NCBI GenBank assembly: GCA_027491435.1
Contig: JAOZFG010000005.1
Span: forward strand, 1-41,394
Reading direction: 5' to 3'
DNA length: 41,394 nucleotides
Source: Thermoproteota archaeon
GTDB lineage: Archaea > Korarchaeota > Korarchaeia > Korarchaeales > Korarchaeaceae
The translations under genes were made by a program, and so were the position numbers. Positions 1 to 41,394 of this stretch are shown here, piece after piece. Numbering within the stretch: position 1 is the stretch's first letter; every line of letters begins with the position of its first letter. Under the pieces are notes generated by a model, which made no database searches, was not told the origin of the DNA, and was given only the letters and a program-made list of their open reading frames with translations.

Positions 1-137
1 TCCTTCAGCATTCCCGAGATACCTCCCACTTCCTTCTTCTCTCTTCTAAGGTAAGCTTCCATGAGGCCCCTCTCGTCCTGTAGGTTTATATGGAAGTAAT
101 GAGAGACCCCCGAATCTCTTGCTAATATAACGCGCAC
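1..137 (-). CDS. 5' part of a hypothetical protein running off the left edge
   Basis: Open frame from GTG at 137: MRVILARDSGVSHYFHINLQDERGLMEAYLRREKKEVGGISGMLK..., divergent from the HEPN gene; no recognisable motif; start could also be ATG at 62. Confidence 0.35.
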   Translation of the reverse strand, partial: MRVILARDSGVSHYFHINLQDERGLMEAYLRREKKEVGGISGMLK

Positions 138-166
138 TTAAAAACTCTCAGCCGTCCATACACCCG

Positions 167-538
167 ATGGAATTCCTCAGGAGGAGGGCGGAGCAATTCG
201 AAGAGGAGGCTAAAGAGGCCTTTGAGAAGGGCAATTACAACTTCACCCTCCTGTTCGTGGAGCAGGCCCTGCAGTTATACCTCAAATATATATTGGCAAA
301 TCGTGTGGGCGACTTTCCCAAGACACATGGACTCGTTCGTTTGCTAGAAGCCCTGACATCGGTCTTAGGTGAAAGGGTAATGGTATTCCTGTCAGAGAAC
401 AGGGTTATAGTTGATCTGCTGACGGAGGCCTATGTGGGGAGCAGATACCTCGATGTAGAATATGGAAGGGAGACCGCTGAGGAGGCCCTGAAGTTCTTGG
501 AGAGGTTCAAATATGAGTTCAAAGATGAGCTTCATTGA
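167..538 (+). CDS. HEPN domain protein (HEPN-MNT module)
   Basis: EQALQLYLK, FPKTHGL and SRY motifs typical of archaeal HEPN proteins; overlaps downstream MNT gene. Confidence 0.9.
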   Translation: MEFLRRRAEQFEEEAKEAFEKGNYNFTLLFVEQALQLYLKYILANRVGDFPKTHGLVRLLEALTSVLGERVMVFLSENRVIVDLLTEAYVGSRYLDVEYGRETAEEALKFLERFKYEFKDELH

Positions 539-902
539 GATAGTTAAGAGATCCGCTGAGACGGTCGAGAAATATAGGAAGAAACTTGAGGTTCACCTCC
601 GCACCATAAGGAAGGTGGCGGTGGAGTATTTCGGTCCGGACGTCAGGATATACCTGTTCGGGAGCGTCCTCAGGGGGAATTACGGCCCCCAAAGCGACAT
701 AGATGTGGCTGTGGTGCTGAAGAGGAGGCCCTCGGTAGAGGAGAGGGTTGCATTCAGATCCAGGATCAGGGAGGAATTGGGACTCTTCCACCCCTTCGAA
801 ATCCACATAGTGAGCGAGGATGAGTGGAGGGGGTGGTATGCGAGGTTCCTCAAGGGTGAATGGAGGGAGATTGAAGAACAGCCGACACGACGGGATATCT
901 AG
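525..902 (+). CDS. Minimal nucleotidyltransferase (MNT, PolBeta superfamily)
   Basis: YLFGSVLRG...SDIDV motif; coupled to HEPN gene; ATG at 525 preferred over 513. Confidence 0.9.
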   Translation: MSFIEIVKRSAETVEKYRKKLEVHLRTIRKVAVEYFGPDVRIYLFGSVLRGNYGPQSDIDVAVVLKRRPSVEERVAFRSRIREELGLFHPFEIHIVSEDEWRGWYARFLKGEWREIEEQPTRRDI

Positions 903-955
903 CGCAGATATTCGCGATATCTCTTTATCACGCTCGTGTCAAGGAGCGCATCCAT
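899..955 (-). pseudogene. vapC: Truncated VapC/PIN toxin remnant
   Basis: MDALLDTSVIKRYREYLR* begins with the PIN 'LLDTS' strand; preceded by GGGGTGA RBS; directly downstream of the vapB-like remnant. Confidence 0.6.
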
Positions 956-969
956 TCGCTCACCCCTTC

Positions 970-1141
970 TATCTCTTCAGTTCTTCGGTCTCCGCGTGGC
1001 TCCTTGTCCCAAATGCTATCATCAAGATTTCAACGTTGATTTTCTTCCTCAAGAGGGATCTTATTACATCGGGGAAGCTCCTGCCTCCTGATCCTCTTCA
1101 ACTCCACGTGGGTATCATCGGATAGTTATCGTTCTGGGCAT
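970..1141 (-). pseudogene. vapB: Frameshifted VapB-family antitoxin remnant
   Basis: Three frames join into MPRTITI / DDTHVELKRIRRQ / SFPDVIRSLLRKKINVEILMIAFGTRSHAETEELKR, matching the archaeal 'KTITI..D.Y.EL...K...SFSDVI..LL' antitoxin pattern. Confidence 0.7.
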
Positions 1142-1580
1142 GCATCCGGTGGATAAAGGTTTTGGTGTCCACACTGATGGGCCTGCACATGCGAGGGAGT
1201 TCATTGAGCTGATGGGTTCGGCGCGCGTAGGCGAAAGGCGATCACTTCGTACTGGTGAGGTTTCAGGGAGGGAAAAGATCCCCGATCCCGAATGGCGCTA
1301 GGAAGGAACCAATGCATCACTGATGTATCACTTTAAGCCGTATATCCTACTTCAGAGCTCAAGTCGGTCGCGTGTTTAGATCACTGTCTAAACTGGTAGG
1401 AAGTCCTTATCAGCACTTGGGTGAGCGATGAGATTGTAATCAAGTTATTTGGAGATAGTTGATTATGGTTGATTGAAAAACCTCCACAAGGTGTAGAGGG
1501 GAGACAGGATCCTAGGAGGATAGGAAGGAGATAAAGTACTAGATAGGACACATTGAACGAGGTTGGTTACCTAGCGGGTG

Positions 1581-2274
1581 GGTGCTGTCAACTTGGCTAT
1601 GGTTATAAGCAGGGTTGCTGATGTCATATGGAGATGAAAGAGAACCAATTTAACTCCGTCAGAGAGCGGACCCCCCTGCTGGTAGTAGCTTACGCCCTGC
1701 CCTTTACTTTCGGGCCTGCCAGGCGTGTCAGCCAGCTTAGCTTGCTAGGCGTCAGGAGGAGCCATGAAGGTAAGGAAGGTACAGGTTTAGGCAGGATGAG
1801 CGAGATCATGGCTGTTAAAAGCAAGGGAGTGGCTGTCGTGGACGAGACAGTCGTGAACTTCGCTGTAAGGTTTACTGGGGTGGCGCTGGACCCTAAGTAG
1901 CCTGATCTGGCTTGAGCTTACCGAAGGAAGGAGCTGGGGCGATGCCAGGGCCTTCTAAGAGGTCAAGGAGAGGGGCGTCAGGACCGTCATCACGGACGGA
2001 GGCCTTGCACAGGCGTGCTGCAGCCTCCTTAGCTAAACACGTGGTCATGAGCAGTGGCGAGAGGAGCTACGTTAGGGTCATAGACCATAAGGAGGCTCAG
2101 GGATTTCGACATCTATTCAGCGAGCGTTACCTGCTAACAGCTAGGAAGGCCAGTTCATGTCTTCCAACTTCGTCAGCTACATGACCCTCAAGAGCCAGTA
2201 CCTTGTATCAGCCTGACGACGAAAGTGCTCACGCTGGCGTTAAAGCGTGGAGGTGGCCTTAAGTTGACGGCACT
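1581..2274 (+). mobile_element. Decayed IS6-family insertion sequence (~0.7 kb)
   Basis: Terminal inverted repeats GGTGCTGTCAACTT (1581-1594) and AAGTTGACGGCACT (2261-2274), 12/14 match; internal transposase fragments. Confidence 0.75.
1628..2190 (+). pseudogene. IS6/IS240-type DDE transposase pseudogene
   Basis: Fragments across frames: RERTPLLVVAYAL, LGVRRSH, VAVVDETVV (first D), VALDP, LIWLELTEGRSWGDARAF, TVITDGG (second D), GERSYV; several stops and frameshifts. Confidence 0.75.
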
Positions 2275-2277
2275 GCG

Positions 2278-2294
2278 AAAATTAATAAAAAGTA
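2278..2294 (-). terminator. T-rich terminator of the nuo operon
   Basis: TACTTTTTATTAATTT on the minus strand immediately after the nuoN stop. Confidence 0.45.
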
Positions 2295-2295
2295 T

Positions 2296-3708
2296 TTAGG
2301 GAGAGAAGATCGTTGCTATCTTGGGGGCTATTCCCAGCCCTATTAGGACAGTTAAAACAGCAGCTGTTAAAACTACATAGAGCTCCATTTCGTCCCCTTC
2401 CTTGACGTCTGCATCGCTGGGCTCTGAGAAGTACATGTACCTTAGCACCATTGCATAATAGCCCACACTGATGCCGCTGTTAACTATGCCCAAGAAGGTC
2501 AGCCAAGGAGCCACGTCAATAACCGCATTGAACAGGTACAGGAACTTGCTCCAGAAGCCTAACAGTGGGGGCATTCCCATCAAGCTAAGTAGAAGTATTG
2601 TGAAGGCAGCTGAAGTTACGGGCAACTTCCTGCCTATGCCGCTTAGTCCTTCCAGGGTCAGGTCAAAGCCCTTCTTGGCGAAGTAAGCTAGCCCTACGAA
2701 GATCCCTATCTTAGCCAACACGTAGGTGAGGACGTGAAGCCCGATTCCCTGGAAGCCCAGCTTGTAGGGTATGCCTGAGTAGGCGAGGGCGTAGAAGCCT
2801 ATGAGTATGTAGCCGGCGTGGGCTATGCTTGAGTAGGCCATCATCCTCTGAACGTTCTTCTGTACTAAAGCGGCCAGGTTCCCATAGAACATGGTTATCA
2901 CTGAGAGTACTGCTATCCCCGTCACCCACTCAGCTCTTATCGAGGGTACTAGCGGAGTTACCACCCTTATCAGAGCGCCTATCGCTATGAGCTTTATGAC
3001 TCCAGCCACGTAGGATACCAGTAGGGGATGAACTCCTCCGTAGACGTCTGGTAGCCATCCGTGGAACGGGACAACCCCTAACTTGAAGCTGAATGAGGCC
3101 ACCAGCAGGAAAGCTCCCACTATAAGGACGTACCTGTGCCAGTCCACCACTAAGTCGGCTGTGGGCCAAGGCAGGGAGGTAGTTCCCAGAACTCCCAGAG
3201 TTAGGGCTAGCCCGTATATCAGGAATGAGGAGGATGCTATTCCCATTATTGCGTACTTAGCCGCCCCTTCCAGGGAGCGCTCGTCCTTCTTTATGCCCAC
3301 TAGCACGTAAGACGCCACCGCTACCAGGGCCCACGAAGAGATCAGGACGGTGGCATCTGCCACAAACAGTATGAAGTAGACCCCGAGTAAGGCGAGTATC
3401 ATGAGGGAATAAAGGCTCGGAGCGGTGGTCCAGTCTTTGGCCTGATCAAGGGAGGCGGCTATTACTAGAAAAGCCCCTAGGGAAGCTATGAAGGCCAAGA
3501 AAGATGAGAAGTGATCCACCCTTATCGCGCCGTTGAAAAGGGTCTGGGGCCTCATGGGTATCATGTAGGCGGTTAGCATAGTGGCCACGGCTGCGGCTGC
3601 CAGGGATAGTACAGGACTAAGTTTGGTCTTTTTGAGGTAGTCTAGGGTGGGGAGGACTAGGCCAAAGCCTCCCAGCACCAACATCAAGGCCCAAATTATG
3701 AGCTCCAT
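2296..3708 (-). CDS. nuoN: Complex I-like subunit N
   Basis: Antiporter-like membrane protein: FKLGVVPFHGWLPDVY, RMMAYSSIAHAGY, GMPPLLGFWSKF; start set to ATG 3708 after nuoL stop. Confidence 0.92.
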   Translation of the reverse strand: MELIIWALMLVLGGFGLVLPTLDYLKKTKLSPVLSLAAAAVATMLTAYMIPMRPQTLFNGAIRVDHFSSFLAFIASLGAFLVIAASLDQAKDWTTAPSLYSLMILALLGVYFILFVADATVLISSWALVAVASYVLVGIKKDERSLEGAAKYAIMGIASSSFLIYGLALTLGVLGTTSLPWPTADLVVDWHRYVLIVGAFLLVASFSFKLGVVPFHGWLPDVYGGVHPLLVSYVAGVIKLIAIGALIRVVTPLVPSIRAEWVTGIAVLSVITMFYGNLAALVQKNVQRMMAYSSIAHAGYILIGFYALAYSGIPYKLGFQGIGLHVLTYVLAKIGIFVGLAYFAKKGFDLTLEGLSGIGRKLPVTSAAFTILLLSLMGMPPLLGFWSKFLYLFNAVIDVAPWLTFLGIVNSGISVGYYAMVLRYMYFSEPSDADVKEGDEMELYVVLTAAVLTVLIGLGIAPKIATIFSP

Positions 3709-3710
3709 AA

Positions 3711-5810
3711 TCACACCCACACCAGGTAGATGAGGATCAGCACAAGCCCTAGTATGAAGATTAGCAGGTAGTGGTTGATCTTGCCGGTCTGCAACTTCCT
3801 AACCGCTGATCCCACCTTCAGGAAGAGTTTAACTATCCTGTTGTGGTAGGTCTCATCTATTATCGGGGTTTCGAACTTGGCAAACCCGAGGGTGCTTGCC
3901 CTCTCAGTTATCCAAGGTATGAACCTGTGGTAGAACCCGTCTATTATCAGGGTGTCGAAGTACTTGTATCCTAGCCTGGAAACGGCCAAGAAGCCGTTGA
4001 CTATGACCAGGTAATATATCGAGTTTATGTACCACCTGTCGTAGAGGAAATCCTGCAGGGACTTCAGCACCTTGTTCTCCTGTATTGACGTCACAACCTG
4101 TAGGCCAGACCTGGTCATGTAGAGGTACCAGGCAGTCCCCATGCCTATGGCCACCATGGTTAAGGAAGTGGCTAAGAGAGCTGGATCTAGGTGTATCTCC
4201 GGGTGGAACGCCTCCTCAATTCCCAAGACGTGGTTCACCATGGACTCCAGCAGGCCTGGCCCTATCACAGGCCAGACTACCCCTATCAGCAGAGAGGCCA
4301 GGGCCAGCGACAGGTAGGGTATCAGCATTAGTCCGGGGGCCTCGTGTAAGTGATGGTGCTCTACCAAGTGTCTCACGTTCTCGGACTCCTCAAACAGGAA
4401 GGCCTTTATGAGCATTCTGAGCGAGTAGAAAGCCGTTAGAGCTGCGGTCACAACTCCGAATAGGTAAGGAAGAAGCATGCCCGACTCCTTTGCCACCTCT
4501 ATTATGGTGTCCTTGCTCCAGAAGCCCATTAAGGGAGGAACTCCCGAAAGGCTCAGGACTGCTATGGCCATGCTCAGGAAGGTCCACTTCATGTACTTGC
4601 TTAGGCCTCCCATGTCGTCCACGTACTTGGACTCGACAGCGTGTATCATAGCCCCGGCTGCCAGGAACAGGGATGCCTTGAATATTGCATGGCTCATCAA
4701 GTGAGAGAACCCTGCCAGGAAGCCCAGCGGAAATTCGTGAATCAAGCCAGCGCTCCCTAGAGCTAAGAACATGTAGCCTAGCTGGGAAGCGGTTGAGAAG
4801 GCCAGTATTAGCTTGAGTTCCCTCGCCACTAAAGCCTGAGTGGCCATGAAGAATGCAGTGAACCCTCCTATCAAAGCTACGGTGGCGAAGAAAGCGTGTA
4901 CCTGGGGTGCGGCCGCCTCTACCTCATGGGCTGCCAACATGAATATTGGGGAGAACCTGAGCAAGAAGTAGACTCCGGCCTTGACCATGGTGGCAGCGTG
5001 TATCAGGGCGCTGACTGAAGTCGGGCCGGTCATGGCAGTCACTAACCACTCATGGAACGGGAATTGAGCGCTCTTAGCGAAGGCCCCTAGGGAGAAAGCC
5101 AGGAGAAATGGGAACAAAAGCCCTGATTTTGCTAGAGGGGCGGCCCACTCTCCCACGTGTTCGGCTATGGCGGGTATTGAAAGGGTTCCAGTGAAGTAGT
5201 AAAGCGTACCTATGCCCAATATGAAGCCCACGTCCCCTAACCTGGTGAACACCAACGCCCTAAGCCCGCTGTGGCTGGGAGTGAACCACATCGGAACTCC
5301 TAACGCCTTTCTCCCTATATCGCCGACGCACTTCTCATCCTCATCGGTGAACCAGTGTCCTATCAGAGAGTAGGATGCTAAGCCGGTGCCCTCCCATCCT
5401 AGGAACATCAGCAGCAGGTTGTCAGCTAGCACTAACAGAAGCATGCTTCCAACGAAGAAGTCGAAGAAGAACCAGTACCTGGTGAGGCCTGGGTCATGCT
5501 CCATGTACTTGAAGCTGTAAACTCCTATCAGGAAGCTCAGCCAGGCCACTATAAGGGCCATCCATCCGGCCAAGGGATCGACGTACACTCCGACGTTAAC
5601 GGTTAGGGAGGGTATCCAAGGGAAGGATTCGTGAACGACCCTCTCAGGTGAGGATAGCACCTCCATGAGTAAAGGAATGGAGGAGAATGCGGAGACTGCC
5701 AAGGCAAGTACTGCTATAACGTCTCTCACCTTTCCCAGCTTCCTCAGCAGCAGCGCCAACAGCGCTCCTATGTACGGGACTAGCCAGGTAGAGAAGGCCC
5801 AGACGTTCAT
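3711..5810 (-). CDS. nuoL: Complex I-like subunit L
   Basis: KSAQFPFHEWL..AMTGPTSVSALIHAATMVKAG, HAIFKASLFL, LQTG at the C-terminus. Confidence 0.95.
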   Translation of the reverse strand: MNVWAFSTWLVPYIGALLALLLRKLGKVRDVIAVLALAVSAFSSIPLLMEVLSSPERVVHESFPWIPSLTVNVGVYVDPLAGWMALIVAWLSFLIGVYSFKYMEHDPGLTRYWFFFDFFVGSMLLLVLADNLLLMFLGWEGTGLASYSLIGHWFTDEDEKCVGDIGRKALGVPMWFTPSHSGLRALVFTRLGDVGFILGIGTLYYFTGTLSIPAIAEHVGEWAAPLAKSGLLFPFLLAFSLGAFAKSAQFPFHEWLVTAMTGPTSVSALIHAATMVKAGVYFLLRFSPIFMLAAHEVEAAAPQVHAFFATVALIGGFTAFFMATQALVARELKLILAFSTASQLGYMFLALGSAGLIHEFPLGFLAGFSHLMSHAIFKASLFLAAGAMIHAVESKYVDDMGGLSKYMKWTFLSMAIAVLSLSGVPPLMGFWSKDTIIEVAKESGMLLPYLFGVVTAALTAFYSLRMLIKAFLFEESENVRHLVEHHHLHEAPGLMLIPYLSLALASLLIGVVWPVIGPGLLESMVNHVLGIEEAFHPEIHLDPALLATSLTMVAIGMGTAWYLYMTRSGLQVVTSIQENKVLKSLQDFLYDRWYINSIYYLVIVNGFLAVSRLGYKYFDTLIIDGFYHRFIPWITERASTLGFAKFETPIIDETYHNRIVKLFLKVGSAVRKLQTGKINHYLLIFILGLVLILIYLVWV

Positions 5811-5818
5811 GTTTGCAC

Positions 5819-7345
5819 CTACCCTGCTAGAAGAGCCTTCAGAGTGGACATCATGGGCTCAATGAGCAGCTGAGGCACTAAGAACAGGATGAGCCCCACT
5901 GCGGCTATTATAACCATGGGCATCAGGAGGCTACTCCTGGCCTCCTTAGCGTGCTTAGCAGCCTCGGATTCCGGACCGTAGAACATCCTCTTCATAGTAA
6001 CGAAAGAATATGCGGTAGATAGCCCTATGCCTATCAGTAACAGTATCAATATCGGGAAGAAAGCGTTGAGCTTCACGGCGGCATTGGCAACCCCAGTGAG
6101 TATGAGGACCTCGCTCCAGAGGCCTAACGAGGGAGGTATTCCGGTTATGTGCATGAAACCTATTAACGCGAGGGCGGCAGTTATAGGCATCTTGGGAGCC
6201 AGTCCACCCATCTTGCTTATGCTCCTGAGACCGTGTAGCTCGGCTATAAGGACTCCAGCGGTGGTGAATAGCAAGGCCTTGCCCACAGCGTGAGCGGTGT
6301 AGTGAAGTAAGGCTCCAGCCATCCCTAAGGCGGTCACGGTGCTTATCCCGACCAGCAAGTAACCCATTTGGGAGACACTGGAGTAAGCCAGAAGCCTCTT
6401 GAAATCGTCCTGGGCTAAGGCCATCAGACCTCCGTAGATTATGGTTAGGAGGCCCAAGCCGAGCATGTATGGGGCTAGTGAGGAGAACTGCTCGGGGAAC
6501 AGGACGTAAGCTATTCTTATCAGAGCGTAACCAGCTATTCCTATCAGGTTAGGTGACAAGAGCGCTGAGACAGGGGTGGGCGCCTCAGCGTGAGCGTAGG
6601 GCAACCAAATGTGCACCCCGAACACGGCCATTTTCACGAATAGGCCTATGAGTATGGCCACAGCTACAGAGAGCCTCATGGCAGTAGGCAGCAGGTCTCC
6701 AAGCCCTAGGAGGGGCTTCAAGTTCACCGGGTCGTAGTAGTCAAACGTCCCCACGGTAAGTCCCAGAGCTAGAGAGCCGACTAAAAAGGCTAGAGCTCCA
6801 ACGTGTGTCCATATCAGGTAGAGTAGGGCTATCCTTTCTCTCTTTCCATAGCCGTAGAAGGCTATCAATAGGAAGCTGGGCAACAGAGACACCTCAAGGA
6901 ACAGATAGAACTCTATTAAGTTGGTGGACAGCACGGTTCCCATCATGGCGGTGGAGAACATTATGTAGAGCATGTAGTAGACTCCCCAGCCTGGAGGGTT
7001 CGTCTTTTCCTCTTCCATCTCTTGGAACCTGTGCTCCATGTAGGGTACTGAGTACCAGGCCACCATCGTAGTTACTAGCCCTATTGAAATGGCCAAAGGG
7101 GCGCTGAGTGAGTCCAAGAGCATGCTGAACTTGCCAAGTGAGGGGTCGCTGAAGAACACGGGATCAGCTATTGGTTCCCTTAGCATGGTCATGGCAGACA
7201 GCGCTACCACGACCGCAAAGGGTATAGCCAACAGCAGTATGCTGATGTACGCGGCGGTCTTTTTATCTTTTACGAAGGGAAGGGCTAATGAAATTACCAT
7301 AGGGATCACAACGCTCAGGAACAGAACAGGGATCGGTAATATCAT
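5819..7345 (-). CDS. nuoM: Complex I-like subunit M
   Basis: HIWLPYAHAEAPTPVSALL, DFKRLLAYSSVSQMG. Confidence 0.93.
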   Translation of the reverse strand: MILPIPVLFLSVVIPMVISLALPFVKDKKTAAYISILLLAIPFAVVVALSAMTMLREPIADPVFFSDPSLGKFSMLLDSLSAPLAISIGLVTTMVAWYSVPYMEHRFQEMEEEKTNPPGWGVYYMLYIMFSTAMMGTVLSTNLIEFYLFLEVSLLPSFLLIAFYGYGKRERIALLYLIWTHVGALAFLVGSLALGLTVGTFDYYDPVNLKPLLGLGDLLPTAMRLSVAVAILIGLFVKMAVFGVHIWLPYAHAEAPTPVSALLSPNLIGIAGYALIRIAYVLFPEQFSSLAPYMLGLGLLTIIYGGLMALAQDDFKRLLAYSSVSQMGYLLVGISTVTALGMAGALLHYTAHAVGKALLFTTAGVLIAELHGLRSISKMGGLAPKMPITAALALIGFMHITGIPPSLGLWSEVLILTGVANAAVKLNAFFPILILLLIGIGLSTAYSFVTMKRMFYGPESEAAKHAKEARSSLLMPMVIIAAVGLILFLVPQLLIEPMMSTLKALLAG

Positions 7346-7349
7346 ACGT

Positions 7350-7658
7350 TCACCCCTTGAACTCGCTCAACTCATACACATCCAGGCTCTCCTTCTTCCT
7401 GAACATGAGTATCGCTATAGAGACGATGACTCCAACCTCGGCAGCCGAGAGGGAGATCGCTATAATCACAAGAGCTCCCCCAGGAGCTGCCAGGCTAGAG
7501 CTAACTGAGGAAAGAGCTAAAAAAGCCAGCAGGGCGGCATTAAATATCACTTCAGCTGAGAGGAGCATCCTGATTATGTTTCTTCTAGTCATTAACCCGT
7601 ACGTGCCGAGGGCGAACAGGACGGCTGAAACCATCAGATAAAGGTAGATGTCGATCAT
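7350..7658 (-). CDS. nuoK: Complex I-like subunit K
   Basis: RRNIIRMLLSAEVIFNAA, AAEVGV; 3 TM helices; operon position. Confidence 0.92.
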   Translation of the reverse strand: MIDIYLYLMVSAVLFALGTYGLMTRRNIIRMLLSAEVIFNAALLAFLALSSVSSSLAAPGGALVIIAISLSAAEVGVIVSIAILMFRKKESLDVYELSEFKG

Positions 7659-8155
7659 GACACCACCTCCTTCCTAGCTAGGGTTATGGCCTCTATCAGC
7701 GTGGTTACCAGGGCTATTGCAGCTATTATCAAGGCGAACCAGTACTTCTCCACCAGTAGTGCAGTTATCTCCTTGTAGGACACGTAGTATGATGAAGTCA
7801 TACCCACGTAGCCGCTGAACACGTAGAGTAGTAATATTGAGAGTAAAGCCAGGGCTATTAAGGCCAGATACCTCTCCTTTAACTCTACCATAGGTGCTTC
7901 CCTCAGCATGACCACTGAGAAGAGTATGAAGGTCACAGCCGCCCCGACGTAGACCACTAGGTGGAAAAGGGCTATGACAGGGTATCCCAGCAGAGTCATC
8001 AGGATAGCATTGCCCACGCCAAGCATGGACAGGAAGAACGCTGCGTACACTATAGACTTGTGCCAAATGACTGCTACAGCAGACACAAGCGTTAGGAAGG
8101 TGGCCGCTATGAAAGATAGGGCCACCGGGTTACCCAGAAGCTCAGACACGCTCAT
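7655..8155 (-). CDS. nuoJ: Complex I-like subunit J
   Basis: LVVYVGAAV motif, hydrophobic, operon position. Confidence 0.9.
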   Translation of the reverse strand: MSVSELLGNPVALSFIAATFLTLVSAVAVIWHKSIVYAAFFLSMLGVGNAILMTLLGYPVIALFHLVVYVGAAVTFILFSVVMLREAPMVELKERYLALIALALLSILLLYVFSGYVGMTSSYYVSYKEITALLVEKYWFALIIAAIALVTTLIEAITLARKEVVS

Positions 8156-8630
8156 ACCTCAATCCCCTCTCCTCATCAGGAATTACCCTAACCTTAACGG
8201 GCTCCTTATCGTACTGGGGCTTGGGAGGACCCTTAGCGAACTCCTCCGGCCTGAAGATCTGCTCTTCAAACGTGTAGAAGGAGACGTCGTGTATCGTGGA
8301 GTGCTGCAGGGAGAAGGTGGGACAGATGCTCACGCAAAAGCCGCAGAAGATGCACCTGGTGTAGTTTATTCCCGGATACCTCTTGGGTCTCTTCTCCCCT
8401 TCAGGCACCTCCTTGGGCAAGTACATCTTTATGGCATCAGCCGGACAGACCATGGCGCAGAGGCTGCAGCTTATGCAGGTCTCGTGATTGTAAGTTATCA
8501 TTCCTCTGTACCCTCTAGGCAAGTCCTCGACCTCATCAGGGTACATCAGGGTGAGCCTGGGCTTCAGGAACAGGTATTTAGCGCCAGTAGCTATGGCTCT
8601 AAGGTGATCGAACACCCTCTCTACGGCCAT
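8142..8630 (-). CDS. nuoI: Complex I-like subunit I (2x[4Fe-4S])
   Basis: CISCSLCAMVCP and CIFCGFCVSICP motifs. Confidence 0.95.
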   Translation of the reverse strand: MAVERVFDHLRAIATGAKYLFLKPRLTLMYPDEVEDLPRGYRGMITYNHETCISCSLCAMVCPADAIKMYLPKEVPEGEKRPKRYPGINYTRCIFCGFCVSICPTFSLQHSTIHDVSFYTFEEQIFRPEEFAKGPPKPQYDKEPVKVRVIPDEERGLRYERV

Positions 8631-9635
8631 TTAAACACCTCCCAAGTAAACAACCAGCAAGGATAGGAATATCGAGAGTATGGCCAAGGGAACCAGCTTG
8701 TGCCACCCTATCTGTATGGCCTGATCTATCCTGTACCTCGGGTAGATTGCCCTCATGAAGATGGCGATGAACATTATCACCAGGCCCTTTACGAACACCA
8801 TGATCCCGGCTAGAAACGGGGGGTTCTGGAGGAAGCTGGGCAGCGGGTACCACCCTCCTAGGAATATCAAGGCGTAGAGTAGGCTTAGCACATAGAGCTT
8901 AAGGTAGGAGGCGCCCATTACTAGCCCGTAGAATATGCCGCTGTACTCGGTGAAGGGACCCATTACTATCTCGCTTTCCGCCTCCGCTATCTCGAAGGGG
9001 AACTTGGAGGTGCTTATCAGTATGAGAACTAGGAACACAATAGCTGCCAGCGGGTTCAGGAAGATCCCCCAAACGTTCTTCTGAGCTTCAACCATCGCGG
9101 TTATGTCTAGGGTACCATAGAGGACGGCCATCGACAGGGCGGAGAGGAAGAGAGGTATCTCATAGGTGGTGACCAAGTAGCCCTCCCTGAGTCCTCCTAT
9201 CAGGGAGAACTTGTTGTTGCTCCCCCAGGCCAGTATCATGGTGAACACGGGAGATAGGGTCAGCAGGCCCAGCAGTATTAGCAGGCTCATTTCGCTGGAG
9301 ATTGCGGTGAACCCTGGGCCAGCTGGTAGCACTATCGTGGGCAGGTAGGAGAGGCCGAACAATATCAGGGGGGCGAATATGAAGGTCAGCTTGTCCACGT
9401 CCTTAGGTATTATGGGCTCCGCAAACAGGTACCTGAGAAGGTCCGCTATCATCTGTATAGCCCCGCCTAGCGGCTTTAGAACGTAAAGAGGACCGTATCT
9501 CATCTGCACTTTGGCCGCTATTTTCCTCTCAGCCCAGATTATGCCCAGCAATACCAGAAAGGCAGTAGTTAGGCCTGGAAATATCAGAGGAATGAATATC
9601 CAGGGCTGAAGTATCAAATCCAACAGGTCCATCAT
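8631..9635 (-). CDS. nuoH: Complex I-like subunit H
   Basis: ERKIAAKVQMRYGP, PFEIAEAESEIVMGPFTEYSG, PRYRIDQ. Confidence 0.95.
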   Translation of the reverse strand: MMDLLDLILQPWIFIPLIFPGLTTAFLVLLGIIWAERKIAAKVQMRYGPLYVLKPLGGAIQMIADLLRYLFAEPIIPKDVDKLTFIFAPLILFGLSYLPTIVLPAGPGFTAISSEMSLLILLGLLTLSPVFTMILAWGSNNKFSLIGGLREGYLVTTYEIPLFLSALSMAVLYGTLDITAMVEAQKNVWGIFLNPLAAIVFLVLILISTSKFPFEIAEAESEIVMGPFTEYSGIFYGLVMGASYLKLYVLSLLYALIFLGGWYPLPSFLQNPPFLAGIMVFVKGLVIMFIAIFMRAIYPRYRIDQAIQIGWHKLVPLAILSIFLSLLVVYLGGV

Positions 9636-10828
9636 CTATCAGCCTCCGGCGGGAAGTAATCCAAACTACCATATATTGCAGGGATGTCAGCCACCCTAAC
9701 GTTCCTAACGAGGTGCTCGAACAGCACGGCATTCCTGAAGGAAGGAGTAACTATCCTGAACCTGTAGGGGTTCATTCCTCCCTTGCTGACTATGTATATT
9801 ACCACTTCACCTCTGCCCCCCTCAACTCTAGCCACGGACTCGCCCGCGGGAGCTCTCAGGTTGGCGAAGATTCCGGGGAACTTAACCTCCTTGGTCTCCT
9901 CATAATACTTCTTCAGGTTAGGCGGGAGCATCTTGTAGTACTTCTCAGCGAATATGGGTCCATCAGGCATCTTCTTGAGGACCTGCCTGATTATCTTCAT
10001 GCTCTCCCTTATCTCACCGACCCTCACAAGGAACCTGGCCATAGCATCGCCCTCCTCTCTGGTGATCACGTTGAAGTCTATATCTGGGTAGGCGCAGTAG
10101 GGATCGGCCTTCCTGACGTCATATGGGACTCCTGAAGCCCTGAGGTTGGGCCCTGTGATCCCCAGCCTTATAGCGTCCTCCTTCTTTAGCACTCCCACCC
10201 CTTCCAGCCTGGCCCTGACCACGGGGTTCCTGACGTAGAGCTTGTCGTAGTCCTCGAGCCTCCTCTCTATGTACCTAAGCACCTTCTCCACCTTATCGGG
10301 GAAGTCGGGGGGCATGTCCCTCCTGACCCCTCCAGGTATTATGTAGGAGTAGGTTATCCTGGCCCCAGTCAGCTCTTGGGCTAGATGTATTAGGGGTTCC
10401 CTATCCCCGAAGGCCCACATGAAAGCGGTGGAAGAGCCTATCATCACTCCGTGTATCCCTATGCCGTAGAAGTGGCTGTGAATCCTGTTTATCTCAGCCA
10501 ACAAGGTCCTTAGGTACTGGGCCCTCGGGGGAGGCTCCACTCCCAAGAGCCTCTCCAAGGCCAGCACGTAAGCTAGGTTGTTGGCGGTTGTATCAGCCAG
10601 GGATGGCCTCTCCACCAACGGTATTATCTGGAGGAACTTCTTCACCTCGGCTATTTTCTCAACGGACCTGTGAACGTACCCTAGGTTGGGCCTAAGGCTT
10701 ACGACCACGTCGCCGTCAACTTCGGCTACAAGCCTCATGTGTCCGGAGGCGGGGTGTTGAGGCCCTATCAGGAGCTCCAGGAACCTCCCGTCCTCGGACC
10801 TAGAGATAGTCTCTACGAACTCGCTCAT
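9632..10828 (-). CDS. nuoD: Complex I-like subunit D (crenarchaeal type)
   Basis: GPQHPASGH, GYVHRSVEK, GPNLRASGV, C-terminal SLDYFPPEADR; no NiFe CxxC pairs. Confidence 0.93.
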   Translation of the reverse strand: MSEFVETISRSEDGRFLELLIGPQHPASGHMRLVAEVDGDVVVSLRPNLGYVHRSVEKIAEVKKFLQIIPLVERPSLADTTANNLAYVLALERLLGVEPPPRAQYLRTLLAEINRIHSHFYGIGIHGVMIGSSTAFMWAFGDREPLIHLAQELTGARITYSYIIPGGVRRDMPPDFPDKVEKVLRYIERRLEDYDKLYVRNPVVRARLEGVGVLKKEDAIRLGITGPNLRASGVPYDVRKADPYCAYPDIDFNVITREEGDAMARFLVRVGEIRESMKIIRQVLKKMPDGPIFAEKYYKMLPPNLKKYYEETKEVKFPGIFANLRAPAGESVARVEGGRGEVVIYIVSKGGMNPYRFRIVTPSFRNAVLFEHLVRNVRVADIPAIYGSLDYFPPEADR

Positions 10829-11298
10829 GCGTTAATCCCCTCCGTCTTTATCTTGAACTCCTTCCTGAGAGGAGGTATCCCCTCATAATCGTCAGGTAAC
10901 AGAAGCCTCTCCTTTCTGGGATGTCCCTCGAAGTCTATGCCCATCAGATCGTACTGCTCGTGCTCCAGGTAGAGGACGCTGGGCCATACCTCCAAGAGGC
11001 TTGGGGTCTTGGGGTCGTCGTAAGGCAAGTCAACCCTCAACACCAGGAAGAACCTGGCCAGCTCCAGGTTGGAGTAGGATGAGGCGTGATAAACCACCTC
11101 AAATCTCTCGTTGGGGTAATCTATAGCTGTAACCGACTTGACGTGGTCGAAGCCCAGCCCCTTTAACTTCCTGGCCGCCTCAATTACGTTTTCCCTGTTC
11201 ACCTTGACCTCCACGACGTTGGGTCCCTTCTCCTGCACTTCAACCTCCAAATCCGATAGAGCGTCTTTAACTCGTTGTACGACTTCCTCTAGATCCAT
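10825..11298 (-). CDS. nuoC: Complex I-like subunit C
   Basis: VTAIDY, EHEQYDLMGIDFEGHP, PPLRK. Confidence 0.93.
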   Translation of the reverse strand: MDLEEVVQRVKDALSDLEVEVQEKGPNVVEVKVNRENVIEAARKLKGLGFDHVKSVTAIDYPNERFEVVYHASSYSNLELARFFLVLRVDLPYDDPKTPSLLEVWPSVLYLEHEQYDLMGIDFEGHPRKERLLLPDDYEGIPPLRKEFKIKTEGINA

Positions 11299-11310
11299 CT
11301 ATCATCCCCT

Positions 11311-11829
11311 CTACTTTACCACCTCCATCTCCTCGTACTTCACCAGCTCTCCCTTCCTGATCTTCTTCTGCAACATGATGATGGCCTGAGCTACAGCCTC
11401 TGGCCTGGGCGGACACCCAGGAATGAAGACGGATACAGGTAGTATGTCCATAGGCCTAACTATGTTGTAGCTGTTCCAGAAGATGCCCCCGTCTATGGCA
11501 CAAGCGCCCATAGCTATGACGAACTTGGGCTCCGGCATCTGCTCGTAAACCCAGAGGGCAGCTTTGGCCATCTTCTTAGTGAGGGTCCCCTCTATAAGGA
11601 GAAGGTTACACTGCCTAGATGCGACGAAGGGCAGGAAACCGAACCTCTCTGCGTCATACTTAGGCGCCGAGGTGGCCGCGAACTCAGCCCCACAACAGGC
11701 GGTGGTGAAGTGGACGGGCCACAGGGAGAAAGATATCCCCCAGTCCCTTATGTCCCTTATGGGCCTCTTATTTACTAGCCACACAGCCGCCTTCCTAGCC
11801 GCTTTCTCCAGGTTACCTACCCACATCAT
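11311..11829 (-). CDS. nuoB: Complex I-like subunit B (N2 cluster)
   Basis: TACCGAE, MGACA, PGCPPRPE; start set at ATG 11829 downstream of nuoA stop. Confidence 0.95.
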   Translation of the reverse strand: MMWVGNLEKAARKAAVWLVNKRPIRDIRDWGISFSLWPVHFTTACCGAEFAATSAPKYDAERFGFLPFVASRQCNLLLIEGTLTKKMAKAALWVYEQMPEPKFVIAMGACAIDGGIFWNSYNIVRPMDILPVSVFIPGCPPRPEAVAQAIIMLQKKIRKGELVKYEEMEVVK

Positions 11830-11834
11830 TCCTT

Positions 11835-12218
11835 TTAATCCGCAGACCATAACTCCAACCTCCTCGCGGAAGATAGACCGAAAATCAGAGGGGGTATCAG
11901 GACGCCCAGGATGGCAGCAAACAGGGCGGAGACGAATAGGGTATGTACGTGAGCCCCTAGGAGGAATAGGAAGCTGAAGATCATTATGGGTTCGATGGTC
12001 AGGAAGATTATCAGGTAGGGGTAGTACTGCATCATGAACCAGCCCCTGGCCCTCCCCTTAGGAGGGTTGGCGCACTCGTACCTTTCCCTCTTTTTGGGCA
12101 ATTCTTTAGACGGTGAAACCAGTTTTCCGAGTAACAGCCCTATAATTCCCAGCCCTACCCCTATGGCCAAGCCTACAACGAACGTAAGGAAAACCGTCCA
12201 GCCCGCGGTCGCCGACAT
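11835..12218 (-). CDS. nuoA: Complex I-like subunit A
   Basis: RYECANPP, YYPYLIIFLTIEP; 3 TM helices; first gene of the operon. Confidence 0.92.
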   Translation of the reverse strand: MSATAGWTVFLTFVVGLAIGVGLGIIGLLLGKLVSPSKELPKKRERYECANPPKGRARGWFMMQYYPYLIIFLTIEPIMIFSFLFLLGAHVHTLFVSALFAAILGVLIPPLIFGLSSARRLELWSAD

Positions 12219-12539
12219 ACCTTAAAGCCCCAAGGGGACGAAAGTAGGAATACTAAAAACTTTGTCAGATTAAATGGTGTGACCCTCCTATATAGGGTCT
12301 TCATGTTAACCAATAAAGGCCATCTCTTATGAAAAATTACCTAAATCACCGCAAGGTAAGCTTTGTCAAGCGTCTAAAGGAAGCCTCCTTGAAGTTAGAC
12401 CGGCCTATTTTATGTAAAAGTTATTTAGATAGAGTTCCGACAGTAGGATTCAGGAGCTCGGGGTATCCCAGACACTTACGGAAATTGAAAGTTAGTAGCC
12501 GCATAAAACATTTTAATGTTTACGACGTTTGACTTAGGT

Positions 12540-12926
12540 ATGCCAGGGGGAAGCGTCGAGGTTCCCTGCAGGTCAAACGACCGCTTCTGTGCTAAATGCT
12601 GTCTGGATACTAAGATGCCCCTAACAAGGGAGGACATAGAGAGGATAAAGTCCAGAGGTTACCCTGAGTGGTATTTCGTGACTTGGGATGACGTACCCCG
12701 GTTGAGAAACGTGGAGGGGAGATGCGTTTTCCTGGGGGAGGACGGCTCCTGTTCTATTTATGAGGATAGGCCCTTGGGCTGCAGACTCTACCCTCTGGTG
12801 TACGATCCTGAGAGAGGGGTCATTCTAGACGACCTCTGTCCAAGGAGGGGAGAGGCTAGGTATGATGAGAGCGACGTCAAGGCCCTCATATCCCTTATCT
12901 ATGAGGTCTATGGGGGCTCCGTCTGA
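12540..12926 (+). CDS. YkgJ/UPF0153-family CxxCC Fe-S/Zn cluster protein
   Basis: C..C-AK-CC, CVFL, CSIYEDRPLGCRLYP, CP; ATG 12540 preferred over 12516. Confidence 0.85.
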   Translation: MPGGSVEVPCRSNDRFCAKCCLDTKMPLTREDIERIKSRGYPEWYFVTWDDVPRLRNVEGRCVFLGEDGSCSIYEDRPLGCRLYPLVYDPERGVILDDLCPRRGEARYDESDVKALISLIYEVYGGSV

Positions 12927-12937
12927 CCCTCGCTGAG

Positions 12938-12952
12938 GAAAATATTTTATAT
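12938..12952 (+). promoter_or_regulatory. BRE/TATA promoter of tRNA-Asn
   Basis: GAAAATATTTTATAT about 25 nt upstream of the tRNA 5' end. Confidence 0.6.
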
Positions 12953-12974
12953 TGACTTGCTAGCCTATGGTCTA

Positions 12975-13051
12975 GGCGGGGTAGCTTAGCCAGGTAGAGC
13001 GCCCGGCTGTTAACCGGGAGGTCGTGGGTTCGAATCCCACCCCCGCCGCCA
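12975..13051 (+). tRNA. tRNA-Asn(GTT), intronless, CCA encoded
   Basis: Acceptor GGCGGGG/CCCCGCC, anticodon arm CCCGG-CTGTTAA-CCGGG, T arm GTGGG-TTCGAAT-CCCAC, discriminator G then CCA. Confidence 0.97.
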
Positions 13052-13097
13052 CCAGTTCTAGGTTTTTAAGGGTCAGAGGGTCAAATTATTGATGCGT

Positions 13098-14288
13098 ATG
13101 AGCAGGGCGGACAAATTCTACGTAGTTTCTGGTGAGGAGATTAAGGCTGGCAAGGTAGTTGACGTCTACTTCGAGAGGACCATGCAGATACTGAAGGCCA
13201 AGGGATTACAGGATAAAAGGGTAGTCATGGAGGTAGCCGCCAGGTCGTTGTCCAAGGGAAGCTGGGGAATACTCGCTGGGGTTGAAGAGGTCATCAGGCT
13301 TCTAGAAGGAAGGAACGTAAACGTTTACTCATTAGAGGACGGGAGCCTGTTGAGGCCAAAGATACCTGTAATGAGAATTGAAGGCCCTTACGGCGAGTTT
13401 GGGGAGCTAGAAACGTCCATTTTAGGCTTCCTTTGCAGCATGTCAGGAGTGGCGAGCATGTCCGCCAGGGTGAAGTTCGCCGCAGGCGACAAGCCCGTGG
13501 TTAACTTCGGGATAAGGAGGAACCACCCGGCAATAAGCCTGGCTATAGAGAGGGCCAGCTTGATAGGCGGCGTCGACGGCTCGTCCGGCATTCTACTCAG
13601 AGAGCTGGGATTCCAGCCGGTGGGTACCATGCCCCACGCCATGATAATAGTGTTTGGGGATCAGATCACTGCCTGGAAGGCCTACGACGAGGTCATGCCT
13701 GAGGACGTCCCCAGGATAGCCCTGGTAGATACATTCTACGACGAGAAGACAGAAGCCCTCATGGCAGCCGAGGCTTTGGGGGAGAGGCTATACGGGGTTA
13801 GGCTGGACACCCCCAAGTCCAGAAGGGGAAACATGTCCGAGATAATAAGGGAGGTCAGGTGGGAACTCGATATAAGGGGCTATAGGCACGTGAAGATATT
13901 CGTGTCCGGTGGCCTAGACGAGTACAGCGTCAAGGAGTTTTCTGAGGCCGGAGCAGACGCCTTCGGGGTCGGCACCTCAATAGTGGGAGCCAAGCCAATA
14001 GACTTCGGCATGGATATAGTTGAGGTGGAGGGCGAGCCCATAGCTAAGAGGGGGATCAAGGCTGGGGCCAAGGACCTCTACTTCTGCGAAGAGGACCTAA
14101 CTTACGAAGTTGTCCCCAAGGGGGCGAAGCCCCCCAGATGCCCTAGGTGTGGGAGGGAGATGAAGCTAGCCTACAAGAAGTTCTTGGACAAGGGCAAGAT
14201 AACGGAAGGGTTCAGGGATCTTAAGGAAATAAATGAGAGGACCAAGGCGCTCCTGAAGAAGTTGAGGGAGCTAGGAGAGGACCTCTGA
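13098..14288 (+). CDS. pncB: Nicotinate phosphoribosyltransferase (archaeal type, C-terminal Zn ribbon)
   Basis: DVYFERT, FGIRRNHP, GTMPHA, LVDTF, GVRLDTP, VSGGLD, FGVGT, AKRG; start 13089-13098 uncertain. Confidence 0.9.
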   Translation: MSRADKFYVVSGEEIKAGKVVDVYFERTMQILKAKGLQDKRVVMEVAARSLSKGSWGILAGVEEVIRLLEGRNVNVYSLEDGSLLRPKIPVMRIEGPYGEFGELETSILGFLCSMSGVASMSARVKFAAGDKPVVNFGIRRNHPAISLAIERASLIGGVDGSSGILLRELGFQPVGTMPHAMIIVFGDQITAWKAYDEVMPEDVPRIALVDTFYDEKTEALMAAEALGERLYGVRLDTPKSRRGNMSEIIREVRWELDIRGYRHVKIFVSGGLDEYSVKEFSEAGADAFGVGTSIVGAKPIDFGMDIVEVEGEPIAKRGIKAGAKDLYFCEEDLTYEVVPKGAKPPRCPRCGREMKLAYKKFLDKGKITEGFRDLKEINERTKALLKKLRELGEDL

Positions 14289-16202
14289 CCTCTGATCCGG
14301 GGGGAGCATTTCCTCCCAGTACCTTTTCAGAAACTCTTCCAAGGTCATGGACCCCAGGTTGCCCTTGCCCTTCTGCCTCACGGAGACCGTGCCTGAGCTC
14401 ACCTCTTTATCCCCTATTATTAGAGTTAGAGGTATCTTCTGGAGCTCGCTCTCCCTTATCCTGTACCCCAAAGTGCCGCTCTCCACGTCCAAGTCGGCCC
14501 TCACCCCCTTTCTCACCAGCTCATTCAGGACCTCTTGGGCCTTGGCAAGGTGCCTCTCTGAGACCGGGAGCACCCTAACTTGAATTGGGGCCAGCCAGAG
14601 CGGGAAGTTGCCGGCGTAATGTTCGAGGAGTATACCGAAAAACCTCTCTATTGAACCTAAAAGGGCCCTGTGTATCATAACCGCTGTTTTCTCGCTTCCA
14701 TCGGCGTCCACGTAAGTTACGTTAAACCTCTTCGGCAAGTTAAAGTCCAGCTGAATAGTGCTCAACTGCCACTCCCTGCCTATCGAGTCCACGAGCTTTA
14801 CGTCTATTTTAGGTCCATAGAATGCTGCCTCTCCCTCCATCACCTCATAACTGTACCCCCTCTTCTTTAAAGCCTCCTCTAGCGCCGATTGAGCCCTGTG
14901 CCAGTCCTCCTCGGAGCCCATGTACTCCTCAGGGTGATTCGGGTCCCAGGTCGATATCTCAACCTTGAACTCGTCGAAGCCGAAGGACTTCATCAGGTAT
15001 TCATCTAGCTCTATCACCTTGGATATCTCCTCCTCCAGCTTCTCCGGGGTTGTGAATATGTGGGCATCATCCTGTGTAAACCCTCTAGCCCTGAGAAGGC
15101 CGTGTAGTACTCCAGACCTCTCAAACCTGTACACGGTCCCCAGTTCGAAGAATCGGAGGGGCAACTCTCTGTAACTCCTCTTCTTGGACTTGTAGACGAG
15201 TATGTGAAACGGGCAGTTCATGGGCTTGACTGCATGCTCTATACCGTCCTTCTCGAAAACGTACATGAACTCTCTGTAATAGTTGAGGTGTCCTGATATC
15301 TTCCAGAGGTTCGTGTAGGCTATGTGGGGGGAATAAATTAGCTCGTATCCCCACTTAAGGTGAACCCTCACCAGGAAGTCCTCTATTATCCTCCTTATCC
15401 TCGCCCCCTTAGGGTGCCAGATCACCAGTCCTGGGCCTATAACCTCTGAGGGCATTGAGAACAAGTCAAGCTGGGGGCCTACTACCCTGTGATCTCTCTT
15501 TTTAGCCTCCTCCCTCCTCTTCAAGTACTGATCAAGCATCTCCTTCTCTGGGAAGGAGATTCCGTAGACTCTCTGCATCACAGGGTTCCTCTCGTCTCCC
15601 TTCCAGTATGAGGAAGAGGAGTAAAGTACCTTGATGTGCTTCACGTAGCCTGTAGAGGGCAGGTGAGGACCTCTGCACAGATCAACGAACTCCCCCTGCT
15701 GGTAAAGGGAAACTACGGGTTCCTGCATCTCCTGGAGGAGTTCCACCTTGTATACCTCTCCCATTTTGGAGAATAGCTCTATGGCCTCCTGCCTGCTGAC
15801 CTCCTTCCTTATTATTAGCAGGTCCTCTTTGATTATCCTCCTCATCTCATCCTCTATCCTCTGTAGATCATCCGGCGTAAACGATCTACCTTCCATGTCG
15901 AATTCGTAAAAGAACCCCTCCTCTATCGCTGGACCTATGCCCAGTTTAGCCCTTGGGAAAAGCCTCTTCACCGCCTGGGCCAGTATGTGGGAGGAGGTGT
16001 GCCAGTAGGTCTCCCTGCCCTCAGGCGAGTTAAAGTCAAGCACCTTTATCTCGGAGGCCCCTTCAGGCACCTCGCTGCTCAGGTCCACCAGCCTGCCGTC
16101 AACCTTAGCGACCAGCCCCTTTCCCCTGGGAACGTAGTCGATAATCCTTGATCCAGGCTCGACTGTGAGGACTTTTCCGTCCGGGAGAATCAGCTTTGGC
16201 AT
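14271..16202 (-). CDS. thrS: Threonine--tRNA ligase, bacterial type with TGS and tRNA_SAD editing domain
   Basis: HTSSH, DLCRGPH, KPMNCPFH, RGFTQDDAH, GEAAFYGPK, MIHRALLGSIERF; ATG 16202 follows GGAGGTGA. Confidence 0.97.
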   Translation of the reverse strand: MPKLILPDGKVLTVEPGSRIIDYVPRGKGLVAKVDGRLVDLSSEVPEGASEIKVLDFNSPEGRETYWHTSSHILAQAVKRLFPRAKLGIGPAIEEGFFYEFDMEGRSFTPDDLQRIEDEMRRIIKEDLLIIRKEVSRQEAIELFSKMGEVYKVELLQEMQEPVVSLYQQGEFVDLCRGPHLPSTGYVKHIKVLYSSSSYWKGDERNPVMQRVYGISFPEKEMLDQYLKRREEAKKRDHRVVGPQLDLFSMPSEVIGPGLVIWHPKGARIRRIIEDFLVRVHLKWGYELIYSPHIAYTNLWKISGHLNYYREFMYVFEKDGIEHAVKPMNCPFHILVYKSKKRSYRELPLRFFELGTVYRFERSGVLHGLLRARGFTQDDAHIFTTPEKLEEEISKVIELDEYLMKSFGFDEFKVEISTWDPNHPEEYMGSEEDWHRAQSALEEALKKRGYSYEVMEGEAAFYGPKIDVKLVDSIGREWQLSTIQLDFNLPKRFNVTYVDADGSEKTAVMIHRALLGSIERFFGILLEHYAGNFPLWLAPIQVRVLPVSERHLAKAQEVLNELVRKGVRADLDVESGTLGYRIRESELQKIPLTLIIGDKEVSSGTVSVRQKGKGNLGSMTLEEFLKRYWEEMLPPDQRSEVLS

Positions 16203-16300
16203 GGAGTCACCTCCTACAGAAGGAGGGTCACCAGAGGAGTTGGGTTTCTCGATCCCTCCTCGTGAGATCACCCCGAGGCCTCACACCTCCTACTTATAAG
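16203..16300 (-). promoter_or_regulatory. thrS TATA box (CTTATAAG) and structured ~70-nt 5' leader
   Basis: TATA at 16293-16300; complementary segments GAGGAG/CTCCTC and CCTCCT/AGGAGG, the latter covering the RBS. Confidence 0.5.
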
Positions 16301-16311
16301 GTTTGCTCGCA

Positions 16312-17277
16312 TTAAGCCTCTTTCTCAATCCTGGCGCCTTCCTCAGCCACCTTAGCGATGAAGTACCTCCCTGCCTTCCTGGAGAGAACCTCTTTTAGGG
16401 AGGAGGGATCCTCGTGCAGTATGACAGCACATCCACCCCCACCAGCCCCAGAGATCTTGGCCCCTAGGGCCCCGCTCTCCCTAGATGACCAGATTATCTC
16501 CTCGAGTTCTGGGGTGCTCACCCCTAGGGCGTAGAGGAGGCCTTGGTTGAAGTTCATTAAGGCGCCCAGCCTCTTAAGATCCCCCTCAAGCAGGGCCTTC
16601 CGCCCTTGGTAGACCAGCCCCTTTATGGCCGATATAACGTAGTTGAACTGCTCCGGGATTAGTTCCCTGAGGGTGGCCACCTTATTTATCATCTCTTTAG
16701 TCCTGCTGGGTTTATTGGTACAGGCTAAGGCCAAGGGCAGGTCCCTATAGGTTAGCCTCTGAGCGATCATCCCATCGCTGGACCACTCAACCCATATGAC
16801 GCCGCCGAAGACGGCGCAAGCGGGCCCTGTTTTGCTAGCCCTTCCGTGTATTATCCTCTCAAATATGTAAACGGCTTCCAAAAGCTCCTGGTCCGTTAGC
16901 TCGTGTCCTAGTAGGTGAGAGACTGCCTTGGAGATCGAAGCTGCCACCGAGGCGGATGACGCCATTCCACTCCCTACAGGGATCTCAGACCTTATATTGA
17001 TCCTCAGGCCCGCCTTTTCCCCCAGCATCGCTAGGAGTTCCCTTATCCCCTGGTCTATTTTCTGTAAGTCCTGATTGGGCGTTATAACCTTATCTCCCTT
17101 CCTGACGTAAGTGCCCAGCTCGGAGTTTATCTCTACGCCTTCCTCAACGAGGGTAACCTCTGAGTATGACCTCACATCTACCCCCAGGGCCAACGCTGGT
17201 GTGCCGTAGAGAACAGCATGCTCACCAAAAAGGAAGGCCTGAGAGGGGGCTGAAGCGGTTACCTTCTTCTTGCTCAT
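16312..17277 (-). CDS. GHMP kinase, mevalonate-kinase-like (catalytic Lys/Asp positions substituted)
   Basis: LFGEHAVLYG, PVGSGMASSAS, GAKISGAGGGG; but APSQ and HGRASKTG at positions normally APGK and HG..SGxD. Confidence 0.8.
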   Translation of the reverse strand: MSKKKVTASAPSQAFLFGEHAVLYGTPALALGVDVRSYSEVTLVEEGVEINSELGTYVRKGDKVITPNQDLQKIDQGIRELLAMLGEKAGLRINIRSEIPVGSGMASSASVAASISKAVSHLLGHELTDQELLEAVYIFERIIHGRASKTGPACAVFGGVIWVEWSSDGMIAQRLTYRDLPLALACTNKPSRTKEMINKVATLRELIPEQFNYVISAIKGLVYQGRKALLEGDLKRLGALMNFNQGLLYALGVSTPELEEIIWSSRESGALGAKISGAGGGGCAVILHEDPSSLKEVLSRKAGRYFIAKVAEEGARIEKEA

Positions 17278-17596
17278 CAGTTGCTCGGTACCTTAAGCAT
17301 GATATAAAATATCCCCCTGATAGCTACAGTCAAGTTAAGGTTGTCATAAGCAGCTTACGATCAAAAAGAGAAACGCTTCATAAACGGCGCCGTTCTAGGA
17401 GGCTTGTCAGAGCCTTTTTAACAAAAACTATCTTATCTAATGTGATAAACATACCTACGTAGTTGAATGCTAGGGTCCTCAAGATAGGGCCTGTGAGCTT
17501 TTATCGGTCAATGGTTGAAAAATTCTCCGATGAGCGCTAAATGCCTTATCCTGATGTTCACCTCAAATTTTATACTATCAACTTCCGCATGGGAGG

Positions 17597-18018
17597 ATGC
17601 TTGACGAGGACGAGTACAAGAGATGGATTGCCATGGCTAAGAAGACCTTAGAGTCCGCGAGGAGGGATTTGGAAGGAGGAGATTATAACTGGGCGTGCTT
17701 CAAGTCTCAACAGTCCGCTGAGTTCGCGGTGAAGGCCATCTTGTGGGGAATAGGAGAGCCTAGATACGGACATGCTGTCTCTAACTGATCACTCACCTAG
17801 AAAATGTACCCGATTACGTAATTGAAGCGTGTAAAAGGCTGGATAAATTCTATACAGCCCCGAGATATGCGGACATGTGGAACGAAGGGTCCCCTTTCGA
17901 GTACTACTCCAAGAAGGAAGCTGAAGAAGCAATTTATTATGCCAGTATCGTTATTGAATTTGTGGAGAGTAAATGGAGATCCTTGAGAGGAGAAGAAGGG
18001 AGAGAAGAAGGAGAATAA
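17597..18018 (+). pseudogene. HEPN domain protein interrupted by a 1-nt frameshift
   Basis: N-half (WACFKSQQSAEFAVK...GHAVS) continues after about 17785 in another frame as LITHLENVP...LDKFYTAPRYAD...EAEEAI..., ending at TAA 18018. Confidence 0.85.
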
Positions 18019-18365
18019 AGGTGGCCGAAGAATTTGTTAAGTCACTGAGGTTGCACCCCTTAACGGCCATTGTTATAGGATCAACTGCTAGAGGGGACTT
18101 CAACGAGTGGAGCGACATAGACGTAGTGATCATTTCAGATAGATTTCCAGAGAACCCCTTGAAGAGGTTTGAACTGCTGGAGGATCACCTAAGGCCTGGA
18201 GTGGAGCCCATACCCTTGAGAGTCAAGGATCTATTGAGGCTGATCAAGAAGAAGGCTCCGGTTGTGGAAGACATGGCCGAGGGCGTATTCTTAGTGGACG
18301 AGCTGGGGATCAGAAAGCTGTTGAGGGATGAAAGGGAAAAGTCGCTTAACCCCGGTAAATCTTAG
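17973..18365 (+). CDS. Minimal nucleotidyltransferase (MNT)
   Basis: IGSTARGDFNEWSDIDV motif; overlaps HEPN 3' end. Confidence 0.9.
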   Translation: MEILERRRRERRRRIKVAEEFVKSLRLHPLTAIVIGSTARGDFNEWSDIDVVIISDRFPENPLKRFELLEDHLRPGVEPIPLRVKDLLRLIKKKAPVVEDMAEGVFLVDELGIRKLLRDEREKSLNPGKS

Positions 18366-18738
18366 ACTAAAGTGCGGGATCGGTATTTCGACCCTAGCCT
18401 TGGGGGAGAGGGCCTTCAGGTTAGGCGACGAGCATAATGGGGTGACCCTCAATTAAACACCAGTTAATTTCTAAAAATATATTTGAATACACCCTCCATG
18501 TATGAATATAATCTAAGAAAAATTTTTAAATATGTAATGTAGTAATGAACGAAGCAAGGTTGTCGGCAATCGACTGAATAGATTTTAACGATATCATTAA
18601 TGCTTCCCAATTATTGTGTGTCATTATCAAATAAAATGTTGCGATATATCCAAAATTTGATACGTAATTTGGAATTATAGTTCTTTTCTTTATATTGTAT
18701 GATTATAAAATATGCTGAGAAGAGTTGGGGGTGAGAGG

Positions 18739-19839
18739 TTGCCTAAGGTAAGGGTTGCCATCGCCGGTGTAGGCAATGTGGCATCCGCGTTAGTCCAGGG
18801 GGTGTTCAAGTATAAGGACGCCCCCGACGACGAGTTCGTCCCCGGAATAATGCATGTCAGGTTTGGGTCATACCACATATCAGACATAGAGTTCGTCGCC
18901 GCCTTTGACGTTGATGAGAGGAAGATAGGGCTTGACCTCTCTGAGGCAATATTCGCCAAACCGAATAACCTTCCGAAGTTCGCCGACGTCCCCAAGCTTG
19001 GGGTGGAGGTAATGAAGGGCCCGGTGCTCGACGGAGTTGCTCCCCACATGAGAGAATTCAGGTACGGTGAGGGGTTCCTCGTGGACGACAACAGGCCCAG
19101 CGTCAGCGTTGCTGATGTGCTTAGGGAAGCTGGGGCCGACGTCCTTGTCAACTTGGTCCCCGTCGGTTCCTATGAGGCCAGCAGGGCCTACGCATCAGCC
19201 GCCCTTGAGGCTGGAGTGGGATTCGTCAACGGCATACCTGAATTCATAGTGAGCGATCCAGAGTGGGGCAAGAAATTCGAGGAGAGAGGCATCCCGGCCG
19301 CTGGAGATGACTTCAAGAGCCAACTTGGGGCCACCATACTCCACAGGGCCATAGCTAGGCTGGCAGTCGAGAGGGGACTTAAGGTCCTCAACACCTACCA
19401 GCTCAACATTGGGGGGAACATGGACTTCCTTAACATGATAGAGGAGTCCAGGCTCAAGACCAAGAGAGTGAGCAAGACTGAGGCAGTCACCAGCATGGTT
19501 CCCTACGAAATCGGAGCCAGGGTGGGGCCAAGCGACTACGTACCCTTCTTGGGGGATAGAAAGGTTATGTACCTCTGGCTTGAAGCTGAGCAGTTTGGAG
19601 GGTTTAAGATATATATAGACGCCAAACTTAGCGTAATGGACTCACCTAACGCCGCAGGCGTTGCCATTGACGCTATAAGGGCCGTTAAACTTGCAATGGA
19701 CAGGGGAATAGCTGGGCCTCTTGAGGGGGTAAGCGCCTACTTCTTCAAACACCCGCCGAAGCAGTACCCCGACTACGTGGCTAGGCAGATGGTCGAGGCC
19801 TTCATAAAAGGAGAAGAAATTAAGGTGGAGTCACTCTAG
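18739..19839 (+). CDS. ino1: myo-inositol-1-phosphate synthase
   Basis: GVGNVAS, GDDFKSQLGATILH, QLNIGGNMDFLNM, KRVSKT, DSPNAAG; TTG 18739 after GGGGTGA preferred over 18712. Confidence 0.95.
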   Translation: MPKVRVAIAGVGNVASALVQGVFKYKDAPDDEFVPGIMHVRFGSYHISDIEFVAAFDVDERKIGLDLSEAIFAKPNNLPKFADVPKLGVEVMKGPVLDGVAPHMREFRYGEGFLVDDNRPSVSVADVLREAGADVLVNLVPVGSYEASRAYASAALEAGVGFVNGIPEFIVSDPEWGKKFEERGIPAAGDDFKSQLGATILHRAIARLAVERGLKVLNTYQLNIGGNMDFLNMIEESRLKTKRVSKTEAVTSMVPYEIGARVGPSDYVPFLGDRKVMYLWLEAEQFGGFKIYIDAKLSVMDSPNAAGVAIDAIRAVKLAMDRGIAGPLEGVSAYFFKHPPKQYPDYVARQMVEAFIKGEEIKVESL

Positions 19840-20067
19840 GCCTGATGCCCTAACCTCCTCCAACCTTTTTAGGAGTGATGAGAGGTCCATGAACGCCCTT
19901 CCGTAAACAGACTTGTCCTCCCCCCTTATGTACATCCACATGTTCTCCTCGGGCAGTATGATGAACTTCTCGTCCCCCAAAATGGCCTCTATTCTCTTGC
20001 CGTTCTCGAGCTTCTTTATGGTGAAGCCCTTCTTCATCAACTGATTCACGGCCTCTTCCACGTACAT
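19831..20067 (-). CDS. Small hypothetical protein (78 aa), last gene of the opp unit
   Basis: ATG 20067 preceded by GGAGGTGA overlapping the oppF stop; protein-like composition. Confidence 0.7.
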   Translation of the reverse strand: MYVEEAVNQLMKKGFTIKKLENGKRIEAILGDEKFIILPEENMWMYIRGEDKSVYGRAFMDLSSLLKRLEEVRASGLE

Positions 20068-20071
20068 ACCA

Positions 20072-21076
20072 TCACCTCCTAGCGTAGAGGTGACAGGCCA
20101 CGAAGTGACCTGGCTCAACCTCAACTAGGGGCGGCTCCTCCTTGTCGCATGGCTCGAACTTGTAGGGACACCTTGGGTGGAACCTGCAGCCCTTGGGCAC
20201 GTCAATAGCCGACGGCACTTCTCCCTTGATAGGTATCTCCCCTATCTTGTGCCTTGGGTCGGGCACAGGTATAGCGGCTATCAACGCCTTGGTGTAGGGA
20301 TGTAACGGGTTATCTATCACCTCTACAGCGTCACCCATCTCCACTATTTTGCCAAGGTACATTATCGCCAGCTTGTCAGAGATGTACTTAGCTACGGCCA
20401 AGTCATGAGTTATGAACAGGTAGGATATGCCCCTCTTGTCCCTTAAGTCCAACATCAGGTTGAGGATTGAGGCCCTTATGCTCATGTCCAACATGCTGAC
20501 GGGCTCATCTGCGACTATAAACTCTGGCTCCAGCACGAGAGCCCTAGCTATAGCAACTCTCTGTCTTTGTCCGCCAGAGAGCTCGTGGGGGTACCTAAAT
20601 ACGAATTCCTCCGGTGGGGTTAATCCCACCTCTTCCAAGTACTTGGAGACGATCTCTCTTTTCTCCTTTTTACTACTTATCAGCCCGTGAACCTCTAGAG
20701 GTTCAGCTATTATGTCCTCTATGGACATCCTAGGGCTCAGCGATTCGTAGGGATCTTGGAATATCATCTGAGCCTTCTTCCTGAGGAAGCCCCTTATCTC
20801 GTCCCTCTCCATGGTGTCAACCCTCTTGCCTAGGAAGTATATCTCGCCATCTGTGGGCTCTATCAGCCTTAGGATAGTCCTTCCGGTGGTGGTCTTGCCA
20901 CACCCTGACTCCCCTGCGAGGGAGAATATCTCCCCCTTCTTTATCTCGAAGCTCACCCCGTCGACCGCTCTCACGTATTTCCTGGGCTTTCTGGCCAGTA
21001 TATCCTTAATTCCCCTCTTTAGGGGGAACCACTTCTTCAAGTTGTTAACCTTAACGACCACGTCATTCGCCGACAT
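20072..21076 (-). CDS. oppF: Oligopeptide/dipeptide ABC ATPase
   Basis: [37 protein letters not shown]. Confidence 0.93.
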
Positions 21077-22055
21077 CCCATGGCACCCCCTTCAGCTCCT
21101 CAGCCCTATGACACCTCACAAAGTGACCCGGTTCGACTTCAACCAGGGGCGGGAGCTCCTCCCTACACTTGTCTATGGCGAACGGACACCTTGGGTGGAA
21201 CCTGCAGCCCTTAGGCGGGTTCAACAGGTTTGGCGGGGCCCCAGGTATTGACTTAAGCCTCCTGGGTTTGCCCTTAACGCTGGGTACTCCTGCCAGGAGC
21301 CCCTTCGTGTAGGGGTGCATCGGGTTAAGGAACACGTCCTCGGCGCTTCCATACTCTTGGAACATTCCTGCATACATTACCGCCACCTTATCACTCATCT
21401 CAGCTATAACGGAGACGTCATGTGATATTAGGACCAGAGCTATGCCAAACTTCTTCTGAAGGTCCTTTATCAGCTTGAGTATCTGCGCTTGGACTATAAC
21501 ATCCAAGGCCGTTGTAGGCTCATCGGCCAGCAACACGTCTGGGTTTAGGGCTAAGGCCATGGCTATCATCGCTCTCTGCCTCATCCCACCGCTGAACTCG
21601 AACGGGTAATGATGAGCCCTAGCCCTGTCTATCCCCACCATCTCTAAGAGGTCTTCTGCCCTCTTCCAAGCTTCTTCCTTGCTTACGTCTTCGTGTAGGG
21701 TTATGGCTTCAACTATCTGATCCCCTACCTTTATTATGGGGTGTAAGGCGTTCATAGCCCCTTGAAATATCATGGAGATCTGCTTCCACCTAACCTCTCT
21801 CCTCAGCTCCTCATCTGGCATTTCAAATATGTTCTTGCCGTTTAGCAGCACTTTTCCTCCAAAGACTTTTGCGTTCTTCGGCAGGAGATTCATCAAAGTT
21901 ATTGCCAAACTGGACTTCCCGCAACCAGATTCGCCAACTATGCCAAGCGACTCTCCCTTATCTAAGGTAAAGGATATGTCGTCAACCGCCCTGACATATC
22001 CCCTGAAGGGAATCTCGTAATACATCTTCAGATTTTGAACCTCTAGAACCGGCAA
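21063..22055 (-). CDS. oppD: Oligopeptide/dipeptide ABC ATPase
   Basis: [30 protein letters not shown]; TTG 22055 after GGGTGA (ORF extends to 22064). Confidence 0.93.
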
Positions 22056-22056
22056 C

Positions 22057-22488
22057 CTAATCACCCTTTAACATGGCTCCCAGCACTCTCATCGAGAAGC
22101 CTATACCCACAAACAAGAGGAAAAAGGAGGGTATCGAGAGCAGGAGGAACGGATGCTCCACCCTGAGCCTGGACACGTTGAGCAGGACTACGCCGTCCTC
22201 GGGCTGCCTTATTATCAGGGTGTAATTTCCTGAGGTGAAGACCCCCTCATACGTGGTGTTTTTGCCTTTAACCCCTACTCTATCGTCCTTTATCTCGTAG
22301 GAAAAGGCCACGTTAGAGTTCAGCCTCAACACGGTGTACTTGGAGTCGAACTTTAGAGAGAGCCTTGACGGTCCCTCTATGACCCTTGAGTAGAGCGGTT
22401 CCTCCTCATACACGCTGTACATGGAGATCAGCCCCATTATTATGCTCATCACTATGATGCCCAGGCCCAGGATGGCGTACTTTTTCAC
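22057..22488 (-). CDS. Hypothetical membrane protein (N- and C-terminal TM helices, central beta-rich domain)
   Basis: Tightly coupled between oppC and oppD; two hydrophobic segments. Confidence 0.8.
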   Translation of the reverse strand: MKKYAILGLGIIVMSIIMGLISMYSVYEEEPLYSRVIEGPSRLSLKFDSKYTVLRLNSNVAFSYEIKDDRVGVKGKNTTYEGVFTSGNYTLIIRQPEDGVVLLNVSRLRVEHPFLLLSIPSFFLLFVGIGFSMRVLGAMLKGD

Positions 22489-22489
22489 T

Positions 22490-23899
22490 TTACCTCCTCC
22501 TGAGCCTCGGGTTGACTATCTCGTCGATGGCGTAGCCGATGAACACGAAGGCCATGGATACTATAGCTATGGCCAAGCCGGGGGGAATGAACCACCACCA
22601 CATGCCGCTTCCTAAAGCGCCTCCCTGTTCGGCGTCGTGAAGTATTGAACCCCAAGTGGGCAGGCTTGGGTCTCCCAGTCCTAGGAAGCTAAGCGAGGCC
22701 TCTGTGAGTATAGCATCTGGTATGCCCAAGGCTAAAGCGGCTACAGTGTAGGGAACTATGTTCGGAACTATGTGAACTCCAATTATCCTCCACCTGCTTG
22801 CCCCTATTGACCTAGCTGCCTCCACGAAGGCCAGTTCCCTGAGCTGGAGCGCCATGCTCCTGGAAACCCTTGAGATCCCCATCCAGCCGAATATTGCTAA
22901 CAAGAATACTATTGTGAAGACTGTGGGCTTGTAGACTATGGCCAGCATCAGCAGTATTGGAAGTTTAGGCATAGCCATAAGTATGTCAACGACCCTCATC
23001 ATCACCTCGTCTGTGAATCCACCTATGTAGCCGGAGGTAACCCCGTAGAACAGGCCTACCACCACAGATATTACGGAGGTGAGCACGCCTATCATTAAGG
23101 CTATTGGGGTCCCCCAGACCAATCCCTTGAAGAGGTCCCTTCCAACGTCGTCGGTTCCCAGGAGTCCATAAGCCGTGGCACTCATCAAGAACTCCAACCT
23201 CTCCAACTCAAGCTTTTTGCCCTGAGTTGCGCTCTTGAACTCTATCTTGTAGACCCCCTTCAGCGTCTTGGGGTTACCCTGCTTAAGGGATTTCATGTCA
23301 GAGAATAGAGCTACTGGAACAATCACATCATCGGCTGTAACGTTTAACCCGTTCTTTTGAAGCCAGGTTGCCACCGCTATCCTGACCTTTTTCTCCCTGT
23401 TGCAGTCTACGTTCTTCTCAAACCACCCTCCATAAGTCTCGTTGCCAGTGGACGGGTATATCGTGTCGGTGAATATGGTGACGCTCTGGCCGTCCGGCCT
23501 GTAGAGGGTGACCTGGAGGAAAGCCCCCGCCCCTCCGTGGGAGAGGTTGAAGTATATCCTAACCTGGTTGGGGAAGTCATCGTACGTGTAATTGAACTCC
23601 TTAGTGGCAACTATTAGGGGGAAGCCTCCTAACTTCCTGGCCTTCACGTCAAAGTCGCTTATTACTATTTGTGGAACCGGCGTCTTGCCGAACAGATAGG
23701 GGACCCACACGGGAGGAACTGACTTAGGGTTGTTCTCCCAGTAGGTGGGGTCCTTCCACCTCTTTAAGTCCATTGGAGCAATTACAGGGGCCATCACTGC
23801 CACGACAACTGTGAGGGTAAGCAAGAGCACTCCAACCAGACCTACTTTCTTCGTCTTAAATTCGTTCCAGAAGTCTGAAAGGGTTTCCCTTAGCCTCAC
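22490..23899 (-). CDS. oppC: Peptide ABC permease with large extracytoplasmic insertion
   Basis: LLGTDDVGRD, EAARSIGA, EASLSFLGLG, NPRL. Confidence 0.93.
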   Translation of the reverse strand: MRLRETLSDFWNEFKTKKVGLVGVLLLTLTVVVAVMAPVIAPMDLKRWKDPTYWENNPKSVPPVWVPYLFGKTPVPQIVISDFDVKARKLGGFPLIVATKEFNYTYDDFPNQVRIYFNLSHGGAGAFLQVTLYRPDGQSVTIFTDTIYPSTGNETYGGWFEKNVDCNREKKVRIAVATWLQKNGLNVTADDVIVPVALFSDMKSLKQGNPKTLKGVYKIEFKSATQGKKLELERLEFLMSATAYGLLGTDDVGRDLFKGLVWGTPIALMIGVLTSVISVVVGLFYGVTSGYIGGFTDEVMMRVVDILMAMPKLPILLMLAIVYKPTVFTIVFLLAIFGWMGISRVSRSMALQLRELAFVEAARSIGASRWRIIGVHIVPNIVPYTVAALALGIPDAILTEASLSFLGLGDPSLPTWGSILHDAEQGGALGSGMWWWFIPPGLAIAIVSMAFVFIGYAIDEIVNPRLRRR

Positions 23900-24966
23900 C
23901 TTCTAACACCCGCCCCTAACCTGACTCTCGGGTCCACCACGCCGTAAAGTATGTCAGCTACCAAGTTAGCTAGCACTATTAGAACCGTGGTGAAGTAAAC
24001 GTTGCCCATTATCACCGGTATGTCCAATGAGTTTAAGGCGTCCCAGTAAAGCAGACCCATACCAGGCCAGTTGAACACGATCTCAGTCAGCAGACCTCCG
24101 GAGAATATGCCAGCTATTGCAAGGGTCACGCCGGTGAGTATTGGAGGGGCCGCCATCTTCAGGGCGTGGTAGTATATTATCCTCCTCTCGGGCACCCCTT
24201 TAGCACGGCTGGTTAATATGTAGTCTTCAGTCATTATACCGATCATCAGGTTTCTAGTGACGTAGGCGCCACCTCCTAAAGCCACTAAGAGTATGGCAAG
24301 CACTGGCAGAGTTAGGTGCCACATGACGTCTAAGGCGTAGCCTAAAGGATCGGAGGGGGGTGGAATTGACGTCATACCACCAGTCGGGAATAATGGGATA
24401 AGGTAGGCGAACAGGTAGAGGAGGACCATCCCAACCCACCAGGTGGCGAATGCGTAGCCCAGGAGACCGGCCACGACGATCATCCTGTCGAAGAGAGTTC
24501 CGGGCTTCGCAGCTGCTCTAGCCCCTAGTAACAGTTGAAGCACGAGAATCAGTATCGTAGACGTTCCGAATAGCACCACAGTCCTGGGAATTCTCTCCAA
24601 TATGATGTCAACTACCCTTCTGGAGCCACTGTCGCTTTTCAGGAACCAACTCCTTCCCAGGTCTAGCTTGAGGGTCCTAGTTAGGTCCCCCCATATACGA
24701 TAATACCATGGTTTATCTAGCCCCAGAGATTTGATCCTCAGCTCGTACTTCTCCTGTATGACCTTCTGGACCTCCTCCGCCGATTTATATTGGCCGAACT
24801 TTCCTCCCTTTATTACTTGCTTCTTGATCTCGTCCATTATCTGTTTCCGCAGTTGCTCGTCCACCATAGGTCCAAATAGTATCAGAGTTATCATAAGGAC
24901 TGCAATTATCACTATTATCGAGTTTAGAACCCTCATAGTGATGTATCTTCCAAAACTACCGGCCAC
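23896..24966 (-). CDS. oppB: Peptide ABC permease
   Basis: GLDKP, EDYILTSRAKG, EIVFNWPGMG, DPRV. Confidence 0.93.
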   Translation of the reverse strand: MAGSFGRYITMRVLNSIIVIIAVLMITLILFGPMVDEQLRKQIMDEIKKQVIKGGKFGQYKSAEEVQKVIQEKYELRIKSLGLDKPWYYRIWGDLTRTLKLDLGRSWFLKSDSGSRRVVDIILERIPRTVVLFGTSTILILVLQLLLGARAAAKPGTLFDRMIVVAGLLGYAFATWWVGMVLLYLFAYLIPLFPTGGMTSIPPPSDPLGYALDVMWHLTLPVLAILLVALGGGAYVTRNLMIGIMTEDYILTSRAKGVPERRIIYYHALKMAAPPILTGVTLAIAGIFSGGLLTEIVFNWPGMGLLYWDALNSLDIPVIMGNVYFTTVLIVLANLVADILYGVVDPRVRLGAGVRR

Positions 24967-25050
24967 TTAAGCACCCCCAAGTAACCAGGTAATCAGCCAG
25001 TAGAGAATTAAAAATGTTCTAACAATGTTGCGACATACGAAAATCAGACT

Positions 25051-25072
25051 AAAATGAAAAGAAAGGGGGAGA
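25051..25072 (-). terminator. Pyrimidine/T-rich terminator between oppA and oppB
   Basis: TCTCCCCCTTTCTTTTCATTTT on the minus strand just after the oppA stop. Confidence 0.5.
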
Positions 25073-25076
25073 GGGT

Positions 25077-28013
25077 TTAGCCGCTGGCTGTGACGGAGAT
25101 CTCGTCTATCTGGACAGCGCCGTCTCCGTTCTGGTCCACCCAGGACAGCAGGGCCCAGGTGGCTCCGGTGAGCTCATCGGCCTTCTCAGCGAGGAAGGTA
25201 GCGGCGGCCTGAGTTCCGAACCTGGTGGCTCCCTCGACAAGGACCACCTTCCTGCCGGCAGTTTCTCCTATGAGTACCACGGCTATGTCCTTCTTTCCGT
25301 AGTCAGCTCCGCTAACGGTGTCGGACTTGCCGCCGACGCTTATTGTGGTGGAGCTTCCGCTGTATTTGAACTCGACTCCAAACACCTTGTTAAGGGTCTC
25401 AGCCGCCTTGTTGGCCTTGGGACCTCCGACGACGAACAGGTTGCCCTCAGGAGCCTGTGGATAGGCAGCTATCTTGACGGGAGTGTTGAGTCCAAAGGCA
25501 GACCTCAGCATTTCAGCAGCAGCTAAGTCCTCATCGCTTCCATAGACTGGAGTTCCTCCTATCACAGCAGCCGCTGATAAGTCGAGGCTTGCCTGTCCAG
25601 TTATGAACACGTCCTTTATGGCGAAGGCCCATATAGTGCTGTACTTGCTTATGGCGCTAACCTTTATCTCAGCTGGTCCAGCTGGAGTGGCGGCCAACAT
25701 ACCAGGAGTCAACTTGATTATGAAGACCCCAGGCTCATCGCCGGGTGTAGCCTTGCCCTTAGCCACTATCTTTCCAGCGGTCAGCAGGCCTGCACTTACT
25801 ATCTTGTAGTACACCTCGGCCTCGCTGGAAGGCTTGCCTCCCACGAGCACCCTGACCTCAACCTCAGCGCCCTGGGCCTTGTCTATTATCGGGTTGACGG
25901 TTATACCGGCTATCTCAGCGAACTTAGGCTCCCTGAAGACGAGCCACTTATCAGGTGAGAACGGATAGTCCCTGTTAGCGACGAGGTGCATGTACAGGCT
26001 GGTCGGGTTGTACTCGTCCAGTATGAACGGACCGTTGCATATCACAGCGTGCTTGTGAGCCTCTATGAACTTAACAGCGTTCTCGTAGGCGGTCTTGGCC
26101 ATCTTCTCTCCAACAGGAACTGGTACTTCGGAGGCCTTGGACAGGGCGGGAGGTATGAAGCCCTCCTTGCTGAAGGACTCCAAGGCTGACTTTATGTCCA
26201 TAGCGTGAGGCTGCTGTATCGGGTCTATCTGATCGATTCCCCTAGCAGCGGAGCTGGACTCTCCGAAGGCGTACTTGCCATCGACCACCAGCTTCTCCAT
26301 GGCAGCTATCACGTACCAGGGCATGGAAGCCCAGAATGAGGCGTAGTCAGCTATCTCGTTCTTGTCGAAGTGCCAGTAGTCGACGTAGACCTCTATGGCA
26401 GTATCGTTTATTATCTTAAAGCCCTTTATGGTCTCCATGTACTGGGCAGTACCGGAGGCCACGTCAGGGTCATAGTACGGGTCGGGCTTGCCGGGCTCGC
26501 TCTCATCGCTGGACCACTCCCAGTTTATGTAGAAGCTGTACAGGATGTCGGCCATGCTCATAGGAGTTCCATCATGCCACTTGCCGAACAGGTAGTTAAG
26601 GGTCACCTTGCTCTTGGCCTTAACTCCCTTACCAACCTTGACCCACTTGTTCTGTACCGGATCCCACTTTATGGCATCCTCGGGCACATCTATGTCCTTT
26701 GGTCCCTCACCAGGCACGTAGTTGTAGTATACAGTGAAGTTAGCTCTCCAAGGCAGGACCTCACCGCTGTGTGGGTGCCTGTCCAAGGCGGGGTCGGTTA
26801 TAGCCCTCCATATCAGCACGTCGTAGTACCAGGTCAGGCCTCCTATAGGCTGCCAGGCTGAGAGGGTCAGGAACTTGGCGCCAACGTAGAGGGTCTTGCT
26901 CTTAGGCTTGTGAGCGCTCATGTAAGCCCACTTGCTGGCAGCTCCGTAACCGAAGTCTATTATTATGTCCTTAACCTCCTTCCTAGCGGCGTAGTATTCA
27001 GTGCCAACGGCCACGAATATTCTGACGGCCTCCTCTATTCCGAGGAGTATGGACTTCCTCATGAGTTCGTTCCTCTCAGTCTCGGACTTGTACTGACCGA
27101 GGTACAGCTTCTGTGAGAGTTCATCGAGCTCGTCGTTCTTGTAGTTCCAGTAAGTGGGCTCGGCCCATCCAGGCATGTAGCCGTACCAAGGTGAGTACAT
27201 CTGGGCAGGTATGTAGTCCTTGTACTTGCTTAAGCCTCCTCCCCACCCCTCAGTGTAGAGGTGCCACTCGCCCTTGGCGGGGTCGTCGAAGTACACGGTG
27301 AAGAAGGCCTTCCTAGCGTCGGCGTATATCCTGTTGACCTTGATACCGAACTCCTCTATCAGGTTGGCAAGGCTGTCGCCAAACTGGTGCCTTATTGGGT
27401 CATCTATCCTTATGAAGAAGTTAACCTCAATGGGTTTGCCGTTGTAGTACCAGAGCTTGCCTTTCTTGACGGCTCCAGCCTTTATCAGAGCGTCAGCCAT
27501 CATTCCGAAGGCCTTACCCTTGTCAAACATTATTCCGAGCTGATCTATGTCGTCGCTTATCACCTTATAGTCGTAGTCGAATGGGGTGACTGCAGCAACG
27601 GCGGGAGCTCCCTCGCCCTTGAGTATGTCGTTAACAAATCCCTTCCTGTTGACCAGGTAGTGGAAGGCGAACCTGAACTTCTTTATGGCGAAGGGATTGA
27701 ACTTACCACCGGCGTTAGGGGCAGGGTTTAGCAGCAGGCTGTACATACCTCCCAAGGGGTTCTTGAGCAACTTTATGTTGGGATCTTTCCTCATCTCGTC
27801 AAGCATGGCCGGAGGAACTCTCCAGTAGTGCCAGTCTATCTCGCCGCTCTTGACGGCGAGCATGGCCGAGGCGTCGCTGTATATCCACTTGAAGTAGATC
27901 TCGTCGCTCACTGGACCTTTCTTGGCCAAGACAGGCACGTAGGGAACGAGCAGGGCAGCGACCAGTAGGAACGCTGCCAAAATCTTCAAACTATTTCTGA
28001 TTACGGGGTTCAT
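25077..28013 (-). CDS. oppA: Family-5 solute-binding protein with C-terminal S-layer-like domain
   Basis: Signal peptide (LA-KK), NPF..KKFRFA, KWHDGTPMSMADILY, NGPFIL; tail with VVGGPKAN and GATRFGT; ATG 28013 after GGGGTG. Confidence 0.88.
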   Translation of the reverse strand: MNPVIRNSLKILAAFLLVAALLVPYVPVLAKKGPVSDEIYFKWIYSDASAMLAVKSGEIDWHYWRVPPAMLDEMRKDPNIKLLKNPLGGMYSLLLNPAPNAGGKFNPFAIKKFRFAFHYLVNRKGFVNDILKGEGAPAVAAVTPFDYDYKVISDDIDQLGIMFDKGKAFGMMADALIKAGAVKKGKLWYYNGKPIEVNFFIRIDDPIRHQFGDSLANLIEEFGIKVNRIYADARKAFFTVYFDDPAKGEWHLYTEGWGGGLSKYKDYIPAQMYSPWYGYMPGWAEPTYWNYKNDELDELSQKLYLGQYKSETERNELMRKSILLGIEEAVRIFVAVGTEYYAARKEVKDIIIDFGYGAASKWAYMSAHKPKSKTLYVGAKFLTLSAWQPIGGLTWYYDVLIWRAITDPALDRHPHSGEVLPWRANFTVYYNYVPGEGPKDIDVPEDAIKWDPVQNKWVKVGKGVKAKSKVTLNYLFGKWHDGTPMSMADILYSFYINWEWSSDESEPGKPDPYYDPDVASGTAQYMETIKGFKIINDTAIEVYVDYWHFDKNEIADYASFWASMPWYVIAAMEKLVVDGKYAFGESSSAARGIDQIDPIQQPHAMDIKSALESFSKEGFIPPALSKASEVPVPVGEKMAKTAYENAVKFIEAHKHAVICNGPFILDEYNPTSLYMHLVANRDYPFSPDKWLVFREPKFAEIAGITVNPIIDKAQGAEVEVRVLVGGKPSSEAEVYYKIVSAGLLTAGKIVAKGKATPGDEPGVFIIKLTPGMLAATPAGPAEIKVSAISKYSTIWAFAIKDVFITGQASLDLSAAAVIGGTPVYGSDEDLAAAEMLRSAFGLNTPVKIAAYPQAPEGNLFVVGGPKANKAAETLNKVFGVEFKYSGSSTTISVGGKSDTVSGADYGKKDIAVVLIGETAGRKVVLVEGATRFGTQAAATFLAEKADELTGATWALLSWVDQNGDGAVQIDEISVTASG

Positions 28014-28376
28014 ATTAAGCACACCCCTACGGATGAGCTGAGGGGAACGTTTAAAAACGCATAACCCAGCTTGCCTTTTTCGTCGAAATGATAAGTTGTT
28101 GCTAACATTTTATTATCGTTGAAAGGGCATTTTAGCAGGTAATCTCAATTATATTGCGGTTCTTAATAGTCCATTCCATCTCTCCGAGCACCATTGTATA
28201 ATACTCGCTAAAATAAGAAGTTAGACTGCTTTTAATCAGATAACGAAGATGTCCCGCGTTAATTCAGGTAGATTAGGATAGCTGATCCCGACTATCGGAT
28301 CAAAACAACTGGTATAACTCTTATTAGCTTAGATAGGCGTGTTTACTTAACTTTCATCGTTTTCAACGATTAACCT

Positions 28377-29006
28377 CTACGGGCGTAACCCTCTGCTCTC
28401 TTTCATGTAGTTCAGGGCCGCTGCTAGTATAGAGCTAATTATACGAGGTTCATTTCTGCCAAAGCCCACTATCAACAGATCGCCCTCCTTTAAGCTAAAC
28501 ATCCTAATCAGTTTCTCTTCGTCAACTAGGCTATAATCTTTGAGCATATCACCTGATTCAGGGAAAATTATTCCACTAGATCCCATGTAAAGAACTAAAG
28601 CACCTTCACCACCATGTCTTACCACATCATCTCTAACCCTTATAACGTTCGTTGGGGAGGGCGCCCTCCTTATCACTACCGCATACCCCTCACCCACCAA
28701 GTTGAGCTTAACAGGAGTTGGTGGCACTAATTCATTTAGAAGTTCGTCTAGCAACTTCTGGCCTTTACTGGTTAGGTAGCATCCACCTCTATCGGCCATA
28801 ATGAGGCCCAACTTGCTGAATTTCCTTATCATACTCCTAACACTCCCTTCCCCCAGTCCCAGCAGCTTAGATAGCTTTTTCCTGCCGACTTTCTTATCTT
28901 TGATGGTAATTAACAGAAGGAGAGCGTGAGCTTCCGTGAAGTGAGGGGCTGGGCCCCTCCCCCTTTGCTCCCCCGCGACCTCCTCTAGGTAGCTTAAAAT
29001 CTCCAA
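28377..29006 (-). CDS. wHTH putative regulator (DUF4443-like)
   Basis: GPAPHFT, GRKKLSKLLGLGEGSVRSMI HTH, RDDVVRHGG. Confidence 0.75.
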   Translation of the reverse strand: MEILSYLEEVAGEQRGRGPAPHFTEAHALLLLITIKDKKVGRKKLSKLLGLGEGSVRSMIRKFSKLGLIMADRGGCYLTSKGQKLLDELLNELVPPTPVKLNLVGEGYAVVIRRAPSPTNVIRVRDDVVRHGGEGALVLYMGSSGIIFPESGDMLKDYSLVDEEKLIRMFSLKEGDLLIVGFGRNEPRIISSILAAALNYMKESRGLRP

Positions 29007-29050
29007 AGTACCCCCTATGGCAGAGGGAGAAGGTAAAAATAAGTTTTCCT

Positions 29051-29785
29051 TCAGTCGTCTTCCCTTAAGAGCCCTAAGGCTTGTTGGTGCTTCTTCCCGT
29101 GGTCCCAGAATTCCTCAACTTCCTCTTTAGGCAGGCCCAGCTGGTTTGCCACGAGCTCCACTGAAGCATTTGGGTTTGCCCTCCTTATATCCTCTATTTT
29201 CTGGGCTAGGTAGTCCTCATAGCTTATCGCTTCTTCCCAAAGCCTCTCAAACCTCTCCTTGAATATGCTGGCCAAGCTCTCGGATTCTATCTTCACCCCC
29301 ACCCTAGTGGGTTGCTCCAAACCTACCTTCTCCGGGAAGCCGAGCACCACTATCTTATTGTCGACCACCATGTGCCTCAGGTCGTAGACGACGAGGCCCC
29401 CGTGGTACTTTATCTCGGCTCCGGCCTTCCTGTATAGGTGTCCGACGTAGAGCCTCTCACTTCCCTTGGGGAGCAAGTACCTAACCCTGGCCCCCCTGTT
29501 TACTGCCGCCCTTATCTCCTCTACAACCTTATCAAGAAAATCGCTTTGCCCTCTGGGCCTGCTTCCGGTGACTGATCCGAAGACCTCCTTTTTAGCGCTC
29601 CTTAAAGCTTCAAGCACTGAGTTGAAGTAAAGCGTCCTTGAGAGGAGCCTTGTCACCTCGAACATCTTCTCCAGCAGCTTTTTTCTGCCCTCTAGCTCGT
29701 GCCTGCTGAGGTAGAGCAGCACTATAGTGGCCACCAAGAGTATAAACTCGACAATCAAGAGGGCTAGAGCCAGTAGTTGCTCCAC
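29051..29785 (-). CDS. Membrane-anchored protein with TrmB/PLD-like domain and C-terminal HTH
   Basis: N-terminal TM helix; RGARVRYLL, DLRHMVVDNKIVVLG, FKERFERLW; SVELVANQLGLPKEEV; GTG 29785 after GAGGTGA. Confidence 0.7.
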   Translation of the reverse strand: MEQLLALALLIVEFILLVATIVLLYLSRHELEGRKKLLEKMFEVTRLLSRTLYFNSVLEALRSAKKEVFGSVTGSRPRGQSDFLDKVVEEIRAAVNRGARVRYLLPKGSERLYVGHLYRKAGAEIKYHGGLVVYDLRHMVVDNKIVVLGFPEKVGLEQPTRVGVKIESESLASIFKERFERLWEEAISYEDYLAQKIEDIRRANPNASVELVANQLGLPKEEVEEFWDHGKKHQQALGLLREDD

Positions 29786-29847
29786 GCGATCACCTCTCAG
29801 GCGAGTCCACGAGACCACATTTTTATTCCTTGTCTCGCGGTTACAAA

Positions 29848-30102
29848 ATGATGCGGATCAGGTTCAAGCTCTTGATGAAGTACAGGGACTTGGTGGGTCA
29901 ACCTGAGGTGGAAGTAGAGGTGCCGGAAGGCTCAACAGTGAGAGAGGCCCTCATCGCATTAGAGGAGAAGTACCCGCAGCTTAAAGGGGTGCACCAGGAT
30001 GAGGGACTCGTCCTTCTCAAAGGGGGCAAGGGAGTAAGCTTGGACGACGTCCTGGAGGGGAAAGAGGAGATCTCCCTGCTCCACTCGATAGGGGGAGGTT
30101 GA
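29848..30102 (+). CDS. MoaD/ThiS/SAMP-like ubiquitin-fold sulfur carrier
   Basis: Beta-grasp pattern (GSTVREAL..L..KYP) and C-terminal GG. Confidence 0.88.
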   Translation: MMRIRFKLLMKYRDLVGQPEVEVEVPEGSTVREALIALEEKYPQLKGVHQDEGLVLLKGGKGVSLDDVLEGKEEISLLHSIGGG

Positions 30103-30103
30103 A

Positions 30104-30547
30104 CTGGCCTGCTTCGAGAGGGGTGGTAGGGGAAGCAGGAAAGTCGATACGAATAACTGGAAGCTGGAGGTCTCGGGAAGGGTCAGGAGGAACCTGGCAT
30201 TAACGCTAGACGATCTTATGTCCATGCCTAAGGTCGAGCTGATCACTGACTTCCTGTGTCGGTCAGGAAGGGTTGAAAAGGACGTGAGGTTCGAAGGCGT
30301 TAGGGTCAGGGACGTCCTAACGCTGGCCCATCCCCTGAAGTACAACTGTGTCAGGTTTGAGAGCCTCGACGGCTTTTACCTAAAGGTGGACAGGGAAGCA
30401 GCCACGTCAGACGAGTCCATAATAGTGCTTAGGATGAACGGTTCCTTCCTCACGCCTAGAAGGGGCTATCCAGCGAGGCTTTTCATAGCCTCGCTTCAGG
30501 GGCCTAACAGCCTAAAGTGGTTGCACAGGATAGTCCTGACCGAGTGA
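30104..30547 (+). CDS. Small sulfite-oxidase-family molybdopterin-binding oxidoreductase (MsrP/YedY-like domain)
   Basis: WKLEVSG, LTLDDL..MP, DFLC (Mo-ligand Cys), FEGVRV, RGYPARL, SLKWL; similarity extends upstream of the ORF-track ATG to a CTG at 30104. Confidence 0.8.
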   Translation: MACFERGGRGSRKVDTNNWKLEVSGRVRRNLALTLDDLMSMPKVELITDFLCRSGRVEKDVRFEGVRVRDVLTLAHPLKYNCVRFESLDGFYLKVDREAATSDESIIVLRMNGSFLTPRRGYPARLFIASLQGPNSLKWLHRIVLTE

Positions 30548-30576
30548 TTTAAAATATTTGAAAGGAAAGTGCCTGG

Positions 30577-31767
30577 ATGCGCATAGCGGTTCTGGGAGCT
30601 GGAATAGCTGCCTCCTCTATAACTTACGATTTAGCTGACGATGAGGTCAGCCCCGAAGTTGAAGAGGTTCTAGTAGCTGATATAGTAGAGGAGAAGGCTA
30701 GAAGGGTAGCTGAAGGGGCCAGCAAATTCACCAGTAAGAAGGAAGTGAGACACGCCAGGGTGGACGCCTCTAAAGTGGAGGAAGTCTCCTCCCTGATAAG
30801 GGGCTATGACGTGGTGATCAACGGGGTCATATACACCTACATACCTCAGGTGATGAGGGCCGCCCTTAAGGCCGGCGTGCATTACGTCGACCTGGGCAGC
30901 GATGTGGAGACGGTGTTGAAGCAATATGAGATGGACGATGACTTTAGAAGGGCCGGGCTAATAGCTGTTCCTGGCATGGGGGGAAGCCCAGGCACCATAA
31001 ACGTGGCTGGGAAATACGCTATAAGCTTGCTGGACAGGGTTGAGAGGCTCCTGTTGAGGGAGGGGTGGGTGGACCTAACTCCCTACGAGGGCCTAGGCGT
31101 ACCCTTGCCAGTGCCCTATTCCCTGGAGACTATACTCGACGAGCTGGAAGACCCAGTTGAGGTCTGGGAGGACGGTAAGATAGTCAAGGTTCCCGCCTTC
31201 TCTGGCAGGGAGGTAATGGAGTTCCCCCAGCCCATAGGGGAGGTCGAGCTTTACTACGTGGAGCACCCCGAGGTCTTCACCTTGGCCAGGCATTACCAGG
31301 AGAAGGGGCTTAAGTTCGTAGACTACAAGCTCTCCTTCCCGAGGGAGCTCTACCTCAAGTACAGGCTGCTGTACGAGCTGGGCTTGACCAAGCAAGTTAA
31401 GCCGAAGGGGTGCGAAAGGACCTTCAGGGACCTCCTCAAGGATAGGGTAGAGGCTACCCTAGAGGGAAAGGAGTTCAAAGTGATCGATTATGACGTCATG
31501 AGGGCCATAGCCGAGGGAGAGCGTTCGGGTAATAAGGCTAGGGTTGTGGTGGACGTCTTCACCGGCTGGCACATTAAGTGGGAACTCTCAGCTCAGTCCA
31601 CCTTAGTGGGAATGCCCGCCTCCATATTGGCCCAGTGGATAGCCAAGGGAGTTATAGAAGAGAAGGGCGTCAGAGACCCAGAGGAGGTCGTTGATCCTCT
31701 TCCCTTCTTCGACGAGTTGAAAAAGAGGGGCTCTAGGGTTACCGTAACCCTAGAGGAGCTAACATGA
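30577..31767 (+). CDS. Saccharopine-dehydrogenase-like NAD(P) oxidoreductase
   Basis: VLGAG Rossmann start, HYVDLG, GMGGSPG, ETILDE, HPEV. Confidence 0.85.
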   Translation: MRIAVLGAGIAASSITYDLADDEVSPEVEEVLVADIVEEKARRVAEGASKFTSKKEVRHARVDASKVEEVSSLIRGYDVVINGVIYTYIPQVMRAALKAGVHYVDLGSDVETVLKQYEMDDDFRRAGLIAVPGMGGSPGTINVAGKYAISLLDRVERLLLREGWVDLTPYEGLGVPLPVPYSLETILDELEDPVEVWEDGKIVKVPAFSGREVMEFPQPIGEVELYYVEHPEVFTLARHYQEKGLKFVDYKLSFPRELYLKYRLLYELGLTKQVKPKGCERTFRDLLKDRVEATLEGKEFKVIDYDVMRAIAEGERSGNKARVVVDVFTGWHIKWELSAQSTLVGMPASILAQWIAKGVIEEKGVRDPEEVVDPLPFFDELKKRGSRVTVTLEELT

Positions 31768-32868
31768 ATCAAGCAGGTCGTCTATCCCAACCTTCTTGAC
31801 CACCTTCGAGAACTCCTCCCAGTTTCCCCTAGTCTTGGGCTTTAACGGTGCGAACGGGCAGCCCTCCGTCTTTCTAGCGGTGATCTCGTAGGTGCCTATC
31901 TTCCTGGCTAGGTCCATGATCTCGTCCTTGTCCATGCCTATCAACGGCCTAAGCACGTTAACTGGTAGGCACCTGGAGGTAACTGCCATGTTATGCAGGG
32001 TCTGAGATGCCACCTGTCCTAGGGAATCACCCATCACAACGGCAAGGGCTCCATGCCTCTCAGCTATTTTAGACGCCTCAACTAACATCCTCCTTTTACA
32101 GAGGAGACAGGTCCACTCCCTGGCCTCGCTGGCCTTTGAGAGGAAGTTGTAGTGATCCACGATGATAGGCTCGTGCACGTGCCCATATGAGTAGCGCCTC
32201 AAAACTTTGAGGACCTCCCTGAACCTGCGCTCTCCCTCCTCAGTTATCCTGAAGTGGACTGGTATTATCTCAGCCCCCCTCCTCATCATCAACCAAGCGG
32301 CTACGGGGCTGTCAATCCCGTCGCTTATCAGGGCGAGCACCTTACCCTGAGTCCCCACAGGAAGCCCTCCAAATCCCTCTATCCTCTCGTCAAACAGATA
32401 GGCCGCCTTCCCTATTATCTCTATGCCTATAACTTGGTCCGGATCCTTAAGGTTCACTTCCCTGCCCGTCTTCTCCTTGATATAGCCTCCAATAACTCTG
32501 GCCAGCTCTACAGAGGTTAGGGGGAACTCCTTAGTCACCCTCTGAGCTCTCACAGCGAAGCTTCCCTCCCCCTCTTTGGCCACCACCAGGGCATACTCCT
32601 TCAAAAGATCGAGCTGGGCTGGCACCTCCAGGGCCGGGCTGTATGATTTTACGCCTAACACCAACTTGGTCACATCCCTAACCTTAGGATCCGAAGAGTA
32701 CGCTACTATCCTGCTGACCCTCCTGACGACCTTTGTGAAGGAGACCCCCTCGTTCAGGTAAGTTTCCCTGACGTTGTTGATCAGCACTTCCTCGAACTCC
32801 TTCCTCACCCTGCGGGTCTTTAGCCCTATCTCCGAGTACCTGATCAGCACCGTGTTAAATTTCCTCAT
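31759..32868 (-). CDS. thiI: tRNA 4-thiouridine synthase, THUMP + PP-loop, Fe-S type
   Basis: RYSEIGLK, GGLPVGTQG, SDGIDSPVA, CLLC, GDSLGQVASQTL, RPLIG, GCPF; no rhodanese domain. Confidence 0.93.
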   Translation of the reverse strand: MRKFNTVLIRYSEIGLKTRRVRKEFEEVLINNVRETYLNEGVSFTKVVRRVSRIVAYSSDPKVRDVTKLVLGVKSYSPALEVPAQLDLLKEYALVVAKEGEGSFAVRAQRVTKEFPLTSVELARVIGGYIKEKTGREVNLKDPDQVIGIEIIGKAAYLFDERIEGFGGLPVGTQGKVLALISDGIDSPVAAWLMMRRGAEIIPVHFRITEEGERRFREVLKVLRRYSYGHVHEPIIVDHYNFLSKASEAREWTCLLCKRRMLVEASKIAERHGALAVVMGDSLGQVASQTLHNMAVTSRCLPVNVLRPLIGMDKDEIMDLARKIGTYEITARKTEGCPFAPLKPKTRGNWEEFSKVVKKVGIDDLLDSC

Positions 32869-32924
32869 GATATCCCCGGATAGGGACTTCTAAGGGTTAT
32901 AAGGTATGACCGTACATATCAGGG

Positions 32925-35126
32925 ATGAAAACGTTCTACCACCTGGAGAGCAGGGACGGGCTCATAGAGATCTGGCTTTCCGGAGGAAAGCTCATCAGAA
33001 GGAAATTCAGGCCCTACTTCTTGGTCCATAGGGATAAGGAGGGGCTAGTCAGCGGCTATCTGGATAAGGAATACGTTAAGGTTAAGGTCAGGGGCATAGA
33101 TAGGGACATGGTGAAGTTCTACTTTCTGGACGATAAGAGCAGGAAGAGGGCAGCCAAGGGATTGGAGGAAGTGTTCAACCTCGAACTTAACCCGTGGGAG
33201 CAGTTCCTCCTGGACACCGGCCTAGAACCGTTCTCTGAGGTTGACGAGGGGTTGCATGTGCTGGGGGAATCTTCCCTTGACTCCCTCACCAAGTTTTACT
33301 TCTCAGGGGTTATCTACAGCGAGGACGGATTCCCAGTAGAGGGAAAGAGCCCTGTGATTGCAATAGCCTACTCCGTTGACGATGGGCCTGTCGAGGTAAT
33401 TTACGCCAGCGACATGGACGACGGTCAGGTTCTGAAGGAGTTCGTGGAGTTAGTCAAGAGGGTTGACCCAGACGTGCTCATAGGATATGGCCACGACGCA
33501 GACGAGCTGCAGCATATGTCTGCTAGGGCTAGAGTTAACGGTCTGAGGCTCTCATTGGGCAGGGAGGGAGAAGAGCCAGTTCAGACCGGCAGGTTCTTCA
33601 GGGGGATGATCCTTGTGGAGCAGAAGATTAGGGGAAGGGCAAACATCGACATGTTCCCCATAGCTTGGAGGGACTTCCCCCAGCTTCCTACAAAGACCTG
33701 GTACGAGCTGGCTGACGAAATAGGCGTTTCTAGGCCTAAAGCTCTGATGAAGTTCAGGATCCCCGACCTCTGGAGGAGGGATAAGGATCAGTTGATAGGC
33801 TATCTGAAGGAGAAGCTACAAACTATAAAAGAAATATCGAGCAAGCTCCTTCCCAATCAGGTGGAGCTATCGAGGCTCGTGCTTAGGCCTATTCATTACC
33901 TGGTTAGGTCCCCCGTGGGGGAGATAGTGGAATCCTACGTGTTCAGAGAGGCGCACTCTAAAGGTTGGGCTATCCCGGGGAAGAGCCCAGGAGGAGGAGG
34001 TTACGCGGGAGGTTATGTCTGGCTGAGGGCCCCCGGAATTTATGAGGGAGTTGGTTACTTGGACTTCGCCAGCATGTATCCCTCTATAATGGCTTCCCAC
34101 AACATAAGCGTGGAGACCGTCAATCCGCCAGAGGGCCTGTGCAGGGTCAAATCCCTATCAATTGAGGGGACGTCTGCTCTCGTGTGCGAAGATTACAGGG
34201 GGATACTTAGCGAGATAATAGACAGGCTCCTTAGAATGAGATCTGAGATAAAGGGGAAGATGAAGGCCCTCCCCGAGGGCTCGCCAGAGAGGAAGAGGCT
34301 CGACGCCATCCAGAGGGCTGTCAAGGTGATAACCAACGCTACCTATGGTTACCTCGGGTGGGAAGGGGCTTGCTTCAAGAACCCGGATGCGGCTAGGCTC
34401 GTGGCGGCCCTCGGCAGGTTCTACATAAAGAAGGTTAAGGAGATGGCTGAAAGCAGGGGGCTTAAGGCCATCTACATAGACACCGATGGGATACAGCTCA
34501 CAGGGGGGACCACTGAAGTTTATCAGGAGCTGGTGGACTATGTGAACGAAAGCCTGCCTTTAAGGATAGAGCTTGAGTACGTGGCTGAGAGGGCAATTTA
34601 CCTGACTAAGAAGAAGTACGCCCACCTGGTTAATGGGAGGCTCGTAGCCAAGGGGTTCGAGTTCGTGAGGAGAGACTACCCGAACATAGTGAAGGAGGCT
34701 CAGAGGAAGGTCGTAGAGATGCTCCTCATGGGGGAAGGCATCGAGAAAATTAAGAAGGTAGTGAGGAAGTACGTAAAGAGAATAGAGGAACTTAAGGTTG
34801 AGAAGGAGGATCTAATAATCATAGAAACCATAGGAAAAGAGGTAGAACGCTTTGAGAGGAGGACCAAAGGTTACTACGTAGCCAAGTGGCTTAAGGAGAG
34901 AAAGGGCATAGAGGTCCACAGGGGGCAGGTGCTGAGGATACTCATAGTGAGGGGAGGGGGGAGCGTAAATGAGAGGGCCAGGCCTGCTGAGTTCTTCTCG
35001 GTGGAAGACGTTGATAAGGAATATTACATTAGACTCCTTGAGCAAGTAATAGAGAGGACGCTAGAAGCTGCTAAGAACGTGATAAGGGAGGAGAGGAGAA
35101 CTGGGCTTGAGCAGTGGCTGGCTTAA
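32925..35126 (+). CDS. polB: Family B DNA polymerase, polymerase motifs intact, 3'-5' exonuclease motifs degenerate
   Basis: DFASMYPS, QRAVKVITNATYGY, YIDTDG, KKKYA, KGFEFVRRD; C-terminal PIP-like TGLEQWL. Confidence 0.93.
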   Translation: MKTFYHLESRDGLIEIWLSGGKLIRRKFRPYFLVHRDKEGLVSGYLDKEYVKVKVRGIDRDMVKFYFLDDKSRKRAAKGLEEVFNLELNPWEQFLLDTGLEPFSEVDEGLHVLGESSLDSLTKFYFSGVIYSEDGFPVEGKSPVIAIAYSVDDGPVEVIYASDMDDGQVLKEFVELVKRVDPDVLIGYGHDADELQHMSARARVNGLRLSLGREGEEPVQTGRFFRGMILVEQKIRGRANIDMFPIAWRDFPQLPTKTWYELADEIGVSRPKALMKFRIPDLWRRDKDQLIGYLKEKLQTIKEISSKLLPNQVELSRLVLRPIHYLVRSPVGEIVESYVFREAHSKGWAIPGKSPGGGGYAGGYVWLRAPGIYEGVGYLDFASMYPSIMASHNISVETVNPPEGLCRVKSLSIEGTSALVCEDYRGILSEIIDRLLRMRSEIKGKMKALPEGSPERKRLDAIQRAVKVITNATYGYLGWEGACFKNPDAARLVAALGRFYIKKVKEMAESRGLKAIYIDTDGIQLTGGTTEVYQELVDYVNESLPLRIELEYVAERAIYLTKKKYAHLVNGRLVAKGFEFVRRDYPNIVKEAQRKVVEMLLMGEGIEKIKKVVRKYVKRIEELKVEKEDLIIIETIGKEVERFERRTKGYYVAKWLKERKGIEVHRGQVLRILIVRGGGSVNERARPAEFFSVEDVDKEYYIRLLEQVIERTLEAAKNVIREERRTGLEQWLA

Positions 35127-35134
35127 GAAAAAGT

Positions 35135-35476
35135 TTAGACCCTGAGGAACTTCAACGGGAGCTTGGACCCCTTCCTTCTCGTGTACGGCCTGTTTATTGG
35201 TATCCTTAACTTCCTCTCCTCCTCAGACCTGGGCCTTACTATGCCCAAGTAGACCGCGCAGCTTATGCAGTAGTACCTGGTCTCCAACCTCTTGGATATA
35301 TAGGTGCCCTGCCTCTCCAAGTCCTTACCCAATGAACCTCCTACCGGGGTCACCCACCTGGTGACCTTGACGGCCTTATCAGCTGGGACGGCCCGCCCAC
35401 ACTGGGCGCATTGGACTATCTTCTCGTGTCCGGAATCACCTAACTTCCTACCTCTGTTCTTCCTCTTTTTAGGCAT
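35135..35476 (-). CDS. rps26e: 30S ribosomal protein S26e (eS26)
   Basis: MPKKRKNRGR, CAQCGRAVPADKAV, YYCISCA. Confidence 0.96.
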   Translation of the reverse strand: MPKKRKNRGRKLGDSGHEKIVQCAQCGRAVPADKAVKVTRWVTPVGGSLGKDLERQGTYISKRLETRYYCISCAVYLGIVRPRSEEERKLRIPINRPYTRRKGSKLPLKFLRV

Positions 35477-35620
35477 GGTTTTCCCCGGGTTACCGGATCT
35501 CTTAGAAATAAAAACTTTCTGATGTTGGTTGGAACGGGCATCCAGAGGCTATTCCAGGCGAGTCGGGGATGAAGTGCGCTTATTAAGGGAAAAAGGAGTA
35601 TCAGGTCGTTAATTAAGCCT

Positions 35621-37060
35621 TCAGTATGACCTAGCAATCCAAGCCCTGTGCTTGGCTTCCCTGCCACATACAATGCACTTCTTGCCGCTTCCCTCGTAAT
35701 AGCCCTCTTCGTAACCTAATAGGCCGTATCCAGCCTCTTCCTCCACCTCATGCCCGCACTCATCCAGCCCACACCACGGGAATGAGACCATCTTCTGTGT
35801 GACGTGTTCTTTAACCTCCTCTATCGATTCAGCGTGATATACCCTCTCATTGAAGTAATTCTCAGCCTGCTTCTTCATTGTGTCTTCTATGTCCTCAAAA
35901 AGCTTCTCCAGCTCCTCTTCAAGCTCTGACAGGTTTATCTTCACCCTCTCCCCAGTGTCCCTCCTGGCGACGGTGACGAACTGCTTCTCCGTCTCCTCCC
36001 TTCCAACCTCTATTCTGGCGGGCACTCCCTTCATCTCCCACCTGTAGAACTTGAACCCAGGCCTCTCGTCCTCGTCGTCCAGCACCACCCTGAACCTGGA
36101 GGAAAGCCTCTCGTGCAAAGACTTGGAGAACTCGTTCACCTTGTCCTCGTATCCCTTAGTCGGTATTGGCACTATGACCACCTGAATGGGCGCCAGCTTG
36201 GGGGGTATCTTGAGGCCCCTGTTGTCTCCGTGAATGGAGATCATGGCCGCCAAGGATCTCTCTGAGATCCCGAAGGAAGTGGTGTTGACGTACCTCTTCT
36301 CCCCATTCTGATCCATGTAAACTAGGTCGTAGGTCTTCGCGAATAGGTCCCCGAAGTTTATAGCGCTTCCTAGCTCCAGAGCCTTCCCGTCCGGCATTAT
36401 AGTGACTATATCGTAGTTGTACTTGGCCCCGGGGAAGGTGTCCCAAGGGGGCGTCTTAACTACTATGTAAGGCACCAGCAGCTCATCGTAGAACTTCTTG
36501 TAAATCTCAACTTCAAGATCAACCTGCTTCACCGCATCCTCGTAGGTGGCGTGGAAGGTGTGGCCCTCCTTGAAGAAGACTATCTCTCTAACCCTCAGCA
36601 TAGGCCTGGTGGCTTTGGTCTCGTACCTGTACACGGGCACTATCTGGTAAATCCTCAGGGGCAGGTCCTTGTAGCTGGTTATCCACCTCTTGAGGACCTC
36701 ATACATTATGGCCTCGCTGGTTGGCCTAAGAGCGAGCCTCTCCTGTATCTTCTTCCTTCCTAAAGCAGTTATCCAGAAGATAGAATCTTCAAAACCTTTT
36801 ATGAATCGGAACTCCCTCCCAAGGACGCTTTCTGGAACAACTCCGGGGAAGTAGACCCTCCTATGGCCGGTCTCCCTCAAGAGCCTCTCCATCACGTTCA
36901 TGATGTTCTCCATAAGTTGGTATCCGTAGGGAAGCCACACGTACATCCCCTTGACAGGGTATCTCTCGTCCAGTATCTCGGCCTTGAAGATCACCTCGTC
37001 GAACCACCTTGAAAATTCTACCTCCTTCGGAGTCACTTCAAAGGCCTTCCTTTCCGACAA
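35621..37060 (-). CDS. proS: Proline--tRNA ligase (archaeal/eukaryotic type)
   Basis: YPVKGMYVW, RPTSE, RYETKATRP, FPGA, HGDNRGL, C-terminal Zn-binding Cys. Confidence 0.96.
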   Translation of the reverse strand: MSERKAFEVTPKEVEFSRWFDEVIFKAEILDERYPVKGMYVWLPYGYQLMENIMNVMERLLRETGHRRVYFPGVVPESVLGREFRFIKGFEDSIFWITALGRKKIQERLALRPTSEAIMYEVLKRWITSYKDLPLRIYQIVPVYRYETKATRPMLRVREIVFFKEGHTFHATYEDAVKQVDLEVEIYKKFYDELLVPYIVVKTPPWDTFPGAKYNYDIVTIMPDGKALELGSAINFGDLFAKTYDLVYMDQNGEKRYVNTTSFGISERSLAAMISIHGDNRGLKIPPKLAPIQVVIVPIPTKGYEDKVNEFSKSLHERLSSRFRVVLDDEDERPGFKFYRWEMKGVPARIEVGREETEKQFVTVARRDTGERVKINLSELEEELEKLFEDIEDTMKKQAENYFNERVYHAESIEEVKEHVTQKMVSFPWCGLDECGHEVEEEAGYGLLGYEEGYYEGSGKKCIVCGREAKHRAWIARSY

Positions 37061-37134
37061 GCTATCACCTCAACCTCGACCTATTGTCGCCCCAACTTTT
37101 TAAGTTCTCTTTACCCCAAGGACGCAGCCCTCAG

Positions 37135-37818
37135 TTATCCTGTAAAGGTCCAGGATTCACTGCCTAACCTGTGGATTGCCTTGTAAAAGCTGTACCTCAT
37201 CCCGGGGTTTTCCTTCTCGAGCTCCCAGGCTTTAAGCAGGAAAGTGTCCACAGAGTACTCAGGAACTAGCTCCTTCTCGTAGTTTTTCACAGATAGGTGT
37301 AGGGAGAGTATCTCATCCATGGGTATCTCTGAGAAGGGGGCTACCGCCTTAGTTTCTTTCAAGCTGAGGTAGAGCCTCCCGTTTAACACCAGAATTGAGG
37401 GTCCCAGAAATATGGACCTTAGGTACAGGGCAACCACGTCATCTAAGAGGAGAGGTATCACCGCCTTCTCATACCTGAAGCTCCTTAACGCCTTGATCAG
37501 CCTATCCCACCTGTTCTCGGGACACTTTATCGACTCAGACAGGTTTAGGGGCCCTTCACATCCTTCGAACCTTACCTCCACGTCGAAGTTAGACTCTATC
37601 TCCAGAAACATGTCAGCTAACGTTGACTCGTAGGGCCAGCCCAGGCTAAGGTAGGTTAGACTGTCCACCCTCTCCAGTAACCTGTACTTGCTGATGGTCC
37701 TCCTTATCTTAGTCATCAAAGATTTCCTTAAGCAATCAGCGCAGAGGGCCTCCCCGGAATACTTCCTTATGACTAGGGCCTCCCTACCACATCTGCTACA
37801 TTTATAGCTCTGACTCAT
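37135..37818 (-). CDS. Degenerate TtuA/NcsA/Ctu1-like protein lacking PP-loop and catalytic cysteines
   Basis: KCSRC...YSG..LCADC Zn finger, KIRRTISKY, LDD, P..EIP..EI, LE..NPG; no SGGKDS; start 37818 or 37827. Confidence 0.7.
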   Translation of the reverse strand: MSQSYKCSRCGREALVIRKYSGEALCADCLRKSLMTKIRRTISKYRLLERVDSLTYLSLGWPYESTLADMFLEIESNFDVEVRFEGCEGPLNLSESIKCPENRWDRLIKALRSFRYEKAVIPLLLDDVVALYLRSIFLGPSILVLNGRLYLSLKETKAVAPFSEIPMDEILSLHLSVKNYEKELVPEYSVDTFLLKAWELEKENPGMRYSFYKAIHRLGSESWTFTG

Positions 37819-37829
37819 CACAAGCATGG

Positions 37830-38543
37830 ATGGATCACCAATTGATAGGCATTTCCCCCGAGAGGGAGGTTATCTACAACAAAGAGAGGTGGAGAATACT
37901 CTCAGTTAAGAGGGACAGAGCTAGGGCATTACTGGAGCATTTGGCCTCCCACGGGATAATAGGCTTCATTTACGGTAGCGTGGCCAGGGGAGACGTTAGG
38001 GAAAAGAGCGACGTAGACGTTATTGTACTAAACCCTCCAACCCCCCTATCTCTGATAGATGAGGTGCTATCGCGATTCGAGCAACCTGTGAGGAGAGAGA
38101 TAGTACAGGCCACTCCCAGGAGCACGCCCAAGTATTACCTTCACCTCAGTCAAGAGACAGTAGTGTCCCTGCCAGTGGGCAGGCTCGGCGAAAGGGAATC
38201 TGACTTTTACAGGTTCGGAGGTATGCTTGACCTAGAAGGTGTGTTGGAAGGTAAGAGGGTCCCAGGAGTCAACAAAGAGCTCAGGCTAATTTACCCTACT
38301 GAAAGAGGTCATCTCGAGTACTCGGTGCCCGGGAACGAGGAGCTAGTGGCCAAGGTGCTTAAGGTGGCTAAGGGAATAGTTGAGGAGAGGGTGAGGGTTC
38401 TCACCAAGAGGAGGATTGTTGGCACAACTGGCCTTTACGTGGACTACGTGCTTCAGATCGACGAGTGCGTAGAGGACGCCATAAGGAGGATAGCCTACAT
38501 GAAAAAGGGGTTCAGGGAAAAAGTCAAGGAGCTTATAAGCTAG
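37830..38543 (+). CDS. Predicted nucleotidyltransferase (PolBeta superfamily, conserved archaeal family)
   Basis: YGSVARGDV..KSDVD, QATP, FYRFGG, RVPGVNK, ERVRVL. Confidence 0.85.
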   Translation: MDHQLIGISPEREVIYNKERWRILSVKRDRARALLEHLASHGIIGFIYGSVARGDVREKSDVDVIVLNPPTPLSLIDEVLSRFEQPVRREIVQATPRSTPKYYLHLSQETVVSLPVGRLGERESDFYRFGGMLDLEGVLEGKRVPGVNKELRLIYPTERGHLEYSVPGNEELVAKVLKVAKGIVEERVRVLTKRRIVGTTGLYVDYVLQIDECVEDAIRRIAYMKKGFREKVKELIS

Positions 38544-39625
38544 AGCTCCAAGCTGTACCTCAGTATTGCAGCTATTCCCCCTATGGACTCGAGCTTCTCC
38601 CCGGGCTCGCTCCTCGAATCCACTATGTGAAATTCAGACCTGGTTTTCTCAGCCATCTCAAGTATGGAGAGGATCCTATCCCTGGTCTCCTGATTGAAAA
38701 GCAAGGAACTGCAGACAAGCACCTTCTCAGCGGCTCCCATGTTGACCGCCTGCTCGACCTCGTTAAGCCCGTAGGTGACCAGCTTGGAACCCTTAGCTAA
38801 CAGCTCGAAGACCTCATCTACCAGCTTCATGTGTTTAGTCAGGTCCAGGTCCTTGACAGCCTTGTCAACCTCTCCCCTTTTGACCAGCTCAACAACGCCG
38901 CTCATGGTGGCGTTTGAGGTTGTGGTCACCCTAATGCTCTTGGTGAGTTCTGAGTGCCTCTCCTGGACGTACTTGTAGAACTTGTCTTTCATGAAGCCAG
39001 GCCCCCCCACTATGACCACTTGAGCCCCAGACCTTCCCTTCAGGTCCTCTAGCGTCTTTGCTAGGTCGGAGAAGTACCTCCTCTCCTCACCCTCCCTGTC
39101 ACTCCTCTCCGCCCTCTTTGATGAGAGGCCTGACCTTATGTACATGACCTCGGAGAGGTTGTAATTGTCCAGCTCAGCGACGGTTGCGCCCTCGTCGTCC
39201 ATGGAGACCAGTATCGCCTTGGCCTTTGTTGAGGACTCCACAGCCCTCCTTATTATCTCAAGGTGGGACCTCCTCCAGTTCTTCTTCCAGATCTTGACGG
39301 TGGAGCCTACGTCCACGTTAAGGGTGTGGTGTTGTCCCTGTATGCCGAACTTCTCAGGCCCTATCCTAACCACCCCGGTCAACCTCAGCCTAGAGGAGTA
39401 CTCGTCCAGCTTGACCTTCTCGACTTCGACTGTCAGAGTCATGGGCAGCCTTTCTCCGCTGTCAGCTCTGCCCCCTTCCCTCTTCACCCTCCTGGTGGTC
39501 CTCATGGTTACCCAGTCTCCAGGCTCGATTATAGAGAGGAGCCAGTAGAGGTCCTCCAGCCTCTCAACTTTTAGGGCTATGAACCCCTTCTTGACGTCTT
39601 CCTCAATTACCCTCGTGGGGTTCAC
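38540..39625 (-). CDS. pelA: Pelota/Dom34 ribosome-rescue factor
   Basis: EDLYWL, RLRLTG, GQHHTL, GGPGFMK, YGLNEV, GGIAAILRY. Confidence 0.95.
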   Translation of the reverse strand: MNPTRVIEEDVKKGFIALKVERLEDLYWLLSIIEPGDWVTMRTTRRVKREGGRADSGERLPMTLTVEVEKVKLDEYSSRLRLTGVVRIGPEKFGIQGQHHTLNVDVGSTVKIWKKNWRRSHLEIIRRAVESSTKAKAILVSMDDEGATVAELDNYNLSEVMYIRSGLSSKRAERSDREGEERRYFSDLAKTLEDLKGRSGAQVVIVGGPGFMKDKFYKYVQERHSELTKSIRVTTTSNATMSGVVELVKRGEVDKAVKDLDLTKHMKLVDEVFELLAKGSKLVTYGLNEVEQAVNMGAAEKVLVCSSLLFNQETRDRILSILEMAEKTRSEFHIVDSRSEPGEKLESIGGIAAILRYSLEL

Positions 39626-40803
39626 CCCACAGTCAGGACTGTAAGGCCTACAGGCTTCTTGACCACCTCGTGTTCCTTATTCGCTATTATCACCTTGACG
39701 CCTATCTCGTAAGCCTTCTCAACTATCCTCTGGGTGACTATCTTATCATAGACTATGTACCTCACCTGACCCTTCAGCTTGTCCAACACGTCGTAAAGTT
39801 CCCTAGTAGGCACCTCCTTAACGAGCTTTAGGTTCTCGTCCAACAGAAGGACTTTATCAGTGCCCGCCACTTTGAGGTAGAGTTCCCTCATCTGCTCTGG
39901 TATCCTATCCAAGTTCCTGGGGACCTTCACCTCCGGAAGGACCTGAATCCTCTCCTCCTGGTGCTTCTTGGGCGAATAGGAGATTCCCATGGATTTCCTA
40001 ACTTCATCGGCTGGTACGGCTGAGGATAGGGCCTTCCTTATCTCCTTGGCAGTGAGCTCCTCCACTACCTTGCCCTCTGGGGCCCTAGCAACGTAGTCTA
40101 TGTCGGTCTGCTCCAACAAGGTTCTAAGCACCAGCTCTCCTCCCCTATCGCCATCCACGAAGGCCGTTGCGTCTTTCATGGAAATTAGCTTGACCAACGT
40201 CTTCGGAACTTTTTCCACGGCCCCTCCCATGGCTATGACGTTGTTGTAACCGTACTTGAGGAGATTTAAGACGTCAGCCCTTCCTTCAACAACTATTATC
40301 TCGTCAGCCTCCTCAACGCCGCTACCAGCTGGAAGTCCCTCCTCTCCATAGAGAACTAGGTTCATCTTGGCGCTCTCCCTCTGGACGAACTCTAGCAACT
40401 TCCTGTAGGTGTCCTCCTTCTCTGCAGACCACTTCCTTAGAATCTCAACGGCCCTTCTAGCTATAGCGTTCCTCCTCTCGTCCCTATCGTCAAGTATCCT
40501 TATCAGCCTGAAGGTGGCCGTGTAAGGACCTACCCTGTCTACAGTTTCCATAGCTGCCGCCAGCAAAGCGGTCCTCACCTTGTCAAGCCCTGAGTAGAGC
40601 TCTACAACCCCTCTAGACCTTTCGGACTCCCTCTTTAGCCTTATGTTAATCCTTCCAATCTTTCCAGTGCGCTGCAGCTCTTTGAGCTCAAGTTCAGGTC
40701 CTAGTAGACCCTCAAGCTGGCCGAAAATAGCTCCTATCACGTCGCTAGGTTCCACAACTCCGTTAACGATTACCTCGAATCTAGCTATATACTTGTGGCT
40801 CAT
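39622..40803 (-). CDS. dnaG: Archaeal DnaG (TOPRIM; exosome-associated)
   Basis: DVIGAIFGQ.EGLLG, VVEGRADV, FVDGDRGG, ARAP; start ATG 40803 or 40827. Confidence 0.95.
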   Translation of the reverse strand: MSHKYIARFEVIVNGVVEPSDVIGAIFGQLEGLLGPELELKELQRTGKIGRINIRLKRESERSRGVVELYSGLDKVRTALLAAAMETVDRVGPYTATFRLIRILDDRDERRNAIARRAVEILRKWSAEKEDTYRKLLEFVQRESAKMNLVLYGEEGLPAGSGVEEADEIIVVEGRADVLNLLKYGYNNVIAMGGAVEKVPKTLVKLISMKDATAFVDGDRGGELVLRTLLEQTDIDYVARAPEGKVVEELTAKEIRKALSSAVPADEVRKSMGISYSPKKHQEERIQVLPEVKVPRNLDRIPEQMRELYLKVAGTDKVLLLDENLKLVKEVPTRELYDVLDKLKGQVRYIVYDKIVTQRIVEKAYEIGVKVIIANKEHEVVKKPVGLTVLTVG

Positions 40804-40849
40804 CCCATCTTTTCTAGAGTAATCCATACGTTAATCATCCTCCCGGTTG

Positions 40850-40937
40850 AATTGTGCGCCCGCTAACTAATCCCCGCGGGTCATAGGTCAGCCCACGCTT
40901 TCCTCCCTACCCGCGAGGTCATGCAGTAGCGGGCGCT
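40850..40937 (-). ncRNA. Probable single-hairpin H/ACA guide sRNA with K-turn
   Basis: Lower stem GCGCCCGCUA/UAGCGGGCGC, internal loop CUGCAUGA / AUUAGU, upper stem CCUCGCGGGU/ACCCGCGGGG, K-turn-like UAGG-GAG-GA...UGA-CCUA, ACA directly 3' of the stem, TATA about 25 nt upstream. Confidence 0.7.
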
Positions 40938-40956
40938 GGGATACGACGCATGACGC

Positions 40957-40972
40957 AAATATAAACTTCCTC
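40957..40972 (-). promoter_or_regulatory. BRE/TATA promoter of the candidate sRNA (and possibly dnaG)
   Basis: GAGGAAGTTTATATTT on the minus strand. Confidence 0.6.
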
Positions 40973-41190
40973 TAAGGTTTAGTAGGTAAATAATAGTCAG
41001 TAGGGGTTTTGATGATTTACCTTCACTTCACCTCAACGGTCCTTCTACATTCGTTTGAGGCAGAGGTTGTTGAAGCAGAATGTATGGTCTGTGGACTCAA
41101 CTGCCGTCTGTACTAATTTAAATTCTAGCAATAGCTCCCTTCACCCCCTATAATGCCCCATAGATCGTAGCTGAGACCTCTGATGAAATT

Positions 41191-41228
41191 TTAGTTAGTG
41201 ATAAGTGAGTTTACTCATCACTAATTAA
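41191..41228. repeat. 38-bp imperfect palindrome
   Basis: TTAGTTAGTGATAAGTGAG / TTTACTCATCACTAATTAA; core TTAGTGAT...ATCACTAA is perfect. Confidence 0.7.
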
Positions 41229-41394
41229 GTATTATGTTAATCTCGAGCAATTCCTTTAATCTATCGCCCGGTGCTGCCAACTTGAGCTTGATTAGGCAGA
41301 GAGCCGTTGACGCTGCGGAATTAAAGAGAACCTTAAACAGTTAGAAAGCGGGTCCCTGCCACATAGTTACACCTATTCTCACCCTTGGACCCCT

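Follow-up and report, generated by a model that had tools for sequence, protein, structure and literature searches.

The closest described relatives of the korarchaeal polymerase considered here are the family B DNA polymerases of the Thermococcales (Tgo, KOD, 9N, Pfu and Deep Vent), which belong to the PolB3 (B3) group. The Thermococcus B3 enzyme has been linked to repair and not to replication, some B3 enzymes are reported in replication (PMC7544198), and Sulfolobus PolB3 is dispensable, its loss sensitizing cells to some DNA damage (PMC7785828, PMC8100216). A second archaeal group, PolB2, is encoded in the iRadA-PPB2 operon (PMC11791011), and in most of its members another residue stands for the first Asp of motif C and ExoIII is missing (PMC7544198, PMC11791011). 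Its Sulfolobus representative, Dpo2, is described as an active polymerase with no detectable exonuclease, which extends mismatched and lesion-paired ends; an earlier claim of weak exonuclease in this motif-less enzyme did not hold up when the protein came from its native host (PMC8764526). Among the eukaryotic B-family enzymes, Pol alpha has lost its exonuclease (PMC12680538). Makarova 2014 credits Korarchaeum with a PolB3 and, in its section 5, describes a convergent dnaG near crenarchaeal polB3.

In the window, i.e. the whole stretch of 41,394 nucleotides that was analyzed (positions 1 to 41,394 of contig JAOZFG010000005.1, assembly GCA_027491435.1), one gene encodes a family B polymerase that we refer to, along with its korarchaeal orthologs, as KOR-type PolB3 (Table 1). 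Its ORF runs from an ATG to a TAA, and the N-terminus agrees with those of the orthologs in the alignment. The protein matches Pfam PF00136 with an E of 3.6e-48 and its best PDB match is 5h12 (E 2.1e-86); the exonuclease-domain profile PF03104 is matched weakly (29.2 bits) and over the second half of the domain only (residues 165-250), and no NCBIfam equivalog scored over its cut-off. The position of the TATA-box-like hexamer, a putative promoter, suggests a leaderless or short-leader transcript. As the first-pass annotation had stated, the gene lies amid housekeeping genes rather than in a mobile element: those for ThiI, S26e, ProRS, a Pelota-like protein and DnaG lie around it, and no mobile-element genes were seen among these neighbors. 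Related genomes share the locus, with the same polB3/dnaG order in three relatives and the convergent context kept across Korarchaeia; this conserved neighbor could hint at a primer-related role. A mobile-element origin was considered and dropped in view of the even GC across the window, the housekeeping neighbors and the gene order kept in relatives.

Table 1. Coordinates of the polB3 gene and associated features in the window. Equivalent residues are those of Tgo PolB.
Feature	Coordinates	Strand	Residues and equivalences	Basis or remark
TTATAA, TATA-box-like hexamer	32897..32902	+		Read from sequence; ~25 nt before the polB3 ATG
polB3 gene (KOR-type, exonuclease-degenerate family B DNA polymerase)	32925..35126	+	733 aa	ORF list, Pfam, PDB search, Foldseek
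N-terminal-domain stretch	33150..33209	+	K87-V92 (six residues) deleted, Glu at the V93 position	hhalign
ExoI remnant, FYFSGVIY	33294..33317	+	124-131; S127 for D141, V129 for E143	Alignments, model strand
ExoII remnant, GYGHDADE	33483..33506	+	187-194; G189 for N210, E194 for D215; D191 = conserved D212	Alignments
ExoIII remnant, YLKEK	33801..33815	+	293-297; Y293 kept (= Y311), K297 for D315	Alignments
Polymerase motif A, DFASMYPS	34062..34085	+	380-387 (D380, steric-gate Y385)	Alignment; invariant in the family
Polymerase motif B, KVITNATYGY	34323..34352	+	467-476 (K467, N471, Y474)	Alignment
Polymerase motif C, YIDTDG	34473..34490	+	517-522 (D519, D521)	Alignment; invariant
PIP-like GLEQWL	35103..35120	+	727-732	Aligns with the Tgo C-terminal ...GLGAWL
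dnaG (archaeal DnaG primase)	39622..40827	-		NF003108, 405 bits (cut-off 300); convergent with polB3

The strings earlier quoted as the exonuclease motifs (YFSGVIY, GYGHDADE and YLKEK) are all present in the translation. The equivalences with Thermococcus gorgonarius (Tgo) PolB, whose numbering is used for the exonuclease site, came out the same in two MAFFT alignments and in a profile-profile alignment with hhalign (probability 100, E 4e-130, 731 columns), and in the AlphaFold2 model FYFSGVI lies within a strand (E123-130), the element expected at ExoI. Unlike the Thermococcales enzymes, the korarchaeal protein has other residues for D141, E143 and D315, and Glu for D215; judged by sequence profiles and secondary structure, none of the first three carboxylates is recovered. 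In the pairwise HMMER alignment to 5h12, ExoI is displaced by a few residues, and there is still no D-x-E pair; its placement of ExoI on SSLDS was rejected, as FSGVIY is favored by both MAFFT alignments, by hhalign and by the predicted strand. The claim that all three Exo motifs are erased stands as regards the replaced carboxylates and needs qualifying for ExoII, where the D to E change is conservative, and for ExoIII, where the Tyr is retained. Both metals of DEDD nucleases are bound by the ExoI carboxylates, and single D141A or E143A changes reportedly abolish the exonuclease activity of Thermococcales enzymes. By analogy with the engineered D141A/E143A exo-minus Thermococcales polymerases, the PolB3 of Korarchaeum is predicted to be unable to proofread, with K297 probably filling the former metal site. 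An acidic cluster comprised of D191, D193 and E194 is left at ExoII.

The same state is seen throughout the family: carboxylates are absent at the D141, E143 and D315 positions in all 31 KOR-type sequences, Korarchaeum cryptofilum OPF8 included. The D141 position is occupied by S (26 sequences), T (3), Y (1) or K (1), the E143 position always by V, L, I, M or A, and the D315 position by K (28), R, T or Y (one each), while the D215 position shows E in 27, D in three and F in one; the ExoIII Tyr is retained in 29 of the 31. The K. cryptofilum OPF8 polymerase (ACB07943.1/B1L664; 726 aa), from a different species of the genus, is a member of this family, and its 90% cluster (representative P0013) shares 55% identity with the 733-residue protein and has S, M, E and K at the four exonuclease positions; the literature yielded neither biochemistry nor a comment on the exonuclease site for ACB07943.1. 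Across 26 orthologs the mean pairwise identity is 0.658 for the exonuclease domain versus 0.633 for the polymerase domain, i.e. the dead domain is conserved as strongly as the active one. It displays invariant acidic residues (D166, D191, E232, D242, D250 and E261, with D193 and E194 nearly so) and invariant acidic/aromatic motifs, namely DADE, RFFRG and AWRDFPQLP, and the RFFRG hairpin is four residues longer than in Thermococcales PolB. Since it is held under selection equal to that on the polymerase domain and carries invariant motifs of its own, the dead domain may have acquired a new function. Of 40 Korarchaeia genomes, 38 carry the gene with an unbroken reading frame. To judge from these sequences, the proofreading residues were replaced long ago, throughout the Korarchaeum-type lineage.

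The remainder of the protein is that of a complete polymerase. The three polymerase motifs, which had been called intact, were all found on translation; equivalents of D404 and Y409 are present in all 31 KOR-type sequences, the K487 position holds K in all but one, which has R, and the DTD of motif C is seen in each of the 30 that reach it, one truncated sequence stopping short. We infer that the enzyme polymerizes DNA with normal base selection. Its AlphaFold2 model (pLDDT 89.1, pTM 0.85) aligns in Foldseek with the 9N and KOD PolBs (4k8x, 4k8z, 9oaw) at a TM of 0.84-0.86 over ~774 columns, and the N-terminal, exonuclease, palm, fingers and thumb architecture is all present. With the Thermococcales enzymes (28-30% identity, E 2e-86) it has in common this full-length architecture, motifs A, B and C, and a C-terminal G-L-x-x-W-L, whereas it is ~40 residues shorter and its motif C reads YIDTDG. 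The N-terminal domain, earlier described as short, is only mildly so (733 versus 773 residues overall, with a six-residue deletion in that domain). The PIP-like tail noted before was recovered by both MAFFT and hhalign as the match of the Tgo C-terminus, whose G-L-x-x-W-L we take to be a PCNA-interacting peptide (PIP). It is conserved in most orthologs as GLE-x-(W/F)-(L/F), lacks the canonical leading Gln of such peptides, and is probably flexible (residues 719-733 have a pLDDT below 50, with a short helix at 729-732); through it the polymerase is probably held on PCNA, of which the genome encodes a single one. A further difference from the Thermococcales lies in the region of K87-V92, V93, P36 and Y37, which we take to be the read-ahead uracil-binding pocket of the Tgo type (the PDB title of 2vwk names a V93Q variant): the KOR-type enzyme has the six-residue deletion and the Glu listed in Table 1. 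The V93 position is variable among orthologs while the P36/Y37 equivalents are retained, and the uracil-sensing pocket is probably lost.

By PDB scores the protein is far closer to the Thermococcales and Pyrobaculum PolBs (270-294 bits) than to Sulfolobus PolB1 (1s5j, 115 bits). In a FastTree phylogeny of 166 rows the KOR-type sequences fall within a B3 clade (support 97), and an IQ-TREE quick search under LG+C20 PMSF with 70 rows likewise unites them with the other B3 sequences (support 96). The KOR-type stem branch is long (0.97). The earlier "PolB3-like" label is borne out by this position and by the best solved relatives, which are B3 enzymes, but "paralogue" does not apply: the gene is the sole B3-group member in its genome and the ortholog of the K. 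cryptofilum gene tallied as PolB3 by Makarova 2014. By sequence it is the single PolB3-group family B polymerase of this Korarchaeum-genus archaeon, whose genome (99.46% complete) has only two PolB genes. The other encodes an intein-bearing PolB1 with an intact exonuclease site (VDIEV, YNGDNFDF, YCLQDA); both PolD subunits, DP1 and DP2, were found, and neither PolY nor PolB2 was found in this assembly. In the class Korarchaeia as a whole, 39 of the 40 genomes have PolD and a single one has PolY, as a 77-residue fragment.

The premise that B3 enzymes keep proofreading did not hold up more widely. Of the 76 named B3-like loci aligned, 24 are outright without the DEDD set and two more are gapped there; among other B3-like representatives the set is present in 90 of 108. 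Differently degenerate PolB3s occur in Bathyarchaeia, Geothermarchaeota, non-ammonia-oxidizing Nitrososphaeria, Culexarchaeum and two korarchaeal genera (g4 and g5), whereas crenarchaeal PolB3s retain DEDD. Like the KOR-type, they belong to the B3 group, have intact polymerase motifs and lost exonuclease carboxylates, and are found in PolD-bearing genomes; that of g4 occupies the same locus as the KOR-type gene. They differ from it in sharing only 31-36% identity, in a motif C reading YGDTDS and in their replacements, e.g. S-I-D-N or D-I-H-R, and form a separate clade, with AU tests under LG+G4, on 45 of the 70 rows and with groups chosen once the tree had been seen, rejecting their union with the KOR-type (p 0.0005-0.0007). 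PolD is present in 16 of 20 genomes with an exonuclease-degenerate PolB3 versus 0 of 27 with a DEDD-keeping crenarchaeal PolB3, a co-occurrence that reflects a few deep lineages and not independent events.

These observations lead to the proposal, to which we give a probability of roughly 0.6, that KOR-type PolB3 is a polymerase-competent, non-proofreading and PCNA-held enzyme with a putative role in repair, gap filling and end extension. Replication would be carried out by PolD and PolB1, leaving PolB3 as the only polymerase of the cell predicted to be without an editing site, for which reason it would most likely serve in short-patch repair and gap filling and extend primer ends, mismatched or lesion-paired, that proofreading enzymes would degrade. 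Such a role would resemble those of Sulfolobus Dpo2, its proposed functional analog, and of eukaryotic Pol zeta. The likeness to PolB2 is one of function: in PolB2 the exonuclease domain is decayed or missing and the first Asp of motif C is usually gone, neither of which holds for the KOR-type, nor do the damage induction and the iRadA-PPB2 operon of PolB2. Pol zeta (Rev3), a translesion extender, and Pol alpha, a primer extender, share with the KOR-type a retained exonuclease-domain fold with inactivated catalytic residues; unlike it, they belong to a Delta-like clade, are multi-subunit and bear a C-terminal metal-binding domain, and they score only 84-92 bits against the korarchaeal protein. 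It speaks against the proposed role that high-fidelity active sites of the B family insert poorly opposite lesions. Dpo2 itself is described as only extending (PMC8764526).

Among the alternatives, the one that merits most attention, though we regard it as unlikely, is that of a replicative accessory and not a repair enzyme: a Pol-alpha-like extender of primase-made primers, or one acting on the lagging strand, which hands off to PolD/PolB1. Pol alpha presents the precedent of an exonuclease-lost B-family enzyme (PMC12680538), some B3 enzymes are reported in replication (PMC7544198), the convergent dnaG is conserved in Korarchaeia and reported for Crenarchaeota, and the tracking of PolD by exonuclease loss would suit a division of labor at the fork. 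However, that tracking comes down to the few deep lineages mentioned above, no primase-binding feature was identified in PolB3, B3 is dispensable in Sulfolobus (PMC7785828, PMC8100216), and polB3 and dnaG, being convergent, are transcribed separately (Makarova 2014). Another reading, which we hold to be improbable, is that the enzyme still proofreads by means of non-canonical residues (E194, D191, D193 and other conserved acidic positions). Residual or other catalysis by the domain is conceivable, since the ExoII acidic cluster survives and the domain is unusually conserved, down to its invariant acidic residues and the nearly universal ExoIII Tyr. A 2012 study by Bauer is said to have found that Sulfolobus (Sso) Dpo3 keeps exonuclease activity despite incomplete motif conservation; the two Sulfolobales PolB3 loci that we aligned have the full DEDD set. 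Against such activity, both ExoI carboxylates have given way to Ser and Val, where either single Ala change is reportedly enough to kill the Thermococcales activity, and a cationic Lys or Arg stands for D315 in 29 of 31 members. The weak activity once ascribed to Dpo2 also failed to reappear with native-host protein (PMC8764526).

Still less probable is the reading of the gene not as PolB3 but as a deep-branching PolB2-type mutasome polymerase with an intact DxD. Some TACK archaea do have PolB2s, placed near B3, in which the DxD is intact and the exonuclease domain fuller (PMC11791011), and a KOR-type plus B2 clade was retained in an AU test (p 0.113, lnL difference 23.8) that used 45 of the 70 rows, groups named after the tree had been seen and LG+G4, a model more prone to long-branch attraction. 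This failure to reject is weak evidence because both branches are long, and both free trees group B2 with B1 (support 94 and 97), leaving the KOR-type inside B3. Further, the protein scores 89.9 and 82.8 bits with NF004416 and NF004418 as against 325-470 for 13 PolB2-like proteins, it keeps the ExoIII helix and Tyr as well as motif C, and the korarchaeal genera g2 and g6 hold a KOR-type gene along with a separate true PolB2 (motif C LVDS or VVDS). Nor is there an iRadA or PPB2 beside polB3 (PPB2 being judged from the identities of the neighbors), the RadA/Rad51-family genes being on other contigs (C16, C10 and C43, with polB3 on C32). Least probable of all is that the protein serves as a scaffold without catalysis, or that the gene is decaying: degenerate B-family scaffolds are known, e.g. 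the C-terminal half of Pol epsilon (PMC4104785), but the polymerase catalytic residues are kept in sequences down to 40% identity (with one K to R change at the motif B lysine), conservation is high throughout the protein, and the frame is intact in nearly all genomes of the class.

Beyond the proposed korarchaeal repair enzyme, a broader generalization may be offered tentatively: loss of B3 proofreading might be a general and ancient trait of PolD-replicating TACK archaea (Korarchaeia, Bathyarchaeia, Geothermarchaeota, deep Nitrososphaeria and Culexarchaeia), in which editing would fall to PolD and PolB1 and B3 would become the archaeal equivalent of the exonuclease-dead eukaryotic enzymes, an extender after the manner of Pol zeta or, for primers, of Pol alpha, with the korarchaeal exonuclease domain taking on a new non-proofreading function, e.g. 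binding of a partner or of DNA structures. The main texts of the literature searched yielded no paper describing exonuclease loss in PolB3.

KOR-type PolB3 varies known themes and is not a new kind of system. Nevertheless, archaeal PolB3 is usually regarded as proofreading, with reviews calling only PolB2 exonuclease-less, whereas here a whole class, the reference K. cryptofilum included, has a B3 whose editing site is dead and fixed in that state, while the PolD-less Crenarchaeota keep theirs. The enzyme is predicted to be a natural thermostable exo-minus B-family polymerase, and it would parallel, in archaea, the way in which the exonuclease-dead Pol alpha and Pol zeta arose. Where PolY and PolB2 are absent, it is a candidate for the "missing" lesion-tolerance polymerase.

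The product of polB3 gives a strong match to the family B polymerase domain (PF00136, 3.6e-48, residues 333-714) and a weak, partial one to the exonuclease domain (PF03104, 29.2 bits, residues 165-250). Translation of the ORF recovered every motif string cited in the first-pass annotation at the position it gave. Residues were mapped onto the PolB of Thermococcus gorgonarius (Tgo) using two MAFFT alignments and one hhalign profile-profile alignment (13 korarchaeal sequences versus 13 B3s with an intact exonuclease site; probability 100, E 4e-130, 731 columns), all of which are concordant: S127 and V129 correspond to D141 and E143 of ExoI, G189 and E194 to N210 and D215 of ExoII, and Y293 and K297 to Y311 and D315 of ExoIII. 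A HMMER pairwise alignment to 5h12, in which ExoI is slid by a few residues, was rejected, as the predicted strand E123-130 backs FSGVIY instead; a D-x-E pair is absent at ExoI in that alignment too. Given the concordant mapping and this strand, the earlier claim that the exonuclease motifs are erased stands for three of the four carboxylates, which are gone, but not for the fourth, which is changed from D to E. The polymerase site is intact and of the high-fidelity type, with canonical D380, Y385 (the steric-gate Tyr), K467, D519 and D521.

Features of the polB3 locus and of related loci (window coordinates unless a contig is named; G000, genome of the window; C5 and C10, its contigs)
Feature	Position	Strand	Details
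TTATAA hexamer	~25 nt upstream of polB3 ATG	+	read from sequence
polB3 ORF	32925..35126	+	733 aa, ATG start, TAA stop
Region beside Tgo V93 position	33150-33209	+	within polB3, N-terminal
S26e, ProRS, TtuA-like, unknown, Pelota-like	35135-39505		convergent to polB3
dnaG	39622-40827	-	convergent to polB3; NF003108, 405 bits
PolB1	G000:C5:247347-250367	-	outside window; 981 aa from ATG; canonical VDIEV, YNGDNFDF, YCLQDA
PCNA, PriL-like protein, PolD large subunit (L113)	C10:3415-6690		adjoin one another

The best solved relatives in a PDB search are B3-group enzymes: Deep Vent is at the top (2.1e-86), with KOD, 9N, Tgo and Pfu at ~1e-80 and Pyrobaculum calidifontis 5mdn at 8e-80, whereas Sulfolobus PolB1 (1s5j) is a far weaker match (2.8e-32). 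The PolB3-like identity proposed earlier is borne out by phylogeny: in a FastTree analysis of 166 sequences the korarchaeal family, hereafter KOR-type, is a clade (support 100) within B3 (97), with B1 and B2 together outside, and a quick IQ-TREE search on 70 sequences under LG+C20 PMSF yields the same placement (96). An AlphaFold2 model built from a 22-sequence alignment (pLDDT 89.1, pTM 0.85) superimposes on the 9N and KOD polymerases with TM 0.84-0.86 across the full length; thus, the exonuclease domain is predicted to keep its complete fold. Makarova et al. (2014) report the dnaG-convergent context for crenarchaeal polB3 and credit Korarchaeum with PolB3 as well as PolB1; the K. cryptofilum OPF8 protein (ACB07943.1/B1L664) belongs to a 90% cluster 55% identical to the window protein.

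A word-indexed search for the KOR-type found 27 relatives at 41-83% identity before a drop to 30% for Tgo. When 1.84 billion representatives were scanned exhaustively with HMMER, five members of the family scored 463-1028 bits, and the next match lay at 287 bits. Carboxylates are absent from the D141, E143 and D315 positions in all 31 family sequences examined, the residues being S (26), T (3), Y (1) or K (1) at the first, V, L, I, M or A at the second, and K (28), R (1), T (1) or Y (1) at the third; the D215 position is E in 27, D in 3 and F in 1. Yet the catalytically dead exonuclease domain (residues ~121-330) shows no decay. Mean pairwise identity among 26 KOR-type orthologues is 0.658 in this domain versus 0.633 in the polymerase domain, the values for 26 exo-intact crenarchaeal B3s being 0.574 versus 0.618. 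It also carries the family-specific invariant motifs GYG-x-DADE, RFFRG and AWRDFPQLP, the RFFRG hairpin being four residues longer than in Tgo.

Three further Korarchaeia genomes keep the gene order from polB3 to dnaG; two of them belong to another genus (g4), and there the B3 at the same locus is only 31-34% identical. The B3 proteins of g4 and a further genus, g5, differ strongly (31-36% identity), have the motif C YGDTDS and are also exo-degenerate, their four sites reading e.g. Y, V, D, N or Y, I, H, C. An alignment of proteins of this kind, used to scan the species genomes of GTDB, gave 80 named loci, 76 with frames alignable by length. The four carboxylates (DEDD) are present in 50 of the 76, throughout in Desulfurococcales, Sulfolobales, Thermoproteales and Thermofilaceae, and missing from 26, two of them by gaps only. 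Degenerate loci include those of Bathyarchaeia (S-I-D-N in most), of Geothermarchaeota and of several Nitrososphaeria, and a single one from Methanomethylicia; one degenerate representative bears the name Culexarchaeum. Outside TACK, isolated cases occur in Thermoplasmatota and a 'Methanobacteriota' MAG (among representatives and loci P0217, P0290, P0204, L071, L039 and L050), and some in MAGs labelled Acidobacteriota or 'bacterium HR11', where misbinning or gene transfer may be the cause. Replacement of D315 by Lys or Arg recurs in the KOR-type, many TACK forms and one Thermoplasmatota form, and the positive charge of the side chain may compensate for the missing metal. We searched for PolD DP2 in the genomes of 47 TACK loci, bacterial-labelled, partial and non-TACK loci being set aside: it was found in 16 of 20 with an exo-degenerate PolB3 versus none of 27 with DEDD, though these represent few deep lineages rather than independent events, and the four misses are affected by MAG incompleteness.

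In both trees the KOR-type falls outside the clade uniting crenarchaeal exo-intact and other TACK exo-degenerate B3s. In AU tests (45 of the 70 rows, LG+G4, groups chosen after the tree was seen), clades of the KOR-type with g4/g5 (p 0.0005) or with all TACK exo-degenerate forms (p 0.0007) were rejected, whereas one with all TACK B3 was not (p 0.069). Long-branch effects are likely, as the KOR-type stem is long (0.97). The locus common to g4 and the KOR-type suggests either a single ancestral gene, with very rapid evolution in the KOR-type, or in-situ replacement in g4/g5.

Profile searches of the whole genome (1.64 Mb, 43 contigs, 99.46% complete) supplied the polymerase inventory called for in the first-pass annotation: only two PolB genes (Pfam and NCBIfam), polB3 and PolB1, both PolD subunits, DP1 and DP2, and no PolY. 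Named database matches assign this genome to Korarchaeota. PolB1 has a mini-intein of ~156 aa inside motif C (YGD/intein/TDS; PF14890); most korarchaeal orthologues listed are 826-838 aa and intein-free. PCNA is encoded by a single gene, and the C-terminus of DP2 (...GGDLLEFL) is another PIP-like tail. Rad51-family genes lie on contigs other than that of polB3. A single contig carries polB3 and polB1, separated by 16-20 kb, in most Korarchaeia genomes; in this genome polB3 is on C32, 6.3 kb from a contig end, and polB1 on C5, 16.3 kb from one, and these contigs may abut. Across 40 Korarchaeia genomes, this one included, a B3-type match occurs in 38 (the two misses being 63% and 66% complete), PolD in 39 and PolY in one, as a 77-aa fragment. 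Genera g2, g5 and g6, unlike the window's genus, have a third PolB, whose motif C (LVDS or VVDS) marks it as a PolB2; in some of these genomes (loci L023-L026; G039, G008, G005, G004) it lacks ExoIII alongside an exo-degenerate B3.

Both the gene family and B-family polymerases with a dead exonuclease site are already known. Full-text searches of non-subscription literature found no paper on exonuclease loss in korarchaeal or TACK PolB3. Section 5 and other passages of Makarova et al. (2014) do not mention it, portions of the main text of Kazlauskas (2020) do not name Korarchaeota, and excerpts of Tahirov (2009) and Rogozin (2008) do so only in passing.

Thermococcales polymerases with D141A/E143A show exo-minus behavior, and by analogy with DEDD-nuclease enzymology the window enzyme would lack proofreading. 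Six residues are missing beside the Tgo V93 position, in the uracil-pocket region of the N-terminal domain, and the residue at that position is a Glu, variable among orthologues; read-ahead uracil stalling is thus probably lost, and template uracil may be read through. The C-terminal GLEQWL, a low-confidence model segment with a short helix, aligns with the C-terminal motif of Tgo; tethering to PCNA is plausible.

Among the rival explanations, the main one, Pol-alpha-like primer extension, appears rather doubtful. Improbable is a retained non-canonical exonuclease activity. Assignment to PolB2 seems still less credible: although grouping the KOR-type with B2 was not rejected in the AU tests (p 0.113; same 45 rows and model), both trees place it within B3. 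Least probable is a non-catalytic role, the D404 and Y409 equivalents being kept in 31 of 31 family sequences and the motif C DTD in all 30 that extend that far.

Excerpts of published work describe the exo-less Dpo2 as an extender of mismatches and lesions (PMC8764526) and Sulfolobus PolB3 as dispensable, the damage sensitivity on its loss overlapping with that of PolB2, and link Thermococcus B3 to repair (PMC7544198). Given these precedents, and since PolD and PolB1 would be on hand for replication, we favor a role in repair, gap-filling or extension (probability about 0.6). Judging from the inventory of the genome and the class, the cell is predicted to possess no dedicated translesion polymerase and to have in the polB3 product its only polymerase without an editing site.

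Follow-up and report, generated by a model that had tools for sequence, protein, structure and literature searches.

Archaeal box H/ACA RNAs follow a compact set of layout rules. As described in PMC2377435, PMC4652768 and PMC7075261, a lower stem of 7-9 bp or more is followed directly on its 3′ side by an ANA trinucleotide, mostly ACA; the loop above it has strands of 5-11 nt, with 14-16 nt from the ANA to the loop top; and a 'GA stem' of 8-11 layers (10 in crystal structures) leads to a K-turn whose bulged strand lies on the 3′ side, with a U before the GA. Among the classic sRNAs of this kind, Pab91/Pf9 of Pyrococcus, sR115/sR435 of Sulfolobus islandicus and sR201/sR202 of Pyrobaculum are the closest known counterparts of the RNA considered here, going by their descriptions in PMC2377435, PMC11077068 and PMC4652768. 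For a further group of atypical H/ACA-like RNAs, PMC4652768 and PMC11077068 describe target prediction as admittedly hard, with pairings of 8-11 bp that contain bulges and mismatches.

Structure, conservation and genomic setting of the E1 hairpin

The window analysed here, the whole 41,394-nucleotide stretch of DNA, carries on its minus strand a hairpin that we call E1, immediately ahead of dnaG and pelota. The pieces listed by an initial annotation were all found at their coordinates, and with them the layout it had proposed: a box H/ACA hairpin of the classic archaeal type that immediately precedes dnaG-pelota and follows its own TATA element. The features, all on the minus strand, are given here with the evidence on which each is based.

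40972-40966, minus strand: BRE-like element GAGGAAG (sequence)
40965-40957, minus strand: TATA-like element TTTATATTT (sequence)
40936-40853, minus strand: whole E1 hairpin, 84 nt (sequence, folding)
40927-40936, minus strand: lower stem P1, 5′ strand, pairing with 40856-40865 (covariation)
40919-40926, minus strand: internal loop, 5′ strand, CUGCAUGA (column counts, 34 sequences)
40909-40918, minus strand: upper stem P2, 5′ strand, pairing with 40872-40881 (covariation)
40881-40908, minus strand: apical module with two opposed K-turn-like motifs (sequence conservation)
40872-40880, minus strand: upper stem P2, 3′ strand (covariation)
40866-40871, minus strand: internal loop, 3′ strand, AUUAGU, consensus A-Y-U-A-G-U (column counts)
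40856-40865, minus strand: lower stem P1, 3′ strand (covariation)
40853-40855, minus strand: ACA box, directly after P1 (column counts)
40828-40852, minus strand: spacer of 25 nt (sequence)
40844-40839, minus strand: Shine-Dalgarno-like GGGAGG (sequence)
39622-40827, minus strand: dnaG, 401 aa (NCBIfam NF003108, 405 bits against a cut-off of 300; Toprim domain)
38540-39625, minus strand: pelota, 361 aa (TIGR00111, 254 bits against a cut-off of 177.65)

Overall, E1 rises from a 10-bp stem through an 8×6 internal loop to an upper stem of 9-10 bp, which is capped by an apical module rich in GA; an ACA box completes the element. The lower stem is perfect, as first reported (40936-40927 with 40865-40856), P2 (40918-40909 with 40881-40872) includes one G.U pair, and the apical part, which reads UAGG-GAG-GA...CUGA-CCUA, ends in a 3-bp stem (40899-40897 with 40892-40890) closed by a GUGG loop. 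The minimum free energy is -52.2 kcal/mol (z = -4.87), with 0 of 200 shuffles folding equally well, and the internal loop is left open in the centroid fold as well as by RNAalifold. The locus had been called unannotated, which agrees with our searches: Rfam gave no match on E1 at gathering score or at E ≤ 10, and no ORF of at least 40 aa runs over it. The sole Rfam hit, to WLE3 at 41041-41084 (E 3.6), lies off E1 and was set aside as chance.

We determined the spread of E1 with a covariance model. Of 40 genomes of the class, 38 contain a single copy by this model, among them all 23 of good quality and members of all seven genera; in a phylum-level set the count is 30 of 32 genomes, both misses coming from one other family. 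BLAST matches end exactly at the first stem base and at the last A of the ACA (query positions 11-93). Across 26 distinct sequences, 14 of the 26 pairs show compensatory changes on both sides, compared with 6.7 ± 1.3 pairs in shuffled controls (0/500 reach 14); shifting the 3′ partners out of register leaves no more than 3. In the same alignment 95.1% of cells are paired, and RNAalifold independently recovers both stems and the open loop. Six of ten pairs are compensatory in P1, where 99.6% of cells are paired and the length stays at 9-10 bp throughout all lineages, and likewise six of ten in P2.

Per-column base counts, taken over 34 sequences, reveal where the unpaired bases are constrained. 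The last four bases of the 5′ loop strand, AUGA, are kept (A 29, U 32, G 34, A 34), as are those of the 3′ strand (A 34, U 21/C 13, U 32, A 31, G 34, U 32). Since AUGA is the only conserved part of the 5′ strand, the three bases ahead of it varying freely, the 8-nt 5′ guide of the initial annotation was not upheld. The box is ACA in 31 of 34 sequences and UCA in three, all from one genus, with the C and the final A invariant. The internal loop is conserved as strongly as the predicted protein-binding motifs, and therefore does something. Taken together, these data confirm E1 as a real, unannotated, non-coding structured RNA.

The 3′ edge of the TATA-like element lies 21 nt ahead of the stem, so that a transcription start would be expected within a few nucleotides of it. 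Of nine representative loci drawn from 7 genera, seven have a TATA-like A/T octamer 19-25 nt before the stem; in the other two it stands 37-39 nt upstream. Downstream, the sequence up to the dnaG ATG (40827) contains no stretch of T longer than three, no terminator separates E1 from dnaG, as had been noted, and the 25-nt spacer is too short to house a second promoter; pelota in turn overlaps the end of dnaG by 4 nt. E1 is found upstream of dnaG on the same strand in 16/16 loci from seven genera, and directly upstream in all 18 dnaG loci of the group. The ACA lies 8-11 nt ahead of GGGAGG in the window's own genus, and the distance from ACA to dnaG ranges between genera from 25 to ~170 nt, the longer value coming from another genus. 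A search of 61 loci in Bathyarchaeia, Asgard and other archaea gave no convincing H/ACA-like hairpin before dnaG.

Apical K-turn motifs and the H/ACA layout

By sequence rules (a 3-nt bulge followed by tandem G.A/A.G pairs, between a Watson-Crick and a non-canonical helix), the apical module accommodates two putative K-turns.

Minus strand, K-turn A: bulge 40905-40903, with G40902.A40888 and A40901.G40889
Minus strand, K-turn B: bulge U40885-U40883, with G40882.A40908 and A40881.U40909

The two share a helix of 2 bp, G40907-C40886 and G40906-C40887. The bases that define them are close to invariant among 34 sequences: UGA at 40883-40881 and GAGG at 40905-40902 are each kept in 34/34, A40888 in 34/34, and A40901, A40908 and G40889 in 32/34 each. 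Position U40909, the 2n position of K-turn B, is U in 21, G in 10 and A in 3, opposite an invariant A. The UAGG/CCUA pairing of the initial annotation held in part: G40907-C40886 is invariant among relatives and G40906-C40887 covaries (GC 13, AU 8, GU 5 in 26 distinct sequences), but A40908-U40885 pairs in only 11 of the 26, and U40909 faces A40881, part of the invariant UGA. At the level of sequence both K-turns fit; the shared helix has only 2 bp, and RNAalifold prefers another local pairing.

Judged by these sequence rules, it would be K-turn B, not K-turn A as first named, that takes the canonical H/ACA position and polarity. K-turn A lies ~17 layers up with a polarity opposite to the H/ACA rule, while K-turn B has its bulged strand on the 3′ side and a U preceding the GA, as in the H/ACA papers. 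Counted to K-turn B, the GA stem has 11 layers in the window's own genus and 10 in four other genera. Measured against the rules set out above, E1 has a lower stem of 10 bp in the window, where 7 bp would suffice, an ACA directly 3′ of it (40855-40853), loop strands of 8 and 6 nt, an ACA-to-loop-top distance of 16 nt, as first reported (15-16 nt in all seven genera), and, through K-turn B, a GA stem and K-turn in the expected place. Bipartite complementarity of the loop to sequences flanking a U in rRNA or tRNA, also expected of such RNAs, has no counterpart in E1: no site rises above chance in the rRNAs of five relatives or in the tRNAs searched. The window's own genome (G000) encodes a TruB_N/Cbf5-type protein (76.5 bits) and Nop10 (38 bits, above cut-off), together with a weak Gar1 match (23.3 bits, below cut-off).

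Other motif classes were considered and rejected. A box C/D RNA, which would have terminal C (RUGAUGA) and D (CUGA) boxes, internal C′/D′ boxes and guides of 10-12 nt, lacks support, since terminal C/D boxes are absent, no Rfam C/D family matched, and CUGA/RUGA is confined to the apical module; for a bulge-helix-bulge splice motif, the bulges of E1 are in the mirror arrangement; and the bases of the internal loop do not fit a K-turn there.

A second hairpin of like build, E2, is present in the rRNA operon leader, with a sequence unrelated to that of E1. It consists of a stem, a loop, a 9-bp stem, two GA motifs and an ACA invariant in 10/10, with compensatory changes in nine of 23 predicted pairs. 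Its loop and apical sequences are quite different from those of E1, its geometry is the same, and it too is placed at the 5′ end of a long transcript.

Search for targets in rRNA, tRNA and whole genomes

The bipartite target rule of the initial annotation was derived correctly, and its suggestion of an orphan guide agrees with what we obtained: no canonical E1 target was found in rRNA, tRNA, RNase P RNA, SRP RNA or two whole genomes, G000 and a complete relative, G007. Because G000 has no assembled 16S or 23S, we used those of five relatives as stand-ins. In these, the best E1 site reached 7/14 only, the full 6+8 guide gave no match, and the conserved 6+4 core had zero sites with gaps of 1-3, as did four relaxed patterns in rRNA. 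Melting 0-5 bp of the upper stem gained no rRNA match, the whole rRNA operon of genome G013, spacers included, held no E1 target, and helix 69 of 23S, printed and read by eye as well as lying within the scanned 23S, did not match. Against mature rRNA, 139, 196 and 126 of 200 shuffled loops matched at least as well as the E1/E2 loops.

Four recurrent weak sites were rejected for mismatches beside the target U and a lack of co-variation: 23S GCYGGU-UC-CCGC, 23S GCCGGU-UA-AUAU, 23S ACUAAG-UA-CCGUGAGG and, at the 16S 5′ end, ACCGGU-UGA-UCCU. In addition, 23S GGGGUCAU, at about position 431 in G007, can pair without mismatch with the conserved AUGACCCC of E1. As a modification site this place was rejected because an 8-mer match in 4.5 kb is expected ~0.07 times, because no conserved U adjoins it and because it requires melting of the upper stem. 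The E2 loop partly matches the same place.

Nor did the tRNAs provide a target, whether among the 46 hits of G000 (39 from ARAGORN and 7 more from Infernal) or the 45 of G007, where the best reached 8/10 pairs. Position 31 of CAU-anticodon tRNAs, with UCAU read as U33-U36, was considered and rejected, since the one confirmed CAU tRNA of G007 misfits the 3′ guide and no tRNA locus exceeds 8/10. At genome scale, the core pattern with wobble hit 13 sites in G007, none of them in rRNA, tRNA, RNase P RNA or SRP RNA, and its control hit 12; a strict 12-mer hit 15 sites across 21 genomes, its control 20. The G000 genome contains 36 sites scoring at least 9/14. Two genomic candidates were discarded: a 12-bp match in G000 at C36:43027, which is intergenic and lies in sequence that 20 relatives do not conserve, and a fully paired site at C35:3491, within a long ORF and with no counterpart in G007.

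E1 is therefore an orphan with respect to the RNAs searched, having no canonical target among them; the guide function first ascribed to it finds no support there, and a guide role is unproven.

Readings of E1 and comparison with known systems

The best explanation of these data, which we hold with somewhat better than even confidence, is that E1 encodes a box H/ACA RNA of the classic type with a single hairpin; that E1 is the RNA of an H/ACA-class RNP appears a shade more probable. That it actively guides pseudouridylation, which would call for imperfect pairing or an RNA outside those searched, is a tentative proposition to which we give less than even weight. E1 would accordingly be described as an apparent orphan H/ACA-class RNA not described before; the literature searched contained no published H/ACA RNA for the class, although the slash in 'H/ACA' defeated one phrase match. 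Several features sit uneasily with the H/ACA reading: K-turn B of G000 has A.U where A.G would be expected as its 2b.2n pair, the GA stem has 11 layers instead of 10, UCA replaces ACA in three genomes, the near-invariant apical module and GUGG loop are left unexplained by H/ACA rules, and a helix of only 2 bp between the two K-turns may not let both of them fold at once.

We envisage that E1 would be transcribed from its own BRE/TATA promoter as the extreme 5′ end of a primary transcript running on into dnaG and pelota. During transcription L7Ae may bind K-turn B, formed by the UGA of the 3′ strand, and a second copy of L7Ae could possibly bind the apical K-turn A; Cbf5-Nop10-Gar1 would dock on the lower stem, ACA box and upper stem, and the resulting RNP would probably be freed from the mRNA by trimming. 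Protein binding, processing and a catalytic role are all steps that we infer.

Alternatively, E1 could act in cis, as the initial annotation also suggested: as a 5′ leader of the dnaG-pelota mRNA that binds L7Ae, and perhaps Cbf5 too, it would set the translation or stability of this mRNA. We judge this unlikely. It is favoured by the class-wide linkage of E1 to dnaG, as well as by the short distance from the ACA to a strong GGGAGG in the window's own genus, with no terminator or second promoter between; by the failure to find a trans target; and by the position of E2, likewise at the 5′ end of a long transcript. Repression by L7Ae through K-turns in leaders, those of its own and of other mRNAs, is documented in PMC5539422 and PMC6298567. 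However, a K-turn leader requires neither an ACA box kept in 31/34 sequences nor a 15-16-nt stem-plus-loop spacing and a conserved 8×6 loop, and the leader K-turns described in PMC6298567 are reported as unfolded without protein, whereas E1 is very stable. The location in the window's own genus fits such a leader and that in the genus with a ~170-nt spacer does not; with 25 to ~170 nt to the start codon, depending on the genus, E1 cannot as a rule work by masking the ribosome site directly.

A similarly slim prospect is that E1 and E2 constitute a distinct H/ACA sub-type, with opposed K-turns sharing a 2-bp helix, that heads the dnaG-pelota and rRNA transcripts, assembles co-transcriptionally and acts without modifying anything. 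Such particles might cap 5′ ends against exonucleases, act as chaperones of folding or processing, or tie the L7Ae/Cbf5 pool to RNA-surveillance genes through dosage, roles that would explain the lack of a target for both.

It is decidedly improbable that E1 is a riboswitch-like sensor or the site of some other protein, its ACA and GA motifs merely resembling H/ACA. Across the class the loop bases, apical module and GUGG loop are nearly invariant, as pockets for a ligand or a protein typically are but the apical loops of H/ACA RNAs usually are not; E1 also sits just ahead of the ribosome-binding site, and no Rfam family matched. Yet all measurable H/ACA spacing rules hold for E1, and E2 keeps the geometry and an invariant ACA despite its quite different loop and apical sequences. 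In addition, no alternative terminator/anti-terminator fold is apparent downstream, and dnaG/pelota does not look like a pathway with an obvious small-molecule signal. A chance hairpin, or a terminator or attenuator of a neighbouring gene, as might be suggested by a GC-rich intergenic sequence, is practically negligible in view of the class-wide conservation, the 14 compensatory pairs, the z of -4.87, the lack of a T run after E1 and the opposite transcription of the upstream neighbour in G007, the gene for ribosomal protein S17e.

Returning to the H/ACA reading, E1 resembles the classic single-hairpin RNAs, as described, in its lower stem with ACA, its large internal loop with 15-16 nt from ACA to top, and its upper stem of 10-11 layers ending in tandem G.A with the bulge on the 3′ side. 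It is a single hairpin, like the H/ACA RNAs described from Crenarchaeota, and two such RNAs per genome are also the number given for Sulfolobus and Pyrobaculum in PMC11077068. In contrast to the classic RNAs as described, which have rRNA or tRNA targets, E1 has none that we found, carries a second, opposed K-turn motif directly above the first and a near-invariant apical loop, forms the 5′ end of an mRNA, and matches no Rfam H/ACA family. Another parallel is sR666 of Sulfolobus islandicus, presented in PMC11077068 without an assigned target or function. This K-turn hairpin co-purifies with Cbf5 and, in vitro, is bound by L7Ae and by Cbf5-Nop10; compared by that description, sR666 has no single-stranded guide regions, whereas E1 has an open 8×6 loop and an ACA. 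The atypical H/ACA-like RNAs of Pyrobaculum and Sulfolobus share with E1 a K-turn hairpin with flanking guide-like strands (as described in PMC4652768 and PMC11077068), but their defining lack of a lower stem and ACA is not seen in E1, which has both.

Among other K-turn RNAs, the leaders of l7ae and nop5-fibrillarin place a K-turn motif upstream of the Shine-Dalgarno sequence, as E1 does, but in the descriptions of PMC5539422 and PMC6298567 they are short, reported as unfolded without protein, and have no ACA or H/ACA spacing; a term search of PMC5539422 gave no mention of dnaG. Helix P12 of euryarchaeal RNase P RNA contains overlapping K-turns that share a short helix and binds two copies of L7Ae (PMC5499556). 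There, one and the same helix is non-canonical for one K-turn and canonical for its neighbour, whereas in E1 the canonical helix is shared and the motifs face each other, with bulges on opposite strands, which sets E1 apart from double K-turns of the RNase P type. In PMC5058347, a designed unit of two K-turns is joined via non-canonical helices, again unlike E1.

If E1 proves to be an ordinary guide with a loosely paired target, its value will lie in giving annotation a new RNA family. Should E1 and E2 be the only classic H/ACA RNAs of the class, they define the use of Cbf5 in a deep archaeal branch. In eukaryotes, the H/ACA snoRNA snR30/U17 acts in 18S processing without modifying. Like it, E1 and E2 may be H/ACA particles with conserved loop bases that work by base-pairing or chaperoning instead of pseudouridylation, and E2 lies in the pre-rRNA leader; in contrast to it, the E1 and E2 loops do no better than shuffle level against mature rRNA. 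Both hairpins lack targets, each heads a transcript for RNA-handling functions and each shows an unusual face-to-face pair of K-turn motifs, and two questions therefore become directly testable: whether two K-turns sharing their canonical helix form a new RNA building block, and whether H/ACA particles of archaea, like eukaryotic snR30, also play parts in which nothing is modified.

A conserved hairpin before dnaG

The DNA before dnaG holds, on the minus strand, every element that the initial annotation had named there (BRE/TATA, 10-bp stem, loop, upper stem, GA-rich apex and ACA), all but the first of which make up an 84-base hairpin, E1 (40936-40853), with lower stem P1 and upper stem P2.

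Features of E1 and its surroundings (RNA elements located in the sequence)
40972-40957, minus: BRE/TATA-like element GAGGAAG-TTTATATTT, with 20 nt between it and P1
40936-40927 with 40865-40856, minus: P1, a perfect 10-bp stem
40926-40919, minus: internal loop, 5' strand CUGCAUGA
40918-40909 with 40881-40872, minus: P2, upper stem
at the tip, minus: GA-rich apical module with a 3-bp stem and GUGG loop
40871-40866, minus: internal loop, 3' strand AUUAGU
40855-40853, minus: ACA box, adjoining the P1 3' end
40844-40839, minus: GGGAGG, within the 25-nt spacer between ACA and dnaG
39622-40827, minus: dnaG, ATG at 40827 (NF003108, 405 bits)
downstream of dnaG, minus: pelota (TIGR00111, 254 bits)

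Folding of a 101-nt stretch gave a minimum free energy of −52.2 kcal/mol (z = −4.87), and none of 200 shuffles was as stable. E1 was indeed unannotated, with no Rfam match at the gathering score or at E ≤ 10, and no ORF of at least 40 aa was found over 40828-41394 on either strand. Farther out, the roughly 420 nt up to the contig end (40975-41394) are AT-rich, likewise lack such ORFs and Rfam matches, and include an imperfect palindrome at about 41190-41225 (GTGATGAGTAAACTCACTTATCAC, minus strand) that looks C-box-like and has no D boxes.

Strong BLAST matches (E ≤ 5.5e-11) were obtained in 27 of 36 family genomes, the source genome included, and most of them spanned precisely from the first P1 base to the final A of ACA. 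When the 27 sequences (26 distinct) were aligned, 95.1% of cells were paired, and 14 of 26 pairs showed changes on both sides, a count that none of 500 shuffles (6.7 ± 1.3) reached; sliding the 3' partners as a control left at most 3 such pairs. RNAalifold on its own returned both stems, the open loop and the apical stem. Using a covariance model, we found a single copy, on the sense strand, in 38 of 40 class genomes, with E1 present in 23/23 good-quality genomes, in 7/7 genera and in 30 of 32 genomes of a phylum-level set (both misses belong to the only other family), counts that come from kin genomes and are not independent events.

E1 precedes dnaG, in the same orientation, in 16/16 loci covering all seven genera and in 18/18 dnaG loci of the group in public records, and in none of 61 other dnaG loci (Bathyarchaeia, Asgard and others). 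A TATA-like octamer precedes P1 by 19-25 nt in seven of nine representative loci and by 37-39 nt in the other two, from which E1 should be the 5' end of a primary transcript. Since no T run follows ACA and only 8-11 nt separate it from GGGAGG in the same genus, dnaG expression most likely depends on the promoter before E1; in another genus, the spacer between E1 and dnaG reaches about 170 nt. The dnaG stop and pelota start overlap by 4 nt (39622-39625), which fits translational coupling in one hairpin-led operon. In the complete relative G007, the upstream neighbor is the gene for ribosomal protein S17e, divergent on the opposite strand.

H/ACA geometry and a second hairpin

Excerpts of the literature give the H/ACA rules as a lower stem no shorter than 7 bp, 5-11 nt in each loop strand, an ANA box and an ANA-to-target distance of 14-15 nt (PMC2377435) or 15 ± 1, with 9-10 layers from the P2 base to the distal G.A pair (PMC7075261), and describe a "GA stem" of 8-11 layers, 10 in every crystal structure (PMC4652768). 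Across lineages, P1 of E1 measures 9-10 bp, and P1 plus the 3' loop strand comes to 15-16 nt in every lineage. The box reads ACA in 31 of 34 sequences; the remaining three, from genomes of a single genus, have UCA, and the C and last A are invariant. In a genus represented by two loci (L151 in G038, L152 in G039), the entire hairpin is enclosed by a perfect outer helix of 10 bp (GCGUCAGCCC / GGGCUGACGC), ACA falls inside an internal loop, and TATA lies about 39 nt upstream rather than about 21.

The apical motif initially proposed as the K-turn (K-turn A; bulge GAG, pairs G40902.A40888 and A40901.G40889) does not fit the place of the H/ACA K-turn, being too high up and carrying its bulge on the 5' strand. 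Below it, the trinucleotide UGA (40883-40881, 3' strand) is invariant in 34/34 sequences and faces N-A on the 5' strand, where 32/34 sequences retain the A and N is U in 21, G in 10 and A in 3. This defines a second motif, K-turn B, with its bulge on the 3' strand, U before GA and P2 as its non-canonical helix, a polarity that we take to be that of solved H/ACA RNAs (Pf9 K-loop). Its second G.A pair occupies layer 11 in the same genus and layer 10 in four other genera. The two motifs have a 2-bp helix in common, one pair of which is invariant while the other covaries (G-C/A-U). The most distant genus retains the K-turn B UGA but has a degenerate K-turn A.

We scanned the source genome with a descriptor (stem plus ANA, loop, upper stem, NA-2 bp-bulge-GA...GA-2 bp-bulge-GA, apical stem), and only E1 and one further hairpin, E2, matched throughout.

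Occurrences of E2, outside the window
contig C10, 107894-107979, plus: E2 in the source genome, by descriptor scan
relatives: L164 (G013); L037:1324-1410 (G007); L036:3084-3183 (G024, minus); L168 (G006)

In E2, the lower stem is 8 bp long and the 3' loop strand 7 nt, giving 15 nt to an ACA invariant in 10/10 sequences; a 9-bp upper stem and both GA motifs, opposed, are also present. Compensatory changes occur in 9 of 23 predicted pairs. The loop and apical sequences of E2 differ greatly from those of E1. Two unrelated sequences with the same spacings, together with the invariant ACA of E2, argue for a functional box and geometry. A strong TATA element stands directly before E2, and in all four relatives 16S begins about 90-150 nt downstream of the hairpin, which is therefore the 5' end of the transcript from the rRNA operon; contig C10 of the source genome ends 486 nt beyond E2. 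Three G-C pairs are predicted to close part of the E2 loop. For the protein machinery, the source genome encodes a TruB_N/Cbf5-type protein (76.5 bits) and Nop10 (38 bits, above cut-off), with a Gar1 match that is weak (23.3 bits, below cut-off) under a profile that also fails to match in a Sulfolobus control genome.

Target searches

The loop bases of E1 are conserved to the same degree as its protein-binding motifs: over 34 sequences, the 3' strand consists of A (34), Y (U 21, C 13), U (32), A (31), G (34) and U (32), and conservation on the 5' strand is limited to AUGA (29, 32, 34 and 34), the three preceding bases varying. The conserved bases lead to an expected target of 5'-ACU(A/G)(A/G)U-U-N-UCAU. 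As anticipated for a possible orphan guide, no target rose above chance in the relatives' rRNA, the tRNAs of G007 and the source genome, or the G007 genome. The rRNA queries were the 16S and 23S of five relatives, the source assembly having neither despite 99.5% completeness by marker genes. Against these, the full guide scored at best 7/14, the conserved core with gaps of 1-3 found no site at 6/10, four relaxed patterns gave no matches, and melting 0-5 bp of P2 yielded nothing consistent; bipartite helix scores of the E1 loops were equaled or bettered by 139, 196 and 126 of 200 shuffles. E2 did not exceed shuffles on rRNA either (29, 80 and 117 of 200).

No E1 target appeared among 46 tRNA matches with flanks in the source genome, and the best pairing among all 45 tRNA matches of G007 was 8/10. 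The core with wobble matched the whole G007 genome 13 times versus 12 for the control, never in rRNA, tRNA, RNase P RNA or SRP RNA, and a strict 12-mer matched 21 genomes of the genus 15 times versus 20. Two individual sites were rejected: a 12-bp match at C36:43027, which falls in intergenic sequence that 20 relatives lack, and a fully paired site at C35:3491, inside an ORF and lacking a counterpart in G007. In the same source genome, no CAU-anticodon tRNA (initiator Met, elongator Met, Ile2) was detected and all other expected anticodons were found; CAU tRNAs are present in G007.

At about 431-438 of the G007 23S (L034), a conserved GGGGUCAU is perfectly complementary to conserved E1 AUGACCCC, which comprises the last four loop bases and first four of the upper stem. 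UGACCC of the E2 loop matches this place too, and CGGGAA, a few bases upstream, is matched by the 3' loop strand of E2. We rejected this as a modification site, there being no conserved U between the matches. The 23S match in G007 (L034) spans 3548 nt versus 2993-3060 nt in four relatives, pointing to an insertion or intron about 500 nt long. CRISPR arrays of the source genome (C4, about 10200 to the contig end; C15, about 37 onward) have a repeat holding TTTCAATCCCCTTTTCGGGATTC, part of which, GGGGAUUGAAAG (crRNA sense), resembles E1 GGGGAUUAGU (same sense); we take this as coincidence.

These negative target results are weaker than they appear, because the eight targets of S. islandicus sR435 form pairings of 8-11 bp that contain bulges and mismatches, and it took a pseudouridine map to assign them, according to excerpts of PMC11077068.

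Interpretation

We consider E1 probably a classic-type box H/ACA RNA, in a lineage with none yet described; the dnaG-pelota transcript would begin with this RNA, which would also have an extra K-turn motif at its apex. Our literature search, whose coverage ended short of subscription journals and supplements, found no paper on Korarchaeota H/ACA RNAs, and the two mentions of the phylum in PMC3608112 concern rRNA operons and a phylogeny figure. That E1 guides a pseudouridine is a more tentative proposal. The main rival is that E1 may act in cis as an L7Ae-bound leader, and such leaders are known for other archaeal mRNAs (PMC5539422); we judge it unlikely, ranking H/ACA-class membership higher mainly because E1 and E2 keep their spacings and ACA despite unrelated sequence. 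A bolder reading, in which E1 and E2 would be non-modifying 5'-end H/ACA particles, seems similarly improbable. Among known systems, RNase P has a double K-turn, whose topology differs from that of the putative K-turn pair of E1.
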